64,000 nucleotides of DNA from a virus: positions 1 to 64,000 of IMG/VR virus record IMGVR_UViG_3300030419_005383. One strand, written 5' to 3'. The first letter of the stretch is position 1, and each line of letters starts with the position of its first letter. The notes beneath the pieces were generated by a model, which was given only the letters and a program-made list of their open reading frames with translations, was not told the origin of the DNA and ran no database searches. Below are positions 1-64,000 of this stretch, one piece after another. Both the position numbers and the translations under genes were made by a program.

Positions 1-471
1 CCACCAGTTCCTGAAGTCCAAGTTGGACTCTCGGTTCCACCACCACCACCGGGGGGGCAGGGGTCCAGGCCTGGTCACCGGCCACGGTCGCCACGGTCGC
101 CACACGGGCCACCGTGACACGGGCCACCGCACCGGCCACCCGTCCGACCATCGCAGCGAGTACCGCAGCCGCGCCCCGGATGACACCGGCCAACATGACC
201 AACGCAGCCACCACCAAACGGGGAGAGGGGTCAAGCGGTACCGGCACCACCACCGGACGGGGGACGGGGGCCACCACCACGGGGCGGGGGGCTGGCAGGG
301 GCAAGGGCAACTGAGCACCCACAACCCGCACCACCCGCCGCACGGGGCGGGGGGCGCTTTTCACCTTGACCACCTGCGCGGGGCGCCGGGTCTCAGGGAA
401 GGGCAGTGGTAGTTGGGTCGCCATGTCTGAAAAGTAAACACCGTTGGAGGTGTGGCACCGTCTGTGGTCTG

Positions 472-571
472 CCCTGTTACATTCCGTGACATCTCCCCGC
501 ACATGCGTTTCGCGAAGAGATGGAACCCGCGCGCGCGAGGGGGTCACACCCTGTGACATTCCGTGACATCT
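472..571 (+). repeat. 23-bp direct repeat pair CCCTGT(T/G)ACATTCCGTGACATCT
   Basis: Copies at 472-494 and 549-571, one mismatch; second copy ends 6 bp before a putative -35. Confidence 0.85.
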
Positions 572-577
572 TTTCTA

Positions 578-605
578 TAGACTTTCGTTTTGTCGGTACC
601 ATACT
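578..605 (+). promoter_or_regulatory. putative early promoter (weak member of the 16-bp-spacer family)
   Basis: TAGACT-N16-CATACT upstream of the ATG at 637. Confidence 0.45.
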
Positions 606-636
606 TCCTCCAACCAACCGCAACGGAGCAAACAAC

Positions 637-1206
637 ATGACCGCAACCCCAACCACGCAAGCCCCCACGATGATCTTCACCACCGGCACCCCTGGCGCAG
701 GCAAGTCCACAGTGAGCCGATCCCTGTTCCCGAGCGCGGCGATCATCGATTGCGATGAAATCAAAAAAACGCACCCGCAATACGACCCGAAGCGCCCGCA
801 AGAATGTCACGACTGGTCAAAACAGGTCGCCAACGAAATGTTTGAAGACGCTTGCGCGTCGGGGCAAGGGGTCTGGATTTACGATGGAACCGGCGCCAAC
901 GCAGAGAACCTCATGTCTCGAATTGAGCGCGCATCACAAGCCGGTTTCAAAACCGTTCTTCTGTACGTTCGGTGCTCCCTGGAAACGTCCTTGCGCAGAA
1001 ACGCCGCCCGTGCCCGCACGGTGCCCGAAGACATCGTACGGGAAAAGGCGCGGATGGTCGGGCATGCATTCCATATCACCCACGAGTACGCGCATTCGGT
1101 CATGGTTTTCGACAACGATGTGGACGGGCAACACCCGGTTGAAGACATCCATTGGGAACTTCAAATTTTTCTGAACCGAAACTCTCTGGACCACTGCATC
1201 TTCTAG
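637..1206 (+). CDS. zeta-toxin-like / AAA_33 P-loop kinase
   Basis: Walker A GTPGAGKS, IIDCDEIKK, IYDGTG, lid RNAARARTVPEDIV; GGAG RBS before ATG 637. Confidence 0.75.
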   Translation: MTATPTTQAPTMIFTTGTPGAGKSTVSRSLFPSAAIIDCDEIKKTHPQYDPKRPQECHDWSKQVANEMFEDACASGQGVWIYDGTGANAENLMSRIERASQAGFKTVLLYVRCSLETSLRRNAARARTVPEDIVREKARMVGHAFHITHEYAHSVMVFDNDVDGQHPVEDIHWELQIFLNRNSLDHCIF

Positions 1207-1309
1207 GCCCGCCACCCTCACCCGGCCTGGCTGGTCGGGTGGGCGCACTGGGTATCCCGCCTGTGGGGGGCGGGGGGTCCTGTCCGCCTCTTTGCCAAAA
1301 GGATTGAAC

Positions 1310-1534
1310 ATGCCAAAACGACCAACAAAAAAACCAGTGGAACGCATGACCGTAGGTGGCACGAAGTACGGCCTTTACAAGGGGCCGCACGGATACGAAC
1401 TCTGGATCATGGGCCGGTACGCTGACCGGGTGGGCTACGTCGCGAACCGGGAAAACATGGCCTTAGCCATCGACAACCACCGCGAGGAAATGCGCTGCCT
1501 GATGGCGCAGGCCCGTGAGGAATTCGGCTGCTGA
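1310..1534 (+). CDS. hypothetical phage protein
   Basis: AAGGA RBS, ATG 1310, 74 aa, plausible composition. Confidence 0.6.
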   Translation: MPKRPTKKPVERMTVGGTKYGLYKGPHGYELWIMGRYADRVGYVANRENMALAIDNHREEMRCLMAQAREEFGC

Positions 1535-1763
1535 TGTCGGACCCGACACCCGGCAACCCTCACCCCCTGGTCAGGTCAGGATCGGCCTGGTCGGGGCTTC
1601 GGAGGGGAGCGGGGCCAGGTCAATCACTTTTCCTGACCAATTCGCGGACCGCTTGAACAAAACCACTGAACAATTTTTCGCCACCTGCTGGAATTTTCCG
1701 ATGGTCGGGGGTCCTTCGTGGAACAAAAACGACTGTCGAGCGACAAATTTCGGAGAAAACAGA

Positions 1764-1985
1764 ATGCTTAATCGATTCATAAACCGCTTCGTTCGCCTGG
1801 TTTGGGTCTTCAATGCCCGAATGGAGGCGCCCCGAATGGAGGCCCAAGTCCGGCTTTGCGGCTTGGTTTTGACCCTTTCATGTCCTGCGTGGGTGTGGCG
1901 ACGTGTGGCGACCGAAGACCGGTTGGTCCGCGCGAACCGCAAGGCAAGGCCTTTTCTGAGTCGCAAATTGGAGTCCGACCAATGA
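1764..1985 (+). CDS. hypothetical protein
   Basis: GGAG RBS, ATG 1764; stop overlaps next start (ATGA). Confidence 0.45.
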   Translation: MLNRFINRFVRLVWVFNARMEAPRMEAQVRLCGLVLTLSCPAWVWRRVATEDRLVRANRKARPFLSRKLESDQ

Positions 1986-2377
1986 ACTACCCCTACAAGA
2001 TCGTCCACTTGCCCGACACTGATTCGATCAAAGGCGGCCCTGTCTACACGATCCTTTTGAAGACAACAGAACAGAGCGAGCTGATTGTGTCCTTGTCCCT
2101 GTCTGAAGCGAGGGGATTGGCGAACGCCGCCCGCCAGAAGTACCTGAGGGAAGGGGCCACCGTGATCAACCCGGACGGAAGCCGAACATGGCGCGAACGC
2201 CTGGTCGAATTCGATACGACCTTACCCGACTCCCTGCCATTTCATGCTGGGCTGACCTGGCACGCTGATCGCAAGCGAGTCCGGTGTCAATGGGTTGAGG
2301 TGACAACCAACCTCGACGGAACGAAAACAGATCGCCCGCTGCGGCGAGTTTGGGTCCGCTGGGACAAAGCATTTTGA
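1982..2377 (+). CDS. hypothetical phage protein
   Basis: ATGA overlap, GGAG RBS, 131 aa. Confidence 0.6.
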   Translation: MNYPYKIVHLPDTDSIKGGPVYTILLKTTEQSELIVSLSLSEARGLANAARQKYLREGATVINPDGSRTWRERLVEFDTTLPDSLPFHAGLTWHADRKRVRCQWVEVTTNLDGTKTDRPLRRVWVRWDKAF

Positions 2378-2438
2378 CCACCTTGCCGGCCACAATTCGC
2401 GAGCTGCCAGCTTCTCAGAATCCTCTAATGGGCAGTTA

Positions 2439-2893
2439 GTATGGCAATACACCCCGCTCGTGATAGCGAAATGGCCGATTGCCATACAATGACCACGCTG
2501 CCAGGTGGTTCTCAAGACTTTTAATTCTGCCCCCAGAACCCCATAGTTTACACTGCCACTACTTAAGCAGGGGAGTAAGGAAAAACCCAGGTTCTAAGGG
2601 GATCGCACTGCCTTTTATGCCAAACAAAGGTAGCGCAGTGAATTCACCCACAATGTACCAGAAATCGCTTTCAATGCCTGCTTTCAGCCTGCCACCTTCG
2701 TGGGCAGCTCGTATGGCACTTTTACTATTTTTGAATCGGCAAACAGAAGAAGTACCTTGGTTCAAGGCCAGCTTTAAGGCAGTTGGACAGGGTACGGCAA
2801 TAAGTATGGCACCGAATTTCGGCTCCATTCTGGCCGAACCCAAAAGCGGACAATTTCTGTCCGAAAAAAAAACAACAACACCCCTTGCCATAC
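2439..2893. repeat. GTATGGCA octamer array (origin or operator candidate)
   Basis: Exact copies at 2439(+), 2480(-), 2711(+), 2804(+), 2886(-) and variant GTACGGCA at 2792, in an AT-richer region with no convincing gene. Confidence 0.6.
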
Positions 2894-2912
2894 GTTTGTT
2901 GGGGAGTAGTTT
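2885..2912 (+). promoter_or_regulatory. putative early promoter
   Basis: TTGCCA-N16-TAGTTT. Confidence 0.55.
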
Positions 2913-3045
2913 CAAGGTGTTGGCGCCGACGCCGTGTCGGTCCTTGGTTTGAAGCTATTTCCCCGCCATTCGGTTGGCCTCGGATGGTTGGTCCCCTGGG
3001 ATGGGGTGAGGGCCGACACACTTCCTTTTCGATTTGAGAGAACCG

Positions 3046-3315
3046 ATGACTTACGAACAGCGATACAATCTGCGGTCCGTGCCCGGCGTTGCCGACCAAA
3101 CAGGGCTCACTTTGTACGAGGCGTGCAAGGCGCTGAACGCCGCTGGCCGTGATGGTCGCGTTCAAGGCGCAACCCGGATCACTCGCGGATTGCCATACAG
3201 TCGCGAGCGATTCGTCGCCTTCTTTTGTGGGTGGCGCAAAGATGTCCGCCCTGCTTTCGGGGCGCTCGACAGTGAGCGGAACGTGCTCTATTGCTGGCGA
3301 ACTTCGCAATACTAG
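3046..3315 (+). CDS. hypothetical phage protein
   Basis: GAGAGAACCG-ATG start context typical of this early region. Confidence 0.6.
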   Translation: MTYEQRYNLRSVPGVADQTGLTLYEACKALNAAGRDGRVQGATRITRGLPYSRERFVAFFCGWRKDVRPAFGALDSERNVLYCWRTSQY

Positions 3316-3323
3316 GAGAACCG

Positions 3324-3929
3324 ATGTACCTGAAACTTTCCGAAATGAAACCCGCCGTGGCTGACGCTTTGCGTCGGGCTGGACACACCCGACCCGACAT
3401 CGAAGTTGTGGTCACCGAGACCATCGATTCGTGCGGTGGCTCGAAAGGCGCCCGTGTTTCGCTGACGGCAATCCGTCTCGCTGACGGGTTCTCGAAAACA
3501 CAAACCGGGAGCTGGGGCGGTCCGAACGCCTATGAGACCCGCGCTGCCGACCACGTCCGTGACATGGCCTTGCCTGCCGGCTACGCTGTGTACCGTGGAT
3601 ACGAGGGCGGTAACCTGTCGGGATACGGTCGCTTGCTCATGAGCCCTGCCGATGTCCAGACCATGGCCCTGCCAGGTGACACGGGATTGACCGATGACGA
3701 CAAGCTGGCGCTGTTCGCCATGCGAGGTCTGAAGCCGGCCTATCGAGGTGAGTGGGTGCGGCGTGCCACGGGTGGCCGGGTGACCTACGGGTCCGATGAC
3801 CCGACCTATGCTGCGCTCGCGAGCGCTGGCCTGGTCAAGGTCTCGAAGAACGGGGCCATGCGGATCACCACTGAGGGCAAAAACGCGGTGGCTGACTTCA
3901 ATCCGCGCGCACTTGGAGTCTACGCTTGA
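3324..3929 (+). CDS. hypothetical phage protein, possible C-terminal winged helix
   Basis: AGGAGAACCG-ATG; C-terminus LASAGLVKVSKNGAMRITTEGK resembles a wHTH wing. Confidence 0.7.
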   Translation: MYLKLSEMKPAVADALRRAGHTRPDIEVVVTETIDSCGGSKGARVSLTAIRLADGFSKTQTGSWGGPNAYETRAADHVRDMALPAGYAVYRGYEGGNLSGYGRLLMSPADVQTMALPGDTGLTDDDKLALFAMRGLKPAYRGEWVRRATGGRVTYGSDDPTYAALASAGLVKVSKNGAMRITTEGKNAVADFNPRALGVYA

Positions 3930-3953
3930 CGCACCATTGTGTGTGCTTAAGAT
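3926..3953 (+). promoter_or_regulatory. early promoter
   Basis: TTGACG-N16(ends GTGCT)-TAAGAT. Confidence 0.8.
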
Positions 3954-3980
3954 ATTAGTGACGCACCGACAGGGGAAATT

Positions 3981-4469
3981 ATGAAGATCATCAGAAAAAG
4001 ACAATACATCGACGCCGTTCGTTACGAATTTTACCTCTACTCGCGCGAGACTTTCGATGCCGATGCCAGAGAGGAGCATGGTAAAAACAACCTGCGCGAC
4101 CGCCCAGCGTGGGTCAACACCACGAGCATGAGCCTGGGTACGGGGCGCGTCGGTGACAACCGATACGCATGGAAGGCTGGCCCCTTCCTATGTGACGAAA
4201 ACGGGAACCCAGACATCAGGCCCCGTAAAGAGGACGCCTACCTTAAGGCTGTGCAGGCTGACACTCAACAGGGACCAACGCAAGGCCCATTCTACAGCGG
4301 ATACAGGGTCTATGCCATTGCTGAGTGCGAGTGTGGACGGCGCCTGACCTTGGACCGCTTCACTAACGCCTGCCGCTGCGGTCTGATGTACAACCAATCA
4401 GGCCAATGCTTGGCCGCAGTCAGCCAGTGGGGGGAAGAAACCGGGGAGCACTGGACAGAATGTTATTGA
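3981..4469 (+). CDS. hypothetical protein with C-terminal Cys cluster
   Basis: CECG...CRCG motif; AGGGGA RBS. Confidence 0.7.
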   Translation: MKIIRKRQYIDAVRYEFYLYSRETFDADAREEHGKNNLRDRPAWVNTTSMSLGTGRVGDNRYAWKAGPFLCDENGNPDIRPRKEDAYLKAVQADTQQGPTQGPFYSGYRVYAIAECECGRRLTLDRFTNACRCGLMYNQSGQCLAAVSQWGEETGEHWTECY

Positions 4470-4493
4470 CACACCATTGTGTGTGCTTAAGAT
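4466..4493 (+). promoter_or_regulatory. early promoter
   Basis: TTGACA-N16(ends GTGCT)-TAAGAT; near-identical to the 3926 copy. Confidence 0.8.
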
Positions 4494-4519
4494 ATGGGTG
4501 AACCCACAAGGAACCAACC

Positions 4520-4720
4520 ATGACCACTTACCGAATCGTTCGAATGTATCAGAACGCAGGCATCCGCCAGCGAACCGTGAAGAGGGGCTTGACCCTTGAG
4601 CAGGCGCAAGCCTGGTGCCGCAATCCCGAAACCTCGTGGAGAACTGCCACAACCCCTGAGGCCACCGAACGCACCCGCCGCTGTGGCATGTGGTTCGACG
4701 GCTACAGCAAGGAAGGCTGA
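4520..4720 (+). CDS. small phage early protein
   Basis: YRIVRMY...[17 protein letters not shown]; AAGGA RBS. Confidence 0.7.
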
Positions 4721-4724
4721 ACCA

Positions 4725-4907
4725 ATGACCCGTAAACAATTCGAGGCCAAGTACCGCAACGCATGGGCCAAGCTAGTCAAGTCTGGCCAATACACGCCGG
4801 AAGGTCAGCAGGCCCTCAAAACCCTTTCGGCCTTGTATGACCTGAACCCAGAATGGGCCGACGACGCAGAGGACCAAAGGATCGATGACGCCAGGATGAA
4901 CGGCTGA
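4725..4907 (+). CDS. hypothetical protein
   Basis: GAACCAATG start, 60 aa. Confidence 0.6.
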   Translation: MTRKQFEAKYRNAWAKLVKSGQYTPEGQQALKTLSALYDLNPEWADDAEDQRIDDARMNG

Positions 4908-4936
4908 AACCATCTCCACCCACAAGGAACAAACCA

Positions 4937-5245
4937 ATGAACGAACCTATCTCCCTGCACGGCTGGACCGTGGAAACCGAAACCATAGTCGATGAGGTTG
5001 GACTACAATTTTACCACGCATGGGTCGAGATCTCCCTGAAAGAAGGCGGACCCCTGCGCCCGTTCGGCGCTAGTAGCATCGACAGCCCAGAAGAGACCTT
5101 GAGGCGGTTGTCCTCTCGGCTTGGTGCGGTTGTCAGAGTGATGATCTACCTCAACGGTCCTTGGGACAAAGAGTACAAGAAAGTCCATGAGTTGAGCATG
5201 GAAATTGACAAGCGCGCGAACTACCCACTTTCGACCTCTGCCTGA
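4937..5245 (+). CDS. hypothetical protein
   Basis: AAGGA RBS. Confidence 0.6.
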   Translation: MNEPISLHGWTVETETIVDEVGLQFYHAWVEISLKEGGPLRPFGASSIDSPEETLRRLSSRLGAVVRVMIYLNGPWDKEYKKVHELSMEIDKRANYPLSTSA

Positions 5246-5263
5246 ACCACGAGGAACCGAACC

Positions 5264-5512
5264 ATGACCAACCATTTTTACATGAACCCTGATCACAAAC
5301 ACTGGGATGCAGCCTGGGAAAAGTTGGCTGCTGATCCTGTCAACAAAGGAATGTACGACAAGTACACCGCAACCTGTCCCCGCAGTGGGGAGAGCTGGCA
5401 GTACATGGGCTCACATTACGATGCGGACGGAAGTGTTCATGAGTTCCGGCATCGACATCACCCCGCCGTGTACCGTCGCGTGACCACGCGCGTATTTCTC
5501 CCTGGGGCATGA
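5264..5512 (+). CDS. hypothetical phage protein
   Basis: GAGGA RBS; ESWQYMGS...HEFRHRHHP. Confidence 0.7.
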   Translation: MTNHFYMNPDHKHWDAAWEKLAADPVNKGMYDKYTATCPRSGESWQYMGSHYDADGSVHEFRHRHHPAVYRRVTTRVFLPGA

Positions 5513-5811
5513 CCATGGGCAAACCTGACAACCGCAGCAAGATCTACAACCACGGCAAAGACTACGAGGCCAAGCGCCACCGTGGAGCATCGAACCGCGC
5601 GCGCCGCGCCGATGCCACCGACCGTCTGTGGGAACGCCGCATGCGCCGTGATAGCAAAGCAGAGATCGATGACCAGTTGGATGACGACTGGATGATCGAC
5701 GAGCTGGAGCAGGCTGCCGAATTCGGTGACGACTCAACCGAGGTGGAGGTCGTGCCCTACGTTCCGCACATCTCGCAGGCTGAATTGCGAAAGAAGCTGA
5801 AACTGAAATAA
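5509..5811 (+). CDS. hypothetical protein (basic N-half, acidic C-half)
   Basis: ATGA overlap with upstream gene. Confidence 0.6.
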   Translation: MTMGKPDNRSKIYNHGKDYEAKRHRGASNRARRADATDRLWERRMRRDSKAEIDDQLDDDWMIDELEQAAEFGDDSTEVEVVPYVPHISQAELRKKLKLK

Positions 5812-5827
5812 AGTTGAACGGGCAGGG

Positions 5828-5855
5828 TTGCCGCACGTTTGTTGGTGACTACACT
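5828..5855 (+). promoter_or_regulatory. early promoter
   Basis: TTGCCG-N16(ends GTGAC)-TACACT. Confidence 0.75.
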
Positions 5856-5883
5856 TTAATTGAACCGAGAGAGAACCAAACCA

Positions 5884-6054
5884 ATGCCTGACGACAGAAC
5901 ACCCGCAAGCCCTGAACAGATCGAAGAAGCCCGGCAGATGTTCGGGGACACCGACATCGAGATCGATGACGACGCCCAGCAATCAGCAGGGAGCGAAGGC
6001 GCCTGGATTCAGGCTTGGGTCTGGGTACCGAACCCACAAGGAAAGAACCAATGA
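5884..6054 (+). CDS. small acidic phage protein
   Basis: DIEIDDDA...GAWIQAWVWV. Confidence 0.65.
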   Translation: MPDDRTPASPEQIEEARQMFGDTDIEIDDDAQQSAGSEGAWIQAWVWVPNPQGKNQ

Positions 6055-6587
6055 TCAAAATGAAGGACCACCCTGGCTACGGCATGACTGTGGAGTTCTG
6101 CCAAGAGCAGGCCTACGGCAAGCGCAAAGCAAAACGCGATTCATTCGAGCGATGCGACACTGACGGCTTCGTGTCCCAATGGGCCAGCGGCATCGGCGCC
6201 GCACAATGGGAGCTGAAGGCAGCAGTTGTTCGCGACGGCGGGTACGCTCCATTTCAGGTCCTTGTTGACAGTGACGGTGTGGTCGTGTCCTGCCGAAACT
6301 TCACCAACGATTACGGAACGGCGTGGCTTGTGCGGGACGAACACCAGGCCAGAATCGGTCGGACGTTCATTCCGGCAGACGGATCCCACCGCGAGGGGAG
6401 CCGCAGACGCAGCCGAATCCAGAAGAACCTGGGACTGCGTCAAGAGCTGCGCGATGCGCGGGCCTGGGTCTGTATCGCTGGCGGCGGCGGTCGGGGGCTC
6501 AGTGGCGCGGCGAGTTGCTACGCTGACACCTTCCCATTGCGAGACGACAACAAGCGACTGCAATTCCGTGAGGATGACGAAAGATGA
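6051..6587 (+). CDS. hypothetical phage protein
   Basis: GAACCAATG start; DSFERCDTDGFVSQWA. Confidence 0.7.
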   Translation: MIKMKDHPGYGMTVEFCQEQAYGKRKAKRDSFERCDTDGFVSQWASGIGAAQWELKAAVVRDGGYAPFQVLVDSDGVVVSCRNFTNDYGTAWLVRDEHQARIGRTFIPADGSHREGSRRRSRIQKNLGLRQELRDARAWVCIAGGGGRGLSGAASCYADTFPLRDDNKRLQFREDDER

Positions 6588-6598
6588 GGACAAGCCGC

Positions 6599-6766
6599 TC
6601 CGGTTGAACCGCCGGATAGTCAGGGGTAGCTGACCCCGACGATTGAAGTGGTGTGGTAGCCACAGTCAAGCGCCCGGACCCCGGATGGGGTCGGAGCAGG
6701 GCAGCCCGTTAGCTGGCAGCCGGAGGCTTTCGAGCCGAAGAAGGTGAAACAGCACTGCCCCCTTTT
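6599..6766 (+). ncRNA. candidate structured RNA or leader (unassigned)
   Basis: Intergenic; five consecutive stems, one capped by a UUCG loop; ends in CCTTTT. Confidence 0.4.
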
Positions 6767-6788
6767 CACACAAGAACAGAGAGAACCG

Positions 6789-7241
6789 ATGAAAAACAGA
6801 GTGACATGTGACTGCGAAGAGTGTCGGAAGATGTGCCACGGAAACCCCGGTTGGTTCAGGCCAGGCGAGGCCAGGCGGGCAGCGGCTTCCTTGGGCATGA
6901 CCTTTGGTGCGTTCTTCAAGAAGTACCTGATCGTTGAATTTTGGGAAGAAGGATTCAGTGGGCCAACGCATGTGCTCGCGCCGCGCCGGGTCACCCAGCC
7001 AGACGGGCAGACCCACGCAAGGTGGAGCGACAACTTCAGTAAAGGGCAGTGCCGTTTGCTCGGCCCCAACGGGTGCAAGTTGAGCAGCGAGAACAGGCCC
7101 TACGAATGCGCGTGTACGCTCAGCTCTGCCTGCCTGAACAACAAAGGCGACGAGCGTGGGACGAACCACCGCGAAGAGATCAAAGAGCTGTGGGAACCCC
7201 TGCAAGAAAGCGATGAGCTGCGAGAAGTGGAGAACCTGTAG
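6789..7241 (+). CDS. YkgJ-like (CxxCxxCC-type) cysteine-cluster protein
   Basis: CDCEECRKMC ... CRLLGPNGCKLSSENRPYEC. Confidence 0.65.
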   Translation: MKNRVTCDCEECRKMCHGNPGWFRPGEARRAAASLGMTFGAFFKKYLIVEFWEEGFSGPTHVLAPRRVTQPDGQTHARWSDNFSKGQCRLLGPNGCKLSSENRPYECACTLSSACLNNKGDERGTNHREEIKELWEPLQESDELREVENL

Positions 7242-7248
7242 AAAGTTG

Positions 7249-7276
7249 TTGACAAACCTTTGTGCGTGTCTACCTT
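7249..7276 (+). promoter_or_regulatory. early promoter
   Basis: TTGACA-N16(ends GTGTC)-TACCTT. Confidence 0.75.
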
Positions 7277-7305
7277 TCAGGTGTAGCCAAAACCACGGAG
7301 GCCTC

Positions 7306-7689
7306 ATGGCCCAAACCATCCTGACCCGCGTCCGACGCGCCATCTACAACGAGTTCGCTTGCTTCATTCCGGGCGACACTAAGAAAGAAAAGATGGCGGT
7401 TGTTCGTGCCGCAACCCGTGTCGTTGCCCAGCCTCGCCGGGGCCCACGAAATCTTGACGTTTGTGTGTTCACCGGGGCCGATTCAGGCATTCCCAGCAAC
7501 ATTGATGGGTGGCATCGAGTAAGCGACGAGCTGGGCGCATACCCCACGATGGGCCCCCGTCCATATTTTGACCAGCCATGGAGCAACTATCCAGGCAACT
7601 GGGAGGATGCAGCAGCCATCGCAGTCTACCAGGGGCCGCGCAGTGAAGCGCGCTGGATTCTCAGTCTTTCGGCAGGAAGGAGGGAGTGA
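7306..7689 (+). CDS. hypothetical protein
   Basis: GGAGG RBS, ATG 7306. Confidence 0.65.
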   Translation: MAQTILTRVRRAIYNEFACFIPGDTKKEKMAVVRAATRVVAQPRRGPRNLDVCVFTGADSGIPSNIDGWHRVSDELGAYPTMGPRPYFDQPWSNYPGNWEDAAAIAVYQGPRSEARWILSLSAGRRE

Positions 7690-8024
7690 TGAACATGAAA
7701 ACCACAATCAAACCAGGCGACAAGATCCGATCCTTTGACTTCGCTCGATCCATGAAAGATGGGACCGTTTACGGGACCGACACCGAAGGTGAGGAAGCCT
7801 GCTTTGTCGAGGGAATCGTAACCAAGGTTGATGTTGAGATGAATCAGATTCATTTCGAGGTCACCCGGCAGGTTGGCGAGGGACGAGAGATCAGTGACTT
7901 CTTCAACTGGTGCGAAAAGAACGGACACCCAAAGGTGATGTCCTGTCCCATCGCATCGTGGAGAACCGGAAACAGAGAAAAGATCGGGGCCCTGGTCAAG
8001 ATCAGCGGAGGCCGTGATGCCTGA
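7689..8024 (+). CDS. hypothetical phage protein (SH3-like beta fold possible)
   Basis: IKPGDKIRSFDF...CFVEGIV; strong RBS. Confidence 0.65.
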   Translation: MNMKTTIKPGDKIRSFDFARSMKDGTVYGTDTEGEEACFVEGIVTKVDVEMNQIHFEVTRQVGEGREISDFFNWCEKNGHPKVMSCPIASWRTGNREKIGALVKISGGRDA

Positions 8025-8220
8025 AAAGATCACCGAAGACCAATGCGTCCTGCTCCCAGAATCCGCTTGGAATGCCGTCGTCGTAACGTTGAACGCCTTG
8101 TACAGTGAGCGGTTCCAACACAAGAGCCTGAACGAAGTGGGCGTGATTCGAGACTTGGCCAATTTCCTCCAGGCGAACCTGGACAACAACCACACAGTCG
8201 AGGACTGGAATGAAGACTAA
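8017..8220 (+). CDS. hypothetical protein
   Basis: GGAGG RBS; overlaps flanking genes. Confidence 0.55.
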   Translation: MPEKITEDQCVLLPESAWNAVVVTLNALYSERFQHKSLNEVGVIRDLANFLQANLDNNHTVEDWNED

Positions 8221-8743
8221 GCCACAATTTGAGCACGACTGCCCCCGTTGCGCTTTCTTGGGCCGGCTTGAAGTGAGCCCTGGTGAGAACGACATGAACC
8301 CGACAGGGGAAGCCACCGTCAAGTATGACCTGTACTTTTGCGTTGCAGCAACACCCACTGTGATCGGTCGCTACGGTGACGAGGGGTATGAGTATTGCAG
8401 CGGCATGTCGTTTGCCGACCGGGGGAGCCAACCCTTGGCTGAAGCAAAGAGCCGAGCGATCAAGCAGGGTCTGTACGACCCGACACCACAGCCCTTGAGG
8501 TGGCCACGGGAGGAGGAAGAAATGGCAGTGGTCGCCATGGACAAACTCAAGTCAGCGCTTGATGCCATTTCAGAGTTGGGAGGCCCTGACCCCTCAAGCA
8601 GTGGGATGGAGCTGTTTCGACACAAGGTCAAAGAGGACATCAACGCCGACTGGTTCTTTGGAGGCGACGAAATGAGAGATGCGATCCTGGCCTACACCAA
8701 GGCCTGTGAAGTGCGATCCTATGGTGACCCAAGCCAATCATAA
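8210..8743 (+). CDS. hypothetical phage protein
   Basis: HDCPRCAFLG...YDLYFC...RYGDEGYEYCSG. Confidence 0.7.
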   Translation: MKTKPQFEHDCPRCAFLGRLEVSPGENDMNPTGEATVKYDLYFCVAATPTVIGRYGDEGYEYCSGMSFADRGSQPLAEAKSRAIKQGLYDPTPQPLRWPREEEEMAVVAMDKLKSALDAISELGGPDPSSSGMELFRHKVKEDINADWFFGGDEMRDAILAYTKACEVRSYGDPSQS

Positions 8744-8752
8744 AACAACCCC

Positions 8753-8780
8753 TTGCCAAACTGTTGTCGGTGCTTAGCTT
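8753..8780 (+). promoter_or_regulatory. early promoter
   Basis: TTGCCA-N16(ends GTGCT)-TAGCTT. Confidence 0.8.
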
Positions 8781-8804
8781 AAAGATGTAACCAGAGGGAA
8801 CACA

Positions 8805-9074
8805 ATGTACGCATGGATTATCGACAAGGACTATCTAAACGATGGAGCAGAAGGGACGGTCGGCCCGCGCAACCCGCACGCCGCATCCCTTGAAACGCTG
8901 AAGGCTGGCTACGGCGAACCGTTGCGCCTGTACGACGACGACGGGAACCTTCAATACGAAGTGCGAATCGCCGGAAACTACGACGGCTTTGAGCCCATGG
9001 ATGACTATGGCCGACCCAACGCCGCAACCACTGAGGTTCGCTACCTGGCGCAAGGCCAGTGGAAACCACTGTAA
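8805..9074 (+). CDS. hypothetical phage protein
   Basis: WIIDKDYL...LRLYDDDGNLQYE. Confidence 0.75.
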   Translation: MYAWIIDKDYLNDGAEGTVGPRNPHAASLETLKAGYGEPLRLYDDDGNLQYEVRIAGNYDGFEPMDDYGRPNAATTEVRYLAQGQWKPL

Positions 9075-9112
9075 ATCCAACCCTAACCACAGAAGAAGAA
9101 GAAGAGAACACC

Positions 9113-9328
9113 ATGACCAACAAACAACAAGCAGCGGTGATTCAAGCAAATTCAAATGGATACAAGTATGAGGGCAAACTACCGGCAGCAGCCTGCGGCC
9201 AGTGTGGAGGGTGGACAAGTTGTGGTGGAATGAGCCGGTACTACAGAACGCTGGTGCCAGTGATGGGCCGCTATGGCTGCATCTGCTACGCAGATGCCCG
9301 CTACCTGAACAGCATGGAGCAGCCATGA
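9113..9328 (+). CDS. small Cys-rich protein
   Basis: CGQC...CIC; GAGAACACC-ATG. Confidence 0.55.
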   Translation: MTNKQQAAVIQANSNGYKYEGKLPAAACGQCGGWTSCGGMSRYYRTLVPVMGRYGCICYADARYLNSMEQP

Positions 9329-9588
9329 CAAGCCCCCCCGACACTTGGACCCTGCCAAATGGCGCCGTTGTCATCGAATCAAAACGGTACAGCGACAGGC
9401 CGGAACACCGAAACCTTCGATACGTGCTGTGCGAATTCAGGGATGAGTACGTCACCTGGCGATGCGACACCCGAACCGGCGAGTGTCTGTACGGTCGCTA
9501 CTTTGGTGACAACTGGGAGAAGGCATGGGCCCACTACCGGGACCGCAACAAGGACGAAAACGTAATCCAGATGCCCCCTCCAAAATAA
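9325..9588 (+). CDS. hypothetical phage protein
   Basis: ATGA overlap; EYVTW...YGRYF. Confidence 0.65.
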   Translation: MTSPPDTWTLPNGAVVIESKRYSDRPEHRNLRYVLCEFRDEYVTWRCDTRTGECLYGRYFGDNWEKAWAHYRDRNKDENVIQMPPPK

Positions 9589-9592
9589 ACAC

Positions 9593-9620
9593 TTGCCACA
9601 CCTCAGTTGGTGCTTAGCTT
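9593..9620 (+). promoter_or_regulatory. early promoter
   Basis: TTGCCA-N16(ends GTGCT)-TAGCTT. Confidence 0.8.
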
Positions 9621-9648
9621 ATCAATGTAACCGGAACAAAGGGAACCA

Positions 9649-9888
9649 ATGAGCATTAGATATGAAGGCGGAATCCACCGCGTGAAGCTGACACCCCGTG
9701 AGGCAGCGCAAGCCATGATGATCGACCAGGCAGAACGGGCCTGTGACTCGTGGCCGGGTTTTGTCATCGACACCGACGCATTGACCGAACGTGAAATCAC
9801 CCTGATCAATGAGCAGTTGGAGAAGCAGCGGGAACGTATCCTTCGCTTGTTTGAAAAGACCGCACGGAAGATTGGGTACAGCGTTTAG
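9649..9888 (+). CDS. hypothetical protein
   Basis: AGGGAACCAATG. Confidence 0.65.
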   Translation: MSIRYEGGIHRVKLTPREAAQAMMIDQAERACDSWPGFVIDTDALTEREITLINEQLEKQRERILRLFEKTARKIGYSV

Positions 9889-9924
9889 CTGAACCCGACC
9901 ACCGAATCACCACAGGAACAAACC

Positions 9925-10194
9925 ATGAAAGACCCACGAAAAGTAAACACGATCAAGCTGGTCGCAGACAATGACCGGAACGGCAACCCTCAACGGGGCT
10001 GGCTGGTGATGACGCGAGCCGGTGAGCTGCTCTGCTTCATTGATGATGGCTTCGTTGGATGGGCCGGAGTCAGGTCCAAATTCCCGAACGCGAAGGAACC
10101 GATGATCACCATCCCGGTGTCCGCCGCCGTCTACCGACGCGCACTCAAGGGGAACGACAGAACGGGACCGTTTCCGCAAAGCCTTTTGAAGTGA
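9925..10194 (+). CDS. hypothetical phage protein
   Basis: NDRNGNPQR motif; AGGA RBS. Confidence 0.65.
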   Translation: MKDPRKVNTIKLVADNDRNGNPQRGWLVMTRAGELLCFIDDGFVGWAGVRSKFPNAKEPMITIPVSAAVYRRALKGNDRTGPFPQSLLK

Positions 10195-10212
10195 ACAGCA
10201 AGGAGCAAAACA

Positions 10213-10485
10213 ATGCGTTATCAACCAATCGTTTGCGCTGATGGATTCAAGATGTCAGTCCAGGCCGGTAGTGCACACTATTGCACGCCACAAAATGGCC
10301 GAGGCCCATACAGCGCAGTTGAGGTTGGATTTCCCAGTAAGGCCGAGCCACTGCTGATGAAGTGGGCTGAGGACCGAGATGATCCGACCAACACTGTGTA
10401 CGGCTGGGTACCGGCTGATGTCGTCAAGCGCGTGATAGCGAAGCATGGCGGCATGGTGGGGGGACAGTTGCCACGTTTTCAGTAG
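10213..10485 (+). CDS. conserved-type phage hypothetical protein
   Basis: CADGFKMSVQA...HYCTP...YSAVEVGFPS...VYGWVP...KHGG. Confidence 0.8.
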   Translation: MRYQPIVCADGFKMSVQAGSAHYCTPQNGRGPYSAVEVGFPSKAEPLLMKWAEDRDDPTNTVYGWVPADVVKRVIAKHGGMVGGQLPRFQ

Positions 10486-10492
10486 GCCCCAC

Positions 10493-10520
10493 TTGCCGCA
10501 CCTTTGTTTGTGCTTACATT
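10493..10520 (+). promoter_or_regulatory. early promoter
   Basis: TTGCCG-N16(ends GTGCT)-TACATT. Confidence 0.8.
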
Positions 10521-10557
10521 AAAGATGTAACCACGAACCAACCTGAGAGAACCAACC

Positions 10558-11298
10558 ATGCCAGAAAGCACATTCAACAACTACAAGCTGAACAAGTCGC
10601 TTGGCCTCAACTGGATGACCGCAGGAATGTCCATGTCGCCGGCCACCGAATCAATCGAGGTTGGTGGCCGAAACATGTGCCCCTGGTCTGGAGCGTGCGA
10701 AAAGTCCTGCCTGAAGTTTGCTGGCCGAAACCGCAACGCTCAATCCAGGGTCGCCCGTCAACGGCGTACCATGTTTCGCCTTGAGGAATTGGGCGGGTTC
10801 ATCCGGCTTGTGTCGGGAGAGATTGAGGGACTGAAGCGCAAGGCCGCGAAAGAAGGAATGAAGGTCGCCTATCGGCCAAACGTCCTGAGCGACGACAGCG
10901 TGTTCGCCCTGAAGCTGGCCGAAGCAAACCCCGACGTGCAGTTCTACGACTACACCAAAATTCCCAAACCATGGAAACGGGTACGCGAGAACTACCACCT
11001 GACATACAGCCTCGACAACCACAACCACGCCGAAGCACTCGAAGCCATCGAGAACGGTATCAACGTCGCGGTTGCCTTTGACCTTGGCAAGGATGAGCCA
11101 CTGCCAGAAACCTGGCAGATCCCCGGCACCGATGTCGTGTTGCCAGTGATCAACGGTGACGAACATGACCTGCGATTCCTTGACCCGGTTGGTGTCTTTG
11201 TTGCCCTCAAATTCAAAGGCAGCAAGGCTGAGCGAGCCAAAGCGGTTGCGGCTGGCTTTGTTTTCTCCCCAGTCACCATCATGGCTAAGGCGGCATGA
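10558..11298 (+). CDS. GP88-family protein (radical-SAM-like Cys motif)
   Basis: CPWSGACEKSC, RPNVLSD, VQFYDYTK, NYHLTYS, NGDEHDLRFLD, ALKFKG. Confidence 0.75.
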   Translation: MPESTFNNYKLNKSLGLNWMTAGMSMSPATESIEVGGRNMCPWSGACEKSCLKFAGRNRNAQSRVARQRRTMFRLEELGGFIRLVSGEIEGLKRKAAKEGMKVAYRPNVLSDDSVFALKLAEANPDVQFYDYTKIPKPWKRVRENYHLTYSLDNHNHAEALEAIENGINVAVAFDLGKDEPLPETWQIPGTDVVLPVINGDEHDLRFLDPVGVFVALKFKGSKAERAKAVAAGFVFSPVTIMAKAA

Positions 11299-11432
11299 CC
11301 ACACCACAGGAGGTGAGAACCAATCCCAATCAACCCGAACCCTCGCCGGCCCTGGTAATCCGGCGGGTGCGTTGGGCTCTCCAAAGGGTGGAGATTCCAG
11401 CTCACCAACCAACCACAACAACCGAGAGAACC

Positions 11433-11519
11433 ATGACTACATATCGTAGATATTCACAGCGCTCCTTGTTCCGCGACAACCGACGCAAGGCCAGCCCCGA
11501 ACCACAGGAAGAAGAATGA
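11433..11519 (+). CDS. very small ORF (28 aa)
   Basis: GAGAGAACC-ATG context; ATGA coupling to next gene. Confidence 0.4.
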   Translation: MTTYRRYSQRSLFRDNRRKASPEPQEEE

Positions 11520-11884
11520 CCAATCGAGAACAACAAGCCCTTAAACGAATCGAGCGTTTTTACCGGTTGATCGTAGACCATGACGATATCTATTTGGACA
11601 TTGTTGCGCCCACCTTCAACTGGTTCCGGGCGGAAAGCGACGACCCAATGAAGGTGTATCAAGACGCCGTTGATGCGTTTCAGCCGGCCATCGTGCGAGC
11701 AGCCTACATGCTTCGGAAAACCGGTGACTGGCGAGGCTCGGTGCTCAACCAAGATGAGCGGTTGGCTTTGCGTGCTGACCGTCAAGCCGTCGCAGAGATG
11801 ATGGTGGAACACTACGTTGATCGCTATTGTGACAGCGCGCGCGTCATCCTTGAGCTTGCGATTGCAGAAAAGTCGGGTGAATGA
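11516..11884 (+). CDS. hypothetical protein
   Basis: Coupled ORF, 122 aa. Confidence 0.6.
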   Translation: MTNREQQALKRIERFYRLIVDHDDIYLDIVAPTFNWFRAESDDPMKVYQDAVDAFQPAIVRAAYMLRKTGDWRGSVLNQDERLALRADRQAVAEMMVEHYVDRYCDSARVILELAIAEKSGE

Positions 11885-12285
11885 TGGCCCCAGAAATTGA
11901 CCTGTCTGAATCTCACTGGCGTGTGGCGATGCGAATGCACAACCACTCCACGTTGTTTTCTCAGACTCCGTCTCACATCACAAGACCGAAAACTCCAGAT
12001 GAGGAGGTGGAAAGCTGGCTCTTCTACGTGGAGCATGAGGTCCGGGCCATTCAAATTCGTGAGCGAATTTTGCGTGAGTGCAAAGACCTGTCTCCTAAAG
12101 AAAGGGATTCGCATGAGCATCTGCGTAGCCGCTCACAGTGGCGAGTCGGACAGTTCAAAAAGGAGCTGAAAGAAGCAGAGCGCAAGGCGCTGCCAGGGAA
12201 AATCGAACGACTGCGTCAGCGGTACGCTGTCAGGAATTTCGTCGCCAAGCGTCAAAAACCTGAAACCACAGGAGAGAACCAATGA
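11881..12285 (+). CDS. hypothetical protein
   Basis: ATGA coupling at both ends. Confidence 0.6.
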   Translation: MMAPEIDLSESHWRVAMRMHNHSTLFSQTPSHITRPKTPDEEVESWLFYVEHEVRAIQIRERILRECKDLSPKERDSHEHLRSRSQWRVGQFKKELKEAERKALPGKIERLRQRYAVRNFVAKRQKPETTGENQ

Positions 12286-12704
12286 CTGACAATTTGCAAT
12301 TTCAAATGAGGGTAGCCGAAGGATGGCTGCACTTTACGGAACAAGCACGGTTTGAAAAAATCACAGTGGAACAGCTTGTCCGAAGACATTTCACGCAATG
12401 TCTCACCGAGCCAAATGTTTGCCACGACTGCAACAAACCGTTGAACGCTGAATCTCACGTCTTCGATACGGGAGATGGCGACAAGGATCCGTCCTGCGTC
12501 AGGTGCGGCGTCAAGACGATGGTTTCGGTGAGACTGGACGAATCAACGTGCGTTCAGGAACTGAAGGCTTTGACGGACCCCATCACCGCAAGTGTTCTGT
12601 TTTTCAGTGGCATCGACACAGACCCGAATCATCCGTTGTTTGATGTTCGTGATTGTCTGGAAGAAATGTTGCTTGGCAGCATCCCTGACCTGGCGGAGGA
12701 ATAG
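12282..12704 (+). CDS. Zn-finger-containing hypothetical protein
   Basis: CHDC...CVRC; AGGAGAGAACCAATG. Confidence 0.65.
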   Translation: MTDNLQFQMRVAEGWLHFTEQARFEKITVEQLVRRHFTQCLTEPNVCHDCNKPLNAESHVFDTGDGDKDPSCVRCGVKTMVSVRLDESTCVQELKALTDPITASVLFFSGIDTDPNHPLFDVRDCLEEMLLGSIPDLAEE

Positions 12705-12708
12705 CGCT

Positions 12709-12948
12709 ATGCCTTTTGTTTGCGTCAACGAACGCTACGGCGACGGTGAGTACGAGACTGCCGAAGCTTTCATGGAAATGTGCCAGGAGGTCTTTGGTGA
12801 GGCGCCAACCTTGATTGAGCGGGTGCTGGGTGAACTGTCTGAATTCATTGCGCCATCTTGGTGTCAAAATGAAAAAGAGCGAATGGAGTGCCAGCGGGCC
12901 GACTACGGGTACTGGGAAGTTGTGCTTCGGAAAAATGAAAATGAATAA
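12709..12948 (+). CDS. hypothetical protein
   Basis: GGAGGA RBS, ATG 12709. Confidence 0.55.
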   Translation: MPFVCVNERYGDGEYETAEAFMEMCQEVFGEAPTLIERVLGELSEFIAPSWCQNEKERMECQRADYGYWEVVLRKNENE

Positions 12949-12963
12949 TTTTCACCCCACGTG

Positions 12964-12991
12964 TTGCCGTACCTTTATTGGTGACTACACT
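12964..12991 (+). promoter_or_regulatory. early promoter
   Basis: TTGCCG-N16(ends GTGAC)-TACACT. Confidence 0.8.
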
Positions 12992-13011
12992 TTCTATGCA
13001 AGGGAGAACCA

Positions 13012-13506
13012 ATGACCCAAACCACTTTTGAATCTTTCAAGAAAGAAGCAGGTGACCTGCTCAAACAACCATCACCGCTGGCTGATCAGTTGAACAGAAT
13101 GGTCAAGATCGAGCGGACGGAGCGAGATGCGGTCCGCGGCATGCCTGCCGAGATGGACGGTCAGTTTGTTTCCGGCGTAGACCTGAAAGCGTTTCGTGAT
13201 GATGACAAGCGTTTCCAGCGCGTGGCAGGCTGGAAAATCGATGAGGAATGGGATGATCTCGAATGGACGGAATGCTCCACATGTGGATGGTTTGCCGCGC
13301 GAGAATCAGGCGATGGAGACTTCAATTCAATCCTTGATGACGAGTTCGGTTCGGATTGGTTTCTGTGTGACCCTTGCTGCGCCGCAGATGACCGATGTCG
13401 AGATACGACATTTCCTCCCCGCGAGGAACCGACCAAGCTGGACAAGATCGTCTCTGACCGCCTCACCGATGTGCTTGAGAAATTCGGAATCTTCCGAAAC
13501 GACTAA
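13012..13506 (+). CDS. acidic Zn-finger-containing protein
   Basis: CSTC...CDPC; AGGGAGAACCAATG. Confidence 0.7.
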   Translation: MTQTTFESFKKEAGDLLKQPSPLADQLNRMVKIERTERDAVRGMPAEMDGQFVSGVDLKAFRDDDKRFQRVAGWKIDEEWDDLEWTECSTCGWFAARESGDGDFNSILDDEFGSDWFLCDPCCAADDRCRDTTFPPREEPTKLDKIVSDRLTDVLEKFGIFRND

Positions 13507-13516
13507 AACCAAAGGG

Positions 13517-13544
13517 TTGACACACTATTAAATGTGCCTATCTT
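13517..13544 (+). promoter_or_regulatory. early promoter
   Basis: TTGACA-N16(ends GTGCC)-TATCTT. Confidence 0.8.
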
Positions 13545-13569
13545 ATATGTGAACCACAGGAGAGAACCA

Positions 13570-14172
13570 ATGTCCATTTTAAATCAAGCCGAAATCGTCG
13601 CACTCCAAGCCCTTGGCAACACATCATGTGAGCAGTTGCCAAAGGCCAAGGCGGCCGAAGCGAAGAGCGAGCTGCCGGAAGCAGAGTCCAAGACAATCAA
13701 ACTGACTGCGGAGATTGAGGCCACCGTGTCGAAGGGAAAGCCTCCAGCCGAGCGGCCGAACACCAGTTCTCTCGGCTCAGATGCTGATCTGCGAATTCTC
13801 GCAGCAGCAGTTGAGGAGGTCAGAGAAGCGGCCAAACGAGACGACAACGGAAGGTTTCGAGACAGCCAGGAGGCATCACGCGTTTTAGACATGTTGATGG
13901 ATGTCATCGTTTCCAAGAAGTCTGAATGGTCGGAGCGGCAGATTGAATGCGGAAATGACCCGAAGAAGCGAAAGCAGTTGAAGAAAGACTTTCTGCTCGA
14001 AACCGGCAACCCCGAAGTCCTGATGCGATTCGCTCAGCTCAACAAGGAACTGAAGGCCAACATGCCGAAAGTTCAACCGGCTGCTCCCGTTCGGGTGACA
14101 TTTGAAAACGTGAAGATCATGAATTGCGAATTGCTCCGCGACCAAGTCAACGCAGAAAAGGGTGAGGCTTGA
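13570..14172 (+). CDS. hypothetical protein
   Basis: AGGAGAGAACCAATG, 200 aa. Confidence 0.75.
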   Translation: MSILNQAEIVALQALGNTSCEQLPKAKAAEAKSELPEAESKTIKLTAEIEATVSKGKPPAERPNTSSLGSDADLRILAAAVEEVREAAKRDDNGRFRDSQEASRVLDMLMDVIVSKKSEWSERQIECGNDPKKRKQLKKDFLLETGNPEVLMRFAQLNKELKANMPKVQPAAPVRVTFENVKIMNCELLRDQVNAEKGEA

Positions 14173-14360
14173 TGATGGAAACGAACGACAGACATCTGCG
14201 GCTTGTCCGAAACGAACGACAAATGAAGGCTTTGCTGGATGACCTGGACCCGACACTGACGGCTCAGGTCATCCAAGACCTGCGAGCGATGCAGCCCGGC
14301 CAGGTCACCAACATCAAGGCAGGCGAAGTCATGCTGCGGGTCACCAGGGGCGGAACATGA
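14172..14360 (+). CDS. hypothetical protein
   Basis: TGATG coupling. Confidence 0.55.
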   Translation: MMETNDRHLRLVRNERQMKALLDDLDPTLTAQVIQDLRAMQPGQVTNIKAGEVMLRVTRGGT

Positions 14361-14953
14361 GACCATCAACAACTCAGATCAGGATCCTTCGGGTCGTTGC
14401 ACAAAAATTTCTCTGTCAGATACGCGACGCCGGCCGCGTCATGTATCAGGAGGGTTTGGCTGTGCGTGAATTTCCGAATCGACATCCAGTGGCTGAGACC
14501 GGAATGGAACAACTTAAATTCCAATTCGTCAAAGTCCACCGATTGATGATGATGGCTGGCGCCGAACGCACCTGGGTTTCAACTGGCCAGTTCGCTGTCC
14601 CGCTGACGGGCACCGACGGCCGCTGGTACGGTCCAGAGCCGTTGCCGCGTATCGCAAACGAGTGTGAAGCAGCGAGGCTGCTGCTGACCAAGGGCGAGCT
14701 GCCAGATGGCTACCCGTCCGCCAGGTTGCAGGGTCGGTTCGTTCGCAACCGCGCGCTCTGCCATGTCATCCGGCCAGAGGTCGGTGTACATGACCTGCAC
14801 CTGTACGCTGCCTGTCGTGCCCTTGGCCAACTGCGACTTCCCCTCCGGCACCTTCGGCTTCGCCAGATGAACCCCGAAGATCCGGTCGTCGTTCAGACTG
14901 ACGCCGACCCCAGCGCATTCGTTTTGATCAAACCGTTCAAAAGAAAAACTTGA
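14357..14953 (+). CDS. hypothetical protein (C-terminus weakly resembles beta-clamp C-terminus)
   Basis: ATGA coupling; ends DPVVVQTDADPSAFVLIKPFKR. Confidence 0.6.
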   Translation: MRPSTTQIRILRVVAQKFLCQIRDAGRVMYQEGLAVREFPNRHPVAETGMEQLKFQFVKVHRLMMMAGAERTWVSTGQFAVPLTGTDGRWYGPEPLPRIANECEAARLLLTKGELPDGYPSARLQGRFVRNRALCHVIRPEVGVHDLHLYAACRALGQLRLPLRHLRLRQMNPEDPVVVQTDADPSAFVLIKPFKRKT

Positions 14954-14977
14954 CTTTCATGAGTCGGTGCCTATCTT
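14950..14977 (+). promoter_or_regulatory. early promoter
   Basis: TTGACT-N16(ends GTGCC)-TATCTT. Confidence 0.75.
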
Positions 14978-15018
14978 ATTGGTGTGACCGTTTAACCCCA
15001 CAGAGAAAAGAGAGAACA

Positions 15019-15336
15019 ATGAGCACAAAACGATTCCAGTATGAGTGGCAGCTTTTCTGGGAAGAGCCAGATGGCGAAGTTGACCACAGCGATACCATCG
15101 AAGGGTTCCACCCAGATGACATCAACGATCTGCTCGCCAAGCGGTGTGAACTGTCCGTCCGCGTGTGGGACCACAGGAATCCCTACGGCGGCTGGGAAGA
15201 CGCACGATGTCATTGGAACGATGGCACCCTGACCATCGCCAGCCACCATGAGCCTGCGGCATTCCAATTGCACGGCAAGAAGGTGTTGCAGCGCCACCAC
15301 AAAGAACTGGCTGCATTCATGTGCAACCACCGATAA
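15019..15336 (+). CDS. hypothetical protein
   Basis: GAGAGAACAATG. Confidence 0.65.
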   Translation: MSTKRFQYEWQLFWEEPDGEVDHSDTIEGFHPDDINDLLAKRCELSVRVWDHRNPYGGWEDARCHWNDGTLTIASHHEPAAFQLHGKKVLQRHHKELAAFMCNHR

Positions 15337-15384
15337 CCACCGGGGCCCACAGCCCCACCAACCACACAAACAACGGAGAGAACA

Positions 15385-15885
15385 ATGCCTGCACAATGGT
15401 ACATTGGAAATGTGAAAAACTGGAAAACCACCTGCTATCGGGTGGAGACCGCCGCAGATTTTACGAAGAGGCGCGCCATCGACATAGAAGTTGTTCGCGA
15501 ATGGGCCGGTTCAGATCATGTCGATTTTTGGACTGCTGATGGAACCGAGCGCGAGGACATCACGGAAGACACGTTGATCAAGATGATGGATCCGATTTGT
15601 CGATTCTTGGTTTTTCAAGGACTGCCCTACACTGGGCATGAAGATTTGCTTCTCAAAAACATTGAGGATGTCTACAAGCGTCTTCGGCTGATTGGCGACC
15701 GCGAAGGAATCCGACCGTCTGATCACAAGGATGGTGAACTTTTCCGACGCGACATCACAATGGATGATCTGATCAAGTTTGTTGGGATCTACAACACTGC
15801 CGCCATCAGACGAAGAAAAAAGGTCACCGTCTTTTGCGAAGAACTCAAAATCAGCAGTAAGGAATGGCGAAACTGGGCAGCGTAA
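15385..15885 (+). CDS. hypothetical protein, tandem paralog A
   Basis: MPAQW...; long identical blocks shared with 15926..16429. Confidence 0.85.
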   Translation: MPAQWYIGNVKNWKTTCYRVETAADFTKRRAIDIEVVREWAGSDHVDFWTADGTEREDITEDTLIKMMDPICRFLVFQGLPYTGHEDLLLKNIEDVYKRLRLIGDREGIRPSDHKDGELFRRDITMDDLIKFVGIYNTAAIRRRKKVTVFCEELKISSKEWRNWAA

Positions 15886-15925
15886 ACCACCGGCCCCACC
15901 AACCACACAAACAAAGGAGAGAACA

Positions 15926-16429
15926 ATGCCTGCACAATGGAGCATTGAAGATGTCAAAGACTGGGAAACGACCTGCTATCGGGTAGAGACCGCCGCAGAT
16001 TTCCTGAAGAGGCACACCTACGTGAGAGACATCGAAGCCATTCGGGATCCCAACGGACCATCCAATATTTGGGCGGCTGATGGAACCGAGCGCGAGGACA
16101 TCACGGAAGACACGTTGATCAAAACGATGGATCCAATTTGCAATTGGTTGGTTTTTAGCGGCCTGCCCATGACGGGACACGCGAGACTGACCTTCAAAAA
16201 CATTGAGGATGTCTACAAGCGTCTTCGGCTGATTGGCGACCGCTTCGGACGCTACCGACCACAAGATTGGAAGGACAAAAAACACTTCTTCTTTGACATC
16301 ACAATGGATGATCTGATCAAGTTCGTTGGGATCTACAACACCGGCACATCGTCACAGTTGAAAAAGGTCACCGTCTTTTGCGAGGAATTCAAAATCAGCA
16401 GCAAGGAATGGCGAAGCTGGGCAGCGTAA
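15926..16429 (+). CDS. hypothetical protein, tandem paralog B
   Basis: MPAQW...; paralog of 15385..15885. Confidence 0.85.
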   Translation: MPAQWSIEDVKDWETTCYRVETAADFLKRHTYVRDIEAIRDPNGPSNIWAADGTEREDITEDTLIKTMDPICNWLVFSGLPMTGHARLTFKNIEDVYKRLRLIGDRFGRYRPQDWKDKKHFFFDITMDDLIKFVGIYNTGTSSQLKKVTVFCEEFKISSKEWRSWAA

Positions 16430-16475
16430 ACCACCGGGGCCCCACAGGCCCCACCAACCACACAGAGAGAACCAC

Positions 16476-16961
16476 ATGTCCAAACATCCCGCAGACGAAC
16501 CACCTGGGCTCTACTTGCGCCTCTACCCTCCGGGCTGGAGAGCCACAGCCATCTCGGTAACGCACCTTTGCGACACGGATGTTCCGCAAGGCGTGACGTT
16601 TGAATCAGGCAAATCGTCCGGCTCTAATGTCGCATGTCCTGATTGTGGACTGGATCAAGAATCCGCCGAAGATGAAGATCGTGAGGTTTGGGCCTACGAG
16701 GTGGACAACGAGGGATTCGACATCTGGACCCGCGCGACCTGCAACGACTGCGAACGGGTGGAGATCTTCCGATGCACAGGCGGGAAGCGTGACAAGCAAC
16801 CACGCAATGTGGCGCTCTGTGTGTCGGGTGAACATCGGGACAAAATCTTTCGATGCTGGGACGGACAACGCTGGCGGCACACTCGCCGCCCAGGTTTTGC
16901 CCGGCACGAGCTTGACCGCAAGCACAAGGAATCACACAGCGAGTGGGCAGGTGAATCATGA
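16476..16961 (+). CDS. Zn-finger-containing hypothetical protein
   Basis: CPDC...CNDC. Confidence 0.6.
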   Translation: MSKHPADEPPGLYLRLYPPGWRATAISVTHLCDTDVPQGVTFESGKSSGSNVACPDCGLDQESAEDEDREVWAYEVDNEGFDIWTRATCNDCERVEIFRCTGGKRDKQPRNVALCVSGEHRDKIFRCWDGQRWRHTRRPGFARHELDRKHKESHSEWAGES

Positions 16962-17200
16962 GAAACGCCTGGCACAAAGCGTTGAAGAACGTGGAGGAGT
17001 ACGCCCCCATGATCTACCTGAGTGTTGTTTGTTCACAACTCAAAGCGTGCCTGGCTCTCCAGTGCGAACCGGCCGAATACGGTGAGGGTGACCTGGACCT
17101 GAGGAAGTTGGACTTCGTCAAGAGGGCGAAAGCCGATGGTTGGACCTACGACAAGAACGGCAACTGGCTCTGCCCTGACTGCTCCAAGGAAGGTGAATGA
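16958..17200 (+). CDS. small Zn-binding protein
   Basis: AKADGWTYDKNGNWLCPDC. Confidence 0.65.
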   Translation: MRNAWHKALKNVEEYAPMIYLSVVCSQLKACLALQCEPAEYGEGDLDLRKLDFVKRAKADGWTYDKNGNWLCPDCSKEGE

Positions 17201-17424
17201 TGAAACTCTCCGAGATGCGAAAGCTGGTGGAGGAAAGCTCAACGGACGGAGACTTGATCTGCCGTGCCAGCGTGGGTTCATGCCCATCTGAGTTTAAGAA
17301 GGGCGAGACAAAACGAGTCATCAGAGTCAATATCGATTTCTACAGCAAAAATGAAGATCGTTGTGTCTCCGCAAGTGGATTTTTGGAGGTCTGGGATGTG
17401 GAAGATCACAGGAAAGGTGAATGA
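17197..17424 (+). CDS. hypothetical protein
   Basis: ATGA coupling. Confidence 0.55.
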   Translation: MMKLSEMRKLVEESSTDGDLICRASVGSCPSEFKKGETKRVIRVNIDFYSKNEDRCVSASGFLEVWDVEDHRKGE

Positions 17425-17585
17425 TGAACCTACCGAGACGCATCAAAGACTGGCCAGCCGAGGCCACTGCTGATTGGAACGAACGGGCTGGCATCATGGA
17501 GTTTGATGGTGGCCTTGCAAGAAGAGAAGCCGAACGGCAAGCCGAGAAAATTGTTCGACGCCAATATGCGGCTGTCAAAAATTGA
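17421..17585 (+). CDS. small conserved phage protein (ERAxIMEFDGGL type); absent from the ORF track
   Basis: Translated by hand: MMNLPRRIKDWPAEATADWNERAGIMEFDGGLARREAERQAEKIVRRQYAAVKN. Confidence 0.75.
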   Translation: MMNLPRRIKDWPAEATADWNERAGIMEFDGGLARREAERQAEKIVRRQYAAVKN

Positions 17586-17652
17586 ATCACACTCTTCACT
17601 TTTCAAAATTCGTGACAAACATATATAGGACACAGACAAACAGGGAGAACCA

Positions 17653-17979
17653 ATGAGCCAAAACGAATCCATTTTGAAATGCCTGACGTGGGCGACTACC
17701 TTTGCGGAGGGTAGCCGGGACGCTGACGAGTCCCTGGGCAACCCGGTCTTCAACGGTTGGCTTGACGATTGCAAAAACGCAATCCAGTCGCTGACCCCAG
17801 AGGATGAGGCCGACCAGCAGAAAGCCTCCGAAGAGAGAGACCTTGCAGTCGATGCGCTGAAGCAATTCGTGTCGGCATTTGATGCGGAACTTTTCGAGCT
17901 GGTCATCGCGAAGGCGAACGCTCAAGCGGTCATTAAGAAAATCGAATCCGCAGGAGAGAACCATGAACCGCAGCAGTAA
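17653..17979 (+). CDS. hypothetical protein
   Basis: AGGGAGAACCAATG. Confidence 0.65.
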   Translation: MSQNESILKCLTWATTFAEGSRDADESLGNPVFNGWLDDCKNAIQSLTPEDEADQQKASEERDLAVDALKQFVSAFDAELFELVIAKANAQAVIKKIESAGENHEPQQ

Positions 17980-18160
17980 ATCTCGCCGCACACGCCGCAA
18001 GGCACAGCGGAAGTTCAAGCAAGCCATGCGTGGCAAGCTTGAGAAAACCACAGGACGGAACTGGTTGGCAGTTTCCGCCCACTTTCGTCGCGGTGGCGCT
18101 TTTAAGAACCGCCGCGCTCACAACAACAAGATGGCATGTCGCCGTCGAGTGGAGGGCTAA
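17963..18160 (+). CDS. small highly basic protein
   Basis: AGGAGAGAACCATG; R/K-rich, 65 aa. Confidence 0.65.
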   Translation: MNRSSKSRRTRRKAQRKFKQAMRGKLEKTTGRNWLAVSAHFRRGGAFKNRRAHNNKMACRRRVEG

Positions 18161-18405
18161 TGCCGACTTTTGATTTTCCATCCGAACCATACTTCGTCAT
18201 CTACGACGAAAACGGGAGACGTGTCTATTTCACATTCCGTGAGATTGGAGACCGTGTCCGCAAGGAGGCGCCTGAAACCCTGGGTGAGCACATCTTTGTG
18301 CAGATTGACGCCCTGGGTTTGAACAAAGAGTTCGAACGGGCAGGGACTCCGCACTCGCTTCCTTACACTTTTGCTGAAAAAAACACTGGAGAAAACAATG
18401 CCTGA
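18160..18405 (+). CDS. hypothetical protein
   Basis: TAATG coupling, GGAGG RBS. Confidence 0.6.
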   Translation: MPTFDFPSEPYFVIYDENGRRVYFTFREIGDRVRKEAPETLGEHIFVQIDALGLNKEFERAGTPHSLPYTFAEKNTGENNA

Positions 18406-18985
18406 TCCCCGGCAATACAATCGTGAAGACGTAATCAAACAACACATTAGCAGCGCAGTTGGAAGCGATGCCGCATTTATGGCTGCTCGGCATGATCCCA
18501 AGCTTCAAGGCACCTTTACCATCAGCCATAAAGGGCAGTTGTACCACAATGGAGTTCTTGTTGATCACGCAATGATCAGTGACTTTATGGTGTACTTGAG
18601 CGGCACATACGGTGTTAGGCCGCGGGCAGATGAAGTTGTTGCTGGGTTCACTTCTGCCGCAACGAAGAACCCGAAAAGCATTATGCGGAAACGAAAACGA
18701 ACCACCCATGTTCCGCCCAGGCTTCTCCATGAAGTTGATCAAACGGTTCGGCTTATGAGAGGGGAACTGACCACGAAGAAGATCGCCTTGAAGTTGATGC
18801 CACACGAATACGAGGATTCAGCGCGGTCCGTGGAAATGCTCATCTCCGAGGCTATGAAGCGGCTTGGCTACATCAAGAAACGGAAGATGATCAACTGCGT
18901 CCGTCAGAGCCGGTGGGAACCAAACCCAAAAGCAAAGCGGGTTGGGCTACCTCAAAACGATAGGCTTGAGGGGGGAGAAGAATGA
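18398..18985 (+). CDS. VapE-helicase-derived protein lacking the ATPase core (N-domain plus winged helix)
   Basis: Aligns by eye to both the N- and C-terminal domains of 20985..22310. Confidence 0.65.
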   Translation: MPDPRQYNREDVIKQHISSAVGSDAAFMAARHDPKLQGTFTISHKGQLYHNGVLVDHAMISDFMVYLSGTYGVRPRADEVVAGFTSAATKNPKSIMRKRKRTTHVPPRLLHEVDQTVRLMRGELTTKKIALKLMPHEYEDSARSVEMLISEAMKRLGYIKKRKMINCVRQSRWEPNPKAKRVGLPQNDRLEGGEE

Positions 18986-19479
18986 TTTTAACCCTATTCG
19001 CGTTGATGCTTGCGGGCGATTTTTATCGCCCAATAGCCAAGCCGGAGCCGAAGCCATACGCCGATATGCTCGACACTATGACGGGATTCCGCGGCGTTGA
19101 GTTCCGCTCTGCGCCGAATCTGGGCCCAGAATTTCTGCTCTACGAAGACAACATCGATACAACCGTTTACCGGCGCCCAGGTGATGATCTGCAATTCTCT
19201 GGTGTTGAGATGGACGATGTCTACTACGTCTTCTGGCGGGGCAAATTCCTGGGAGGAGTTGCTTTGTGTTCCATCGCCGTCCACTGCCTGGAGCCTTTGT
19301 ATCTCGCGATTGTGCCAATGCTTGGTGAAGGAATCTTTGAAGAACACGAGGACCGAATTGTCTGGCCAGGCGAGCAAGCCTTTCTGGTTCTGAAACGAGA
19401 AGAGGACGGCACCGGACGGCTACTGTTGCTTGACAAAGAGACCATAGAAGAAATCCGACAGACGCCTTCGGAGAAGTGA
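18982..19479 (+). CDS. putative exported/periplasmic protein
   Basis: Short hydrophobic N-terminus MILTLFALMLA; GFRGVEF...YYVFWRGKF. Confidence 0.65.
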   Translation: MILTLFALMLAGDFYRPIAKPEPKPYADMLDTMTGFRGVEFRSAPNLGPEFLLYEDNIDTTVYRRPGDDLQFSGVEMDDVYYVFWRGKFLGGVALCSIAVHCLEPLYLAIVPMLGEGIFEEHEDRIVWPGEQAFLVLKREEDGTGRLLLLDKETIEEIRQTPSEK

Positions 19480-19742
19480 TGAACGCCACACAGGAACGAC
19501 TTGACACCCTTTCAGCGGTCCAGGCCTTAGTTGATGCGCTGGGAGGCAGGGTCAAGCCAGCAGCAAGGATCATGGGTGCATCTGAATCAAGCTTGTACAA
19601 GGTTCTCAAGAAAGAGAACGCGGCCCCGACGCTCGATACATTGGCCCGATACGCCAACAGAATTTTTCGAGAAACTGGAATCCGTCTCATTTTTACTGTG
19701 ACGCCCGATTTTAAACTTCATTGGACCGTCAAGAACGAATGA
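19479..19742 (+). CDS. XRE-family HTH regulator
   Basis: AARIMGASESSLYKVLKKENAAPTLDTLARYA. Confidence 0.75.
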   Translation: MNATQERLDTLSAVQALVDALGGRVKPAARIMGASESSLYKVLKKENAAPTLDTLARYANRIFRETGIRLIFTVTPDFKLHWTVKNE

Positions 19743-19747
19743 TGTTT

Positions 19748-19776
19748 TTGACGAGCTAATCTCAACACCCTATTCT
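19748..19776 (+). promoter_or_regulatory. sigma70-type promoter of the replication operon
   Basis: TTGACG-N17-TATTCT. Confidence 0.7.
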
Positions 19777-19782
19777 CTTCTG

Positions 19783-19920
19783 GCCTGCCGGGATTGATCC
19801 CCCGGCCTCGTGAAAGCGAGTCAGGCATCTTGGTTGGGCCCCCGCCACCAAACTAGTCGTTGCTCTGCGCGGTTGGTGGCGGAGCGGCCCCAGCCAGGAG
19901 TGCGCCTGCCGCGACCACTA
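19783..19920 (+). ncRNA. structured 5' leader of the primase gene (three-way junction, long hairpin, possible pseudoknot)
   Basis: Extensive base pairing beginning at the predicted TSS; see findings. Confidence 0.5.
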
Positions 19921-19936
19921 AAGGAACCAAGAACCA

Positions 19937-20998
19937 ATGAAACTCTGGATTGAAAACGTGAAGCAGGCAGCAACAACGACACAGGTTGCTAAACTTCTCG
20001 GAGCCAAACCAGGCAAGAACAAGTCATTTGGGCCATGTCCAGCCTGCAAGAACGAAAGACGAAGCAAAACTGATCAGCGTAAGCCTTTGACGATTTATTC
20101 TACTGGAAAGTGGGTTTGCTACGCATGCTCAGCCAAGGGCGATGGCGTGGACCTTGTATCTATTCATCTTCACGGTGCCAGGCTTGGCGCGGTCAGTAAG
20201 GATAAAGTGAAAGCCGTTCGGGGGTGGTTTGCATCCCATGGCTTCTGCGAGAATGGCCAGGCTACACCAAAGATTCCAACCGGGCGACCCCAGCGCGAGA
20301 AGAAACAGGAAGACCAGAACGTCTACGTCAAGCGGGGAAGACCACCGGCACACGAGATCGTTTCTCTTTGGAAATCGAGCCTGTATCCCAACAAGGCCGT
20401 GGAGAGCAGCCGGCCGAACGACCCACTTGTCAAATGGCTGCTCAATCGCGAATTCTCCCCTCAGACCCTGAAAAACACAGGACTCATAAAAGTCACGCCA
20501 CTGGGCGTAGACTATGAATATCCTGAATGGTGGCCTCGCCAGTGGTCATACTCCATCCGGCTGATCACACCAGCGTATGAACCCAACGGAAAGGTCGCCT
20601 CACTGCACGGGCGAAGCGTCGTGAAGAGCGGCCCAAAAACGCGCTGGCCGCTCGGCTACGAAGCGGGGGGTCTCTGGATGGCAAACCGGTCAGGCGTACA
20701 CATGATGCGCGGGCAGAAGCCCAGGCTGAGCGGCGTTCTAATCTGCGAAGGAATTACAGACCTGATGCGGGCTGCTTGCCAGAACATCGACCAGGCGTTG
20801 GGACTAGCTGTTCTCGCTGGGACATCCGGCTCGTTCCGTCACGTCCACCAAGCCAGCATTCCAAAGGATCTGCCAGTCTATCTGGCTACGGATGACGACG
20901 GGACTGGTGATAAGTATGCACGTATAGTTGTCGAAAAGCTGAAGCACAACAGAATCTACCGCTTGAACCTTGCAGGAACTGCCGATGCCCGATCTTGA
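19937..20998 (+). CDS. DNA primase (Zn finger plus TOPRIM)
   Basis: CPAC...CYAC; LICEGITD; LATDDDGTG. Confidence 0.8.
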   Translation: MKLWIENVKQAATTTQVAKLLGAKPGKNKSFGPCPACKNERRSKTDQRKPLTIYSTGKWVCYACSAKGDGVDLVSIHLHGARLGAVSKDKVKAVRGWFASHGFCENGQATPKIPTGRPQREKKQEDQNVYVKRGRPPAHEIVSLWKSSLYPNKAVESSRPNDPLVKWLLNREFSPQTLKNTGLIKVTPLGVDYEYPEWWPRQWSYSIRLITPAYEPNGKVASLHGRSVVKSGPKTRWPLGYEAGGLWMANRSGVHMMRGQKPRLSGVLICEGITDLMRAACQNIDQALGLAVLAGTSGSFRHVHQASIPKDLPVYLATDDDGTGDKYARIVVEKLKHNRIYRLNLAGTADARS

Positions 20999-22310
20999 CG
21001 ATGCTCTCAAAGCCTCAAACCTCAAAGACCTTATTGATGAAGCGAATGAGGCCGGCGCCTTACACGAGCCATCGAACGAGCTGACGCTTGGCGACATTGC
21101 CGATGAGTCTGTTTTGGCCAGGCTCCAGCAGTACAAAGATTCGTATGGAAACCCGACCGGGCGACCAATGAAAACAAGAAGGAATTGCTATCTGATCATT
21201 CGGTACGACAAACGACTGAGTAAACAGATCTGGTTGGACTCATTCAAGAACGTGCTGATGTTTGGTGATGCCGACTACAGCGATACGGATGACACTCGAA
21301 TCTCTCTCTGGATTGATGCGGTCTACGGCGTTTCATACGCACCGGGCACCATCATGGAGATGACCAGAAAAGTCGGCGAAGAGAACCAGAAAAACGAACT
21401 GGTTAACTGGCTGAACCGAATCACATGGGACAAAACCCCCCGCTCGGAAGAGTGGCTGATTGAAGGCGCTGGAGCTGACGACACAGAACTGATCAAAACA
21501 ATGTCCAGATGTTGGTTGATTCAGGCCGTGGCCAGGGCTCTCAATCCCGGCGTGAAAGGCGATGTGTGCTTGATTCTGGTCGGCCCTCAAGGCGCCAAAA
21601 AATCCACCTTGCTGGAGGCCGTCGCTGGGAAGGAATACTTCGCGGACACTCCCTTGGACATCGGAAGTCGTAATGCCTACCAACAATTGCAACGTGCTTG
21701 GATTTACGAGGTAGCAGAATTAGACTCAATTCGGCGCAGCCATAACTCAAGCACAAAGGCCTTTTTGAGCGCCACCGAAGACACCTTTGTGCCACCGTAT
21801 GGCAGGCATGCTGTCACCATCAAAAGACATGTCTGCTTCTGCGGCAGTACGAACGAAGACACCTTCCTGCGAGACAAAACCGGATCTCGCAGGTTTTGGC
21901 CGGTTCGTGTTGGAAAAATCAACCTGCAATGGGCCAGAGAAAACCGAGAACAACTCTGGGCGGAAGCTGTCCACCTGTACAAGTCGGGCGCCCAATGGTG
22001 GCTTGGCCATGATTCTGAAAATGTGCTGGCAGAAGAATCAACCCAGTACGAAGAAGCCGACCCGTGGCTCAACATCATCGCTGAGTTCTTGTTGACGCGG
22101 GGGGGCTCAGCCCTGGAAACGTCTGACATCATGAAAGAGGCCCTGAAGCTGGAATCTCACCACATGTCGAGAACGAACAGCATGCGTTTACACGAAGTCA
22201 TGACAAAGCTTGGATGGGTTCGAGAACGCCGATCATACGCCGGAACCAGAGGGTACTACTGGGTAAAGAGTGCCGATGTGCTTAGCTTCAATAAATTAGG
22301 TGATTTATGA
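20985..22310 (+). CDS. VapE-domain (virulence-associated E) replicative helicase
   Basis: LILVGPQGAKKST, WIYEVAELD, GSTNEDTFLRDKTGSRRFWPV, REQLWAEAV; C-terminal wHTH. Confidence 0.9.
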   Translation: MPDLDDALKASNLKDLIDEANEAGALHEPSNELTLGDIADESVLARLQQYKDSYGNPTGRPMKTRRNCYLIIRYDKRLSKQIWLDSFKNVLMFGDADYSDTDDTRISLWIDAVYGVSYAPGTIMEMTRKVGEENQKNELVNWLNRITWDKTPRSEEWLIEGAGADDTELIKTMSRCWLIQAVARALNPGVKGDVCLILVGPQGAKKSTLLEAVAGKEYFADTPLDIGSRNAYQQLQRAWIYEVAELDSIRRSHNSSTKAFLSATEDTFVPPYGRHAVTIKRHVCFCGSTNEDTFLRDKTGSRRFWPVRVGKINLQWARENREQLWAEAVHLYKSGAQWWLGHDSENVLAEESTQYEEADPWLNIIAEFLLTRGGSALETSDIMKEALKLESHHMSRTNSMRLHEVMTKLGWVRERRSYAGTRGYYWVKSADVLSFNKLGDL

Positions 22311-23674
22311 CGAAAACAGTAATTGGCGGTGGTTTTTTCCTTTCGCCGCAACATCCATCAATAAATGATATTCGGAACCGATTCAAAATTAGGAATCCAG
22401 ACTATGGCCAAGCCCTGGCGCTCAGGGATAAGGGTCGATGGGTCGATCTTCCTGATCAATGGGTTTACGCATGCGAGCCGCTGCCCCCTGGCCACCCCTG
22501 GCAAGGCGGATTGGCCGTCCCAAGGGGTCTGATTAACCAAATTGCGGAAGTCAAAACAGCTCAAAACGCGCAAAGCTATGCGCCCGCTGAACCGCTTTCA
22601 ACTGGAGCCAACCTCCAGTCTCGCGCTTACCAGCAAAAAGCTGTTGAAGAGCTGAAGAAGCACCATTCCGGCATCGTCATCGCGCCATGCGGAAGCGGAA
22701 AGACCTGCATTGGCATTTTGGCCATTGCGGCGATCCCCACCAAGACGCTGGTTCTGGTACACACACTTGATCTCGCCAAGCAATGGATTGATCGATGCGA
22801 ATCAATGCTGGGCATCACTCCCACACTCGTTGGTGGCGGCAAGTTCAATTCAGATGGTCGCGTTGTTGTCGCCACATTCCAAACTTTGTCGCGTTGCCGT
22901 TGGGATGAACGATACCAATGGGCAAAGCAGTTCGGAATGGTCATTGCTGACGAGGTTCATCATGTTCCGAGCAGGACTTTTCGCGATGTCATGATGACCA
23001 TGCCGGCGAAGTATCGTTTGGGCCTGACCGCAACACCTGACCGGCCTGATGGGTTGACGGAATTGATGTGGTGGCACTTTGGCAGAAAGCTACTGGAGCT
23101 TCAGCAGAGCGACATGGTGGACGCTGGCTTAGTTCTTTCGCCATCAATTGAATGGCTGCACACCGGCTGGGAGGGTGCAGGACGAGACATGGACTGGCCG
23201 AAGTTCATCAACTCAATGACTCAAGACGACAGCAGGAACAGCAAAATTCTTGAACGAGTCAAGCAGGCCGTAGCAAAAGGGCGGCAAGTCTTAGTGTTGT
23301 CAGATCGGGTAGCCCACTGTGAGATGATCGCAGAACAAATGAATGCATGCGGTATCTCTTCCGCGGCACTTGTTGGGCGTTTATCGAAGAAGAAAAGAGC
23401 AGAACTGCTTAAAGACGCAGACGATAAGAAGCTGTCGGTCATTACTGCAACAACAATTGCAGATGAAGGGCTTGATCTGCCGAATCTGGACACAGTGGTT
23501 TTGACCACACCAACGAAAGCGATGGGGCGAGTTCAGCAGAGAATTGGAAGGGTAATGCGCAAGGCCCCAGGAAAGCGGAAACCGCTGGTCATAGACTGCC
23601 TCGATGAAGTAGGTTCATTACGAGGATTGGCCAGAAAGCGATTCAAGCTGTACAGTAAAATGGGGTGTTCATGA
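22307..23674 (+). CDS. superfamily 2 DEAD/DEAH helicase
   Basis: APCGSGKT, IADEVHH, LTATP, DEGLDLP, QRIGRVMR. Confidence 0.92.
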   Translation: MTKTVIGGGFFLSPQHPSINDIRNRFKIRNPDYGQALALRDKGRWVDLPDQWVYACEPLPPGHPWQGGLAVPRGLINQIAEVKTAQNAQSYAPAEPLSTGANLQSRAYQQKAVEELKKHHSGIVIAPCGSGKTCIGILAIAAIPTKTLVLVHTLDLAKQWIDRCESMLGITPTLVGGGKFNSDGRVVVATFQTLSRCRWDERYQWAKQFGMVIADEVHHVPSRTFRDVMMTMPAKYRLGLTATPDRPDGLTELMWWHFGRKLLELQQSDMVDAGLVLSPSIEWLHTGWEGAGRDMDWPKFINSMTQDDSRNSKILERVKQAVAKGRQVLVLSDRVAHCEMIAEQMNACGISSAALVGRLSKKKRAELLKDADDKKLSVITATTIADEGLDLPNLDTVVLTTPTKAMGRVQQRIGRVMRKAPGKRKPLVIDCLDEVGSLRGLARKRFKLYSKMGCS

Positions 23675-23880
23675 GCAAGAACATGCTTCCTGAAGGCTGG
23701 ACCGTTCGCCAAACTGATTGTGGAACGACCTGTTTAATCGATGAAGATGGCTTTCTGGTGGCTTCGAGGCCAGACTATGATGAAGTGTTTCGACGGTTAA
23801 GCGCAGCTCTTCACTGGGCGAGCCAAAACGCTTCACCAACAAACGCAAAGATCAAAAAACAGAAACCCGCAAAAGCCTAA
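23671..23880 (+). CDS. hypothetical protein
   Basis: ATGA coupling. Confidence 0.55.
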   Translation: MSKNMLPEGWTVRQTDCGTTCLIDEDGFLVASRPDYDEVFRRLSAALHWASQNASPTNAKIKKQKPAKA

Positions 23881-24137
23881 GACTTCTTGGTCGTCTTCTT
23901 TGTGGTGCTCTTTTTTGCAGCCGGTTTTTTTGCTGGGGCCTTTTTGGCCGGGGCCTTTTTGGCCGGGGCCTTCTTGGCTGGAGCTTTTTTAGCTTCTGCT
24001 GCTTCGAGAGCTTCTATGAGAGAAAGAATAGCAGAACAAAGCAGAGGAACCGCTTTGGGTGCATGGTAAGGGGATCGCTCATTCCGGTATCCGCCCCGTG
24101 CAGCTTTAACGAGACTCAGTGCTTCTTTTTTGTCCAT
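23877..24137 (-). CDS. histone H1-like protein with PAKKA repeats
   Basis: AKKAPAKKAPAKKAPAKKAPAKKPAAKK; GAGGA RBS. Confidence 0.8.
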   Translation of the reverse strand: MDKKEALSLVKAARGGYRNERSPYHAPKAVPLLCSAILSLIEALEAAEAKKAPAKKAPAKKAPAKKAPAKKPAAKKSTTKKTTKKS

Positions 24138-24382
24138 CAGGATTTCCTCTTGTGTAAACGCTTAGATAGGCCAGGCCAACTGTTTGTAGATACTACCCCA
24201 CCCGTGGCTTCTTCGACAGCCACCGCCAGCAGCAATGATGGCACCGAACGCCCAGACTCCAAGTCTCGCAGATATGGAATGCTGATGGTCAGCCCGCCTG
24301 GAAGCTGTCCGTTCAACCATGAGCAAAACGCAACGCGAGTGCTGTGGCGTGGATGACTTTGCCGATAATCAGAGATGTTCAC
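24137..24382 (-). CDS. Cro/YdaS-like HTH protein
   Basis: YLRDLESGRSVPSLLLAVAVEEATGGVVSTNSW; GAGGTG RBS. Confidence 0.7.
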   Translation of the reverse strand: MNISDYRQSHPRHSTRVAFCSWLNGQLPGGLTISIPYLRDLESGRSVPSLLLAVAVEEATGGVVSTNSWPGLSKRLHKRKS

Positions 24383-24407
24383 AGCATCACCTCAACTCAA
24401 TGTAGTG

Positions 24408-24442
24408 ATGCTATTGACATCACTTTATCATGTCAATACGAT
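24408..24442. promoter_or_regulatory. overlapping divergent promoters and palindromic operator TATTGACAT-N9-ATGTCAATA
   Basis: + strand TTGACA-N17-TACGAT; - strand TTGACA-N17-TAGCAT. Confidence 0.8.
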
Positions 24443-24461
24443 TGGTAAGACAGAGGTAAGA

Positions 24462-25421
24462 ATGACTTCAGAAGAACGTGAGAAGTGGCTTGAGAAACGC
24501 CGAACCGGATTAGGCGGAACGGACATCGCAAAAATCATCGTGGACGCAGCACCCCCCGCCAAGCGCATCGGCTGCTATCGGGGCAGCATCTTCCAGATGT
24601 GGGCAGAGAAAGTCGGGCTGCACCAACCGTCCGAATACACCATGAGTGATGCGGCCAGGCGCGGCATCCAGCTTGAGAGCTATGTTTGCGGGCTGTACAA
24701 AGACTACCTGAGCGAAGAGGTTGAGTTCACCGAACTAAGCTCAGTTCAGCACCCAGACAGGCCCATCATCAGGGGAACGCCTGATCGAATGGTGAAAGCG
24801 ATTGCTAGCGGCAAGACATGGGGCATGGACGCGAAAACCCGCCGATACAAAAAGGGTTGGGGCGATCATGAAACCGCTGACGTTCCGCTGGACACCGAAA
24901 TCCAGTGCCGTGTCTACATGGAAATCTTCGACAGTCCAATGTGGGATGTAGCTGCCTTGTTTTCGCTTGATGATCTTGGGGTCTATCGGCTCTTTCGTGA
25001 CAAAGAGCTGGGACTCCAAATTCTCGATGTTGCCGAAACATGGTGGGAGACTCATGTCATTGGCAACAAACCGCCAGACCCAGATGGTCATGAGAAGACC
25101 CGAGAGCTTCTGGCGCATTTTCATGACAAGCCAACTGATGAATTGCGGCAAGCGACTTTGCTCGACCAGCAGCTACACGAAGACCTGATCGACATCCGAA
25201 AGCGATACAAGGAACTGGGCGCAGAGAAGCATTTGCTGGAAAACACTTTACGTGGCCGAATCGGTGACGACCTTGGCATCAAAGGCATCGCCACATGGAA
25301 GCAGGGTAAACCTCGCAAGATTCTCGACACGAAGCGGCTCAAGGCTGAGGACCCGGAAATCTACGAAAAATACTTGGTAGAGCGACCAGCTACCAGAACT
25401 CTTCGCGTCATGGGCGAATAA
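24462..25421 (+). CDS. YqaJ/lambda-exonuclease family recombinase nuclease
   Basis: WLEKRRTGLGGTDIA, RGIQLES, GTPDR, DAKT, QCRVYM. Confidence 0.88.
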   Translation: MTSEEREKWLEKRRTGLGGTDIAKIIVDAAPPAKRIGCYRGSIFQMWAEKVGLHQPSEYTMSDAARRGIQLESYVCGLYKDYLSEEVEFTELSSVQHPDRPIIRGTPDRMVKAIASGKTWGMDAKTRRYKKGWGDHETADVPLDTEIQCRVYMEIFDSPMWDVAALFSLDDLGVYRLFRDKELGLQILDVAETWWETHVIGNKPPDPDGHEKTRELLAHFHDKPTDELRQATLLDQQLHEDLIDIRKRYKELGAEKHLLENTLRGRIGDDLGIKGIATWKQGKPRKILDTKRLKAEDPEIYEKYLVERPATRTLRVMGE

Positions 25422-25435
25422 CCACAGGAGAAATC

Positions 25436-26293
25436 ATGACTCAACTTCAACAACAAAATCAAAGCCAGCTTGCTGTCCTTCAGGACTACCTGATTGATCG
25501 CAAACACGTCCTACAGGAGCTTGCGCCAGACGGCGTAAACGTAGACAAGATCATCAAGGTTGCCATCTTTGAGGCTGCTAAGAACGAACAGCTTCGGTCC
25601 TGCACACCACAGTCCATGTTTATGGCCATTGGCAAGGCCTGTGAGCTTGGCTTGGCTGCTGGAGGGGTTCTGCATAGGGCAAGCCTCGTGCCCATCTACA
25701 GCAAGAAGAAGCGGGCCATGGAGGCGGACCTCTGGGTCGAATACACCGGGCTGATGGACTTGGTTCGTCGTTCTGGCGAAATCGCTTCTTTTGTCGCCCG
25801 TGTGGTTCATGAGAACGAAGAGTTCGAACACTACTTTGATGCTGCTCAAGGTGAAGTGCTTCGTCACCGGCCATGCTACGACTCTGACCCAGGTGGACTT
25901 CGGCTGGCTTATGCCGTCGCTTTCTACAAAGATGGCCGTCGTCAGATTGAGGTCATGCGGCGTGACCAGATCCTCAAGATTCGTGACGGCTCACGCTACA
26001 ACGGGAATGGTCCGTGGAAAACTCACGAAGAAGAAATGTGGCGCAAAACCGTAATTCGCCGCATTTGCAAATACCTTCCCCTTACACCACAGGCTACAGC
26101 CGTTATCAACGACGATATCAACACTGAATTTTCCGGCAACATGGACCTGATGGACAACCTGTCAGTCGCAGCCACCGAAACCATTGATGTTGATTCCGAT
26201 ATTATCGATGAACCGGCTGAGACGATTGCTCAAGAAGCAGTCAAAAAGGCCAAAACAAAAACAGCTAAAAAAACTACTGAGGATGTGAACTGA
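25436..26293 (+). CDS. recT: RecT-family ssDNA-annealing recombinase
   Basis: LRSCTPQS, YTGLMDLVRRSG, AYAVA, GPWKTHEEEMWRKTVIRRICKYLP. Confidence 0.92.
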   Translation: MTQLQQQNQSQLAVLQDYLIDRKHVLQELAPDGVNVDKIIKVAIFEAAKNEQLRSCTPQSMFMAIGKACELGLAAGGVLHRASLVPIYSKKKRAMEADLWVEYTGLMDLVRRSGEIASFVARVVHENEEFEHYFDAAQGEVLRHRPCYDSDPGGLRLAYAVAFYKDGRRQIEVMRRDQILKIRDGSRYNGNGPWKTHEEEMWRKTVIRRICKYLPLTPQATAVINDDINTEFSGNMDLMDNLSVAATETIDVDSDIIDEPAETIAQEAVKKAKTKTAKKTTEDVN

Positions 26294-26925
26294 TGTCTCT
26301 AATTGCAAAGCTTGAGGCTGAGCGGGCCAATAAATCGCGCGGCGAAATTGATGAATCCGAAAAGGAATCTAAAATCTTGCAGCCAGCCACGTTGATGCGA
26401 ATCCTCAATGAATCGCTGGACGCAAAGTGTGTCAACAAGAAAACGGCCAAGGCCTGGTCCTCATATCGGCACAGGGTGCAAGACGTTGGGTGGCCATTGG
26501 AGAACCTGCTTGGCTCCGTGACTCCTGAGATCTGGAGCAACATTTGTGAAGGTGCCATTGCCGGAATGCTGAAGACCATTCGTCACAGCCAGTCGAACGG
26601 CGATTGGCAGATTACAGAATATGAAGCAGACATTAGGCGTGATAGGGATGGCCGCGAGCGGGTGATGGTGGCGGTTAAATGGGTTGACGCCAAAAACCAA
26701 AACGACCTGACTTATCAAAACGGAATCCCCAGCAATCTAAACGTGAACATTAAGCAAGCCGCAATACCTGATGAAGTCATCAATGCAATCACCAACCGCG
26801 GCAACAGCAGCAACGATGATGAGTTGAAGGAGCTGCTTAAGGGCTTGGTTTCAGAAATGGCCCAGGCCAGGAAAAGCAACGAAGAAAAACCTGCACCAGA
26901 AGAGGGCGTTCACCTTGCCGAATGA
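26293..26925 (+). CDS. hypothetical protein
   Basis: TGATG coupling, 210 aa. Confidence 0.75.
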   Translation: MSLIAKLEAERANKSRGEIDESEKESKILQPATLMRILNESLDAKCVNKKTAKAWSSYRHRVQDVGWPLENLLGSVTPEIWSNICEGAIAGMLKTIRHSQSNGDWQITEYEADIRRDRDGRERVMVAVKWVDAKNQNDLTYQNGIPSNLNVNIKQAAIPDEVINAITNRGNSSNDDELKELLKGLVSEMAQARKSNEEKPAPEEGVHLAE

Positions 26926-27163
26926 TGTAAATGTCCCGAAAGGTTTTGATGCTTGGAATGTTGAGATTCTACAGAAGGCTGTTTTTGAGCCTGGAAAGTG
27001 GACAAGTCGAACATTGAGCGAACACTACCAAGTGCCTTGGCCGACTATGAAAAATCGAGTCGGTCATCTTCGAGCCGTCGGCTACATCAAACGAAAGGTG
27101 CATGCGATTATTGCAACAGATGATGGCCGAGTGGCGTACCACAAGCGGATGAACATGATTTGA
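26915..27163 (+). CDS. winged-helix protein
   Basis: TSRTLSEHYQVPWPTMKNRVGHLRAVGYI...ATDDG. Confidence 0.6.
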   Translation: MPNDVNVPKGFDAWNVEILQKAVFEPGKWTSRTLSEHYQVPWPTMKNRVGHLRAVGYIKRKVHAIIATDDGRVAYHKRMNMI

Positions 27164-27336
27164 GACAGTGTGAACAAGACCAGTGCCTACAAAGAGCCGT
27201 GGTATTGACTGACACAATCCATAATCAACCAATGTGGTTGTGTGGCCAGTGTGCAATCAAGGCGCTTCGGGCATTGGCCGACAACGAGGAAATAGATGGC
27301 GCGGTGCGGACGATGCGGACTCTTCCAAGAGGATGA
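27160..27336 (+). CDS. small Zn-finger protein; absent from the ORF track
   Basis: TTG start overlapping TGA; MRQCEQDQC...WLCGQCAIKAL (58 aa). Confidence 0.45.
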   Translation: MRQCEQDQCLQRAVVLTDTIHNQPMWLCGQCAIKALRALADNEEIDGAVRTMRTLPRG

Positions 27337-27583
27337 CCAGATGGGTGCCGAGATTGGCGGCACATGTCTTTGGTTCCTGATGGAAGTTCCGGTTGATGCT
27401 GTGTGGGATGAGCGAGAATGTGAAAAATTCCACAAGCGCGTCTCCTCGTGGGAGCCCATCGACCACTGGCGCTTCATGCGAGAAAGAGACGGTATGCGTG
27501 ATGCCTACAAGGGGGTTCAGCGAGCAATCTTCTTCTCTCTCGTTTCTGTTCTGTTCAGTCTTGCCTCCTATATGAGTAAATAA
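27296..27583 (+). CDS. Cys-rich protein with C-terminal TM segment
   Basis: CGRC...C...C; AIFFSLVSVLFSLASY. Confidence 0.6.
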   Translation: MARCGRCGLFQEDDQMGAEIGGTCLWFLMEVPVDAVWDERECEKFHKRVSSWEPIDHWRFMRERDGMRDAYKGVQRAIFFSLVSVLFSLASYMSK

Positions 27584-27670
27584 GACCCTCCCCCTTGGCT
27601 CAATCATGCCCTGAAATTGCGGACAGCCAGGGTTCCCACCGGTTGGGCTAAGGGGGACACCATAATCAAA

Positions 27671-27871
27671 ATGCCAATTTACGACTTTAAATGCACCAAT
27701 TGCGAGACAAAAGTAGAGCGGATGCAGCGGTATGACGATGATCCGCCGATCTGCAAGAAGTGCTGTGGATCAATGTCTCGCATGATTTCAGTGACCAACT
27801 TCTCTCTTAAAGGAGCAGGCTGGTACAAAGATCACTACGGGCTCAAGCCCACTAAAAACAATCAATCGTAA
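27671..27871 (+). CDS. FmdB-family zinc-ribbon protein
   Basis: MPIYDFKCTNC...CKKC...FSLKGAGWYKDHY. Confidence 0.85.
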   Translation: MPIYDFKCTNCETKVERMQRYDDDPPICKKCCGSMSRMISVTNFSLKGAGWYKDHYGLKPTKNNQS

Positions 27872-28227
27872 ACGACTTTGACAATAACAGCAGTGGACAG
27901 AGCAGTGGTGCCACCTTCACCTGGCGTCGTGACGCATGCCATCTTGATTGCCGTACCAAAAGCAATGCCCTCAGAGAACTGATATGCAACCTTTTTGCCA
28001 GCAGGAGCAAATAAAGTCATGTCGTTCGAAGTGGTCCCAGGGGTCGGGCTGGCATGGTCGTAAAACTTAACGTATGCATCTTCTGAACTGGCCGCAGTGT
28101 TGTCAATCTCTACACACTGAAGGGTTCCAGACGATCCCTTAAAAGTCACGGCAGTAGCGTTGGCGCTTGTGTCTTTACCGAACGAGGCGCCAAGCCGGGT
28201 GGTTAATGTCAGTGTCGTAAGAGCCAT
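27862..28227 (-). CDS. virion-associated beta-sandwich protein (paralog of 28241..28615)
   Basis: T/A/G-rich; YVKFYD...GIAFGTAIKMAC. Confidence 0.7.
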   Translation of the reverse strand: MALTTLTLTTRLGASFGKDTSANATAVTFKGSSGTLQCVEIDNTAASSEDAYVKFYDHASPTPGTTSNDMTLFAPAGKKVAYQFSEGIAFGTAIKMACVTTPGEGGTTALSTAVIVKVVYD

Positions 28228-28240
28228 GTTGGTTCCGGTA

Positions 28241-28615
28241 TCAGGTTGAAATCAACGTAACAGAACAAGTCGAACCACCAGAGACCGCAGAGCCGACACC
28301 TGTTCCGCCAGCGTCACCGCACGCCCAAGAAACGCCATTCGAGAAAGCGATTGGATCACTGATCGTTACAACCTGACGTTGCCCGTTCGTAATTGGAAAA
28401 CAAATATGAGATGCGGTCGATGCTGCTGTTGGAGCGGCGTCATTCCAAATATGCAGGAAAATTTTAGTCGAGGCGCCACCATTATGGGTCACATCAATGC
28501 AAGAGATCTTGGCAGCGCCGCCAACAATGTTGTTGTCTGCCGTTGTTCCTACTGCTGTTTGCTTCACCCGTTGATTTTTAAATTTAGCGAACGGAACTGT
28601 TGCAGTGAAAGCCAT
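28241..28615 (-). CDS. virion-associated beta-sandwich protein
   Basis: FLHIWN...PIAFSNGVSWAC. Confidence 0.7.
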   Translation of the reverse strand: MAFTATVPFAKFKNQRVKQTAVGTTADNNIVGGAAKISCIDVTHNGGASTKIFLHIWNDAAPTAASTASHICFPITNGQRQVVTISDPIAFSNGVSWACGDAGGTGVGSAVSGGSTCSVTLIST

Positions 28616-28639
28616 GATCAATCTCCGGTTGTATCGATT

Positions 28640-28861
28640 CTACTTGGTCTCAGGAGTTGCTTCAACTTTCTTGATCGGTTCGGACACGACAACTGCTGCC
28701 GTGTCTTCCACCGACTTCATCTCTTCGACCCGTGCCAGGATCTCAGAGAGCTTTTCGTTCATCTCCAGGGCCTGTTCCACAACTGTTTCTGTCTGAACTT
28801 GTGCCGGTTCAGGTGCCGGCTCATCAGCGAAAGCCAAAGTAACAAGAACAACAAGTTTCAT
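28640..28861 (-). CDS. small exported acidic protein
   Basis: MKLVVLVTLAFA|DE signal-peptide-like. Confidence 0.6.
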   Translation of the reverse strand: MKLVVLVTLAFADEPAPEPAQVQTETVVEQALEMNEKLSEILARVEEMKSVEDTAAVVVSEPIKKVEATPETK

Positions 28862-28869
28862 GATGACCT

Positions 28870-29067
28870 CTATTGTGGTGTGCGCGGGGCAATGTTGTCG
28901 AGTATCTCCAGAATAGCACTGGTCTGCGTATTGGCCTGTTCCATCTGGATTCGGATCTGTGCCAATTCGACTTTGACCTCAACCACAAACGTGGCAAGAC
29001 CAATCAAAGCCGCAGTCAACAGTCCCGTTAGCACTTTGTGGATTGCTTCCCAGGTGTTTCCGTTCAT
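28870..29067 (-). CDS. small membrane protein (TM plus coiled coil)
   Basis: VLTGLLTAALIGLATFVV. Confidence 0.65.
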   Translation of the reverse strand: MNGNTWEAIHKVLTGLLTAALIGLATFVVEVKVELAQIRIQMEQANTQTSAILEILDNIAPRTPQ

Positions 29068-29456
29068 TTCCCACTCCCCTTTTGTTGTCGGGCTAACTCT
29101 TTCATCTTCGCTTCCTGGTAGTGGGATCTCATTTCACCAAGACCTGTTTCCATCATTTGATGTAGCTCAGATAATCTTGTAAGCACTGATTCTCTCACGT
29201 CTTCATTCCGATCTTGGTATTCGCGCACTACGCTGTCGTACCGCTCCCTCAACGATTCTTCACGAGCCTCGTATTTCGCGGCCAATTCAGACAGCTTTTC
29301 CTCGAATCGGGTTTGCATTGCATCAGAACGCTCTGATGATGCCTTTTGTTCTTCATGCTGCCGTTTGGTCATTGAGAGATGCTGCCAGACCATAAAAGCA
29401 GCAAATAATCCAAGCGCCCCATAATCTAATAGCGTGTTCAGTAGTGCATCAGTCAT
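29064..29456 (-). CDS. holin-like membrane protein (N-terminal TM plus coiled coil)
   Basis: LLDYGALGLFAAFMVW followed by a long coiled coil. Confidence 0.6.
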   Translation of the reverse strand: MTDALLNTLLDYGALGLFAAFMVWQHLSMTKRQHEEQKASSERSDAMQTRFEEKLSELAAKYEAREESLRERYDSVVREYQDRNEDVRESVLTRLSELHQMMETGLGEMRSHYQEAKMKELARQQKGSGK

Positions 29457-29869
29457 TGTTGCCCCCCGGCCACTTGAGCAAGCGCCCACCCAGTTCCAAT
29501 ACAGACTACTACCCCACCGACAAGGCCCATGGCAACGTGAACACCGGGGCGTTGCACAATTGGTTCAGCCCGCTCAGCATCCAACATTTGTTGTAGCTGC
29601 GCCGACTTCCACTCAGCCATTTCTACGGACAATTCGAGTTCAGCAGTATCAATGCGGTATCTCGCTTCCAGATGTTCCGCCCACTTCTCAGTGGCGTACA
29701 AATCCGCAGCGACGGACAAAGGAAGCGCCACAGCAGCGCAATCAGTAGCGTCGCGTAACCCTGGGGTCACACTGAAAGCCTCTGGACACTCCCCAGGGAC
29801 AGGTTGCGGTGGTTCTGGCCTTGCCGGAGGCTCGATGGCAAGAGCCGTACTGAACAGCAACCAAATCAT
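29453..29869 (-). CDS. envelope protein, spanin-like position
   Basis: Signal peptide, Pro-rich linker, coiled coil, C-terminal TM. Confidence 0.6.
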   Translation of the reverse strand: MIWLLFSTALAIEPPARPEPPQPVPGECPEAFSVTPGLRDATDCAAVALPLSVAADLYATEKWAEHLEARYRIDTAELELSVEMAEWKSAQLQQMLDAERAEPIVQRPGVHVAMGLVGGVVVCIGTGWALAQVAGGQQ

Positions 29870-30144
29870 TATCGTTTCCGCTTATTGATCATGTCGGCGA
29901 GCGCATCGGCATCGCCGCTTTCGATCACTTCACGAACCTCTTCTTGCTCAGCTTCAGCCTGGCGATCAATCTCAACACGCGCCACTGCAATCGCTTCATC
30001 TGGTGCAGGGGGTGGGTCAATCGACGTTTGCGTTGGCTTCTCTAACCCACGCAGAAACCACATCTTAGCAATGATACCTGCCAGACCGGCGCCGAGAACG
30101 CCGATCAGGACGGTAAATATATGCGTTGAGATGTCTTCGATCAT
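29869..30144 (-). CDS. i-spanin-like membrane protein
   Basis: N-terminal TM plus helical domain, downstream of the endolysin. Confidence 0.5.
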   Translation of the reverse strand: MIEDISTHIFTVLIGVLGAGLAGIIAKMWFLRGLEKPTQTSIDPPPAPDEAIAVARVEIDRQAEAEQEEVREVIESGDADALADMINKRKR

Positions 30145-30383
30145 TCGTCCGTGGCTTTGAGCACCAGATCGACAATCACATCAATGATGATGCCGAGAAT
30201 CAAACTCTCTTGGCGCTCGCTGAGGAACGGAATGTCGAGCTTGGCGTTCACCGTATCGACAACCCATTCACGTTTTTCGGCTCCTGAGCCGGCTTCAGGA
30301 AACAGAACCTCAGCCATTTGGATGGCTCTGGTCAGGACCTTGCCGAGATCAGATGGACTCACGCGACGCTTCTTTCTACCCAT
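30141..30383 (-). CDS. lysis-cassette small protein (holin-like)
   Basis: AEVLFPEAGSGAEKREWV...LDIPFL. Confidence 0.55.
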   Translation of the reverse strand: MGRKKRRVSPSDLGKVLTRAIQMAEVLFPEAGSGAEKREWVVDTVNAKLDIPFLSERQESLILGIIIDVIVDLVLKATDE

Positions 30384-30386
30384 GGT

Positions 30387-31226
30387 TTACCCCTTGAGTT
30401 TTTTGTACACAGCCCAGCAGACGAAGGTAGACCACATTCCGTCTTCGACCAAGCCGTTATCTTGTTGGAACTTTTCAAGTGCAGCCTGCGATAGGCGCCC
30501 CCAGTCGCCGTCAGCTCCGTAGCTGCCCAGGTCGTAACCAAGCGCCATCAGCACCCGCTGACGCTGCTCAGCCGAGCGGAATGGTGTCCACACGTCTGGA
30601 ATGCCTGGGTCGTCGTAGATGCCTCTCAGGACCTCCGCAAACGGGAACCCGATGACATCGAGCTTCCTGGCGGGGCAGATGTCGTGATGACCATGATGGT
30701 GCTCAGGACGGATGTGCGGGAACCGTTCAATGATTTCCTGGCCGACGCCGATCATCATTGTGATCTGCTCATCAGTCCACGGCTGAATTTCCATTTCGCT
30801 ACGACCGCGATGGTCCAGCACCTTAATCCAATCGTGAGCAGCAGGTACACCCTTACGTGCGTAGCCGATGTTCACGGTTTCAATCCCGATGGTCGTGCGG
30901 GCGCCACTCCAAGACGAGCTACTGCGCTTGCCGTCAAACCGGAGGGTTTGGCCCTTACCTGCATGCCAGGAACGATTCTCAAGCGTCACGTAGCGATGCA
31001 CACCCTCTTTGTACGAGCGACCCACGCCATAGTGCGCAGATGCCGAACCCTTACGCAGGGCGTTGGCGCCACCCAGAATACGTGTGCAGGTCTTCAGGTC
31101 CCAGGTTGCCGTCCAGTGCCAGGTCACACCGTGAGGTTTCCCGCCAGTGGCGTTTGGCCAACCAGCCGAGACAGCGTGACCCCGCTTGACCGGAATCAGG
31201 TACTCATCGCTGATCTCGAATGCCAT
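30387..31226 (-). CDS. endolysin: N-acetylmuramoyl-L-alanine amidase (Amidase_2) plus peptidoglycan-binding domain
   Basis: HWTA, ASAHY, SWHAG, IGIETVN, GHHD..P.RKLD; C-terminal QRVLMALGY...DGDWG...FQQDNGLVEDG. Confidence 0.92.
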   Translation of the reverse strand: MAFEISDEYLIPVKRGHAVSAGWPNATGGKPHGVTWHWTATWDLKTCTRILGGANALRKGSASAHYGVGRSYKEGVHRYVTLENRSWHAGKGQTLRFDGKRSSSSWSGARTTIGIETVNIGYARKGVPAAHDWIKVLDHRGRSEMEIQPWTDEQITMMIGVGQEIIERFPHIRPEHHHGHHDICPARKLDVIGFPFAEVLRGIYDDPGIPDVWTPFRSAEQRQRVLMALGYDLGSYGADGDWGRLSQAALEKFQQDNGLVEDGMWSTFVCWAVYKKLKG

Positions 31227-31414
31227 CAGGACTTCCAGGCCGAGACAGCCTTCTGTGCGGCATCAGAACCCACGTAAACCGTGCAGATCAGGATGTAGTC
31301 TTCACCTGTGATGACACCAAACGGCACCATTGCGGTGCAGGTCAACCAACACAAGAGTCGTCGATATGACAGTCTCTGACTGCCGAATGCGGCATCTATC
31401 CACTTGGCAAGCAT
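31226..31414 (-). CDS. putative holin (small 2-TM protein)
   Basis: Two hydrophobic segments, directly upstream of the endolysin. Confidence 0.5.
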   Translation of the reverse strand: MLAKWIDAAFGSQRLSYRRLLCWLTCTAMVPFGVITGEDYILICTVYVGSDAAQKAVSAWKS

Positions 31415-31415
31415 C

Positions 31416-31625
31416 TTAGCCTCCGTTGGCAATGTCTACAATTTGCTGGACGGTCAGTTGTTCAATGACAGTACCTGAGCCTGGGTAATGCACGCATGAC
31501 AAGTCTGGAGCCAAAACGCACAAGTCCGCATCATCTTCAGATTTGAATGCGTTGACTGTTTCACCATTCTCTGTGTAACGAACAATCGTCCGAGCTAAAA
31601 ATTCTTGGGCTTCTTCTTGTGTCAT
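31416..31625 (-). CDS. hypothetical protein
   Basis: ATGA coupling, MTQEEAQEFL. Confidence 0.55.
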   Translation of the reverse strand: MTQEEAQEFLARTIVRYTENGETVNAFKSEDDADLCVLAPDLSCVHYPGSGTVIEQLTVQQIVDIANGG

Positions 31626-32404
31626 GGGAACCACGTAGGCTGACGCCCCGAAAACGCGACGTGAAGTTTGAACGATATACTTTCTGTTCCCGCTGTACTT
31701 CCGCTTCGACCCAAAGCCAAAAAGAACGCAGGGGAAGAGTTCGTAAGCGACTGAGAAGTTGATGTTGCTCGCTTGGTATACTTCCAGGTCAATCCTGCTG
31801 CGGTTGTATTTGTCATTGCGTTGGCATGGCAACTTGACAGAATTTGTCCAGGCAGGACTTGGATCACACCTAAAACCCCGACAACACCGGCCTGTGCACC
31901 ACTGTCGCTACCCGTTCCATCACGGCCGATACCAACCCGTACCTCTGGGTTGTCTTCATTCGATCCATCATAGTGAAGCCCGCTTAAAGCGAATGAAGAA
32001 TCAGGCAGTCCTGCGGCATTTCCACAAACACCGCATGTGATGACAAGGTTGGAGTTACCTAATCCGCTATTGTCGGTAATCTCAAGGGCGGTCCACAATG
32101 TGTTGATATCACCGCATACCCAGCCATCGAAACCAAGTGCCGGGGTGAGATCCCAGCCATACAACACACCTTCGCCGGGCTTATTACACGCGGTTCCACC
32201 TTGTACATGTACAGTCCAAACACCTAAAGCGTCTTGACTTGCTCCACCTGCACCCGCATCCAATCGAGTTGTGACGCTGGTCTCAACATTCGACAACTTT
32301 GGTTGCCACCACTGCCCAGGCATACGAACTTTGTTGCCCATGATCGCGCTGCTACCATGTCGATTGACAATCGGCCCAGGAAGATTTGGTCGGCGACGGT
32401 TCAT
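31622..32404 (-). CDS. virion protein, paralog of 32401..33171
   Basis: Shared GLP..., VRVGI, AQAGV, TWKYTKR, ISFK. Confidence 0.75.
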   Translation of the reverse strand: MNRRRPNLPGPIVNRHGSSAIMGNKVRMPGQWWQPKLSNVETSVTTRLDAGAGGASQDALGVWTVHVQGGTACNKPGEGVLYGWDLTPALGFDGWVCGDINTLWTALEITDNSGLGNSNLVITCGVCGNAAGLPDSSFALSGLHYDGSNEDNPEVRVGIGRDGTGSDSGAQAGVVGVLGVIQVLPGQILSSCHANAMTNTTAAGLTWKYTKRATSTSQSLTNSSPAFFLALGRSGSTAGTESISFKLHVAFSGRQPTWFP

Positions 32405-33171
32405 AACGGAAACCAGATGTCAGGTTGGGCAGAAACCATGGCGTGGAATTTAAATGAAATCGTTTCAGCCGCAGTACCTGTTGCAATACGACCCACTGCT
32501 AAGAACAGGACTGGATCATCACCACTGTCCCAGACAATAGCCGTCGCAGAAGACCGTTTCGTATATTTCCACGTCGGAGTGTTGGCCTGACAGGAATGCG
32601 TCTGAGCGCTCATGATGCGTCGGTTTGGTCCAACTTCGATCATCCCAATGTAGCCAATGACACCCGCTTGGGCAGCAGAGCCCGAACCCTCACCACCTGT
32701 GTCATGAATCCCAACACGAACATCCACGTTTGCGTGTGTGCTGTGGTCCCAGTGGAGCCCCGTCATTGCAAGTGTTTCGCTTGGGAGTCCTGAACCTGTC
32801 TCAGTTAGGCCTGTTGCAACATAGAGTTCAGGTACATTTCCCGAACTGAATGTTGTACCTGTAACCTCAACGCACGACCAAAAAGTGAATGGTCGATTAG
32901 GACGCATTCCTTTTGCATCTGCGGTATTCGGAAGATCCCAGTAGTAACAGATGCCATCCCCAATATCAGACGTTGAACCAGTATTGACGGTAAACGTCCA
33001 TGTGGCCCCGGATTGGCTGACACTTCCCAGCCCTGTTGTGCCTTTTACGTTTGCATTCGCAAGTTGGGGCGCAAACCACTCCATCTCTCCTGGTACGTTC
33101 GGACGGTTGAGGTGCGAACGACCCCAACGATCAGAAATAAGCCCAGGAACAGTTGGATGGCGGTTAGGCAT
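32401..33171 (-). CDS. virion protein (putative tail/receptor-binding)
   Basis: G/T/S-rich beta protein in the late operon. Confidence 0.75.
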   Translation of the reverse strand: MPNRHPTVPGLISDRWGRSHLNRPNVPGEMEWFAPQLANANVKGTTGLGSVSQSGATWTFTVNTGSTSDIGDGICYYWDLPNTADAKGMRPNRPFTFWSCVEVTGTTFSSGNVPELYVATGLTETGSGLPSETLAMTGLHWDHSTHANVDVRVGIHDTGGEGSGSAAQAGVIGYIGMIEVGPNRRIMSAQTHSCQANTPTWKYTKRSSATAIVWDSGDDPVLFLAVGRIATGTAAETISFKFHAMVSAQPDIWFPL

Positions 33172-33527
33172 TAAGCAGTGATCCTGTTCGCATAGCCGAA
33201 GAGCAGGATAACGTCTGCCGTGCCCGCAAATGCTTCTATAACTTTAGAATTATTAAGAATCAGACCAGGAATAATCAAAGACAGACCTGATTCAGCAGGA
33301 ATGGTTTGCTCGATATTTCCCTCATCCGCAGTTGCCGTTCCCCACTCCAGGGTCAGCTTCACAGCAGAAGTGCTTGTATTGGTCGCATAGAGCCAAATTT
33401 CATCAATATCAGAAGTGCCGGAAACGGCAGTATGGACAGCAGTTGCACCAGCAGTGTCTGTTCCAGAGACCTGATGCGCCAACCCATTACCACAGCCGGT
33501 AAGTACAATTTTACTCATAGTTGCCAT
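33171..33527 (-). CDS. virion structural protein
   Basis: DEIWLYATN...LIIPGLIL...LFGYANRIT. Confidence 0.75.
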   Translation of the reverse strand: MATMSKIVLTGCGNGLAHQVSGTDTAGATAVHTAVSGTSDIDEIWLYATNTSTSAVKLTLEWGTATADEGNIEQTIPAESGLSLIIPGLILNNSKVIEAFAGTADVILLFGYANRITA

Positions 33528-34057
33528 TACGAAAACACCTGCATGTGAAGGATTGTGTTCATGTCATTAGCAGCAGCACCACCACCGCCAATGGATGAGT
33601 GGTCAGCAGACACGTCCATGAACTGAATAAGATACCAATTAGTTCCGTCAAACGTCCAGGTCGTTACATCACCGTTCGCGGTCGTGATGTCTGTCGAACC
33701 ACCCTTCAGGTTGGTGCCGGTTACATCGAAAACGACTGCGGCTGTGGAAATGACCGTGATGGTTTGACCAGCCACGCCGCCATCAAACATCGTCAGCGTC
33801 TGACCACTGGCGTGGGTCTTGAACAGGTTGCCAGTTGCTACAGATGGTGTCGTGTCGGATGAGCTAAACGTTACAAACGTCTCGCTGGGCCCAGAGAATG
33901 CAGCAGAGCCAGCGACATGGAGCGTACAGTCTGGGGTGGCTGTGCCAACGCCAAGACGGTCATTGGTCTCGTCAACAACAACTGTAGGGCTATCGACCTC
34001 AAGGTCGGTGAGGATCTGGGATCCTCCACTGCTGTTGAACGCACTGTAGAATCCCAT
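33527..34057 (-). CDS. tail fibre-like protein
   Basis: RLGVGTATPDCTLHVAG repeat motif; FDGTNWY. Confidence 0.7.
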   Translation of the reverse strand: MGFYSAFNSSGGSQILTDLEVDSPTVVVDETNDRLGVGTATPDCTLHVAGSAAFSGPSETFVTFSSSDTTPSVATGNLFKTHASGQTLTMFDGGVAGQTITVISTAAVVFDVTGTNLKGGSTDITTANGDVTTWTFDGTNWYLIQFMDVSADHSSIGGGGAAANDMNTILHMQVFS

Positions 34058-34066
34058 TTCTTCTCC

Positions 34067-34501
34067 CTATGCTCCACCACCACTGCGCTTGTCTGCCCAA
34101 TGAAGACGTGCGCTCGCAATTTCTGGATTTCCCGTTGCGTCATCAACGAGAACCCAAAGGTAGCACTTTCCTGCCGTTGTTTGAGCCGTTGGCGCAGTCA
34201 CCAAAGCATCAAGGGCAATGGACACATGCTTCAAGTTGCTTGTGCTTCCCGATTGCAGTTTCTGACCAGTCGCCTCACCCGTCATCGGGTGATCTTTACC
34301 ACTGTCCCATGTCAGGAAACATGAGACAGTCGTGGCGCTGTTTGCGTTGGTCAAAGACAGATCAACATGCGACAAGTAGCACGCCTGCGGCATCGCCCGT
34401 GAACGAGCATCAACCGCTGCATCCTCATGAAGCAAAAGCCCGTTCCCGTAAGACGCAGTGATTTCGGTTGTCGCGTTGTCGTTGCAAATAAATCCCTGCA
34501 T
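34067..34501 (-). CDS. virion structural protein
   Basis: AGGAGG RBS; beta-rich. Confidence 0.7.
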   Translation of the reverse strand: MQGFICNDNATTEITASYGNGLLLHEDAAVDARSRAMPQACYLSHVDLSLTNANSATTVSCFLTWDSGKDHPMTGEATGQKLQSGSTSNLKHVSIALDALVTAPTAQTTAGKCYLWVLVDDATGNPEIASARLHWADKRSGGGA

Positions 34502-34531
34502 TGGGACACCTCCTGCGTCAGGGATTCAGAA

Positions 34532-35155
34532 TCAGGTAGACGGGTTGACGATGTCTACGATGAACATTTCCAACTCAACATCATTGTCGTTGTGGTTAGC
34601 AGACCACTGAGAGTCGATTGACAGCACTAGAGCAGCGGTTGTGTCAACGGCTGCGGTTCCAGAAATGCTCGTTGCAATTTGAGACTTAACTGCCTGATCA
34701 CTTGGCTGAGAGTATGTCCACATTGCGTAGCCAGTTGCTGTTGCTCCAACAGTTCTGAATTGAATGGCTCCGTCAATAACGCAAAAATCACCATCAGCTA
34801 CGGTTGCATCGTTCGTAGTCAAAAGCTGGTTGTTACTGGCAGGCGTTGTAGTGTTAGCCCCAAGACTCACAAAAATCTGCAATGCGTCAGTACCGTTTAC
34901 GTCTGAATTCCGCGTAACAGCGCGAACCCGAATCGTAGATCCTGCAACCAAAGTGTTGGCGGGGATCGTATACGTTCCGAGCATTGTGTGAACAGTCGTG
35001 TCGTATGTAGAGCCTTCCTTTGCGGCTTGGGCTGTAATCGCATGGGCTTGGCCACCGACGTACATCTTGGCGCCAGAGCCACGGCCATGATCAACAACCA
35101 AAGCCAAACCGTGTTCAAGGGCGCGACCGCCCATCAGTGCAGGAATCTTAGACAT
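34532..35155 (-). CDS. virion structural protein
   Basis: GGAGG RBS; YTIPANTLVAGSTIRVRA. Confidence 0.75.
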   Translation of the reverse strand: MSKIPALMGGRALEHGLALVVDHGRGSGAKMYVGGQAHAITAQAAKEGSTYDTTVHTMLGTYTIPANTLVAGSTIRVRAVTRNSDVNGTDALQIFVSLGANTTTPASNNQLLTTNDATVADGDFCVIDGAIQFRTVGATATGYAMWTYSQPSDQAVKSQIATSISGTAAVDTTAALVLSIDSQWSANHNDNDVELEMFIVDIVNPST

Positions 35156-35256
35156 CTTCAGCCTCCAGGGGCTCAACTAGGTGGACAGGTGATCAGCATA
35201 ACATGAGGCACAAGTCTGACAGAAAGTCTGATCAAAACTCAACCAAAAGCACAGCA

Positions 35257-38200
35257 TCATTCATCTATAGCAGATTCAGCTTGGCGTTTTTTCTCTACTG
35301 TTGCTTTAGACAAATCTCTCAGGGATGAGCGCAAGGCACGCTGAATCTTAGTTTCTTGCGTCTCTACAACATCAGGAACAATACCTATTACGCCCATTGC
35401 CTCGCCGGGAGAGAACGCGGCAGGGTCTTCACCAGCAACCAGCTCTGTACGAGGCACCATTGTTTCCGCGGCAACCGTACCGGGTTGTGCTTGTATGTAT
35501 GTTGACGTACCAGGCAGTCTCACTCGCCTGTGTCGGGGCAAATAATGTGAATCAATGTCATCGAGAAACCCTTCACGGTTTCCGAACTGACGAAATTGAT
35601 AGCCAACCTCCAGCATGGATTCAACGGCGCCCATGTTTGCGCGATCTAAGCGATCAAAAAGCGTCATCTCACGCCCTGCAAAAGGTAAAGGCGCCATATT
35701 TTTCCACATATGGAACAGCAGGGGACCAAGAGATCCGCCGGCTTTATAAGAGACAGTTTCTCCAGGCACCTTTTGATATTCAGGGTCACTTGGCCCCCAA
35801 ACTTCCGCACCAAACAACTCGTCAACGACGTACCCCCCACTGGGGCCATACCGGTCAAGATTGACGAACCAAGATGGGATAGTGCCTGAACGCCGAAGGC
35901 TTCGATTGAAGTAGAAGTTTTGTTCAGTAACAGTGACAATTGGAAGCATTAAAACAGGGTTCGTCATCGAGATAAACTCTCGAAGACCCTGATCACCTTG
36001 CTTGGTGCCATGGTAAGCAGCCGCATCGAAAAGGTTCAAGAAAGGCATCATTGCTGTAAAAGCGGGCAATTCAGGCGCATACCAGGCAACTTGCTTGTTT
36101 TTCATCCGGTTTAGAACCGACTTCATTGCAAACATGACCGGACGGCTTTCGAAGTAATGCTCTTCAACAAGGACAGGTTCTTCTTCAAGCCAGAGGTTCT
36201 TGCTGCCTTTGACCAGGCGCATCTGTGCCAGGATTCTGCCTGGGTTGGTCAACAACGTCTCGTAGAATAAATCCAGATTCTTGCGCTGGAAACTGTAAAA
36301 CATAAACACAATACGCATGAAGGATTTTTCGAATTCAGTCAGCGCCGAATAGTCCATGCCGATCTTGCGCGCCCTCGCCGCGGCTTGACTGGGAGACAGG
36401 CCGCGCTCTATTTCAGAAATCCAGACAGATACGCGGAAGATGTTGTCCATCGCGGTCGCGAATTCCAGAAGCGTTTCCTTCCAGGGTCGATAAACTTTCT
36501 TAATGAATCCGGTCGGTGACTTATACCACGGGGCCGTGTCCAGCTTGTCTCGCAGAATCTCATGGACCGCTCTCGCTGATTCAGCCTGAGGGAAGCTGCT
36601 TTTCAAACTGTGGGCAATAGCCATATTACCGAGACGATTTGCTGTATATACACGGTAATCTTTCGTGATTAGGGGGCGCGCGTTTGGCTTCCAGCCACCC
36701 TCTCCCCACATTCTGGAAACAACAGCACCGACCAAATTGGAGTTCTTGGTAACCAGGCTTGTCCCCATCCTGGCCATGGTCGGAACTGCCTGCGCTGTAA
36801 TTTTCCCCGCCTTTACCGCCCCAAGGCCTTGATGAACAGCCGCAGCAATTCCCATAAACGCGGCCATGTAGTACGGTAATTCAACCAGACCGGTCCCCGT
36901 TGTCATGTGCTGCTTCATTCTGGAGTGCGTCAACGGATTCAGCTCAAAAACGGTGTCAACGGCTTGAGCCAGTGTCAGCTTCGCCTTCTCGGTCGGGCCC
37001 AGGTCTTCTGGAATAAACTCAGGGCCAAGCTCTGTTCCTAACAGGCCCTTCTTGGTAGCCTTTAGGCGCCCCTTAGCGGCTATATCCTGCGCCTTACGTG
37101 ATTTTGCTCCCGTCCAGGCGTAGCCGATTTGAGACAGCCTATTGGTCATCTCTTCAATTTCTTTGATGGCGGCTTCCGGCAGTAAAGTAGTGCTCCCGTC
37201 AGGGAATGTGTGTTGTTGGAAACCTGATTTTGCGTACTTGATTCCCCATTTTTGAACATACTTATGCGCAACCGTGTAGGCCTCAAGATCATCATTGTTT
37301 ACGGTCAAGCGCCAGTCAGGTTGACGCGGTGGTTTTGGTCGCGGTGTTTGAAGCCTTCTTTTCTCAGGTTTTCTGATTGCTTGATAATTAAAGCTCATGA
37401 TCTGATTGATGTGGTGATGCACATTCTCAACGAATGCGATTCGATCAATCGACGTGTCAGGTGAGAAGCCGCGGTGTGAGGTCAGTTCTCGGACATCTCC
37501 CGTGTACCCGTACTTTGCCAGGTTGTGCGAAAGCACAGTCAAGATTTCCATGAACCGCATCCGCATGATCATTTCAAGAATCGCCGTTGCGGCGTCATAC
37601 TCATACCCGCTAACAATCAGGCCCTTTTCTTGAGCCAGATTGATCATCTCCATGAATCTGCCTTGATAGAAATTCTGATAAATGCTGATCAGCTCATACT
37701 CATCAAGGTTCTTCACAATGCTAAGATCATCGGCTCCAGACAAGGATATTGCCAGATTTTCGGCCCGAACCAATACTTGTTTTTTACGGCGAACAAGCCC
37801 ATTGTGAATCACCCGGATCGCATCTGACACCGCATATCTGTCATTGTCAGACAGTTCCACCAAGCGGTCAGGATTGGTTGGGTCAATGTAAGATCGAATA
37901 ATATCCAATGCTTGACGATCTTTTGGATGCAGCCCCCAGTATTCAGTCAAGTACCCCTGGATGTTGTCCAGCTTTCTAACCAACATCTGAAGATCGAAAC
38001 CTTCATCCAATTGATCAATTTTGATGTCAAGTTCTTCTTGGGTTTTGAACCTTAGATCTTCACGGCTGATAACTCCAGACAGATCTCTTTCCATTTCTAA
38101 AATCGGTTTCAGGTCAGAAAGGGCAACAGGTGCATTGAGGTGCTCAATCAAGTGGTCATACAACTCTTGGACTGTTCCTTCCTTGTTGCCTTTTCTCCAT

Positions 38201-41200
38201 TCAGAAACCGCACGAACAAAGAATCGTGGATTGTCTTCACCCAGCCGAAGCGAGTTGTTTATGAGGTCCCGAACCGCTGGGTCCATCAGGTCTTTGCCAA
38301 ATTCTGGCACAATGAACAAATCGCGGAATTTCCTTCTGACGTTGTCGATTGATTTAAACAAAGCCCTGTTGTCAACTTTGTCGAAAACCTCGCCCACATA
38401 CCGAGTAAAGGCGAGGGCCAAGGAACGGCTCATTCGATCATCGTATCGATTGACTCGTGCAGCCACGCCTGCGCTTACATCAACCAGAACCTCATGAATG
38501 TTTTGCCAGTCGGCAACCGCAATCTTTGTGAAGTCACTTTGACGGAAAAACCTGTCAGGCAGAATGTTGCCCATTGGTTCATTTGCCAGCTCATGTACCA
38601 AACGCTTGATGCGAGCAGCCTGAGGCGGATCAAACTCAATGTAGTCGGCCTCATCAAGCAACCGTGCGTTGGGGTCTTCCTGCATGTAAGATCGAACAAG
38701 TCCGGTAGCATCGCCCCTGCTGACCAATTTGATTCGCTTGACAAGCTGCTTGGCGTTTTCACCAACAGCATCCATCAACCGGTCAGTGACATCTTTTTTG
38801 ATTCGGGACACCCTGCTTGCTGGAACAATCGTCCGAATCGTCATCCTCACTACGTTTTCTGCACGCTGACTTCTCTTAAACCGCTCCGCTGCCTCTAAGC
38901 CCATAGAGCGAACAACAAGCGCGATTGCGTCGATCTCGTCTCCAGCCTTCACGCCAAGCTCTTGTCGCAACGACTCCTCATCGCCCATCAACCGCATACC
39001 CGCACGCCTTCGACCGGCTTTTCCGACCGGTGATTCAAGAACCCGCTCAGCCATGGCTGTTGGCACCATTTCAGGTGAAATGTTCTTCAGTCGAGTGAAC
39101 ACATCCGAAACAATCCCTTTCGACACTTCTTTGAGAAAATCATCTGCCGACAAGGGGGGACCGAGCTTTTCGTCACCTCCTTCCAGTCGGAGCCTTAAGT
39201 CACGTCCTTCCAGTCTTTTCAAAACATCTGAAATGATCCCGTCCATTAAGCCTTGGATTAGATCATCAGGCAATTCTACTGGGACTCTCGAATCTGCCAT
39301 AAGTTTACGAATAGCAGTATCAGCAATATCAGACGCAATGCGTTGAGCTACTTGCCGATCCCGTAAACGAAACACCTTCATCAGTGGAGTCAGTCCAGAT
39401 TTGTCATCCGCTTGCGAGACGGTCCTGGCGACATATCCCTCGATGGACTTTTTCACGCGGCCAGCAACCGAACGCTTCAACTGAACGACTGGTCGCTTTT
39501 GAGTCTTCTTCAAAACGTCGTCGGTGATCTTTGCGGCAGGCATAGCCAGCAGCTCGGACGGCCTGTACAGCTCATCCCAGAACTCAGCCAGGTGCTTCGG
39601 CAAATTGTGACGCTTCTGACGGATTAGGCGCCAAAGATTGCGAAGCTCACCGTGAAGCTGACCAATCAGTCGATTCACGCCTGGATTGTACGAAGCCCTC
39701 TTGGTTTCCCACCATTGAGCAAGGGCATTAGCAAATTGTTCGTGTCCAGCGTCAGTAAGTCGCCCGTTTTGGTCTGTATCAAAAAAGCGGAATAGCCAGC
39801 TTCGCCACTTGTCACCCATAATGGCCTGCAACAAGTGTCCATTTTCATGAGCAAGTGTATCAAAGCGCCCAGTCGAGAAAAGGCGAAGTAGATACGAGGC
39901 CGTTCCAGACTCGTCCGTTCGAACTTCGAAACTGCCGCGTGGAGAATCCGGCCCGCCGTCGTAGCGAATCGATGTTGGAAGAGCAGGCTTGGCCTCAGTC
40001 GGAGCTATCCGAAAGGCATCCGCGAGGACATCAAGGACTGTATCATCTGGTTGAACTCCGAATCGCTCAATGGCTCTGTCGTAGGCTGCGCGGTTGACGC
40101 TTGGGTGCTCGTACCAGTTTCCTCCAGCTTCTTGGGAGAGTCTGGCGAGGTACTTTCCTGTTGGTTCTCCTTCTGGCTGCCGGGGGAGGATTCGTTCTTC
40201 TGGGGAGAGTTTTTTGAGGACATCTTTGGCATGGGATTTAATCTCTTTTTCGAATTTATTTTTTGACTTTAGATCAAACCCAAAGATTCGACCATCGGAG
40301 GTGGCGGCAGCAAGTATGCCGTTTCCGTGGACAGGATCCAGAGCATGCAGATCTGCTTTCGGGACGTTTACATAATAGAAACCCAGGATGGGTGACCTCT
40401 GCTCACCCATCCGAACATAGACACCACGATAGGGTGATTCCAGCCCAAACATCTCTTTGACCAGCGCCTCGCCAGTGGAATGCGAGATGAGCTGCTGGTT
40501 CGCCGCTACCCATGTTTCCCAATGGAAGCGACCAATGGAAGCATCTTCTGGACGGCCCAATTTCTTATAGACTTCGGGTACGATCTTATTAAGGGCGCCT
40601 TCCACGGCCTCATAGAACAGAAGACCGCGGGGCCCATCAAATACCGACGCAAGACCTGGTTTTTGGGACCATGGCCGAAATGATGCGGTGCTTTTGTATC
40701 CACCTTTTGGCGCCTGCCATCCAGTGTTCAGACTGCCGGGATTTCCGTATTCATTGGCCCGATTCGCGTAGTCATAGATGTGCCTGGTCTGCCATACATC
40801 CAAAACAGCCGTATCGGGTCGCCCTGCCATCAAAGCGACAAAGCTCATCACTTTGTTTTGAATGCCGACCCCCTGGCTCATCGTCCAGAATTGCCGGCGC
40901 ACTTCGCTTCCAGACAGATTTTGGTCGGACATCAGTCTATGTATGGCCTCCAGTTTAGTCATGCCTGGATACCGATCATGATTTACAGGCAACCGCTCGC
41001 TCATCCGCCTCAAGAACAGATCACCAAACGCATTGAGATTCATCAACGCCTGTGTGCCTGGAGAGCCCGAATACTTGTTAAGATTCACGATGGCCCGAGC
41101 ACGCTTCCGCCAGGCGGCTTGCCAAACGTCATCCCATTCGCCGCGCAGAGCGACATTGATGAATTCGTCTACGCCAGCATTGACGGCATCAATGAATCCT

Positions 41201-44200
41201 GCCTCTTGAATCCAAACAGAAGAATTTCGGCTGAGCATGCCCCACAGAAACAGCTTCGCTGTATGGCGCGGTTGAGCCCGCCCGGCGGCATATGCTTCGC
41301 CAAATTTCTCAACAACACTAAAGCCTTCATTTACAGCGCTCTGCTGTTCAGCCGTGAGGTTCTCTTTCAGGAAATCAACAACCGCATCAGGGTTGTTGTA
41401 GTATTCGATCATCTTATACGGGGGCTTCACCACGTTCTTATCATTCGTGGCGTTAAACCAGAACTTCTTCCATTCGGCTTCACTCGAAAGCATCTTGCCT
41501 TCTGGCCAACGCTCCAGCAAGGCATCGATTTTAGCTAATACATCGTCACCACGGCGGGTCGGATTCAATGGAAGGGCCTTTTCCTTCACGCTGTCACGGG
41601 GCTTGAACCTCGTCTTGATCGCCATCGGGGCCGGAACAGCAGCGAGAACCTCAATTCTGAACGCCTCACGAATCCGTCTACGTTCTTGTTCTGGTAGAGC
41701 CTCACGCTCGGCCTTGGGCATCTTTGCGTACTTGGCCAGCGCCTTTTTTCCTATGGGAACAATTGGCGTCTGCTTGGAATCCAGAAACGCCTCAACGTCT
41801 TGGTCCGTGAATTCGGCGCCTTCATGTTCAGCCAGGTCGCGTGTAATTTTTGGCGGGACTGGCGCCTTGCTGGGTAATGGCTCTACCATTCCCGCTGGAG
41901 GGGCCACAGATGGTTCCCCTTCTCTGGGGGCCGTCAAAAGATCATGCTGAATCCTCATGGCCTCAGAAAGCGCGTTTCTGTCTGTTTTCGCGATTCCGAG
42001 CGCATCAGCCACCCACGAAAGCAGCCGGCTCCAAACCGACTCCTGGGTGTCAACGAACACGATGTCTTTCAATATTGACTGGAATTCTGGATTAGAAAAC
42101 GCTTCAGCAAGAAACTCCTTTGCGTTTTTCAATCCATAAGGAAGGGTTCTCACCACCGGTTCATCGTCAACTATAAGTTGTTCCAAATAGTCAACTTCCT
42201 CACCGAGAGTCTCTCTTCTTTCTTCTTGCCTCAAGTAGCCATCAAGCCTGTCTCTGACGTACTCCCAAAGATGATCCAACTCTATAGAGGCTTTTCCCAA
42301 TGGGGTTGACGGGCCCTCACCTAAGCCTTCGTTGTACCGCATTACGGTTGCTGCATGGACCAGCTCATGGAGCGCGGTTTTTTCCCAATCGCCAGACCGC
42401 AGCTTTTCATTGGGTTGATATAGATCGATATGGGGACTAGGCCGACCCGGCCCGAGCCAATAGTATATTCCCGTCCAACCCTCTGGATGCGCGGCCTCTG
42501 TGGTTTCTATCGATACATCATCGGTGATGAACTCTTCAATATATGCAGCGATGGCCCTTATTTGATCGGTTGTTCCGTTCTCTTTTATCCAGTAGACAGC
42601 CTCTTTTGCGCTTTTCCACTGCTTGGCTGCTTTTCTAAATTTAAGATTTGAATCAGCACGAATACTGGGCGGGATTGGCATGGGTGTACGGATCGCAGGA
42701 CGTGCGCCATTCCAGAAAACCCTGGAATCTAAGCCTCGGTAAATCAAATTGTAACGATGTAGCGCACGTGAAACGTCACTTGAGTCCGCATCTCTTACAG
42801 CATCAACCAACCGAAGCGCCTCTTCGGCAGCTCCACCAGCCTGAAGAATCCTTGCTTCAACGGCCTTCCAGTCGATAGTGTCGTCAACTTCAATAAATTC
42901 TTTGAATAAAGAATCGATAAATTCATCACTGAAAACATCGCCTATATCGTCAAGAAGTCGTCTGGCCTCACCAAAAGCGACCTGCCTGAATGTTTTAATC
43001 GCAGGAAGAATCTTCTCTTGGTATTCCTTGATGGAGCCGATTTCGGTCAGTAGTTCACGGGCCTCTTCATAAATCGCCCGATCAACATCGTTTAGTTCTT
43101 GGTCCTTGAGACCCATGAACCGTGAAAAGTCTGCTGGTGTATTGAACGCCCTGCTTACCACATCTGTTGATACGCGCTTCTTAATGCCATCGGCCTTTAT
43201 CCTTGCTTGTACTCGATCTTTTCTCTCTTTTTCTCGCTTAATCACGGCCCGTTCTGGCCCTGTATACCGAGACAGACCTTTGGTTTGAGATTCAAACCTA
43301 TCTTCGGCCTTAGCATAGGCGTCGAAAACTGCTTCATCGTTCGCCAGAGTGAGTGCAGACGCCTTGCGGAGGACTGTTCGCTTTAACGCTTGAGCCATCG
43401 GAGAGACCCACTTGTACTCAATGGACAGTTCAGAACCTATCGGTAAACCGCCACGGCGAACTTGATATTCGCGATTGATGCCACGAAACAGTGAGGTCCA
43501 TTCATCCGATTGAAAAATAGAATGAAGTTCAGCATTGAGACCGAGCTGTGTTTTGGTGTCTTTGAGGCCCTCAATCAATCCGTACAAATCGCTCCGCCGA
43601 ATGTTTTTCTGATCAAACCGCTCAATCACGCCCTCATAAACATCTTCTATCGTCCATGGTTCTCTGTCCAAAAGATGCGACTTTTTGAGGCTACCCTTAT
43701 CTGAAATTAGAGGCTCAATATCTTTAAGTGCAGCCCGAAGAGCATCTATGGCGCCTTCTGGAATCCCTTTAAGTACAGCGCCTTCTGGAACTTGAGTGAG
43801 ATCCTGAAGGATTCTTTCTATGTTGTTGAGGTCACTCCAAACGAGGCGTTCTGCCATTTTGACCTGTTGACTAAAAATACCCCCAATGGCCCTGATCGCA
43901 TGCCAGGGTGTATATTCAAATCGGCCATATTTGGTTTCAGCCGAGAGGCGGGTTCCCATTGTTGCGGTTTCAATCAATTGACGAATGCTGCCGTAGCCAC
44001 TCTCAACATCGAGATCTTCCGGCCTGTTGGCGTTCCAGGCTCTCTCAAGCGAGTTCTTGACCCACGATGCTGACTCAAGCAAATAGTTCGGCCATGCTTT
44101 CGGCAGCTCAGGGGGCTTGTCAGGGGGCTTAAGGATAACTTCCGGGTCAAGCGAAGGCAGCGGATCTCTGGCGCCCTCGACGCGCGGGGATGTCAGCCAG

Positions 44201-47200
44201 TCGGCGGGGCGCTCCATAAGCTCTACATCAACAACAATCTTCTTTTTGCCCATTCCGCGCAGGGCTTCAAGACGATGCCGACCATCCATGATGCTGTGGA
44301 ATGTTCCGTCTGCATTGATGGCGACTCTTGGCGGGGCCATAGGTTTACCCGACTTAATGAACTCAATCGCTCCTTTCAGTCTTCCGCTTCCCCATAGTTT
44401 CTGTACAGGAATGTCATCGATGTTGACGACACGGGGCTCTATGTATTCCAATCCGGCAAGGGTTCCTGAGTCTTGACGCATCAACTCTTCTACGTCATGA
44501 CCCATTTCTATGATCTCGTCGCGCATTTCCCGAGCCCGGTCTGCCCGAGATCGATACGACACACCCTCGACTTCAGTCACCGCTTCAACTGGTTGACCTA
44601 AGACCTCGACGCGGGCGGGGGGCTCTACACCCTCTGGCGTTTGAAAACGAGCACCAGGCCCAGGTTGACCGCCAACCCGATGGTTAATCTTTTTGAAGAA
44701 ATCAATCGGGGTGACGATGTCAGGAATCATATCGTCAGATGAATGAGCAAGCGCCTGATGCTCAAGAAGCGCAAGATGTATGACCAAGTCCTGGTCCGTC
44801 AGGTTCCCCGCTTTGATGTATTCGCTCAGCTCATCCTTTACGCGCAGATACTCAGGGTCTTTGCGCATACTCATTTCAGTCGGGGTTCCGTGCTGTAGAA
44901 ACCGCTGCAAATTTCCCGTGTAAAGAGAACGGCGACCTTTCATTGCGTTGTTGAAGGTCTTGATAAATTCTTCTGTGTCCTCAACGCCCGTCTCTTTGAG
45001 TCGGTTCTCGAAGGCCTCCAACCGATACCCACTCATGCTGTCCAGGGGGCTGATCCCCAGCTCGATCATCTTTGCAGCCAATTGCATTGTTGCGTTGTTG
45101 ACCGCAGAAACCGCGTCCAAGTCTTCCTTTTTCTGAGGGTCTAAGGCGGCTTCTTCTGGTGGCTTCACAACCCTTTGATAAATCTCAGGTCCGACATACG
45201 CTGACATCATGTGCGTAGCCATAGACAGCTTACTTGTAATCGGGGCGCCATCTAATGCTTGAACCGCCCTTTTGGCTGCAACCGAACCCCGCAATGCGTT
45301 TGCGGATCTTCTTACGCCAAACCCAAGCGTTCTGAAAATTGGAGATTCCCAAGGAACAAGGAAGTCCGCCGAAAGACCGCCAAGCATTCCATACATCCAG
45401 TAACCTTCACCAGGCCTGCCTCCGTTTGCCATCATGGCTCTTCGCGTTGCCATCATCGCACCAGAGTCACCAGTAGCCACGTTAGCCAGGCTTTCCGCCA
45501 TCCAGCCGGTCAAAGTCAACTCTTGATTCTTGTCTTTGACTCCAAGTACCTGATTCAGAGAATCGCCCGCAAAAACCGGAGCATCCATCAAAAGCTGTAA
45601 TTGCGGCTCCATCAGCAGGTCCGCACTTCTCATGACCCGGCTCATGGTCCCTTCAATCAAGTAAAGCTGATTCCCTTCCCGAACAGTGGTTGTCATATAG
45701 GAACCAACCGACTCTTCGAGCTTTGTGGTCGGAGCCGCACGTTCAATCATGCGTCCAGTTGTCTCGATGACTGATGCCGTATCAGGAACAGATTCAGCGA
45801 ACTTGAAGTTCATTGAAACCAAGGTTCCAAATTTCACCTGATTCAGCCAGTTTTGGACTTCAGACAAGTCCACTTCATCTTCGACATCATCTCCAGCCAA
45901 ATCGAGTATCGTCTCAGTAATCCAAGGCCAGTCCGATGTGCCGTAGGCAGCATTCATCGCCTTGCCAAGGTTGCGGTCGTACCTCGCCCAAGATTCATAA
46001 GTCTTACGCTGTTCCGGTGTTGCCTCTTGCAAAATATGAACAAAAAGACGCACATCCGGCATCCGTGTGGGTCCGCCATACTCCTGCCTGAGACTGCCTG
46101 GAACATCCACATATGAGACATTCTGCATCTGATCTAAAAGAATTCCAGAAACGTTCGAGTCTGGATTTTCCTTCGCATACCGAACAGTTTCCATCAACTG
46201 AGCCCAAGCATCCGACCACTTGGCTTCTGAAGTTCGGACTCTGCGCTCTAAATAATATGCGCCCCTTTCCTCAGGGGTCATGAAAGAAGCGCCGGCAACG
46301 CGCTCAAAGAAATCGTTGCTCTTTTCATGAAATTCTCGATAGAGCTGAGCCATCGACTTCAACGCTGGAACGCCTTCTCGCTCCTCATCAGACGACAATG
46401 CGGTTGTGACAAGCAGTGCCGGCAACTGCATAGGCGAAACGGTTGCAACGCTTGACGGAGGCAGCGATTCCATTGCCTCAATCTGACGAGCAAGCGGAAT
46501 CCCGGCAGCGAGAATGTTGTCCATTGCGGTAGCTGATTCAGGGTCCGTATCGACAAGCTCCTGCCGCGCTGACCGGATCTTCATATTGGCTTCTTGAACG
46601 CCTTTTGCCCACTCTTCAACTTCAGCATCTGCCTGTTCAGGCGTCTTGCCGTCCATATGGACCTTCTTCTGCTTCAATACATACCGGGCTCCCTCAAAAG
46701 CCTGCGCCATACCTTCGGCAGTAAGCTCTTCCGCCATATTGCCTGCGCGGGAAAGCTCAGTCACATCCAGGGTTCGGTTGAAAAGGTCCGCCAAGTAGCC
46801 TGGGTCGTCAATCTCGTGAGCCAGAGCTGTTCCACCAGCAGCGCCACCCATTGCTCCAACAATCCAGCCGCCAGGAATCTTCAGCCGGGAAGCCAAAACA
46901 GAACCACCCGCTGCGCCAACTATGGCTAATTCTTCCGCAAACTCAGGAACGTCAGGAAGGTCCCCCTCTGTGATCTCTTCCTTAAAGGCCGGCTGCGTGA
47001 CTCCGATCATTACATCTTTGAGGCCCCTGAGAAGCTCTCCAGACTCCTGCGCTTTATCCAGGGTCTCTTTGTACTCCGCTTTTCTTTTCGCGGGTTCATC
47101 AGGATCAATAGGCTCGGTGACTGGCAGCACTCTCGGCCCAAAGACTGTCTTACCTTTTTCGATCGTGGCGCCGGGCGTCTCGTCGCCTGGGATTCCCTCT

Positions 47201-47439
47201 ATAAATCGAAACCCATCCTCTGCTTCCCGAACCCTTAAATCAATCCATTCGTCAGATTTGGTCGGGTTATCCACCTTGAGGGCTGCTCTGACCTGCTCGC
47301 CAAGCTCACTAATGCCCGCTTCATAGGCCTCACGGAGGTCTTCGCCTGTCCTTATTTCAAAGCGCGGATCAGGAGCGGGGCCAAGAACTTCTGCCGTTTC
47401 TTCAGTGACCTCGGTTCCCTCAAGCGTCTCTTCAGCCAT
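35257..47439 (-). CDS. giant (4060 aa) polyvalent DNA-ejection/internal virion protein
   Basis: ParB-like DGRHR, two HExxH motifs (LHELVH, AHENGH), HhH-like domain, C-terminal AR..GMDY...FYSFQ. Confidence 0.85.
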   Translation of the reverse strand: MAEETLEGTEVTEETAEVLGPAPDPRFEIRTGEDLREAYEAGISELGEQVRAALKVDNPTKSDEWIDLRVREAEDGFRFIEGIPGDETPGATIEKGKTVFGPRVLPVTEPIDPDEPAKRKAEYKETLDKAQESGELLRGLKDVMIGVTQPAFKEEITEGDLPDVPEFAEELAIVGAAGGSVLASRLKIPGGWIVGAMGGAAGGTALAHEIDDPGYLADLFNRTLDVTELSRAGNMAEELTAEGMAQAFEGARYVLKQKKVHMDGKTPEQADAEVEEWAKGVQEANMKIRSARQELVDTDPESATAMDNILAAGIPLARQIEAMESLPPSSVATVSPMQLPALLVTTALSSDEEREGVPALKSMAQLYREFHEKSNDFFERVAGASFMTPEERGAYYLERRVRTSEAKWSDAWAQLMETVRYAKENPDSNVSGILLDQMQNVSYVDVPGSLRQEYGGPTRMPDVRLFVHILQEATPEQRKTYESWARYDRNLGKAMNAAYGTSDWPWITETILDLAGDDVEDEVDLSEVQNWLNQVKFGTLVSMNFKFAESVPDTASVIETTGRMIERAAPTTKLEESVGSYMTTTVREGNQLYLIEGTMSRVMRSADLLMEPQLQLLMDAPVFAGDSLNQVLGVKDKNQELTLTGWMAESLANVATGDSGAMMATRRAMMANGGRPGEGYWMYGMLGGLSADFLVPWESPIFRTLGFGVRRSANALRGSVAAKRAVQALDGAPITSKLSMATHMMSAYVGPEIYQRVVKPPEEAALDPQKKEDLDAVSAVNNATMQLAAKMIELGISPLDSMSGYRLEAFENRLKETGVEDTEEFIKTFNNAMKGRRSLYTGNLQRFLQHGTPTEMSMRKDPEYLRVKDELSEYIKAGNLTDQDLVIHLALLEHQALAHSSDDMIPDIVTPIDFFKKINHRVGGQPGPGARFQTPEGVEPPARVEVLGQPVEAVTEVEGVSYRSRADRAREMRDEIIEMGHDVEELMRQDSGTLAGLEYIEPRVVNIDDIPVQKLWGSGRLKGAIEFIKSGKPMAPPRVAINADGTFHSIMDGRHRLEALRGMGKKKIVVDVELMERPADWLTSPRVEGARDPLPSLDPEVILKPPDKPPELPKAWPNYLLESASWVKNSLERAWNANRPEDLDVESGYGSIRQLIETATMGTRLSAETKYGRFEYTPWHAIRAIGGIFSQQVKMAERLVWSDLNNIERILQDLTQVPEGAVLKGIPEGAIDALRAALKDIEPLISDKGSLKKSHLLDREPWTIEDVYEGVIERFDQKNIRRSDLYGLIEGLKDTKTQLGLNAELHSIFQSDEWTSLFRGINREYQVRRGGLPIGSELSIEYKWVSPMAQALKRTVLRKASALTLANDEAVFDAYAKAEDRFESQTKGLSRYTGPERAVIKREKERKDRVQARIKADGIKKRVSTDVVSRAFNTPADFSRFMGLKDQELNDVDRAIYEEARELLTEIGSIKEYQEKILPAIKTFRQVAFGEARRLLDDIGDVFSDEFIDSLFKEFIEVDDTIDWKAVEARILQAGGAAEEALRLVDAVRDADSSDVSRALHRYNLIYRGLDSRVFWNGARPAIRTPMPIPPSIRADSNLKFRKAAKQWKSAKEAVYWIKENGTTDQIRAIAAYIEEFITDDVSIETTEAAHPEGWTGIYYWLGPGRPSPHIDLYQPNEKLRSGDWEKTALHELVHAATVMRYNEGLGEGPSTPLGKASIELDHLWEYVRDRLDGYLRQEERRETLGEEVDYLEQLIVDDEPVVRTLPYGLKNAKEFLAEAFSNPEFQSILKDIVFVDTQESVWSRLLSWVADALGIAKTDRNALSEAMRIQHDLLTAPREGEPSVAPPAGMVEPLPSKAPVPPKITRDLAEHEGAEFTDQDVEAFLDSKQTPIVPIGKKALAKYAKMPKAEREALPEQERRRIREAFRIEVLAAVPAPMAIKTRFKPRDSVKEKALPLNPTRRGDDVLAKIDALLERWPEGKMLSSEAEWKKFWFNATNDKNVVKPPYKMIEYYNNPDAVVDFLKENLTAEQQSAVNEGFSVVEKFGEAYAAGRAQPRHTAKLFLWGMLSRNSSVWIQEAGFIDAVNAGVDEFINVALRGEWDDVWQAAWRKRARAIVNLNKYSGSPGTQALMNLNAFGDLFLRRMSERLPVNHDRYPGMTKLEAIHRLMSDQNLSGSEVRRQFWTMSQGVGIQNKVMSFVALMAGRPDTAVLDVWQTRHIYDYANRANEYGNPGSLNTGWQAPKGGYKSTASFRPWSQKPGLASVFDGPRGLLFYEAVEGALNKIVPEVYKKLGRPEDASIGRFHWETWVAANQQLISHSTGEALVKEMFGLESPYRGVYVRMGEQRSPILGFYYVNVPKADLHALDPVHGNGILAAATSDGRIFGFDLKSKNKFEKEIKSHAKDVLKKLSPEERILPRQPEGEPTGKYLARLSQEAGGNWYEHPSVNRAAYDRAIERFGVQPDDTVLDVLADAFRIAPTEAKPALPTSIRYDGGPDSPRGSFEVRTDESGTASYLLRLFSTGRFDTLAHENGHLLQAIMGDKWRSWLFRFFDTDQNGRLTDAGHEQFANALAQWWETKRASYNPGVNRLIGQLHGELRNLWRLIRQKRHNLPKHLAEFWDELYRPSELLAMPAAKITDDVLKKTQKRPVVQLKRSVAGRVKKSIEGYVARTVSQADDKSGLTPLMKVFRLRDRQVAQRIASDIADTAIRKLMADSRVPVELPDDLIQGLMDGIISDVLKRLEGRDLRLRLEGGDEKLGPPLSADDFLKEVSKGIVSDVFTRLKNISPEMVPTAMAERVLESPVGKAGRRRAGMRLMGDEESLRQELGVKAGDEIDAIALVVRSMGLEAAERFKRSQRAENVVRMTIRTIVPASRVSRIKKDVTDRLMDAVGENAKQLVKRIKLVSRGDATGLVRSYMQEDPNARLLDEADYIEFDPPQAARIKRLVHELANEPMGNILPDRFFRQSDFTKIAVADWQNIHEVLVDVSAGVAARVNRYDDRMSRSLALAFTRYVGEVFDKVDNRALFKSIDNVRRKFRDLFIVPEFGKDLMDPAVRDLINNSLRLGEDNPRFFVRAVSEWRKGNKEGTVQELYDHLIEHLNAPVALSDLKPILEMERDLSGVISREDLRFKTQEELDIKIDQLDEGFDLQMLVRKLDNIQGYLTEYWGLHPKDRQALDIIRSYIDPTNPDRLVELSDNDRYAVSDAIRVIHNGLVRRKKQVLVRAENLAISLSGADDLSIVKNLDEYELISIYQNFYQGRFMEMINLAQEKGLIVSGYEYDAATAILEMIMRMRFMEILTVLSHNLAKYGYTGDVRELTSHRGFSPDTSIDRIAFVENVHHHINQIMSFNYQAIRKPEKRRLQTPRPKPPRQPDWRLTVNNDDLEAYTVAHKYVQKWGIKYAKSGFQQHTFPDGSTTLLPEAAIKEIEEMTNRLSQIGYAWTGAKSRKAQDIAAKGRLKATKKGLLGTELGPEFIPEDLGPTEKAKLTLAQAVDTVFELNPLTHSRMKQHMTTGTGLVELPYYMAAFMGIAAAVHQGLGAVKAGKITAQAVPTMARMGTSLVTKNSNLVGAVVSRMWGEGGWKPNARPLITKDYRVYTANRLGNMAIAHSLKSSFPQAESARAVHEILRDKLDTAPWYKSPTGFIKKVYRPWKETLLEFATAMDNIFRVSVWISEIERGLSPSQAAARARKIGMDYSALTEFEKSFMRIVFMFYSFQRKNLDLFYETLLTNPGRILAQMRLVKGSKNLWLEEEPVLVEEHYFESRPVMFAMKSVLNRMKNKQVAWYAPELPAFTAMMPFLNLFDAAAYHGTKQGDQGLREFISMTNPVLMLPIVTVTEQNFYFNRSLRRSGTIPSWFVNLDRYGPSGGYVVDELFGAEVWGPSDPEYQKVPGETVSYKAGGSLGPLLFHMWKNMAPLPFAGREMTLFDRLDRANMGAVESMLEVGYQFRQFGNREGFLDDIDSHYLPRHRRVRLPGTSTYIQAQPGTVAAETMVPRTELVAGEDPAAFSPGEAMGVIGIVPDVVETQETKIQRALRSSLRDLSKATVEKKRQAESAIDE

Positions 47440-47489
47440 TACCGCCTCCGTGTTCAGAGATTGTATCAGCCGAGCGGAGTTTGTTCACC

Positions 47490-50400
47490 TCATGGCCCCA
47501 TGGCGTCTACAAGCTCATCGGTGCCCTGTTGGTTTTGTAGATCCCAGGTGGGGGCTAGTCCTTGATTGTCCCGAATCACCTTCAACGCTGCATCATATTT
47601 ACCCACATATTTTCTGGTCTCAGGGTGAAGTCCGCGATCATCACGGTTCTTGGTTTTAAATTCAGCGCGAGGATTTCGTAATGCCACTGTAAGGTTTCCT
47701 GGGCCGGTATTGTATGCCGCAGCGGAAAGTCTCCACGCATCTTCCTCAGAGTCTGCGTGAGAAGCGAACTTTTTGTGCAACATCTTTAGATACCGGGCCG
47801 CAGCATCAGCCTGTTCTCTCCAGTCTTGATAGTTCCTCGGATCAATCTTGAGATCTTCGCTGGCGGTTTTTGGCATGATCTGAAACATGCCTTGAGCACC
47901 AGCCTTGCTTATCGCTCCTGGCTTGAACCTGGATTCAACCCAAGCAATACCCTGCAACATACCTGGGGGAAGGCCGTACCTTTCCTCTATACGGAAAAAG
48001 TGGTCCCTCATTTCCTTGGGAACCCTCTCATTAAAGAGTCCATCATAGTTTTTCTTGTAGCCAAGGATGTACTTGTCTGGGCTATCAAAAGCTCCAGCTT
48101 CATCTAAAACCGTCCCACCAACACCACCAACAACCCTGGGGCCCGACTCGCCTGGCTCTGGCTCGACATCTTCCACGGTCATATCGCCAACTGCGCTTTT
48201 GAACTGGGGCTCGTCGCCTTCCATCCGCATCTGGTCCACTGCGCTTTTGAACTGAGGCTCGTCGCCTTCCATCTCTTCGCTCGTGGCTTCCCCGATTTTT
48301 GTTTCTCCAGCATCTTGCTCAAGTGGAACATCAGATCTGGCCCACTCCAGGGCCTGCTGCAACGCGCTTTCTGATGGCCCAATGTTCTGCAACGCTCGAT
48401 TAGCCGCGCCTGCTTGAGTCTGGTAACGGGCCTGGTTTGCTTTTTCGTTTTCAACTTGTTGGATGGATTTCTGAAGTTGAGATTGTAGGTCTGCGATCTT
48501 CTGGTCGTGCTTTTCCTTCGCCTGTTGATAGGCGGCAACCTTCATGGTCTCTTTGTCACGATCATCTTGTCGAACAATTTCTCCATGCCGACCCAGTGTT
48601 CGTTCGTCTTTCCAGTGACCAGCAGCTTTCATCCTTGCAGAGCGGTCGTTAAAACTTGCCAATTCATCATCAATTTCTTGCTGTAGCTGACCGGCCACAG
48701 GGCCAAGTTGGGCGATATTTTTTCTGCTTTCGGTAGCCATCCGGCCATAATACTTCCTCGCGTCTTCCGTGCTTTTGCGCTTTTGCGCTAAGTCCAAGAC
48801 CTGTTGACGCTGATCCCGTTGCGACATCAGTCCAAAACCAGGGATTACATTCTCAAGACCCGCGACCGCCTCATCTGACAGTGCCGGCATAGCCTCGGCT
48901 GGAGGCGGCGGCTCTCCCGCGGCCAATGGCCCGACTGGAGGCGGGGGAGTGTCAAACAAGCCATCAAACTCTTTTTTAGCTGCCTTAGCCTCAGCCCCAG
49001 AAGCCGCAGTGTAGAACGAGTCCTGTAGCTCAAGGTCAGTCGCGTCAACTACACGATCTGAAAGCGGCACAGGAGCCTGCTCCGGTCCAAGTCTTCCCGC
49101 CTCGCGGGCTAGTCTTCTTCCTTCACGCACAGCTTGACGCTGGCCTCTTGCTGCCTGCCGGGCTTTAGTCAATTCTTCCTGACCCGTTCCAAACACTTCT
49201 CCAGCGGGCTCTGCATCTTCTACGGCAAGGTCTTCTGGAGCAACTTCGCCGAATTCAAATTGTTCCTCTTCAGGAAGAGCGCCTTCTGTATCTTCTACGG
49301 CAATCTGTTTCGGAGCAACTTCGCCGAATTCAAATTGTTCCTCTTCAGGAAGAGCGCCTTCTGTATCTTCTACGGCAATCTGTTTCGGATGAACTTTGCC
49401 GAATTGAACCTGTGACACCGATTTGGCCGGATCGATTGGATCCAAGGCGTCAAATGGCACACTCAAGTCTAATTCAGCGAGCCTACCCATGAAGTTACCG
49501 AAAACGCTTGTGCCTGCCTGGCGGGCCTCTCTTGCTTCCTGGCGCTCACCGATTCGTTGTAGCTTCGCCGCATGACGAGCCGCACTTGTTTCCTGGCGCT
49601 CACCGATTCGCTCTCGCTTCGCCTCATGGCGCTTACCGAACCGTTCTGTCCGCCGCTTGTATCGATCAAGTGCCGGTGACACTTCACGGAAACCGGACGG
49701 AGCCATATACTCGCCGTAATACTGCTGGCTCCTATATGGGAGACCGGCCATCCTCATCAATTCAGCATGCTGTCGCGAGGCGCTCAATTGTGAAGGTGCT
49801 GATTCCCCAGAAAAATCAATGTTGCCCATCTTCTCAGCTTGTTCAAAAAGCTTAGCAGATGTGCTGTCTTTGGCCATTTCGTCAATTGCCGCAGTTATGT
49901 CAGCTTCGCTATAGACCGGAAATTCAGACTGAATGTAGGGACCAGGCTCCTGACCAGCAAAAAAATCAGCCTTTAGCCCTTGGGTGATTGAATCGTCTGC
50001 ACCATGCTCCTCCATCATTGCGTCATAGATTATTCGATTCAAAGCGAGCTTCTTGGCTCTATATGTATTTGCATCTTTGCTTTTTAGGTCTCCCACGATG
50101 TTCCCTGACATCCTTCTCAATTGGCGTAGCGCGGTATCGGTATCGGGCCAGGTAGTGCGCTTGTAGTCCCTTAAAACCTTATCCACGGCGTCAATTTGTT
50201 TCTGAGTCAACTCAAGACGCTTTTCATTATCTACGCTAATGCCTCTCAGTTGGTTGGAGAGTTTTACCTCCCGATCCTGTTCGGACTCTTTCAGTGAGCC
50301 CGCTGTCCTGATGAGGGAGGGGCCCATTGTTTGGAAGAGCCTGGCTTGCTGCGAAGCTGGAGAATACTTCTGCTGAGCCTCCCACCTCTTCAGGGCGTCT

Positions 50401-50504
50401 GCATCGCTGAGACCACCCAGCGAATATTGCGAAGCTGCCGATGGCTGTGGCGACATAAGAATTTGAGCCAGAAGCTGGTCTGCGACTGTTTTTGTTTTTG
50501 CCAT
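47490..50504 (-). CDS. internal virion protein with C-terminal lytic transglycosylase (SLT)
   Basis: IAWVESRF, GAQGMFQIMPKTA, AAYNTGPG. Confidence 0.88.
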   Translation of the reverse strand: MAKTKTVADQLLAQILMSPQPSAASQYSLGGLSDADALKRWEAQQKYSPASQQARLFQTMGPSLIRTAGSLKESEQDREVKLSNQLRGISVDNEKRLELTQKQIDAVDKVLRDYKRTTWPDTDTALRQLRRMSGNIVGDLKSKDANTYRAKKLALNRIIYDAMMEEHGADDSITQGLKADFFAGQEPGPYIQSEFPVYSEADITAAIDEMAKDSTSAKLFEQAEKMGNIDFSGESAPSQLSASRQHAELMRMAGLPYRSQQYYGEYMAPSGFREVSPALDRYKRRTERFGKRHEAKRERIGERQETSAARHAAKLQRIGERQEAREARQAGTSVFGNFMGRLAELDLSVPFDALDPIDPAKSVSQVQFGKVHPKQIAVEDTEGALPEEEQFEFGEVAPKQIAVEDTEGALPEEEQFEFGEVAPEDLAVEDAEPAGEVFGTGQEELTKARQAARGQRQAVREGRRLAREAGRLGPEQAPVPLSDRVVDATDLELQDSFYTAASGAEAKAAKKEFDGLFDTPPPPVGPLAAGEPPPPAEAMPALSDEAVAGLENVIPGFGLMSQRDQRQQVLDLAQKRKSTEDARKYYGRMATESRKNIAQLGPVAGQLQQEIDDELASFNDRSARMKAAGHWKDERTLGRHGEIVRQDDRDKETMKVAAYQQAKEKHDQKIADLQSQLQKSIQQVENEKANQARYQTQAGAANRALQNIGPSESALQQALEWARSDVPLEQDAGETKIGEATSEEMEGDEPQFKSAVDQMRMEGDEPQFKSAVGDMTVEDVEPEPGESGPRVVGGVGGTVLDEAGAFDSPDKYILGYKKNYDGLFNERVPKEMRDHFFRIEERYGLPPGMLQGIAWVESRFKPGAISKAGAQGMFQIMPKTASEDLKIDPRNYQDWREQADAAARYLKMLHKKFASHADSEEDAWRLSAAAYNTGPGNLTVALRNPRAEFKTKNRDDRGLHPETRKYVGKYDAALKVIRDNQGLAPTWDLQNQQGTDELVDAMGP
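48190..48275. repeat. 48-bp in-frame tandem repeat
   Basis: MEGDEPQFKSAV x2 (48191, 48239). Confidence 0.85.
49210..49405. repeat. 75-bp in-frame tandem repeat (~2.6 copies)
   Basis: Identical units start at 49237 and 49312. Confidence 0.9.
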
Positions 50505-50513
50505 GACTATTTC

Positions 50514-51491
50514 CTATAGGAGCTTGTACCGACTGGGGGGGGTCGATGATGCCCCAGTGCCACCAAGAGAATACTTGCCCGTGTTAGGATTGAAGTTTTC
50601 CATCAACTCATCATCTAGATGTGTTGGACTGATCCTCTGGGCTCTGGAACGCGCCCGTGCTGCCCGCCGCCCGTACCCGGCACCAGCACGCGATGGCGCC
50701 TCACCCATTTCGGCCATCGTTCGAGCCGCTTCTGGGTCAACATCAAAACCGGCCCTCTTGGCCGCTGTCTTTTGCGCCTCAAGCTGTTTTCTGCTTAGCT
50801 CCTCAGCCCTGCCGGTCGCTTTCTGGGCCGCAGCTTCCGCCGACAATGGTTTCCCAGTTTTCAGGGCTGCGGTTGCTGCCATCAGGCCTGTCTGTAGCGC
50901 CCCAACAGCAGACTCTCGCCTTCTTTTCCTGAATTGCGCGTCTGCTTCCTCAAGCTCTCGACGGCGGTCAATCTTCATCTGTTCCTTGTGCTGCCTTTCT
51001 TGTTCAGCAAGCCTGGAGCCCTCACGAAAGAGATCCGCCATCTGCCCGCTGGCCTCTCGTCGTTCTCTGACCTGTGAGGCCGCAGATGTATCTCCGCGAG
51101 CGGCCAATCCAGCCTGTAGCTGCTGTGAAAACTCCCTTGCCCCGCGGAACATGCCTGGTGGCATTTCTCTACGGATAGGGCCTTGCCCTCTTAATTCCTG
51201 CAACTCTTCGTATTGTTGTCTCTCAAGGGGTGTTCGAAACACTCCCAGGCCTGATTCGACGAGAGTTGGAGCTGCCGTCATCCCAATTCCAGCCAATTGC
51301 CGAAGACGCAAGACTTCCTGGTTGTACGCCGCCTGCTCCGGGGAACCCAGATACTGCTGGGCGAAGCCTTGTGAAGCCCGGTCCATCCATGGGGGCTGAA
51401 GGCTCTGCTGCGGATACGAGCCAGGCTCGATTGGGCGCCCATAGGCGTCTACCGCTAAACCGCTAATCATCGGATCGAATTCATATGCCAT
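50514..51491 (-). CDS. putative DNA-ejection (internal virion) protein
   Basis: A/Q/R-rich helical protein between the tail and SLT genes. Confidence 0.65.
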   Translation of the reverse strand: MAYEFDPMISGLAVDAYGRPIEPGSYPQQSLQPPWMDRASQGFAQQYLGSPEQAAYNQEVLRLRQLAGIGMTAAPTLVESGLGVFRTPLERQQYEELQELRGQGPIRREMPPGMFRGAREFSQQLQAGLAARGDTSAASQVRERREASGQMADLFREGSRLAEQERQHKEQMKIDRRRELEEADAQFRKRRRESAVGALQTGLMAATAALKTGKPLSAEAAAQKATGRAEELSRKQLEAQKTAAKRAGFDVDPEAARTMAEMGEAPSRAGAGYGRRAARARSRAQRISPTHLDDELMENFNPNTGKYSLGGTGASSTPPSRYKLL

Positions 51492-51505
51492 GTTTGATTC
51501 CTCAA

Positions 51506-51955
51506 TTACCCGATTCCATAAAGGTCTGCGTTGAATCTATCGGTGAGCGTTGCACCACCGACATTCATCGCCTCAACAATTGGGGCGTCTGCTTCACCAA
51601 TCTGAACCGGCCTTGGGGAATCAGCCCTCTTGGCCAGCTCTGCTGCTTCTTTATTGAAGCGTTTTTGCGCTTCTTCTGCTCTTTCTTGAGCTTGCTTTTC
51701 CAACGCTGTAATCGCCTTCTGTTCTTTCATTGCCTTCTTCGCGCTCACGCCACCCATGATGGCTCCAGCAACCAAGCCAACGCCAGCGCCAATAAGCGTG
51801 CCAACAACCGGAACGGCACTGCCCATTGCCGCACCCATCATCATTCCGGTAGTCGCCCCGGTTGCGCCCGTCTTCAGTCCGGTCACAGCGGCCTCTGACC
51901 GCATCGCTTTTCTTTCGGCTTCTGTGAAATCAGTTGTAAGGTCTTTATCAGCCAT
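51506..51955 (-). CDS. putative ejection/pilot protein with Gly-zipper
   Basis: GAAMGSAVPVVGTLIGAGVGLVAGAIMGG followed by a coiled coil. Confidence 0.7.
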   Translation of the reverse strand: MADKDLTTDFTEAERKAMRSEAAVTGLKTGATGATTGMMMGAAMGSAVPVVGTLIGAGVGLVAGAIMGGVSAKKAMKEQKAITALEKQAQERAEEAQKRFNKEAAELAKRADSPRPVQIGEADAPIVEAMNVGGATLTDRFNADLYGIG

Positions 51956-51983
51956 TTGAGTCCCGCCGTCTTAGGATACCATC

Positions 51984-52796
51984 CTATCCGAATCGTTTGA
52001 CTGGTGCAGTCAGCCCATAGTAGTCCACGATGATATTTCGGGCAGATGCGCTTGCGGGAGCGATTGCAATGACCGGCGCAAGCGCCTGTGTAGAAGCGGG
52101 AATGTTTGTTGTAACAACCGGGCCAACGTCTTTGTTCTCAACTTGAAATTGTATACCGCTGCGTGTTCTGCGCCATCCAAGGGTTGCGTACTTCGTGTTT
52201 GCCGCAACCTTTAAATCTACCTTTGTTTCTGCTGTTCCTTTTCGGCAGACTCCGAACCAATTGACAGCAGTTGCTGTTGCTCTGGCCGCAAACCCTATTC
52301 CATGGGCGGTGTTTGACCCGGCAGCATCAGGTATAACGGTGGCGCTATAGAATAGACCGGCCCAGATATTGACTTGAGTCAACGTTCCGTCCAGTTTGAT
52401 TTTTATGAACAGCCTCGCTCCGACCGGAGGTGGGCCGTAAAACGGACATGTTGTTGTTTGGCCCTGATGAATCGCAATACCGTTTCCTGACGATCCTGCT
52501 GTAGTCAGCTTAATCATCCCACAATCCAGCCAACCAGACGCAGAAGGGCTTACCGCAGCAACGGATCCGCCGCCTGAGCCAATATCAGCAATGACCCACC
52601 CTAATCGACCGACTTCGCCCGTCTCGGCAGAAGGAACCTCGAAATCATCCCACAACCTGTAGCCGCTCTGCTGCGACAAAGTGACACTTGTAGGCGTCAG
52701 GTTGCTTGCGCGAACAATCGGCCTTGTAAGCCTTTCGCGCTTTCGAGACTTTTTGACCGGTCTTGATTTAACTGAACGGCCACCACGCCATGACAT
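51984..52796 (-). CDS. virion protein (lectin/jelly-roll-like)
   Basis: LWDDF...IIVDYY; TGATG coupling. Confidence 0.7.
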   Translation of the reverse strand: MSWRGGRSVKSRPVKKSRKRERLTRPIVRASNLTPTSVTLSQQSGYRLWDDFEVPSAETGEVGRLGWVIADIGSGGGSVAAVSPSASGWLDCGMIKLTTAGSSGNGIAIHQGQTTTCPFYGPPPVGARLFIKIKLDGTLTQVNIWAGLFYSATVIPDAAGSNTAHGIGFAARATATAVNWFGVCRKGTAETKVDLKVAANTKYATLGWRRTRSGIQFQVENKDVGPVVTTNIPASTQALAPVIAIAPASASARNIIVDYYGLTAPVKRFG

Positions 52797-53614
52797 CAAC
52801 CGCTCCCGCTGTAGTTGGTGTGAACATCGACCACCATTGATCTCACATCAACAATAATCTGGCCAGTATTTTGGCCAGCCGTAGCCGTTAATGGCTTGAC
52901 GTAAACAGCAACGCTGTGCATTCCCTCGTCAAGCTCTTTGTGACAAATCATAGACACGTTCTTTCGAGCCAGGAAATTGGAAAACGTCCTGATACCAACA
53001 CCATCTACACCTGTAGCTTCAGCCCAATCAATAAACCGATTATCAGGGTCAGACGCCAGGCAGACTTCACGAACAGTTCCATCAACTTTTGGGCCATCGT
53101 TAAAAGCCAACCATAGGCGAGCGCATTGCGTTCCATCATCCTCGAAAGCTGAAGGTTGCCAAGTCGAAGACGAAGACGAATAATTTCCAATCATTGGGTC
53201 GTTATCTGTAGATACCTGCGATCTTTCCGGTAAATTTCCGCCTTCTTCATAGACGTACAAGTTGCAAAACACTGAAACCTTGCAGTCATCTCTTGGCACA
53301 TAGAAAGTGACGCCAAGCCCAGGGCAGGCGTTGTCTGTCTTTGTGTGATTAGAGTGGAAAAACGCCTGATGCCCATAGCCCTCAGGAGTCATTCGGTAGT
53401 GAACGTCTCCAGTTACCGCGACCATTCTTGGGCTGGGAGCACCGTAAAACTCAGGTTTATAAATGTACTCACGAGTGATCCAATTTGTGCTGGATGTGAG
53501 ATCCGAAGCCTCAATGTCCTCATTGATAAAATCTGAAATTTCTTGCAGTTTGTCTTGTATGTCTGATGCGCTGACTGTGTCGCCAGGTGAGAAATTAGTG
53601 AATGTCGTCGGCAT
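52796..53614 (-). CDS. tail-associated protein, triplet member 3
   Basis: N-terminus FSPGDTVSASD. Confidence 0.7.
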   Translation of the reverse strand: MPTTFTNFSPGDTVSASDIQDKLQEISDFINEDIEASDLTSSTNWITREYIYKPEFYGAPSPRMVAVTGDVHYRMTPEGYGHQAFFHSNHTKTDNACPGLGVTFYVPRDDCKVSVFCNLYVYEEGGNLPERSQVSTDNDPMIGNYSSSSSTWQPSAFEDDGTQCARLWLAFNDGPKVDGTVREVCLASDPDNRFIDWAEATGVDGVGIRTFSNFLARKNVSMICHKELDEGMHSVAVYVKPLTATAGQNTGQIIVDVRSMVVDVHTNYSGSG

Positions 53615-53616
53615 TT

Positions 53617-54309
53617 CTATCTCCCAAACAATTCCACATAGAGGTACGGCGCAGAAAACGTGATGTCCAAAGTCGGATGAAGGTTTTGTTTAAGAAACAA
53701 GCCAAACCAAACTGTACTTGAGCTTGAACTCGTAAACTTGTGGGCAATAGTCGTAATGCCCCTGAAGACAACTCCAGCCCGCGCAATCTCAAACGGCCTG
53801 TCTTCGTGTTCATCACTATCTGATCTACTGCCTGAGACTGAGGACCCATCGCCTTTTGCTACAGATTCATGAAATTGGAAGTTTCGTTTCGTCTCGTCAA
53901 TCAAGGTCCAAGTGGAATTGTCTGTAGAATATCCAATCGCCACCTGTCCGTAAGGTGGGTCTTCCGAATAGTCACTGGCCCCTAATGCTATCTCAAACGA
54001 TGCCCTGACAATACAGGTAGTAGTGCTGTCAGACAGGTCGAAAGAACCAACCATCATCTGATCACCACCAATAAAATTGGGAACCGAAAAATAATCGCCG
54101 TTGTGAGTCGTATAGCTTGAACTGCTAAAAGAATTTAGGTCCAATCGAACCGCGCTTGCTTCAAAACACCCGCCATCCAACCCTTCCTCTCTAAGGTTGG
54201 CCCTGTTGATTGATCCTGTTGCTGATGCCCAATTATCGAGAGTTTTATTAGCATCAGTGGTGTTTAGAACATCGCCGGCTGTGACTTTAGTAATCGAAAC
54301 CCGGCTCAT
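53617..54309 (-). CDS. tail-associated protein, triplet member 2
   Basis: N-terminus VTAGDVLNTTDAN...INRANL. Confidence 0.7.
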   Translation of the reverse strand: MSRVSITKVTAGDVLNTTDANKTLDNWASATGSINRANLREEGLDGGCFEASAVRLDLNSFSSSSYTTHNGDYFSVPNFIGGDQMMVGSFDLSDSTTTCIVRASFEIALGASDYSEDPPYGQVAIGYSTDNSTWTLIDETKRNFQFHESVAKGDGSSVSGSRSDSDEHEDRPFEIARAGVVFRGITTIAHKFTSSSSSTVWFGLFLKQNLHPTLDITFSAPYLYVELFGR

Positions 54310-55016
54310 CTGTACCTCGCACGAATCAAAAGTTCCCTTTGCTTCATGGTGAAAGTAAAGTCCGCACCAACAAAGTAGCTTGTGTTTTGATTCATGTTGA
54401 GGTGGTCTTGCTCCACAATCTTAAGGCTCTGCTCTAAGTAGACGAGCTGCGCTTCAAGTTGAACAATATGACTCCCAGCTACTACTGGAATGGCTCCTAC
54501 CAAATAAGCTGAATCACGAGCCCTTCTCGCTGAAGAAAACCCAGTTTCAGAAACAATCATTCCATCTACTGACAGGCGGAACCTGCAAAGAGTCGATGTC
54601 GGGTCTCTCTTAAGGGTGACACTTGTCGATGAAGAGTCTGTTCCGGGGACCTGAAGCCAGTCAGGATCAGTTGCATCATATGACCACTTCCAACCGCCAG
54701 ACCATTCAACCATCAACAACGCATCAGCCTCAACCTCTATTGTTCTTCTGCTGATATTTGTGTTGTCAACGTCCTCGTACTGCCAGTCTGTTGTAGATGA
54801 AACAAGCGCCGAAGAGTCAGTGCTCGAAGATGTAGACCAGAATTGATTACAGGCATTAACTGCCAGCATGTCTTTCTTAATGAAATTGGCTGGAAAATTA
54901 TCACGGTCCAGATTCCCGTTGAATTCTTCGGCGAAATTCGTGTGATTCAGATTCCAATCATCTGGATCAATCACGTCACCAGATTCGAATGCTCTTTTCT
55001 GATACCGAAAAGCCAT
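54306..55016 (-). CDS. tail-associated protein, triplet member 1
   Basis: N-terminus FESGDVIDPDDWN...LDRDNF. Confidence 0.7.
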   Translation of the reverse strand: MAFRYQKRAFESGDVIDPDDWNLNHTNFAEEFNGNLDRDNFPANFIKKDMLAVNACNQFWSTSSSTDSSALVSSTTDWQYEDVDNTNISRRTIEVEADALLMVEWSGGWKWSYDATDPDWLQVPGTDSSSTSVTLKRDPTSTLCRFRLSVDGMIVSETGFSSARRARDSAYLVGAIPVVAGSHIVQLEAQLVYLEQSLKIVEQDHLNMNQNTSYFVGADFTFTMKQRELLIRARYR

Positions 55017-57163
55017 CAACGCCTCTCCGAGCCCAGCACAGTTGTCATGGGCAACATGTTTCGCTGTTCACCAACCTTAATCTCAAGATCAATCCCAATG
55101 ATCTGAATCCTCTGAGACGCTGCGCTAATGTCAAGCTGAAGTTCGTGAACCGGTTGTTCATGCATGGCCGAGATGTCAAACCGAATAACAACGGGGCGAT
55201 GGGTATTCCATGTATACGGGCCGTCCCAGGTCGCGGTGTCATAGTGAGACAACGCATCAAGCGGATAGACTTGGTCCAGCCCAATTGCATCAGTCAACGA
55301 CGTTGAGTCCTGCCGGTTTACTGTAAAGTTGAGATTGATGTCGTTTTTCCCGTATCCAACCGCATAAATCATCGCATACGCAGGCTGAACAGCCCTATAA
55401 ACAGCACCAAAATCGAAATGAGAAGTTCGGTATAGCGAGCTGATAGGTTTTGTTGACCCAATCGCGCCAGTATCGCCTCTACCTTTGGTTGTAATCCCGC
55501 GAGTGTAAACATGCAGGCCTGGGTTGTTGGTAGTATCGTGGCTCCCAAAAATCAGATACCCGCGGTGGTCCTTTGTCTCCACCATGCAACTGATTGGGAA
55601 ATTCTCCCTTACTGACCAAGCGCCAATCTCATAGTGGTAGATCAAAACCAAGTGATTCTTGACGCCGCCAGAACTTGGTACAGATAACCAATACTCTTTG
55701 TCCTGATGGTAAACAACGCCACACGCATTCATCATCGCTGACTTATTGATTTCTTTGATCTGATCAGGAATTGATGCACTAAGGTTCACGATCTTAGTCG
55801 CCGTCCCCGTGTTCTCCAGGGCCCCAGCAAGTACATATACGCCGGCATCTGATAGAAACATCAGACCAACACCTGGGACCTCTTTGATTGTGTTTGGGGC
55901 AGAACAACCAACGTCTCTGGTTAGAGTCTGGGCATAGAAACCATTCAACGGATCACCTTTGATCAGGTAAATCCCACGCGGCTTAAAAATCACAAGAGAA
56001 TTCTTCGTTGGATAAATTCCAGTGATTGCGCCCATGTCTGAGTCGCCAACCTGAAACACGTTGTCTACTGGAAAAACCTCAGGTTGATTCGGGGCCGAAA
56101 ACCGAACCTCGTTGTTAGCCATTCCGGCAACAAACATCGTGTTTTTGAACACTGCCAAATACTTTGACCCGGCAGGCCAAAACCCAAAATCGTTCGGATC
56201 CATCAACGAACCAAGCCCATAGTCTTGAAGACCGTCTTCATAGTAGGTCGTGATGTTGTCCTGAATCTCAGCCAAGAAATAATAATTCTCACCATCTTGG
56301 GCTTCGATCAGGTCACCGTTCGAATCGGCAAGATTAAGCGTTCTGTAAATCCGGCGAGCAACCACTGACCGATCACCCCTTGGGACATGAACAGCAAGGA
56401 AGTGCCTATACTTGAGACCAGATTCTCTACAGATATTATCAAATCGAATCAGCGAGCTTGACGCCGAGGGCGGTGACTCCTGCCCTCTTTCATTTAAAAA
56501 CGTAACTTTGTAACGATAAGCTGCTGGCGTTCTGTCACTGTACGACGGGTCAACGGTGCCATCTTCGTCTAATTCTGGAAGATCGTCTCTGTGAATATCT
56601 GGACTGGCCGGACCAAGCCCCAGCTCTCTCACTGTTGTTTGACGGTCAATCAGACTCACTGACGGCGCAGAGGGAGGCGAGTCGAACCCAGCGCGATGGG
56701 CTACCCTGCCGTCGAAAACAATCGGCTCATCAAAGCCGTTGACCATGTACAAGCGGCCACCAAAAGACTGCGACTGCGTCCGCTGCCATGAGCCATTTAA
56801 ATAAGTGCGAGCGGTGTAAGTGCTGGCATTAAACCGCGGGACATACGCTTCTGGGCTCGCTGGGGCACTGGCACCCTTGAAATATTTTAGCTCACCATCA
56901 GCCGTTTCATAAATCAGCCACTGGCGCCCACCGTTGTGCTGAGCAAACCAGTGCAAGCTAGTAATTTCTGACTCACCAAAGTAAGCCGGCTGCGAATACT
57001 CGACAAAAGGTGCCGTGACCAGAGGATGGTAGCCACCTGAGTCTTTCCATCCATCCCGCTGATCCCACGTCATGTCGCGAATTAGGCTCGCAGTTGCCGG
57101 AGAAGGCTTCCAGCGTTGGTCCATGCCCCTCAGTTTGGCGATTTGAAAAACTTGAGTTTTCAT
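55016..57163 (-). CDS. tail nozzle/stabilisation protein (P22 gp10 / T7 gp12-like position)
   Basis: Beta-propeller-like repeats, VGCSAPNTI, inserted FN3-like YRYKVTF..GQES segment. Confidence 0.75.
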   Translation of the reverse strand: MKTQVFQIAKLRGMDQRWKPSPATASLIRDMTWDQRDGWKDSGGYHPLVTAPFVEYSQPAYFGESEITSLHWFAQHNGGRQWLIYETADGELKYFKGASAPASPEAYVPRFNASTYTARTYLNGSWQRTQSQSFGGRLYMVNGFDEPIVFDGRVAHRAGFDSPPSAPSVSLIDRQTTVRELGLGPASPDIHRDDLPELDEDGTVDPSYSDRTPAAYRYKVTFLNERGQESPPSASSSLIRFDNICRESGLKYRHFLAVHVPRGDRSVVARRIYRTLNLADSNGDLIEAQDGENYYFLAEIQDNITTYYEDGLQDYGLGSLMDPNDFGFWPAGSKYLAVFKNTMFVAGMANNEVRFSAPNQPEVFPVDNVFQVGDSDMGAITGIYPTKNSLVIFKPRGIYLIKGDPLNGFYAQTLTRDVGCSAPNTIKEVPGVGLMFLSDAGVYVLAGALENTGTATKIVNLSASIPDQIKEINKSAMMNACGVVYHQDKEYWLSVPSSGGVKNHLVLIYHYEIGAWSVRENFPISCMVETKDHRGYLIFGSHDTTNNPGLHVYTRGITTKGRGDTGAIGSTKPISSLYRTSHFDFGAVYRAVQPAYAMIYAVGYGKNDINLNFTVNRQDSTSLTDAIGLDQVYPLDALSHYDTATWDGPYTWNTHRPVVIRFDISAMHEQPVHELQLDISAASQRIQIIGIDLEIKVGEQRNMLPMTTVLGSERR

Positions 57164-58470
57164 AGTTTAGACGGTGTTCCCCATCGCTCGAACTGGAGGA
57201 TGTCTTTCATAAAAGAGCGCCGGATGTAGAGTCTATCAGGCGAAGACAACCAACGGGCCTTCATCTGCTCAAGTACGACCCCGGATCTGCGCTCATAAAG
57301 CTGACCAAGCTGTGTCATCCCGTGCTGAAGACATATATCTTGCAGTGTGCGGTAAACCAGCAGGTGGTGGTACGGCGCAGGCCAAGATGGAACGTCAGCG
57401 TCATTAGAGAGCCTTCTGGGTTGCTGAAGGTAGCGCACGTCCATATTCATGTCTGAATTCGGCGTATACCAGATTCGGAAGTAATCCCTGGGGCCCTGCT
57501 CATACAACGTAGGAACGCGCTGTCTTTCTTTTTCGCCACTCGACGAGCTTGAGTATGTCCCATCCCAAGTAAAGGCAGTCGTTGACTCATCAAGGTCTCC
57601 GCTAATCTCTCGCCAAACACCTCCGCTCGTCTTCTTTCGTGCATAAATACGCTTAAGCCGCCCGGTCGAGTTTTCGGCTGGAGTGCCGCCATAAGTCGCC
57701 TGAGTGTTTTCTAAGTCGTAAATTTTAACGCTTCGGTCCACCCCTGTTCCTGTGGTATGGCTAACGACAAGTGATGGTGCTGACTCTCGACCCTTATAAA
57801 TAAAGGTGTAGCAGAATTCGTATTCTGTGTTTGTTTCGAGGCTTCCGCCTGCGGCCTCCGAAGCAGACGGCGCATCGTCCGGTGGCGGATCGATGTAGCT
57901 GTCCATACTGATGTAGACAATCCCGTCTCCGGTCTCGTCTCGGTCCAAGTGAAGGTTCTCTTCTCTGGCCCGGTCCACATAGACAAGGCGACCCCGGTCA
58001 TCATCTCTGGACATGATTCCCAGGATTTCTGTGCAGTCTTTCGGGACTGGATACCTGCGGAACTCCAGCGACCAATCAGTCGAAGCACTGACCGCCCCAG
58101 AGAGAGTTGTGTCGATAATGACCTTGTCGCCGGTCACAACCTGTGTGATCTCTGCTTCGACGGTGCCAATCTTGAGTGTTTGGCCTTCCCAATCACTTTC
58201 TGCCGTTGGGGCTGATACTCCGCCAAAACTAACAGTACGAAGGCCAGCAACTGTTGAGTCGGTAACCGTGATGGTCTTACCTGAACCGCCTTCAATCTTG
58301 GCCTTCAGCGTAATCTCATGCGTCTTTTGCAGGAAGCTCCACTGGTACTGACTTGAGATCTGGAGGTAATGACGATTCAACACGCGGGCCACAATGTCCC
58401 GGTACTGAGCCAGGTCTGGATTGTAATCCAGCGCGGCATTGACTTCCTGGCGTAGTTCTTTCAGATTCAC
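57160..58470 (-). CDS. head-tail adaptor (tail tubular protein A-like) with inserted domains
   Basis: GTG start with GGAGG RBS; NLKELRQEV...WSFL; DVPSWPAPYHHLLVY. Confidence 0.7.
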   Translation of the reverse strand: MNLKELRQEVNAALDYNPDLAQYRDIVARVLNRHYLQISSQYQWSFLQKTHEITLKAKIEGGSGKTITVTDSTVAGLRTVSFGGVSAPTAESDWEGQTLKIGTVEAEITQVVTGDKVIIDTTLSGAVSASTDWSLEFRRYPVPKDCTEILGIMSRDDDRGRLVYVDRAREENLHLDRDETGDGIVYISMDSYIDPPPDDAPSASEAAGGSLETNTEYEFCYTFIYKGRESAPSLVVSHTTGTGVDRSVKIYDLENTQATYGGTPAENSTGRLKRIYARKKTSGGVWREISGDLDESTTAFTWDGTYSSSSSGEKERQRVPTLYEQGPRDYFRIWYTPNSDMNMDVRYLQQPRRLSNDADVPSWPAPYHHLLVYRTLQDICLQHGMTQLGQLYERRSGVVLEQMKARWLSSPDRLYIRRSFMKDILQFERWGTPSKL

Positions 58471-58485
58471 GGACCTTTCCTCCAA

Positions 58486-58526
58486 TAGAAAACCGGCGAC
58501 CGAGCACATTGTACCCCGGTCGCCGG
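58486..58526 (-). terminator. intrinsic terminator after the capsid/decoration genes
   Basis: CCGGCGACCG...CGGTCGCCGG stem followed by TTTTCT on the - strand. Confidence 0.7.
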
Positions 58527-58557
58527 CATTGGGCGCAGGGCCCGAGAACGGAAAGGC

Positions 58558-59028
58558 TTAGTTGGTGAACCAGCCCTTGTCGTACATCATGAACTTACCG
58601 TCCGAATCACCGCTGCTATACGCATCAATGCAAACGCCAAGGACCTCAGTTGTTGTCGAATCCGTATCATAAATACGAATTTGACCAGAGGTAGACGCCG
58701 ACACCCGGTCACCCGCAGAAATCGCTTCAGCGGCCGTTGGGCTGGTTGCGTTAACGCCATCAATCAACCCACCGGTTTGAATAATGACCTTTTCTTTATC
58801 CGAAGCGGCATGCAGAGCAACGCCGCAAGCCAATGGACTACTGGTGGCGTCGCATGCCTTAACGATCTGGCCTGCATAACCATAGTTATCAGGATCCGGG
58901 TCAGCAGCCGCATCGGTCTCCAGAATAACCACCTGGCCCTTCGTGATTGTTCCATTAGCCAGCGCTGTATACGTGTTTTTTGGGTTGTGTGCAGTTCCAT
59001 CAACCCCATCAATCTTCAAGATACCCAT
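58558..59028 (-). CDS. capsid decoration/cement protein
   Basis: ITKGQVV...CGVALHAA...IQTGG...ISAGD; follows the capsid gene. Confidence 0.7.
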   Translation of the reverse strand: MGILKIDGVDGTAHNPKNTYTALANGTITKGQVVILETDAAADPDPDNYGYAGQIVKACDATSSPLACGVALHAASDKEKVIIQTGGLIDGVNATSPTAAEAISAGDRVSASTSGQIRIYDTDSTTTEVLGVCIDAYSSGDSDGKFMMYDKGWFTN

Positions 59029-59054
59029 TTTGTTTTCCCCAAAAAGAAGTTAGT

Positions 59055-60101
59055 TTAGAAGGTTTCGAGGTCGATAGCCAAGCCGCTGGAACCGAGATGC
59101 TTAGCGAGAAGCTGACCGCGGCAACGGATTTTGGCGGAACGAACATCGTACTCACCGGACACGGTTTCAAACTCACCCAGATCGAAGAAACCCTTCGGAT
59201 CCCAGAGGACGTGAATGTCGCTCATGTTCAGGAAGTAGAAGCTGGCGGGGTCGGTAGTGGACTGCGAGCCGTCATCAGGCATGTTGCGCTCGACATCGAT
59301 CATCACGCCATCCCAGAACTCAACCATGCGGCCACCATCGATCTTGTCGGTATCCACGTACCGCTCGTTGGCTTGGAGAGAACGCTTCAGGTTCTTGAAG
59401 CCTTCACGCGATGCCAAGATGACATCCGGGGGGCCAGATGGCGACACGCTGTTGATTTCGACTTTCAGGTCGTACAGTCCAGCGAGACCATTCGCGTTGA
59501 AGCTACCGGAACCATCATAAAACTGGTTCTGCCAACCGACCTTGGACGAATACGTGCCCTTGTCTACGCCACCAACTGAGTTGGTTTGTGTAGTAGGCGC
59601 TGCCGCTTCAAGAAAACCAGCAACAGCAGTGTCGATACCGTTGAGGCTTCCCCAGTCTTCCCAGCCAGTCTGACCGCCTTTCACGATCTGCTTGACGAAT
59701 TCACGCTTGAGGGCGTTCGCGGTCATCTTGACCCGGCCTTCAAGAATGGACAGAACCGCAGCATCACCCTGGTTCACGAACTCTTCTTCTGAAGAGATTG
59801 CAACGGGACGCACGACGTGTGCCCATTGGTACACAGCAGGCTGGTACACATCCGAGACGCTCAGGTCGATGCGCTCGAAACCGGTCTGCATGCGGGTGGT
59901 GCTGCTGTGCTCACCGAAACCCAATGGCACGACAATACGGGTTCCACCAGACTGGCTGGGGGATCCTGCACCATGCACGCGCTCTTGAGCGTCGAGGAAT
60001 GCAACTGATTCATGAACTGCGTCACGCCATTCCTTCATCAGGACATACATGGTCGTGGAAAGCAGTTCGTTTCCAATGGTAAGAGAGGTAGTAGTGGCCA
60101 T
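59055..60101 (-). CDS. major capsid protein
   Basis: 348 aa after scaffold; GGTRIVVPL, VAISSEEEFVNQG, FYFLN. Confidence 0.82.
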   Translation of the reverse strand: MATTTSLTIGNELLSTTMYVLMKEWRDAVHESVAFLDAQERVHGAGSPSQSGGTRIVVPLGFGEHSSTTRMQTGFERIDLSVSDVYQPAVYQWAHVVRPVAISSEEEFVNQGDAAVLSILEGRVKMTANALKREFVKQIVKGGQTGWEDWGSLNGIDTAVAGFLEAAAPTTQTNSVGGVDKGTYSSKVGWQNQFYDGSGSFNANGLAGLYDLKVEINSVSPSGPPDVILASREGFKNLKRSLQANERYVDTDKIDGGRMVEFWDGVMIDVERNMPDDGSQSTTDPASFYFLNMSDIHVLWDPKGFFDLGEFETVSGEYDVRSAKIRCRGQLLAKHLGSSGLAIDLETF

Positions 60102-60122
60102 CGTGGGCTCCTATAGGGGGTC

Positions 60123-61133
60123 TCAGTGTCGGAATTCGCTGCTAATTTTGCGCGCAGCCTCTGGATTGTTTTCTAACCACAGTCGTATGGCGTTCGCACC
60201 TTTACGTTTCACATCAGCAGGAACACCCTCAATACCGGGAGAACCACTGGCCGAGGTTCGGCTCACTCTGCGCGCCGCATTGGCACGCGCTCTTTGCTCT
60301 TGCGCTTGACGTGCTTGCCGTTCAGCAAGAACCTGTTGCGCCTTTACAAGCTGGTACGCATCCTGCGTATCAATGGCTTGGCCAGCCTCTTGGCGCCCAC
60401 GGACAAGTTTAAGGACTTCGTTCTTAAACGTCGGGTCACGCATCTCAGGATGCTTGTCAACAAAGTCCAAGTAGGCGCTTTGTTTAATCTTCCGGTCAGC
60501 CGCCTGGTGGAGTGGCTCCAATACACGACTCATCCCCTGAGCGACCCCACGATCAATGCGGGCCTGAATTCCCTCCGGGGAAAGTGGATCAGGAAGCTCT
60601 TCCTCTGGTACTGAAAGCGTCTCTCTTACCTTCGGATCGTCAATCAGCGCATAGAACTCTGCCTGGCGGCGGGCAAAGTCTCGCTCCATCTGCTCCAACT
60701 TCTGTTGGCGCTGAGCACTTTCCGCTTCCTTAGATGCAATCACCTCTTGCAGTTTCGCGTTGTTCTTTTCGTATGCAACACGGAAGTTGTGCAACATGCG
60801 GCGAGCAACGGGTGGAAGATCCTTGATGTGCTCTGGATTCAGGTCGTCGTAGAACCCGTCATGCTCCATCTCTTCGACTTCAGGCAACTCCGAGGTCAAA
60901 GGGTCAAAGCTTACGGGCTCAAAATTGTCGCTCGACACAGGCTCAGACGCAGGCTCAGACGCAGGCTCCGCATCTGCTGAAGCAGCAGTAGCGTCAACGG
61001 TATCAACAGGCGCAGCCTCTACTGCTTCAATTGGCTCTGGCTCAATTGAGTCAACAGAAGAAGCAAGTTCATCCGTAGAGACTGACGCCTCTGCGGACAT
61101 GGTTTCATTTACATCGGTGTCTTCGTTAATCAC
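60123..61133 (-). CDS. scaffolding protein
   Basis: Acidic disordered N-terminus plus coiled coil, immediately upstream of the capsid gene. Confidence 0.7.
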   Translation of the reverse strand: MINEDTDVNETMSAEASVSTDELASSVDSIEPEPIEAVEAAPVDTVDATAASADAEPASEPASEPVSSDNFEPVSFDPLTSELPEVEEMEHDGFYDDLNPEHIKDLPPVARRMLHNFRVAYEKNNAKLQEVIASKEAESAQRQQKLEQMERDFARRQAEFYALIDDPKVRETLSVPEEELPDPLSPEGIQARIDRGVAQGMSRVLEPLHQAADRKIKQSAYLDFVDKHPEMRDPTFKNEVLKLVRGRQEAGQAIDTQDAYQLVKAQQVLAERQARQAQEQRARANAARRVSRTSASGSPGIEGVPADVKRKGANAIRLWLENNPEAARKISSEFRH

Positions 61134-61197
61134 TGTGTACCCTCATTTCCGTTAATACGAGAATAAAACTTACCACTAAGTACCAACGCTACGCAAG

Positions 61198-61791
61198 CTA
61201 TGCAAGCCCCGCTGCGAGTTCTTCGTCTTCAGGAGACATGGCCCCCATTTCAGGCGGAGGGCCAAGCTCACCAGCCGGCGCTTCGGCTGGAGCCTGCATT
61301 GCCTCAATGAGCTTTTTGTCTTTTCTCATCCGAACAAGTTGCGCACTGGTTTTTCTAAGCTCAACGTCGCTAACCATTTGGAGAGGTTCAAAGTCATACT
61401 TTTCAGCAAACTCACCTTCTCCAACCATCTTAAGGGCCTCAGAGATTGCAACGAGAGGAACAAACAGTGCAGGCGGAATTGGTTCCATCCACTTCTTTTC
61501 AGTACCAAAATCAACCTCAACAGGAGGAAGCTCACCACCACCAAAAACATCAAGCGTTTCGTTGAATTCTTTTTGCAGCGTCTGGAGCGCCTTTACTGAA
61601 TATGGCTTTTCCGGCACTGGGGCTTGAGCCGCGATATCAGAAACCCGAGCCATCGCATCGTCTTGTACCCCTTCAGGAGGCATTGGTGGTGCGGCACCTG
61701 GCCCACCGGGGGGCATCGGGGGCGCGTCTGGGGCGGCTCCAGGTTCTCCAGCGTATGGAAGGCGTTGTCCGGTTGCGGGGTCGGTGGGCAT
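61198..61791 (-). CDS. Pro-rich acidic head-module protein
   Basis: AGGAGA RBS. Confidence 0.7.
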   Translation of the reverse strand: MPTDPATGQRLPYAGEPGAAPDAPPMPPGGPGAAPPMPPEGVQDDAMARVSDIAAQAPVPEKPYSVKALQTLQKEFNETLDVFGGGELPPVEVDFGTEKKWMEPIPPALFVPLVAISEALKMVGEGEFAEKYDFEPLQMVSDVELRKTSAQLVRMRKDKKLIEAMQAPAEAPAGELGPPPEMGAMSPEDEELAAGLA

Positions 61792-61809
61792 GATGTCTCC
61801 TAAAGGTGC

Positions 61810-62421
61810 TCAGAGAATACCAAGATCTCGTTTGCGGCGAAACTCTTTAAAACCAGGATGTGTATCAAGACGTTCGCAATAATCTGCGTACTCTTTCTCT
61901 TCCTTCTTGTTTTGCGTATCCCATTTAGAATACTCTCGCTCAATGTCCCAGTCACCGTCAACGGGCGTCAATCCACGAGCACGGCAGATGTCTCGGCGGT
62001 GCTGTTTTGATTGAAGCATCACGCCGAGGCCCCGGTCATAGTACGGAAAACGCTCACTGAACCGGTCGATGTTGACTGTGACGGGTCGAACCTCAGCAGA
62101 GGCTCCACAATTGGTGCAAGCAATTGACTTGGGAACTTCGCCGTCAACCAAGTCAATGTCCTCAATGTCTTCATGGCCACAATCACTGCACCGAATGTCA
62201 CGCCAGGCATAATTTTTCTCAGCCTGGCGCCGGTTGGACTCGTCAATCCTGAGTTTTTCACCATGACGGGTAACAGTCAAAGACTGACTCATTCCCACAG
62301 ACGGTCGATATTTAGATTTCTGACAGCAGGTGTCGCACTCGACACTTTCCGGTCTGGAAGATGCAGAAAAGAACTTTTCAGTCTCATGTCCGTCTACACA
62401 AAAAAAACCATACAAAGGCAC
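61810..62421 (-). CDS. double zinc-ribbon (FmdB-like) protein
   Basis: MPLYGFFCVDGH...CDTC; CSDCGH...CTNC. Confidence 0.75.
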   Translation of the reverse strand: MPLYGFFCVDGHETEKFFSASSRPESVECDTCCQKSKYRPSVGMSQSLTVTRHGEKLRIDESNRRQAEKNYAWRDIRCSDCGHEDIEDIDLVDGEVPKSIACTNCGASAEVRPVTVNIDRFSERFPYYDRGLGVMLQSKQHRRDICRARGLTPVDGDWDIEREYSKWDTQNKKEEKEYADYCERLDTHPGFKEFRRKRDLGIL

Positions 62422-62423
62422 TT

Positions 62424-64000
62424 TTACATTCCTGGCATCTGAGGTGATCCGCCTACAGCATTAGCCAACATCTGTGCTTGCTGATCGGGCGGTAGTTGAG
62501 CCAACTGGTCCAATGTTGCCAACATTTCAGGGTCGTTCGCAAAGACCTCACGCAACATTGGAATCGCTTGCTCTGGTGGAAGTGTAGCAATCTGTGCGAG
62601 GTCAGGTGGCGCTCCAGGCACTCCAGGCGCTCCAGGTGGAGGAGCCTCTGGCTGCATTTCTTCCGGCCCAGCTTCAGGTTGTTCCTGCTTTGCTTCAGCT
62701 TCCGCCTTCTCCATTTCTTCTTTACCGCGAGTTTCCAGCTCTTCTGGGTGTAGATCCTGCGGAAGATCAAAACGCTCAGCAACAACTTTCATATACGATT
62801 TAGCAAAGGCGCCCATAGGGCCACCCTCTTGAGCCGCCTGCCATAGTGCTGTCAACGGTTGCAGTAAAGCCACCAAATTCTGTTGCATCGCGGCATCATT
62901 CAACGGGGTTCTGCCACCCTCAACAAAGTTGACCTCAAACTCAGCATCAAGGTCCATTACCGCAACCGCAATCATTTCTCGACGATCCATCAGCTTTAGA
63001 ACCGACTGCTCAACAGCCACGCTACCGTCTTCCAGCTCAGACTTCCCAAGTTCAGGAACCTGGCCACCGTCGAGGTAAGACGAAGGTCCTCCAAAAATCT
63101 TATCTGCTTCTGAGTGCTTGACCTGAGATTCTGTCTCCTCATCAATCTCTTCAGAGTCAGAGGACTTTTCATCCCCGTCTGGGATCGCGCCAACTTCTGC
63201 GTACTCTACAGCCTGGTCTTCATAGGCCCCGGTGCTGTCGCCAGCGTCTTGCATGGCCCCAATCAGAGCCCTAAGCATGAGTTTGACCACTTGTGCCAGC
63301 CATTCGTCCCTGATGGAGGCGTGTAGACCGTACTCAGATTCCGTGTACTGCTGAACCGTTTGGACCTCAAAGGCCGTTGCCTTGGTCACCTGGCCTCGTG
63401 CCGCCGGGCTGGTTCCAATAGCCAATTGCAGATCGCGCTCGACCTGGCTCAGGTAACGATCAATGTTTGCCGAAATCGGGGAATTCTGGATTGGAATAAT
63501 CGCATCGCCAAGCGGGCGCTCGAATCCCTGCTCTACCTCAAGGACCAGCCCATCATGACCTTCCGTTAGGTTGGTCAACTCATCGCTTGAAAACGTGCCC
63601 TTACGAGTAATGTACTGACGGGTATCTTTACGCGTCGCCATCGCCATAAACGACCGATAGCCATTCAGCTCTCGCAGTTGAGGCATCATGCGCCGAGCAT
63701 GCGCAATCCCGCGAAGCGGAAATTCAGGCTCATGATTAAAGATCAGCGGAACCACATGCGCCATCGGTTGACCAGACGGTGTCGCAAACGGAAGCGGACC
63801 AATCCATACGGGCGTCTTGGACAATTCGCCTTGGCCCAAAATATAGATTTCCAGCCTGCCGTTGTAGATGATGTCGGGATTCTGTTCGTCCCGCACTTGA
63901 TCCTCCAGATTACAAAGCTCCAAAACCCGCACAAAGGCCTGATTATCTGACGGTGCCTGATTGGTCTTTTTGGTCGTTTTTGAGTCAAGTTGGGACTTTT
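62424..64000 (-). CDS. portal protein (5' end outside the window)
   Basis: Frame is open to the window edge (KSQLDSKT...); ARGQVTKATAFEV motif; first gene of the head module. Confidence 0.75.
   Translation of the reverse strand, partial: KSQLDSKTTKKTNQAPSDNQAFVRVLELCNLEDQVRDEQNPDIIYNGRLEIYILGQGELSKTPVWIGPLPFATPSGQPMAHVVPLIFNHEPEFPLRGIAHARRMMPQLRELNGYRSFMAMATRKDTRQYITRKGTFSSDELTNLTEGHDGLVLEVEQGFERPLGDAIIPIQNSPISANIDRYLSQVERDLQLAIGTSPAARGQVTKATAFEVQTVQQYTESEYGLHASIRDEWLAQVVKLMLRALIGAMQDAGDSTGAYEDQAVEYAEVGAIPDGDEKSSDSEEIDEETESQVKHSEADKIFGGPSSYLDGGQVPELGKSELEDGSVAVEQSVLKLMDRREMIAVAVMDLDAEFEVNFVEGGRTPLNDAAMQQNLVALLQPLTALWQAAQEGGPMGAFAKSYMKVVAERFDLPQDLHPEELETRGKEEMEKAEAEAKQEQPEAGPEEMQPEAPPPGAPGVPGAPPDLAQIATLPPEQAIPMLREVFANDPEMLATLDQLAQLPPDQQAQMLANAVGGSPQMPGM

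Follow-up and report, generated by a model that had tools for sequence, protein, structure and literature searches.

A conserved RNA leader family predicted to hide or expose the ribosome-binding site of the primase gene in marine phages

The window analysed here comprises 64 kb of a 74,295-bp IMG/VR virus record, rated complete by CheckV. A 194-nt intergenic gap, flanked by a helix-turn-helix ORF and the primase gene, holds the leader described below. Genes for a VapE-like protein and an SF2 helicase follow the primase gene on the same strand, and RecE/RecT-like genes and podovirus-like virion genes lie elsewhere in the genome. The ATG at 19937 is the primase start because an in-frame TAA is found upstream of it, at 19919-21. 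Features of the locus, in the order in which they occur, are as follows.

19476-19742: helix-turn-helix ORF of 88 aa, directly upstream of the gap
19748-19776, + strand: sigma70-like promoter, TTGACG, 17-nt spacer, TATTCT (consensus scan, 9 of 12 matches), predicted start at ~19783
19783-19787, + strand: 5' strand of helix P1, GCCUG, pairing with 19822-26; GCCC in relatives
19788-19805, + strand: hairpin P2, stem CCGGG/CCCGG (19788-92/19801-05), loop AUUGAUCC with UGAUC at 19795-19799
19807-19820, + strand: hairpin P2b, CUCG-UGAAAG-CGAG (19807-10/19817-20), an optional third arm of the junction
19822-19826, + strand: 3' strand of P1, CAGGC, common to P1 and to an alternative long-range helix
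19828-19837, + strand: anti-RBS strand, UCUUGGUUGG, counterpart of the CUCCUGA anti-SD strand of relatives
19838-19889, + strand: inner hairpin P4, CCGCCACCAA/UUGGUGGCGG with an apical region of ~20 nt, found in the MFE structure and in every constrained fold
19890-19899, + strand: decoy strand, CCAGCCAGGA, SD-like, pairing with the anti-RBS strand in a duplex scan
19904-19918, + strand: second GCCUG copy and CCGCGACCAC, 3' strand of the alternative helix with 19810-19826
19921-19939, + strand: ribosome-binding region, AAGGA at 19921-25, AACCAAGA at 19925-32 and AUG at 19937-39 (ORF list)
19937-20998, + strand: primase gene, 353 aa, Zn-ribbon and Toprim by Pfam matches, first gene of the operon

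DNA of this phage recurs across several seawater metagenome studies. A scan of bacterial and archaeal genomes yielded no relatives, and hence no hint of a prophage or host; deposited phages gave no blastn match to the region, the single-protein scan of viral contigs found nothing, and a tRNA/tmRNA search of the window was negative. Two + strand ORFs just 5' of the helix-turn-helix gene, at 18371-18985 and 18982-19479, have no Pfam match, and the former has no PHROGs match either. In addition, this podovirus-like 74-kb genome carries an ORF of 4060 aa on the − strand (35257-47439), with no Pfam match at E <= 0.001; in size alone it is reminiscent of the virion RNA polymerases found in N4-like phages.

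Two promoter-like sites were detected in 1.5 kb, TTGACG-17-TATTCT among them. In locus L082, which together with L083 carries the leaders nearest to that of the window (primase 69% identical), the −35 hexamer, the spacing and the position are identical to those of the window at a stricter threshold, which only the window and L082 passed. Other leader types have weaker TTG...17...TA matches at the equivalent position, as read by eye, and in most types such a site ends ~6-10 nt 5' of the first helix. In L037-type loci, the stop codon of the upstream gene directly precedes the leader. A hairpin or palindrome of variable sequence was also observed in the promoter-like region just 5' of the leader, in L026 at ~3840-3870 (e.g. 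TTGGTAG-CTCG-CTACCAA) and at the same position in L041, L034, L009, L087 and L011; in some of these loci the −35-like and −10-like hexamers are mutually reverse complementary. This palindrome may act as an operator or a bidirectional promoter, or else fold as a hairpin in the RNA.

The original prediction described a structured leader of the primase operon that begins at the TSS predicted from TTGACG-N17-TATTCT, and a structured 5' leader starting at this sigma70-like site is supported. RNA of the + strand between 19775 and 19945 has a predicted folding energy of −77.6 kcal/mol, compared with −61.8 +/− 4.3 for its shuffles (z −3.69; 0 of 200 as good), and the − strand of the same segment folds no better than shuffled sequences (z −1.36). 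All sequence elements listed in that prediction were located where it had placed them, including the long hairpin 19828-19899 and the second GCCTGCCG at 19904-11, and both the hairpin and the proposed three-way junction are backed by related sequences. The same holds for the two mutually exclusive pairings that it had drawn for CAGGC, with 19783-87 or with 19904-08, which match the design of the whole family.

Counted from 19783, the nearest-neighbour energies of the states of the window leader are −75.6 kcal/mol (MFE), −73.0 (masked) and −72.5 (three-way junction), all within about 3 kcal/mol of one another. The anti-RBS strand can form 10 bp with the decoy at 19890-99 or 8 bp with AACCAAGA at 19925-32. 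In the MFE it is paired with the decoy, and CAGGC is paired with 19904-08 with further pairs up to 19918; in this arrangement GUG..GCG.G.CAGGC faces 19904-18, breaking P1 and P2b. The window has no GGAG SD; its AAGGA is placed 11 nt upstream of the start codon. In the interval between the two, AACCAAGA is exactly complementary to UCUUGGUU at 19828-35 (duplex −11.1 kcal/mol), and the masked state built on this pairing lies 2.6 kcal/mol above the MFE. When the anti-RBS helix is forced, the unpaired probability of the SD-AUG spacer falls from 0.60 to 0.19. L082 keeps the spacer pairing as CACCUUG/CAAGGUG, with one compensatory change of U-A to C-G, and the helix covers its GUG start. Both the window and L082 lack the GGAG/CUCC core, and the SD-AUG spacer is masked instead.

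Homologues of the primase numbered 47 in the protein collection, and the alignment of 19 of them led to 80 viral and 80 metagenome loci, all marine, from which DNA 5' of each primase start was extracted for leader comparison. A homologous leader was found at about 40 primase loci in marine viral and metagenome contigs, with primases 35-73% identical to that of the window. An exact 14-mer, GGGATTGATCCCCC, is common to the window and a subset of loci, at a similar distance from the start. Distinct leaders with TGATC in the hairpin loop number 29 and fall into about eight sequence types, among which the window leader is a long and divergent member. Of the two major clades of the primase tree, a single one contains all the leaders (33 of 41 rows); the distribution requires three state changes and fits one old gain and a few losses. 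Only one leader hit per locus was obtained over 818 kb, always directly 5' of the primase gene, and the element is present in a single copy in the entire 74-kb genome; it therefore does not represent a promoter class or a general operator. Genes for tRNA (Rfam RF00005) were noticed 0.6-1.2 kb 5' of the primase leader in L002 (2708-2780; 70 bits) and L037 (3319-3391; 66 bits).

Alignment of all 29 full leaders with MAFFT and RNAalifold recovered only 3 pairs because indels misalign the helices. Covariation was consequently assessed on a core subset, on anchored columns and by swap tests in place of the full alignment. A covariance model (R1) built from the core group proved too narrow: four types escaped it, and it gave only weak hits to leaders of the L026 and window types.

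The first domain of the leader is closed by P1, a short GCCC/GGGC helix across the family, and carries P2. This hairpin consists of a stem of 5-7 bp and a loop of 7-8 nt with the pattern N-Y-UGAUC-N, in which TGATC is invariant in 29 of 29 leaders. In the first alignment 91.7% of P2 stem cells are paired and 6 of 7 pairs are changed on both sides; the covariation score was reached by none of 500 shuffles, and slid controls were 31-52% paired. The second alignment gave 98.6% paired cells, with 4 of 6 pairs changed on both sides. Cells with G.U, which would be A.C on the other strand, are frequent, indicating that the + strand folds; a near-relative variant, 19789 C>T, likewise results in a U.G pair. 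The loop is predicted to be fully unpaired in all states of the window leader. The CCGGG/CCCGG hairpin had been proposed as an arm of the junction and nothing else; it is indeed an arm, and comparison of the leaders identifies P2 with its UGAUC loop (19788-19805) as the conserved, putative recognition element. Hairpins with UGAUC elsewhere in the window are as frequent as expected by chance (23 found, ~24 expected by our estimate). A recurrent but weak match of the P2 loop to downstream UGGAU (Trp-Ile codons; −4 to −6 kcal/mol) was discarded as an explanation of the constant loop, since it depends on AUCC and the invariant part is UGAUC.

Compensatory changes were also detected in the other two helices of this domain. 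In P1 of X2, one of the near-relative contigs taken from other samples, 19786 T>C and 19823 A>G convert U-A to C-G, turning the window helix into the GCCC/GGGC of the family. Further compensatory forms are GCCA/UGGC in L011 and GAACC/GGUUC in L002; L082 and contig X3 have a C.A mismatch. As P1 is short and nearly invariant, the swap test is powerless for it and covariation support is small. In P2b, 19809 C>T is compensated by 19818 G>A in X2, X3 and L082. Hairpins at the P2b position are present in the window, L082, L026-type and L037-type leaders and absent from L007-type leaders. Overall, only the UGAUC loop and the GGYUCC anti-SD are nearly or fully invariant; junctions vary and P2b is optional.

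Directly 3' of P1 runs the anti-SD strand (GGGCUCCUGA in the core type), followed by P4, whose position in relatives is conserved, GC-rich and covarying. P4 is enlarged in the window phage; loops of its relatives are roughly 4-10 nt. For the SD helix, the anti-SD was anchored by alignment column and the SD by GGAG, in a register independent of pairing. At the five flanking positions 71 of 95 cells are paired, compared with 51.0 +/− 3.6 in shuffled combinations (0 of 10000 as high), and slid partners give 25-35 paired cells. Position +1 has U-A and C-G nine times each and G-C once, and position +3 has A-U in 7 leaders, G-C in 6 and C-G in 3. The swap test of the SD region, which needs no alignment, showed the same preference of leaders for their own partners (own −19.2, cross −13.5 kcal/mol; 0 of 5000). 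The covariation across related primase leaders proposed as a check in the original prediction is thus present, and the leader is conserved and covarying across a deep phage clade.

The competing partner is the decoy, which across the family begins 2-4 nt 3' of P4 and pairs with the anti-SD strand extended by the 3' strand of P1. With the decoy region bounded only by the end of P4 and the SD, the swap test gave −14.6 kcal/mol for own and −11.9 for cross combinations (0 of 10000 permutations). Since one strand serves both, the SD-paired and decoy folds are mutually exclusive. RNAalifold on the core type returned the decoy fold, and single-sequence MFEs of the leaders switch between the two folds. 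According to nearest-neighbour predictions, the SD-paired fold is more stable than the SD-free one in 29 of 29 leaders, with ddG(OFF-ON) from −0.2 to −8.9 kcal/mol. The equivalent of the CAGGC strand pairs downstream in L082 and X2 as GCACAC/GUGUGC, and in other types GGGC pairs with the 5' GCCC or with the GCCC of the decoy. In L009-type leaders the SD helix extends into GGGC, which would put P1 in competition with both folds; L002 falls outside the scheme. With a covarying SD helix and a helix that competes with it, this is a translational leader of the generic SD-masking kind.

The SD is also masked in L018 and L049, members of the same major primase clade that have no UGAUC hairpin, and masking is therefore the older layer, to which the hairpin was added as an input. 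In these two loci (~3930-4003) an inner hairpin is enclosed by pairing of CUCCGUGG with CCACGGAG; the 75-nt segments fold to −26 and −38 kcal/mol, and the anti-SD is contained in the final part of the upstream ORF. Loci of the second primase clade (L057, L065, L074, L080, L121 and others) exhibit a different feature, a long C/U-rich tract (CCCUUCCCC-like) 5' of the SD, 20-60 nt before the start and conserved across many contigs. No stable SD pairing is predicted for these C/U-rich leaders.

The 155 bases 5' of the primase gene belong to a conserved RNA leader family, uncatalogued until now, in which the ribosome-binding site can be hidden or exposed, and the leader probably sets the amount of primase made. 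We propose that the segment 19783-19939 forms the untranslated 5' leader of the mRNA for primase, VapE-like protein and helicase and belongs to a family of cis-acting translational control elements of uncultured marine phages in which a factor represses translation, a reading to which, taken as a whole, we give an even chance. A trans-acting factor would read the UGAUC loop and stabilise the P1/P2 domain. Because the 3' strand of P1, which closes the P2 domain, is common to the decoy helix, stabilisation would withdraw the shared strand from the decoy, bring the anti-SD onto the SD and repress translation of the primase, a negative feedback of the type found in known translational operators. 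In its absence, the decoy helix would form first during transcription and the SD would stay open. Known translational operators of phages suggest a protein encoded by the phage as the likeliest factor, perhaps the primase, whose Zn-ribbon, a reader of short single-stranded motifs, makes it a natural candidate.

As with the operators of T4 gene 43 (a hairpin with an 8-nt loop) and gene 32 and with RegA sites, a phage replication gene follows a hairpin whose loop, 7-8 nt long in the leader, is sequence-specific, and negative translational feedback would be the expected logic by this analogy. Unlike the T4 operator, which touches the SD, the leader hairpin is 80-130 nt upstream of it and would act by helix exchange. 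The arrangement also resembles expression platforms of riboswitches such as the thiM TPP riboswitch of E. coli: SD, anti-SD and anti-SD competitor strands compete, and the competitor helix shares a strand with the helix P1 that closes the upstream sensor domain. It differs from them in that the sensor domain has no conserved junction core and no Rfam match, and its hairpin loop is the only invariant part, which speaks for recognition by a macromolecule and against a small ligand. In the leaders, neither a match to a curated aptamer nor an invariant junction or internal-loop core was found.

Several other explanations were weighed against this model. The original prediction interpreted the leader as an RNA switch activated, as in IncI plasmid repZ, by a pseudoknot beside the SD, possibly countered by an antisense RNA. 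The switch itself stands in the form of mutually exclusive pairings that bear on the ribosome-binding site; the repZ-like mechanism does not, and we consider it highly improbable. The complementarity between the loop TAGTCGTTGC (19854-63) and GCGACCACTA (19911-20) is real, amounting to 9 of 10 pairs (8 Watson-Crick and one G.U; −8.1 kcal/mol) between segments that are both about half unpaired in the ensemble. However, it is not above chance, as 275 of 2000 loop shuffles (14%) and 90 of 2000 pre-SD shuffles (4.5%) equal it, and it is not conserved, being absent from L082 and confronted with short P4 loops in other relatives. A 47-aa GTG ORF in the leader (19810-19953) has no SD, and in L082 the equivalent frame stops after 9 codons. 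The proposed search for an antisense RNA, here a scan for − strand promoters of the sigma70-like type in the leader and the first 250 nt of the gene, detected none at a conserved place and, in 15 of 17 representatives, none at all. The leader shares with IncI-alpha/IncB repZ-repA (ColIb-P9) a structured region before a replication gene and, in the window only, the loop/pre-SD complementarity; the comparison fails because the conserved pseudoknot, the antisense RNA gene and the conserved leader peptide (repY type) are not found. An element acting at the DNA level, namely a replication origin, priming hairpin, operator palindrome or Dam methylation site, is an equally remote prospect. It would account for GATC in the loop, and origins often adjoin primase and helicase genes, but the G.U pairs described above and the advantage over shuffles confined to the + strand speak for RNA, covariation links the element to the SD of the downstream gene, and GATC is ordinary in the window (290 sites, about 250 expected). 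Hardly more credible is a nut/boxB-like function of P2, in which a small phage protein would bind this hairpin on the nascent transcript and turn RNA polymerase into an antiterminating form for the replication operon, with a possible translational side effect as for lambda N at nutL. The lambda pL-nutL-N leader has the layout of promoter, small hairpin, large stem-loop and first gene. With the lambda pL leader (nutL boxB, RNase III hairpin, N start) our leader has in common the promoter, a promoter-proximal hairpin with conserved, here invariant, loop and freely changing stem, and a large stem-loop before an early gene, the first one of the operon. Its loop of 7-8 nt is of another type than the GNRA-like pentaloop, and neither a boxA-like conserved block nor a second conserved single-stranded block 5' of the loop was found; no terminator-like site was detected within 19000-20500, the element has one copy in the genome, and covariation involving the SD and the decoy is not needed by such a model.

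The two remaining alternatives accept SD masking and differ in what the UGAUC loop does. Masking could depend on folding kinetics only, in the manner of the MS2 maturation gene, with the decoy hairpin forming first and the SD briefly open before it is masked, allowing few primase molecules per transcript; the UGAUC hairpin would then have another role, e.g. in stability or processing of the 5' end. The greater stability of the SD-paired fold in every leader, the position of the decoy, which precedes the SD, immediately follows the inner hairpin and is therefore made first, and masking by a simple helix in L018 and L049 are all in accordance with this explanation. It is nevertheless unlikely, leaving unexplained both the five invariant loop bases on a freely changing stem, upstream of primases down to 35% identity, and the sharing of the P1 3' strand with the decoy helix. 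As in the MS2 maturation (A-protein) leader, the SD is masked by a distant upstream strand enclosing hairpins, and a rival local fold would delay masking; the MS2 leader, however, comes from an RNA phage, folds differently and lacks an invariant loop. The loop might also dock the 30S subunit directly, through the 3' tail of 16S rRNA, as a standby site until the masked SD opens. This tail contains GAUCA, the complement of UGAUC, just 5' of the anti-SD CCUCC. UGAUC is often followed by C, giving UGAUCC against GGAUCA, the loop fits the YUNR U-turn pattern of fast-pairing loops and is predicted to be unpaired throughout, and its invariance across very divergent phages suits a universal host partner. 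On the other side, the match is post hoc, a 5-base match to a 14-nt tail having a prior of ~1% per pentamer with several partners tried, and the base 5' of UGAUC, U or C, cannot extend the pairing. Docking is, in our estimation, decidedly less probable than purely kinetic masking; if true, it would make the leader a structured device for ribosome standby and sensing, and a novel class of riboregulator that reads rRNA to set the dose of primase across one deep clade of uncultured marine phages.

Guided by the phage operators discussed above, we prefer a protein as the putative reader of the UGAUC loop to the 16S rRNA tail or to the absence of any reader. As a class of mechanism, SD masking combined with a competitor helix is well known; what is new, as far as can be told, is this leader family together with the invariant loop and the association with primase. 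The proposed Rfam search returned no family for the window leader (Rfam 15, E <= 10) or for seven relatives (E <= 0.5), and the full-text literature search disclosed no description of a primase leader of this kind. Fremin et al. 2023 (PMC10690425) report 8495 unnamed candidate RNAs from IMG/VR, and the leader family may sit, anonymous, among them.

Very little is known of how uncultured marine phages control the dosage of their replication genes. Few translational operators are supported by covariation, and the leader would extend their number by a phage family; its invariant five-base loop offers a defined handle for a new RNA-protein or RNA-rRNA recognition pair.
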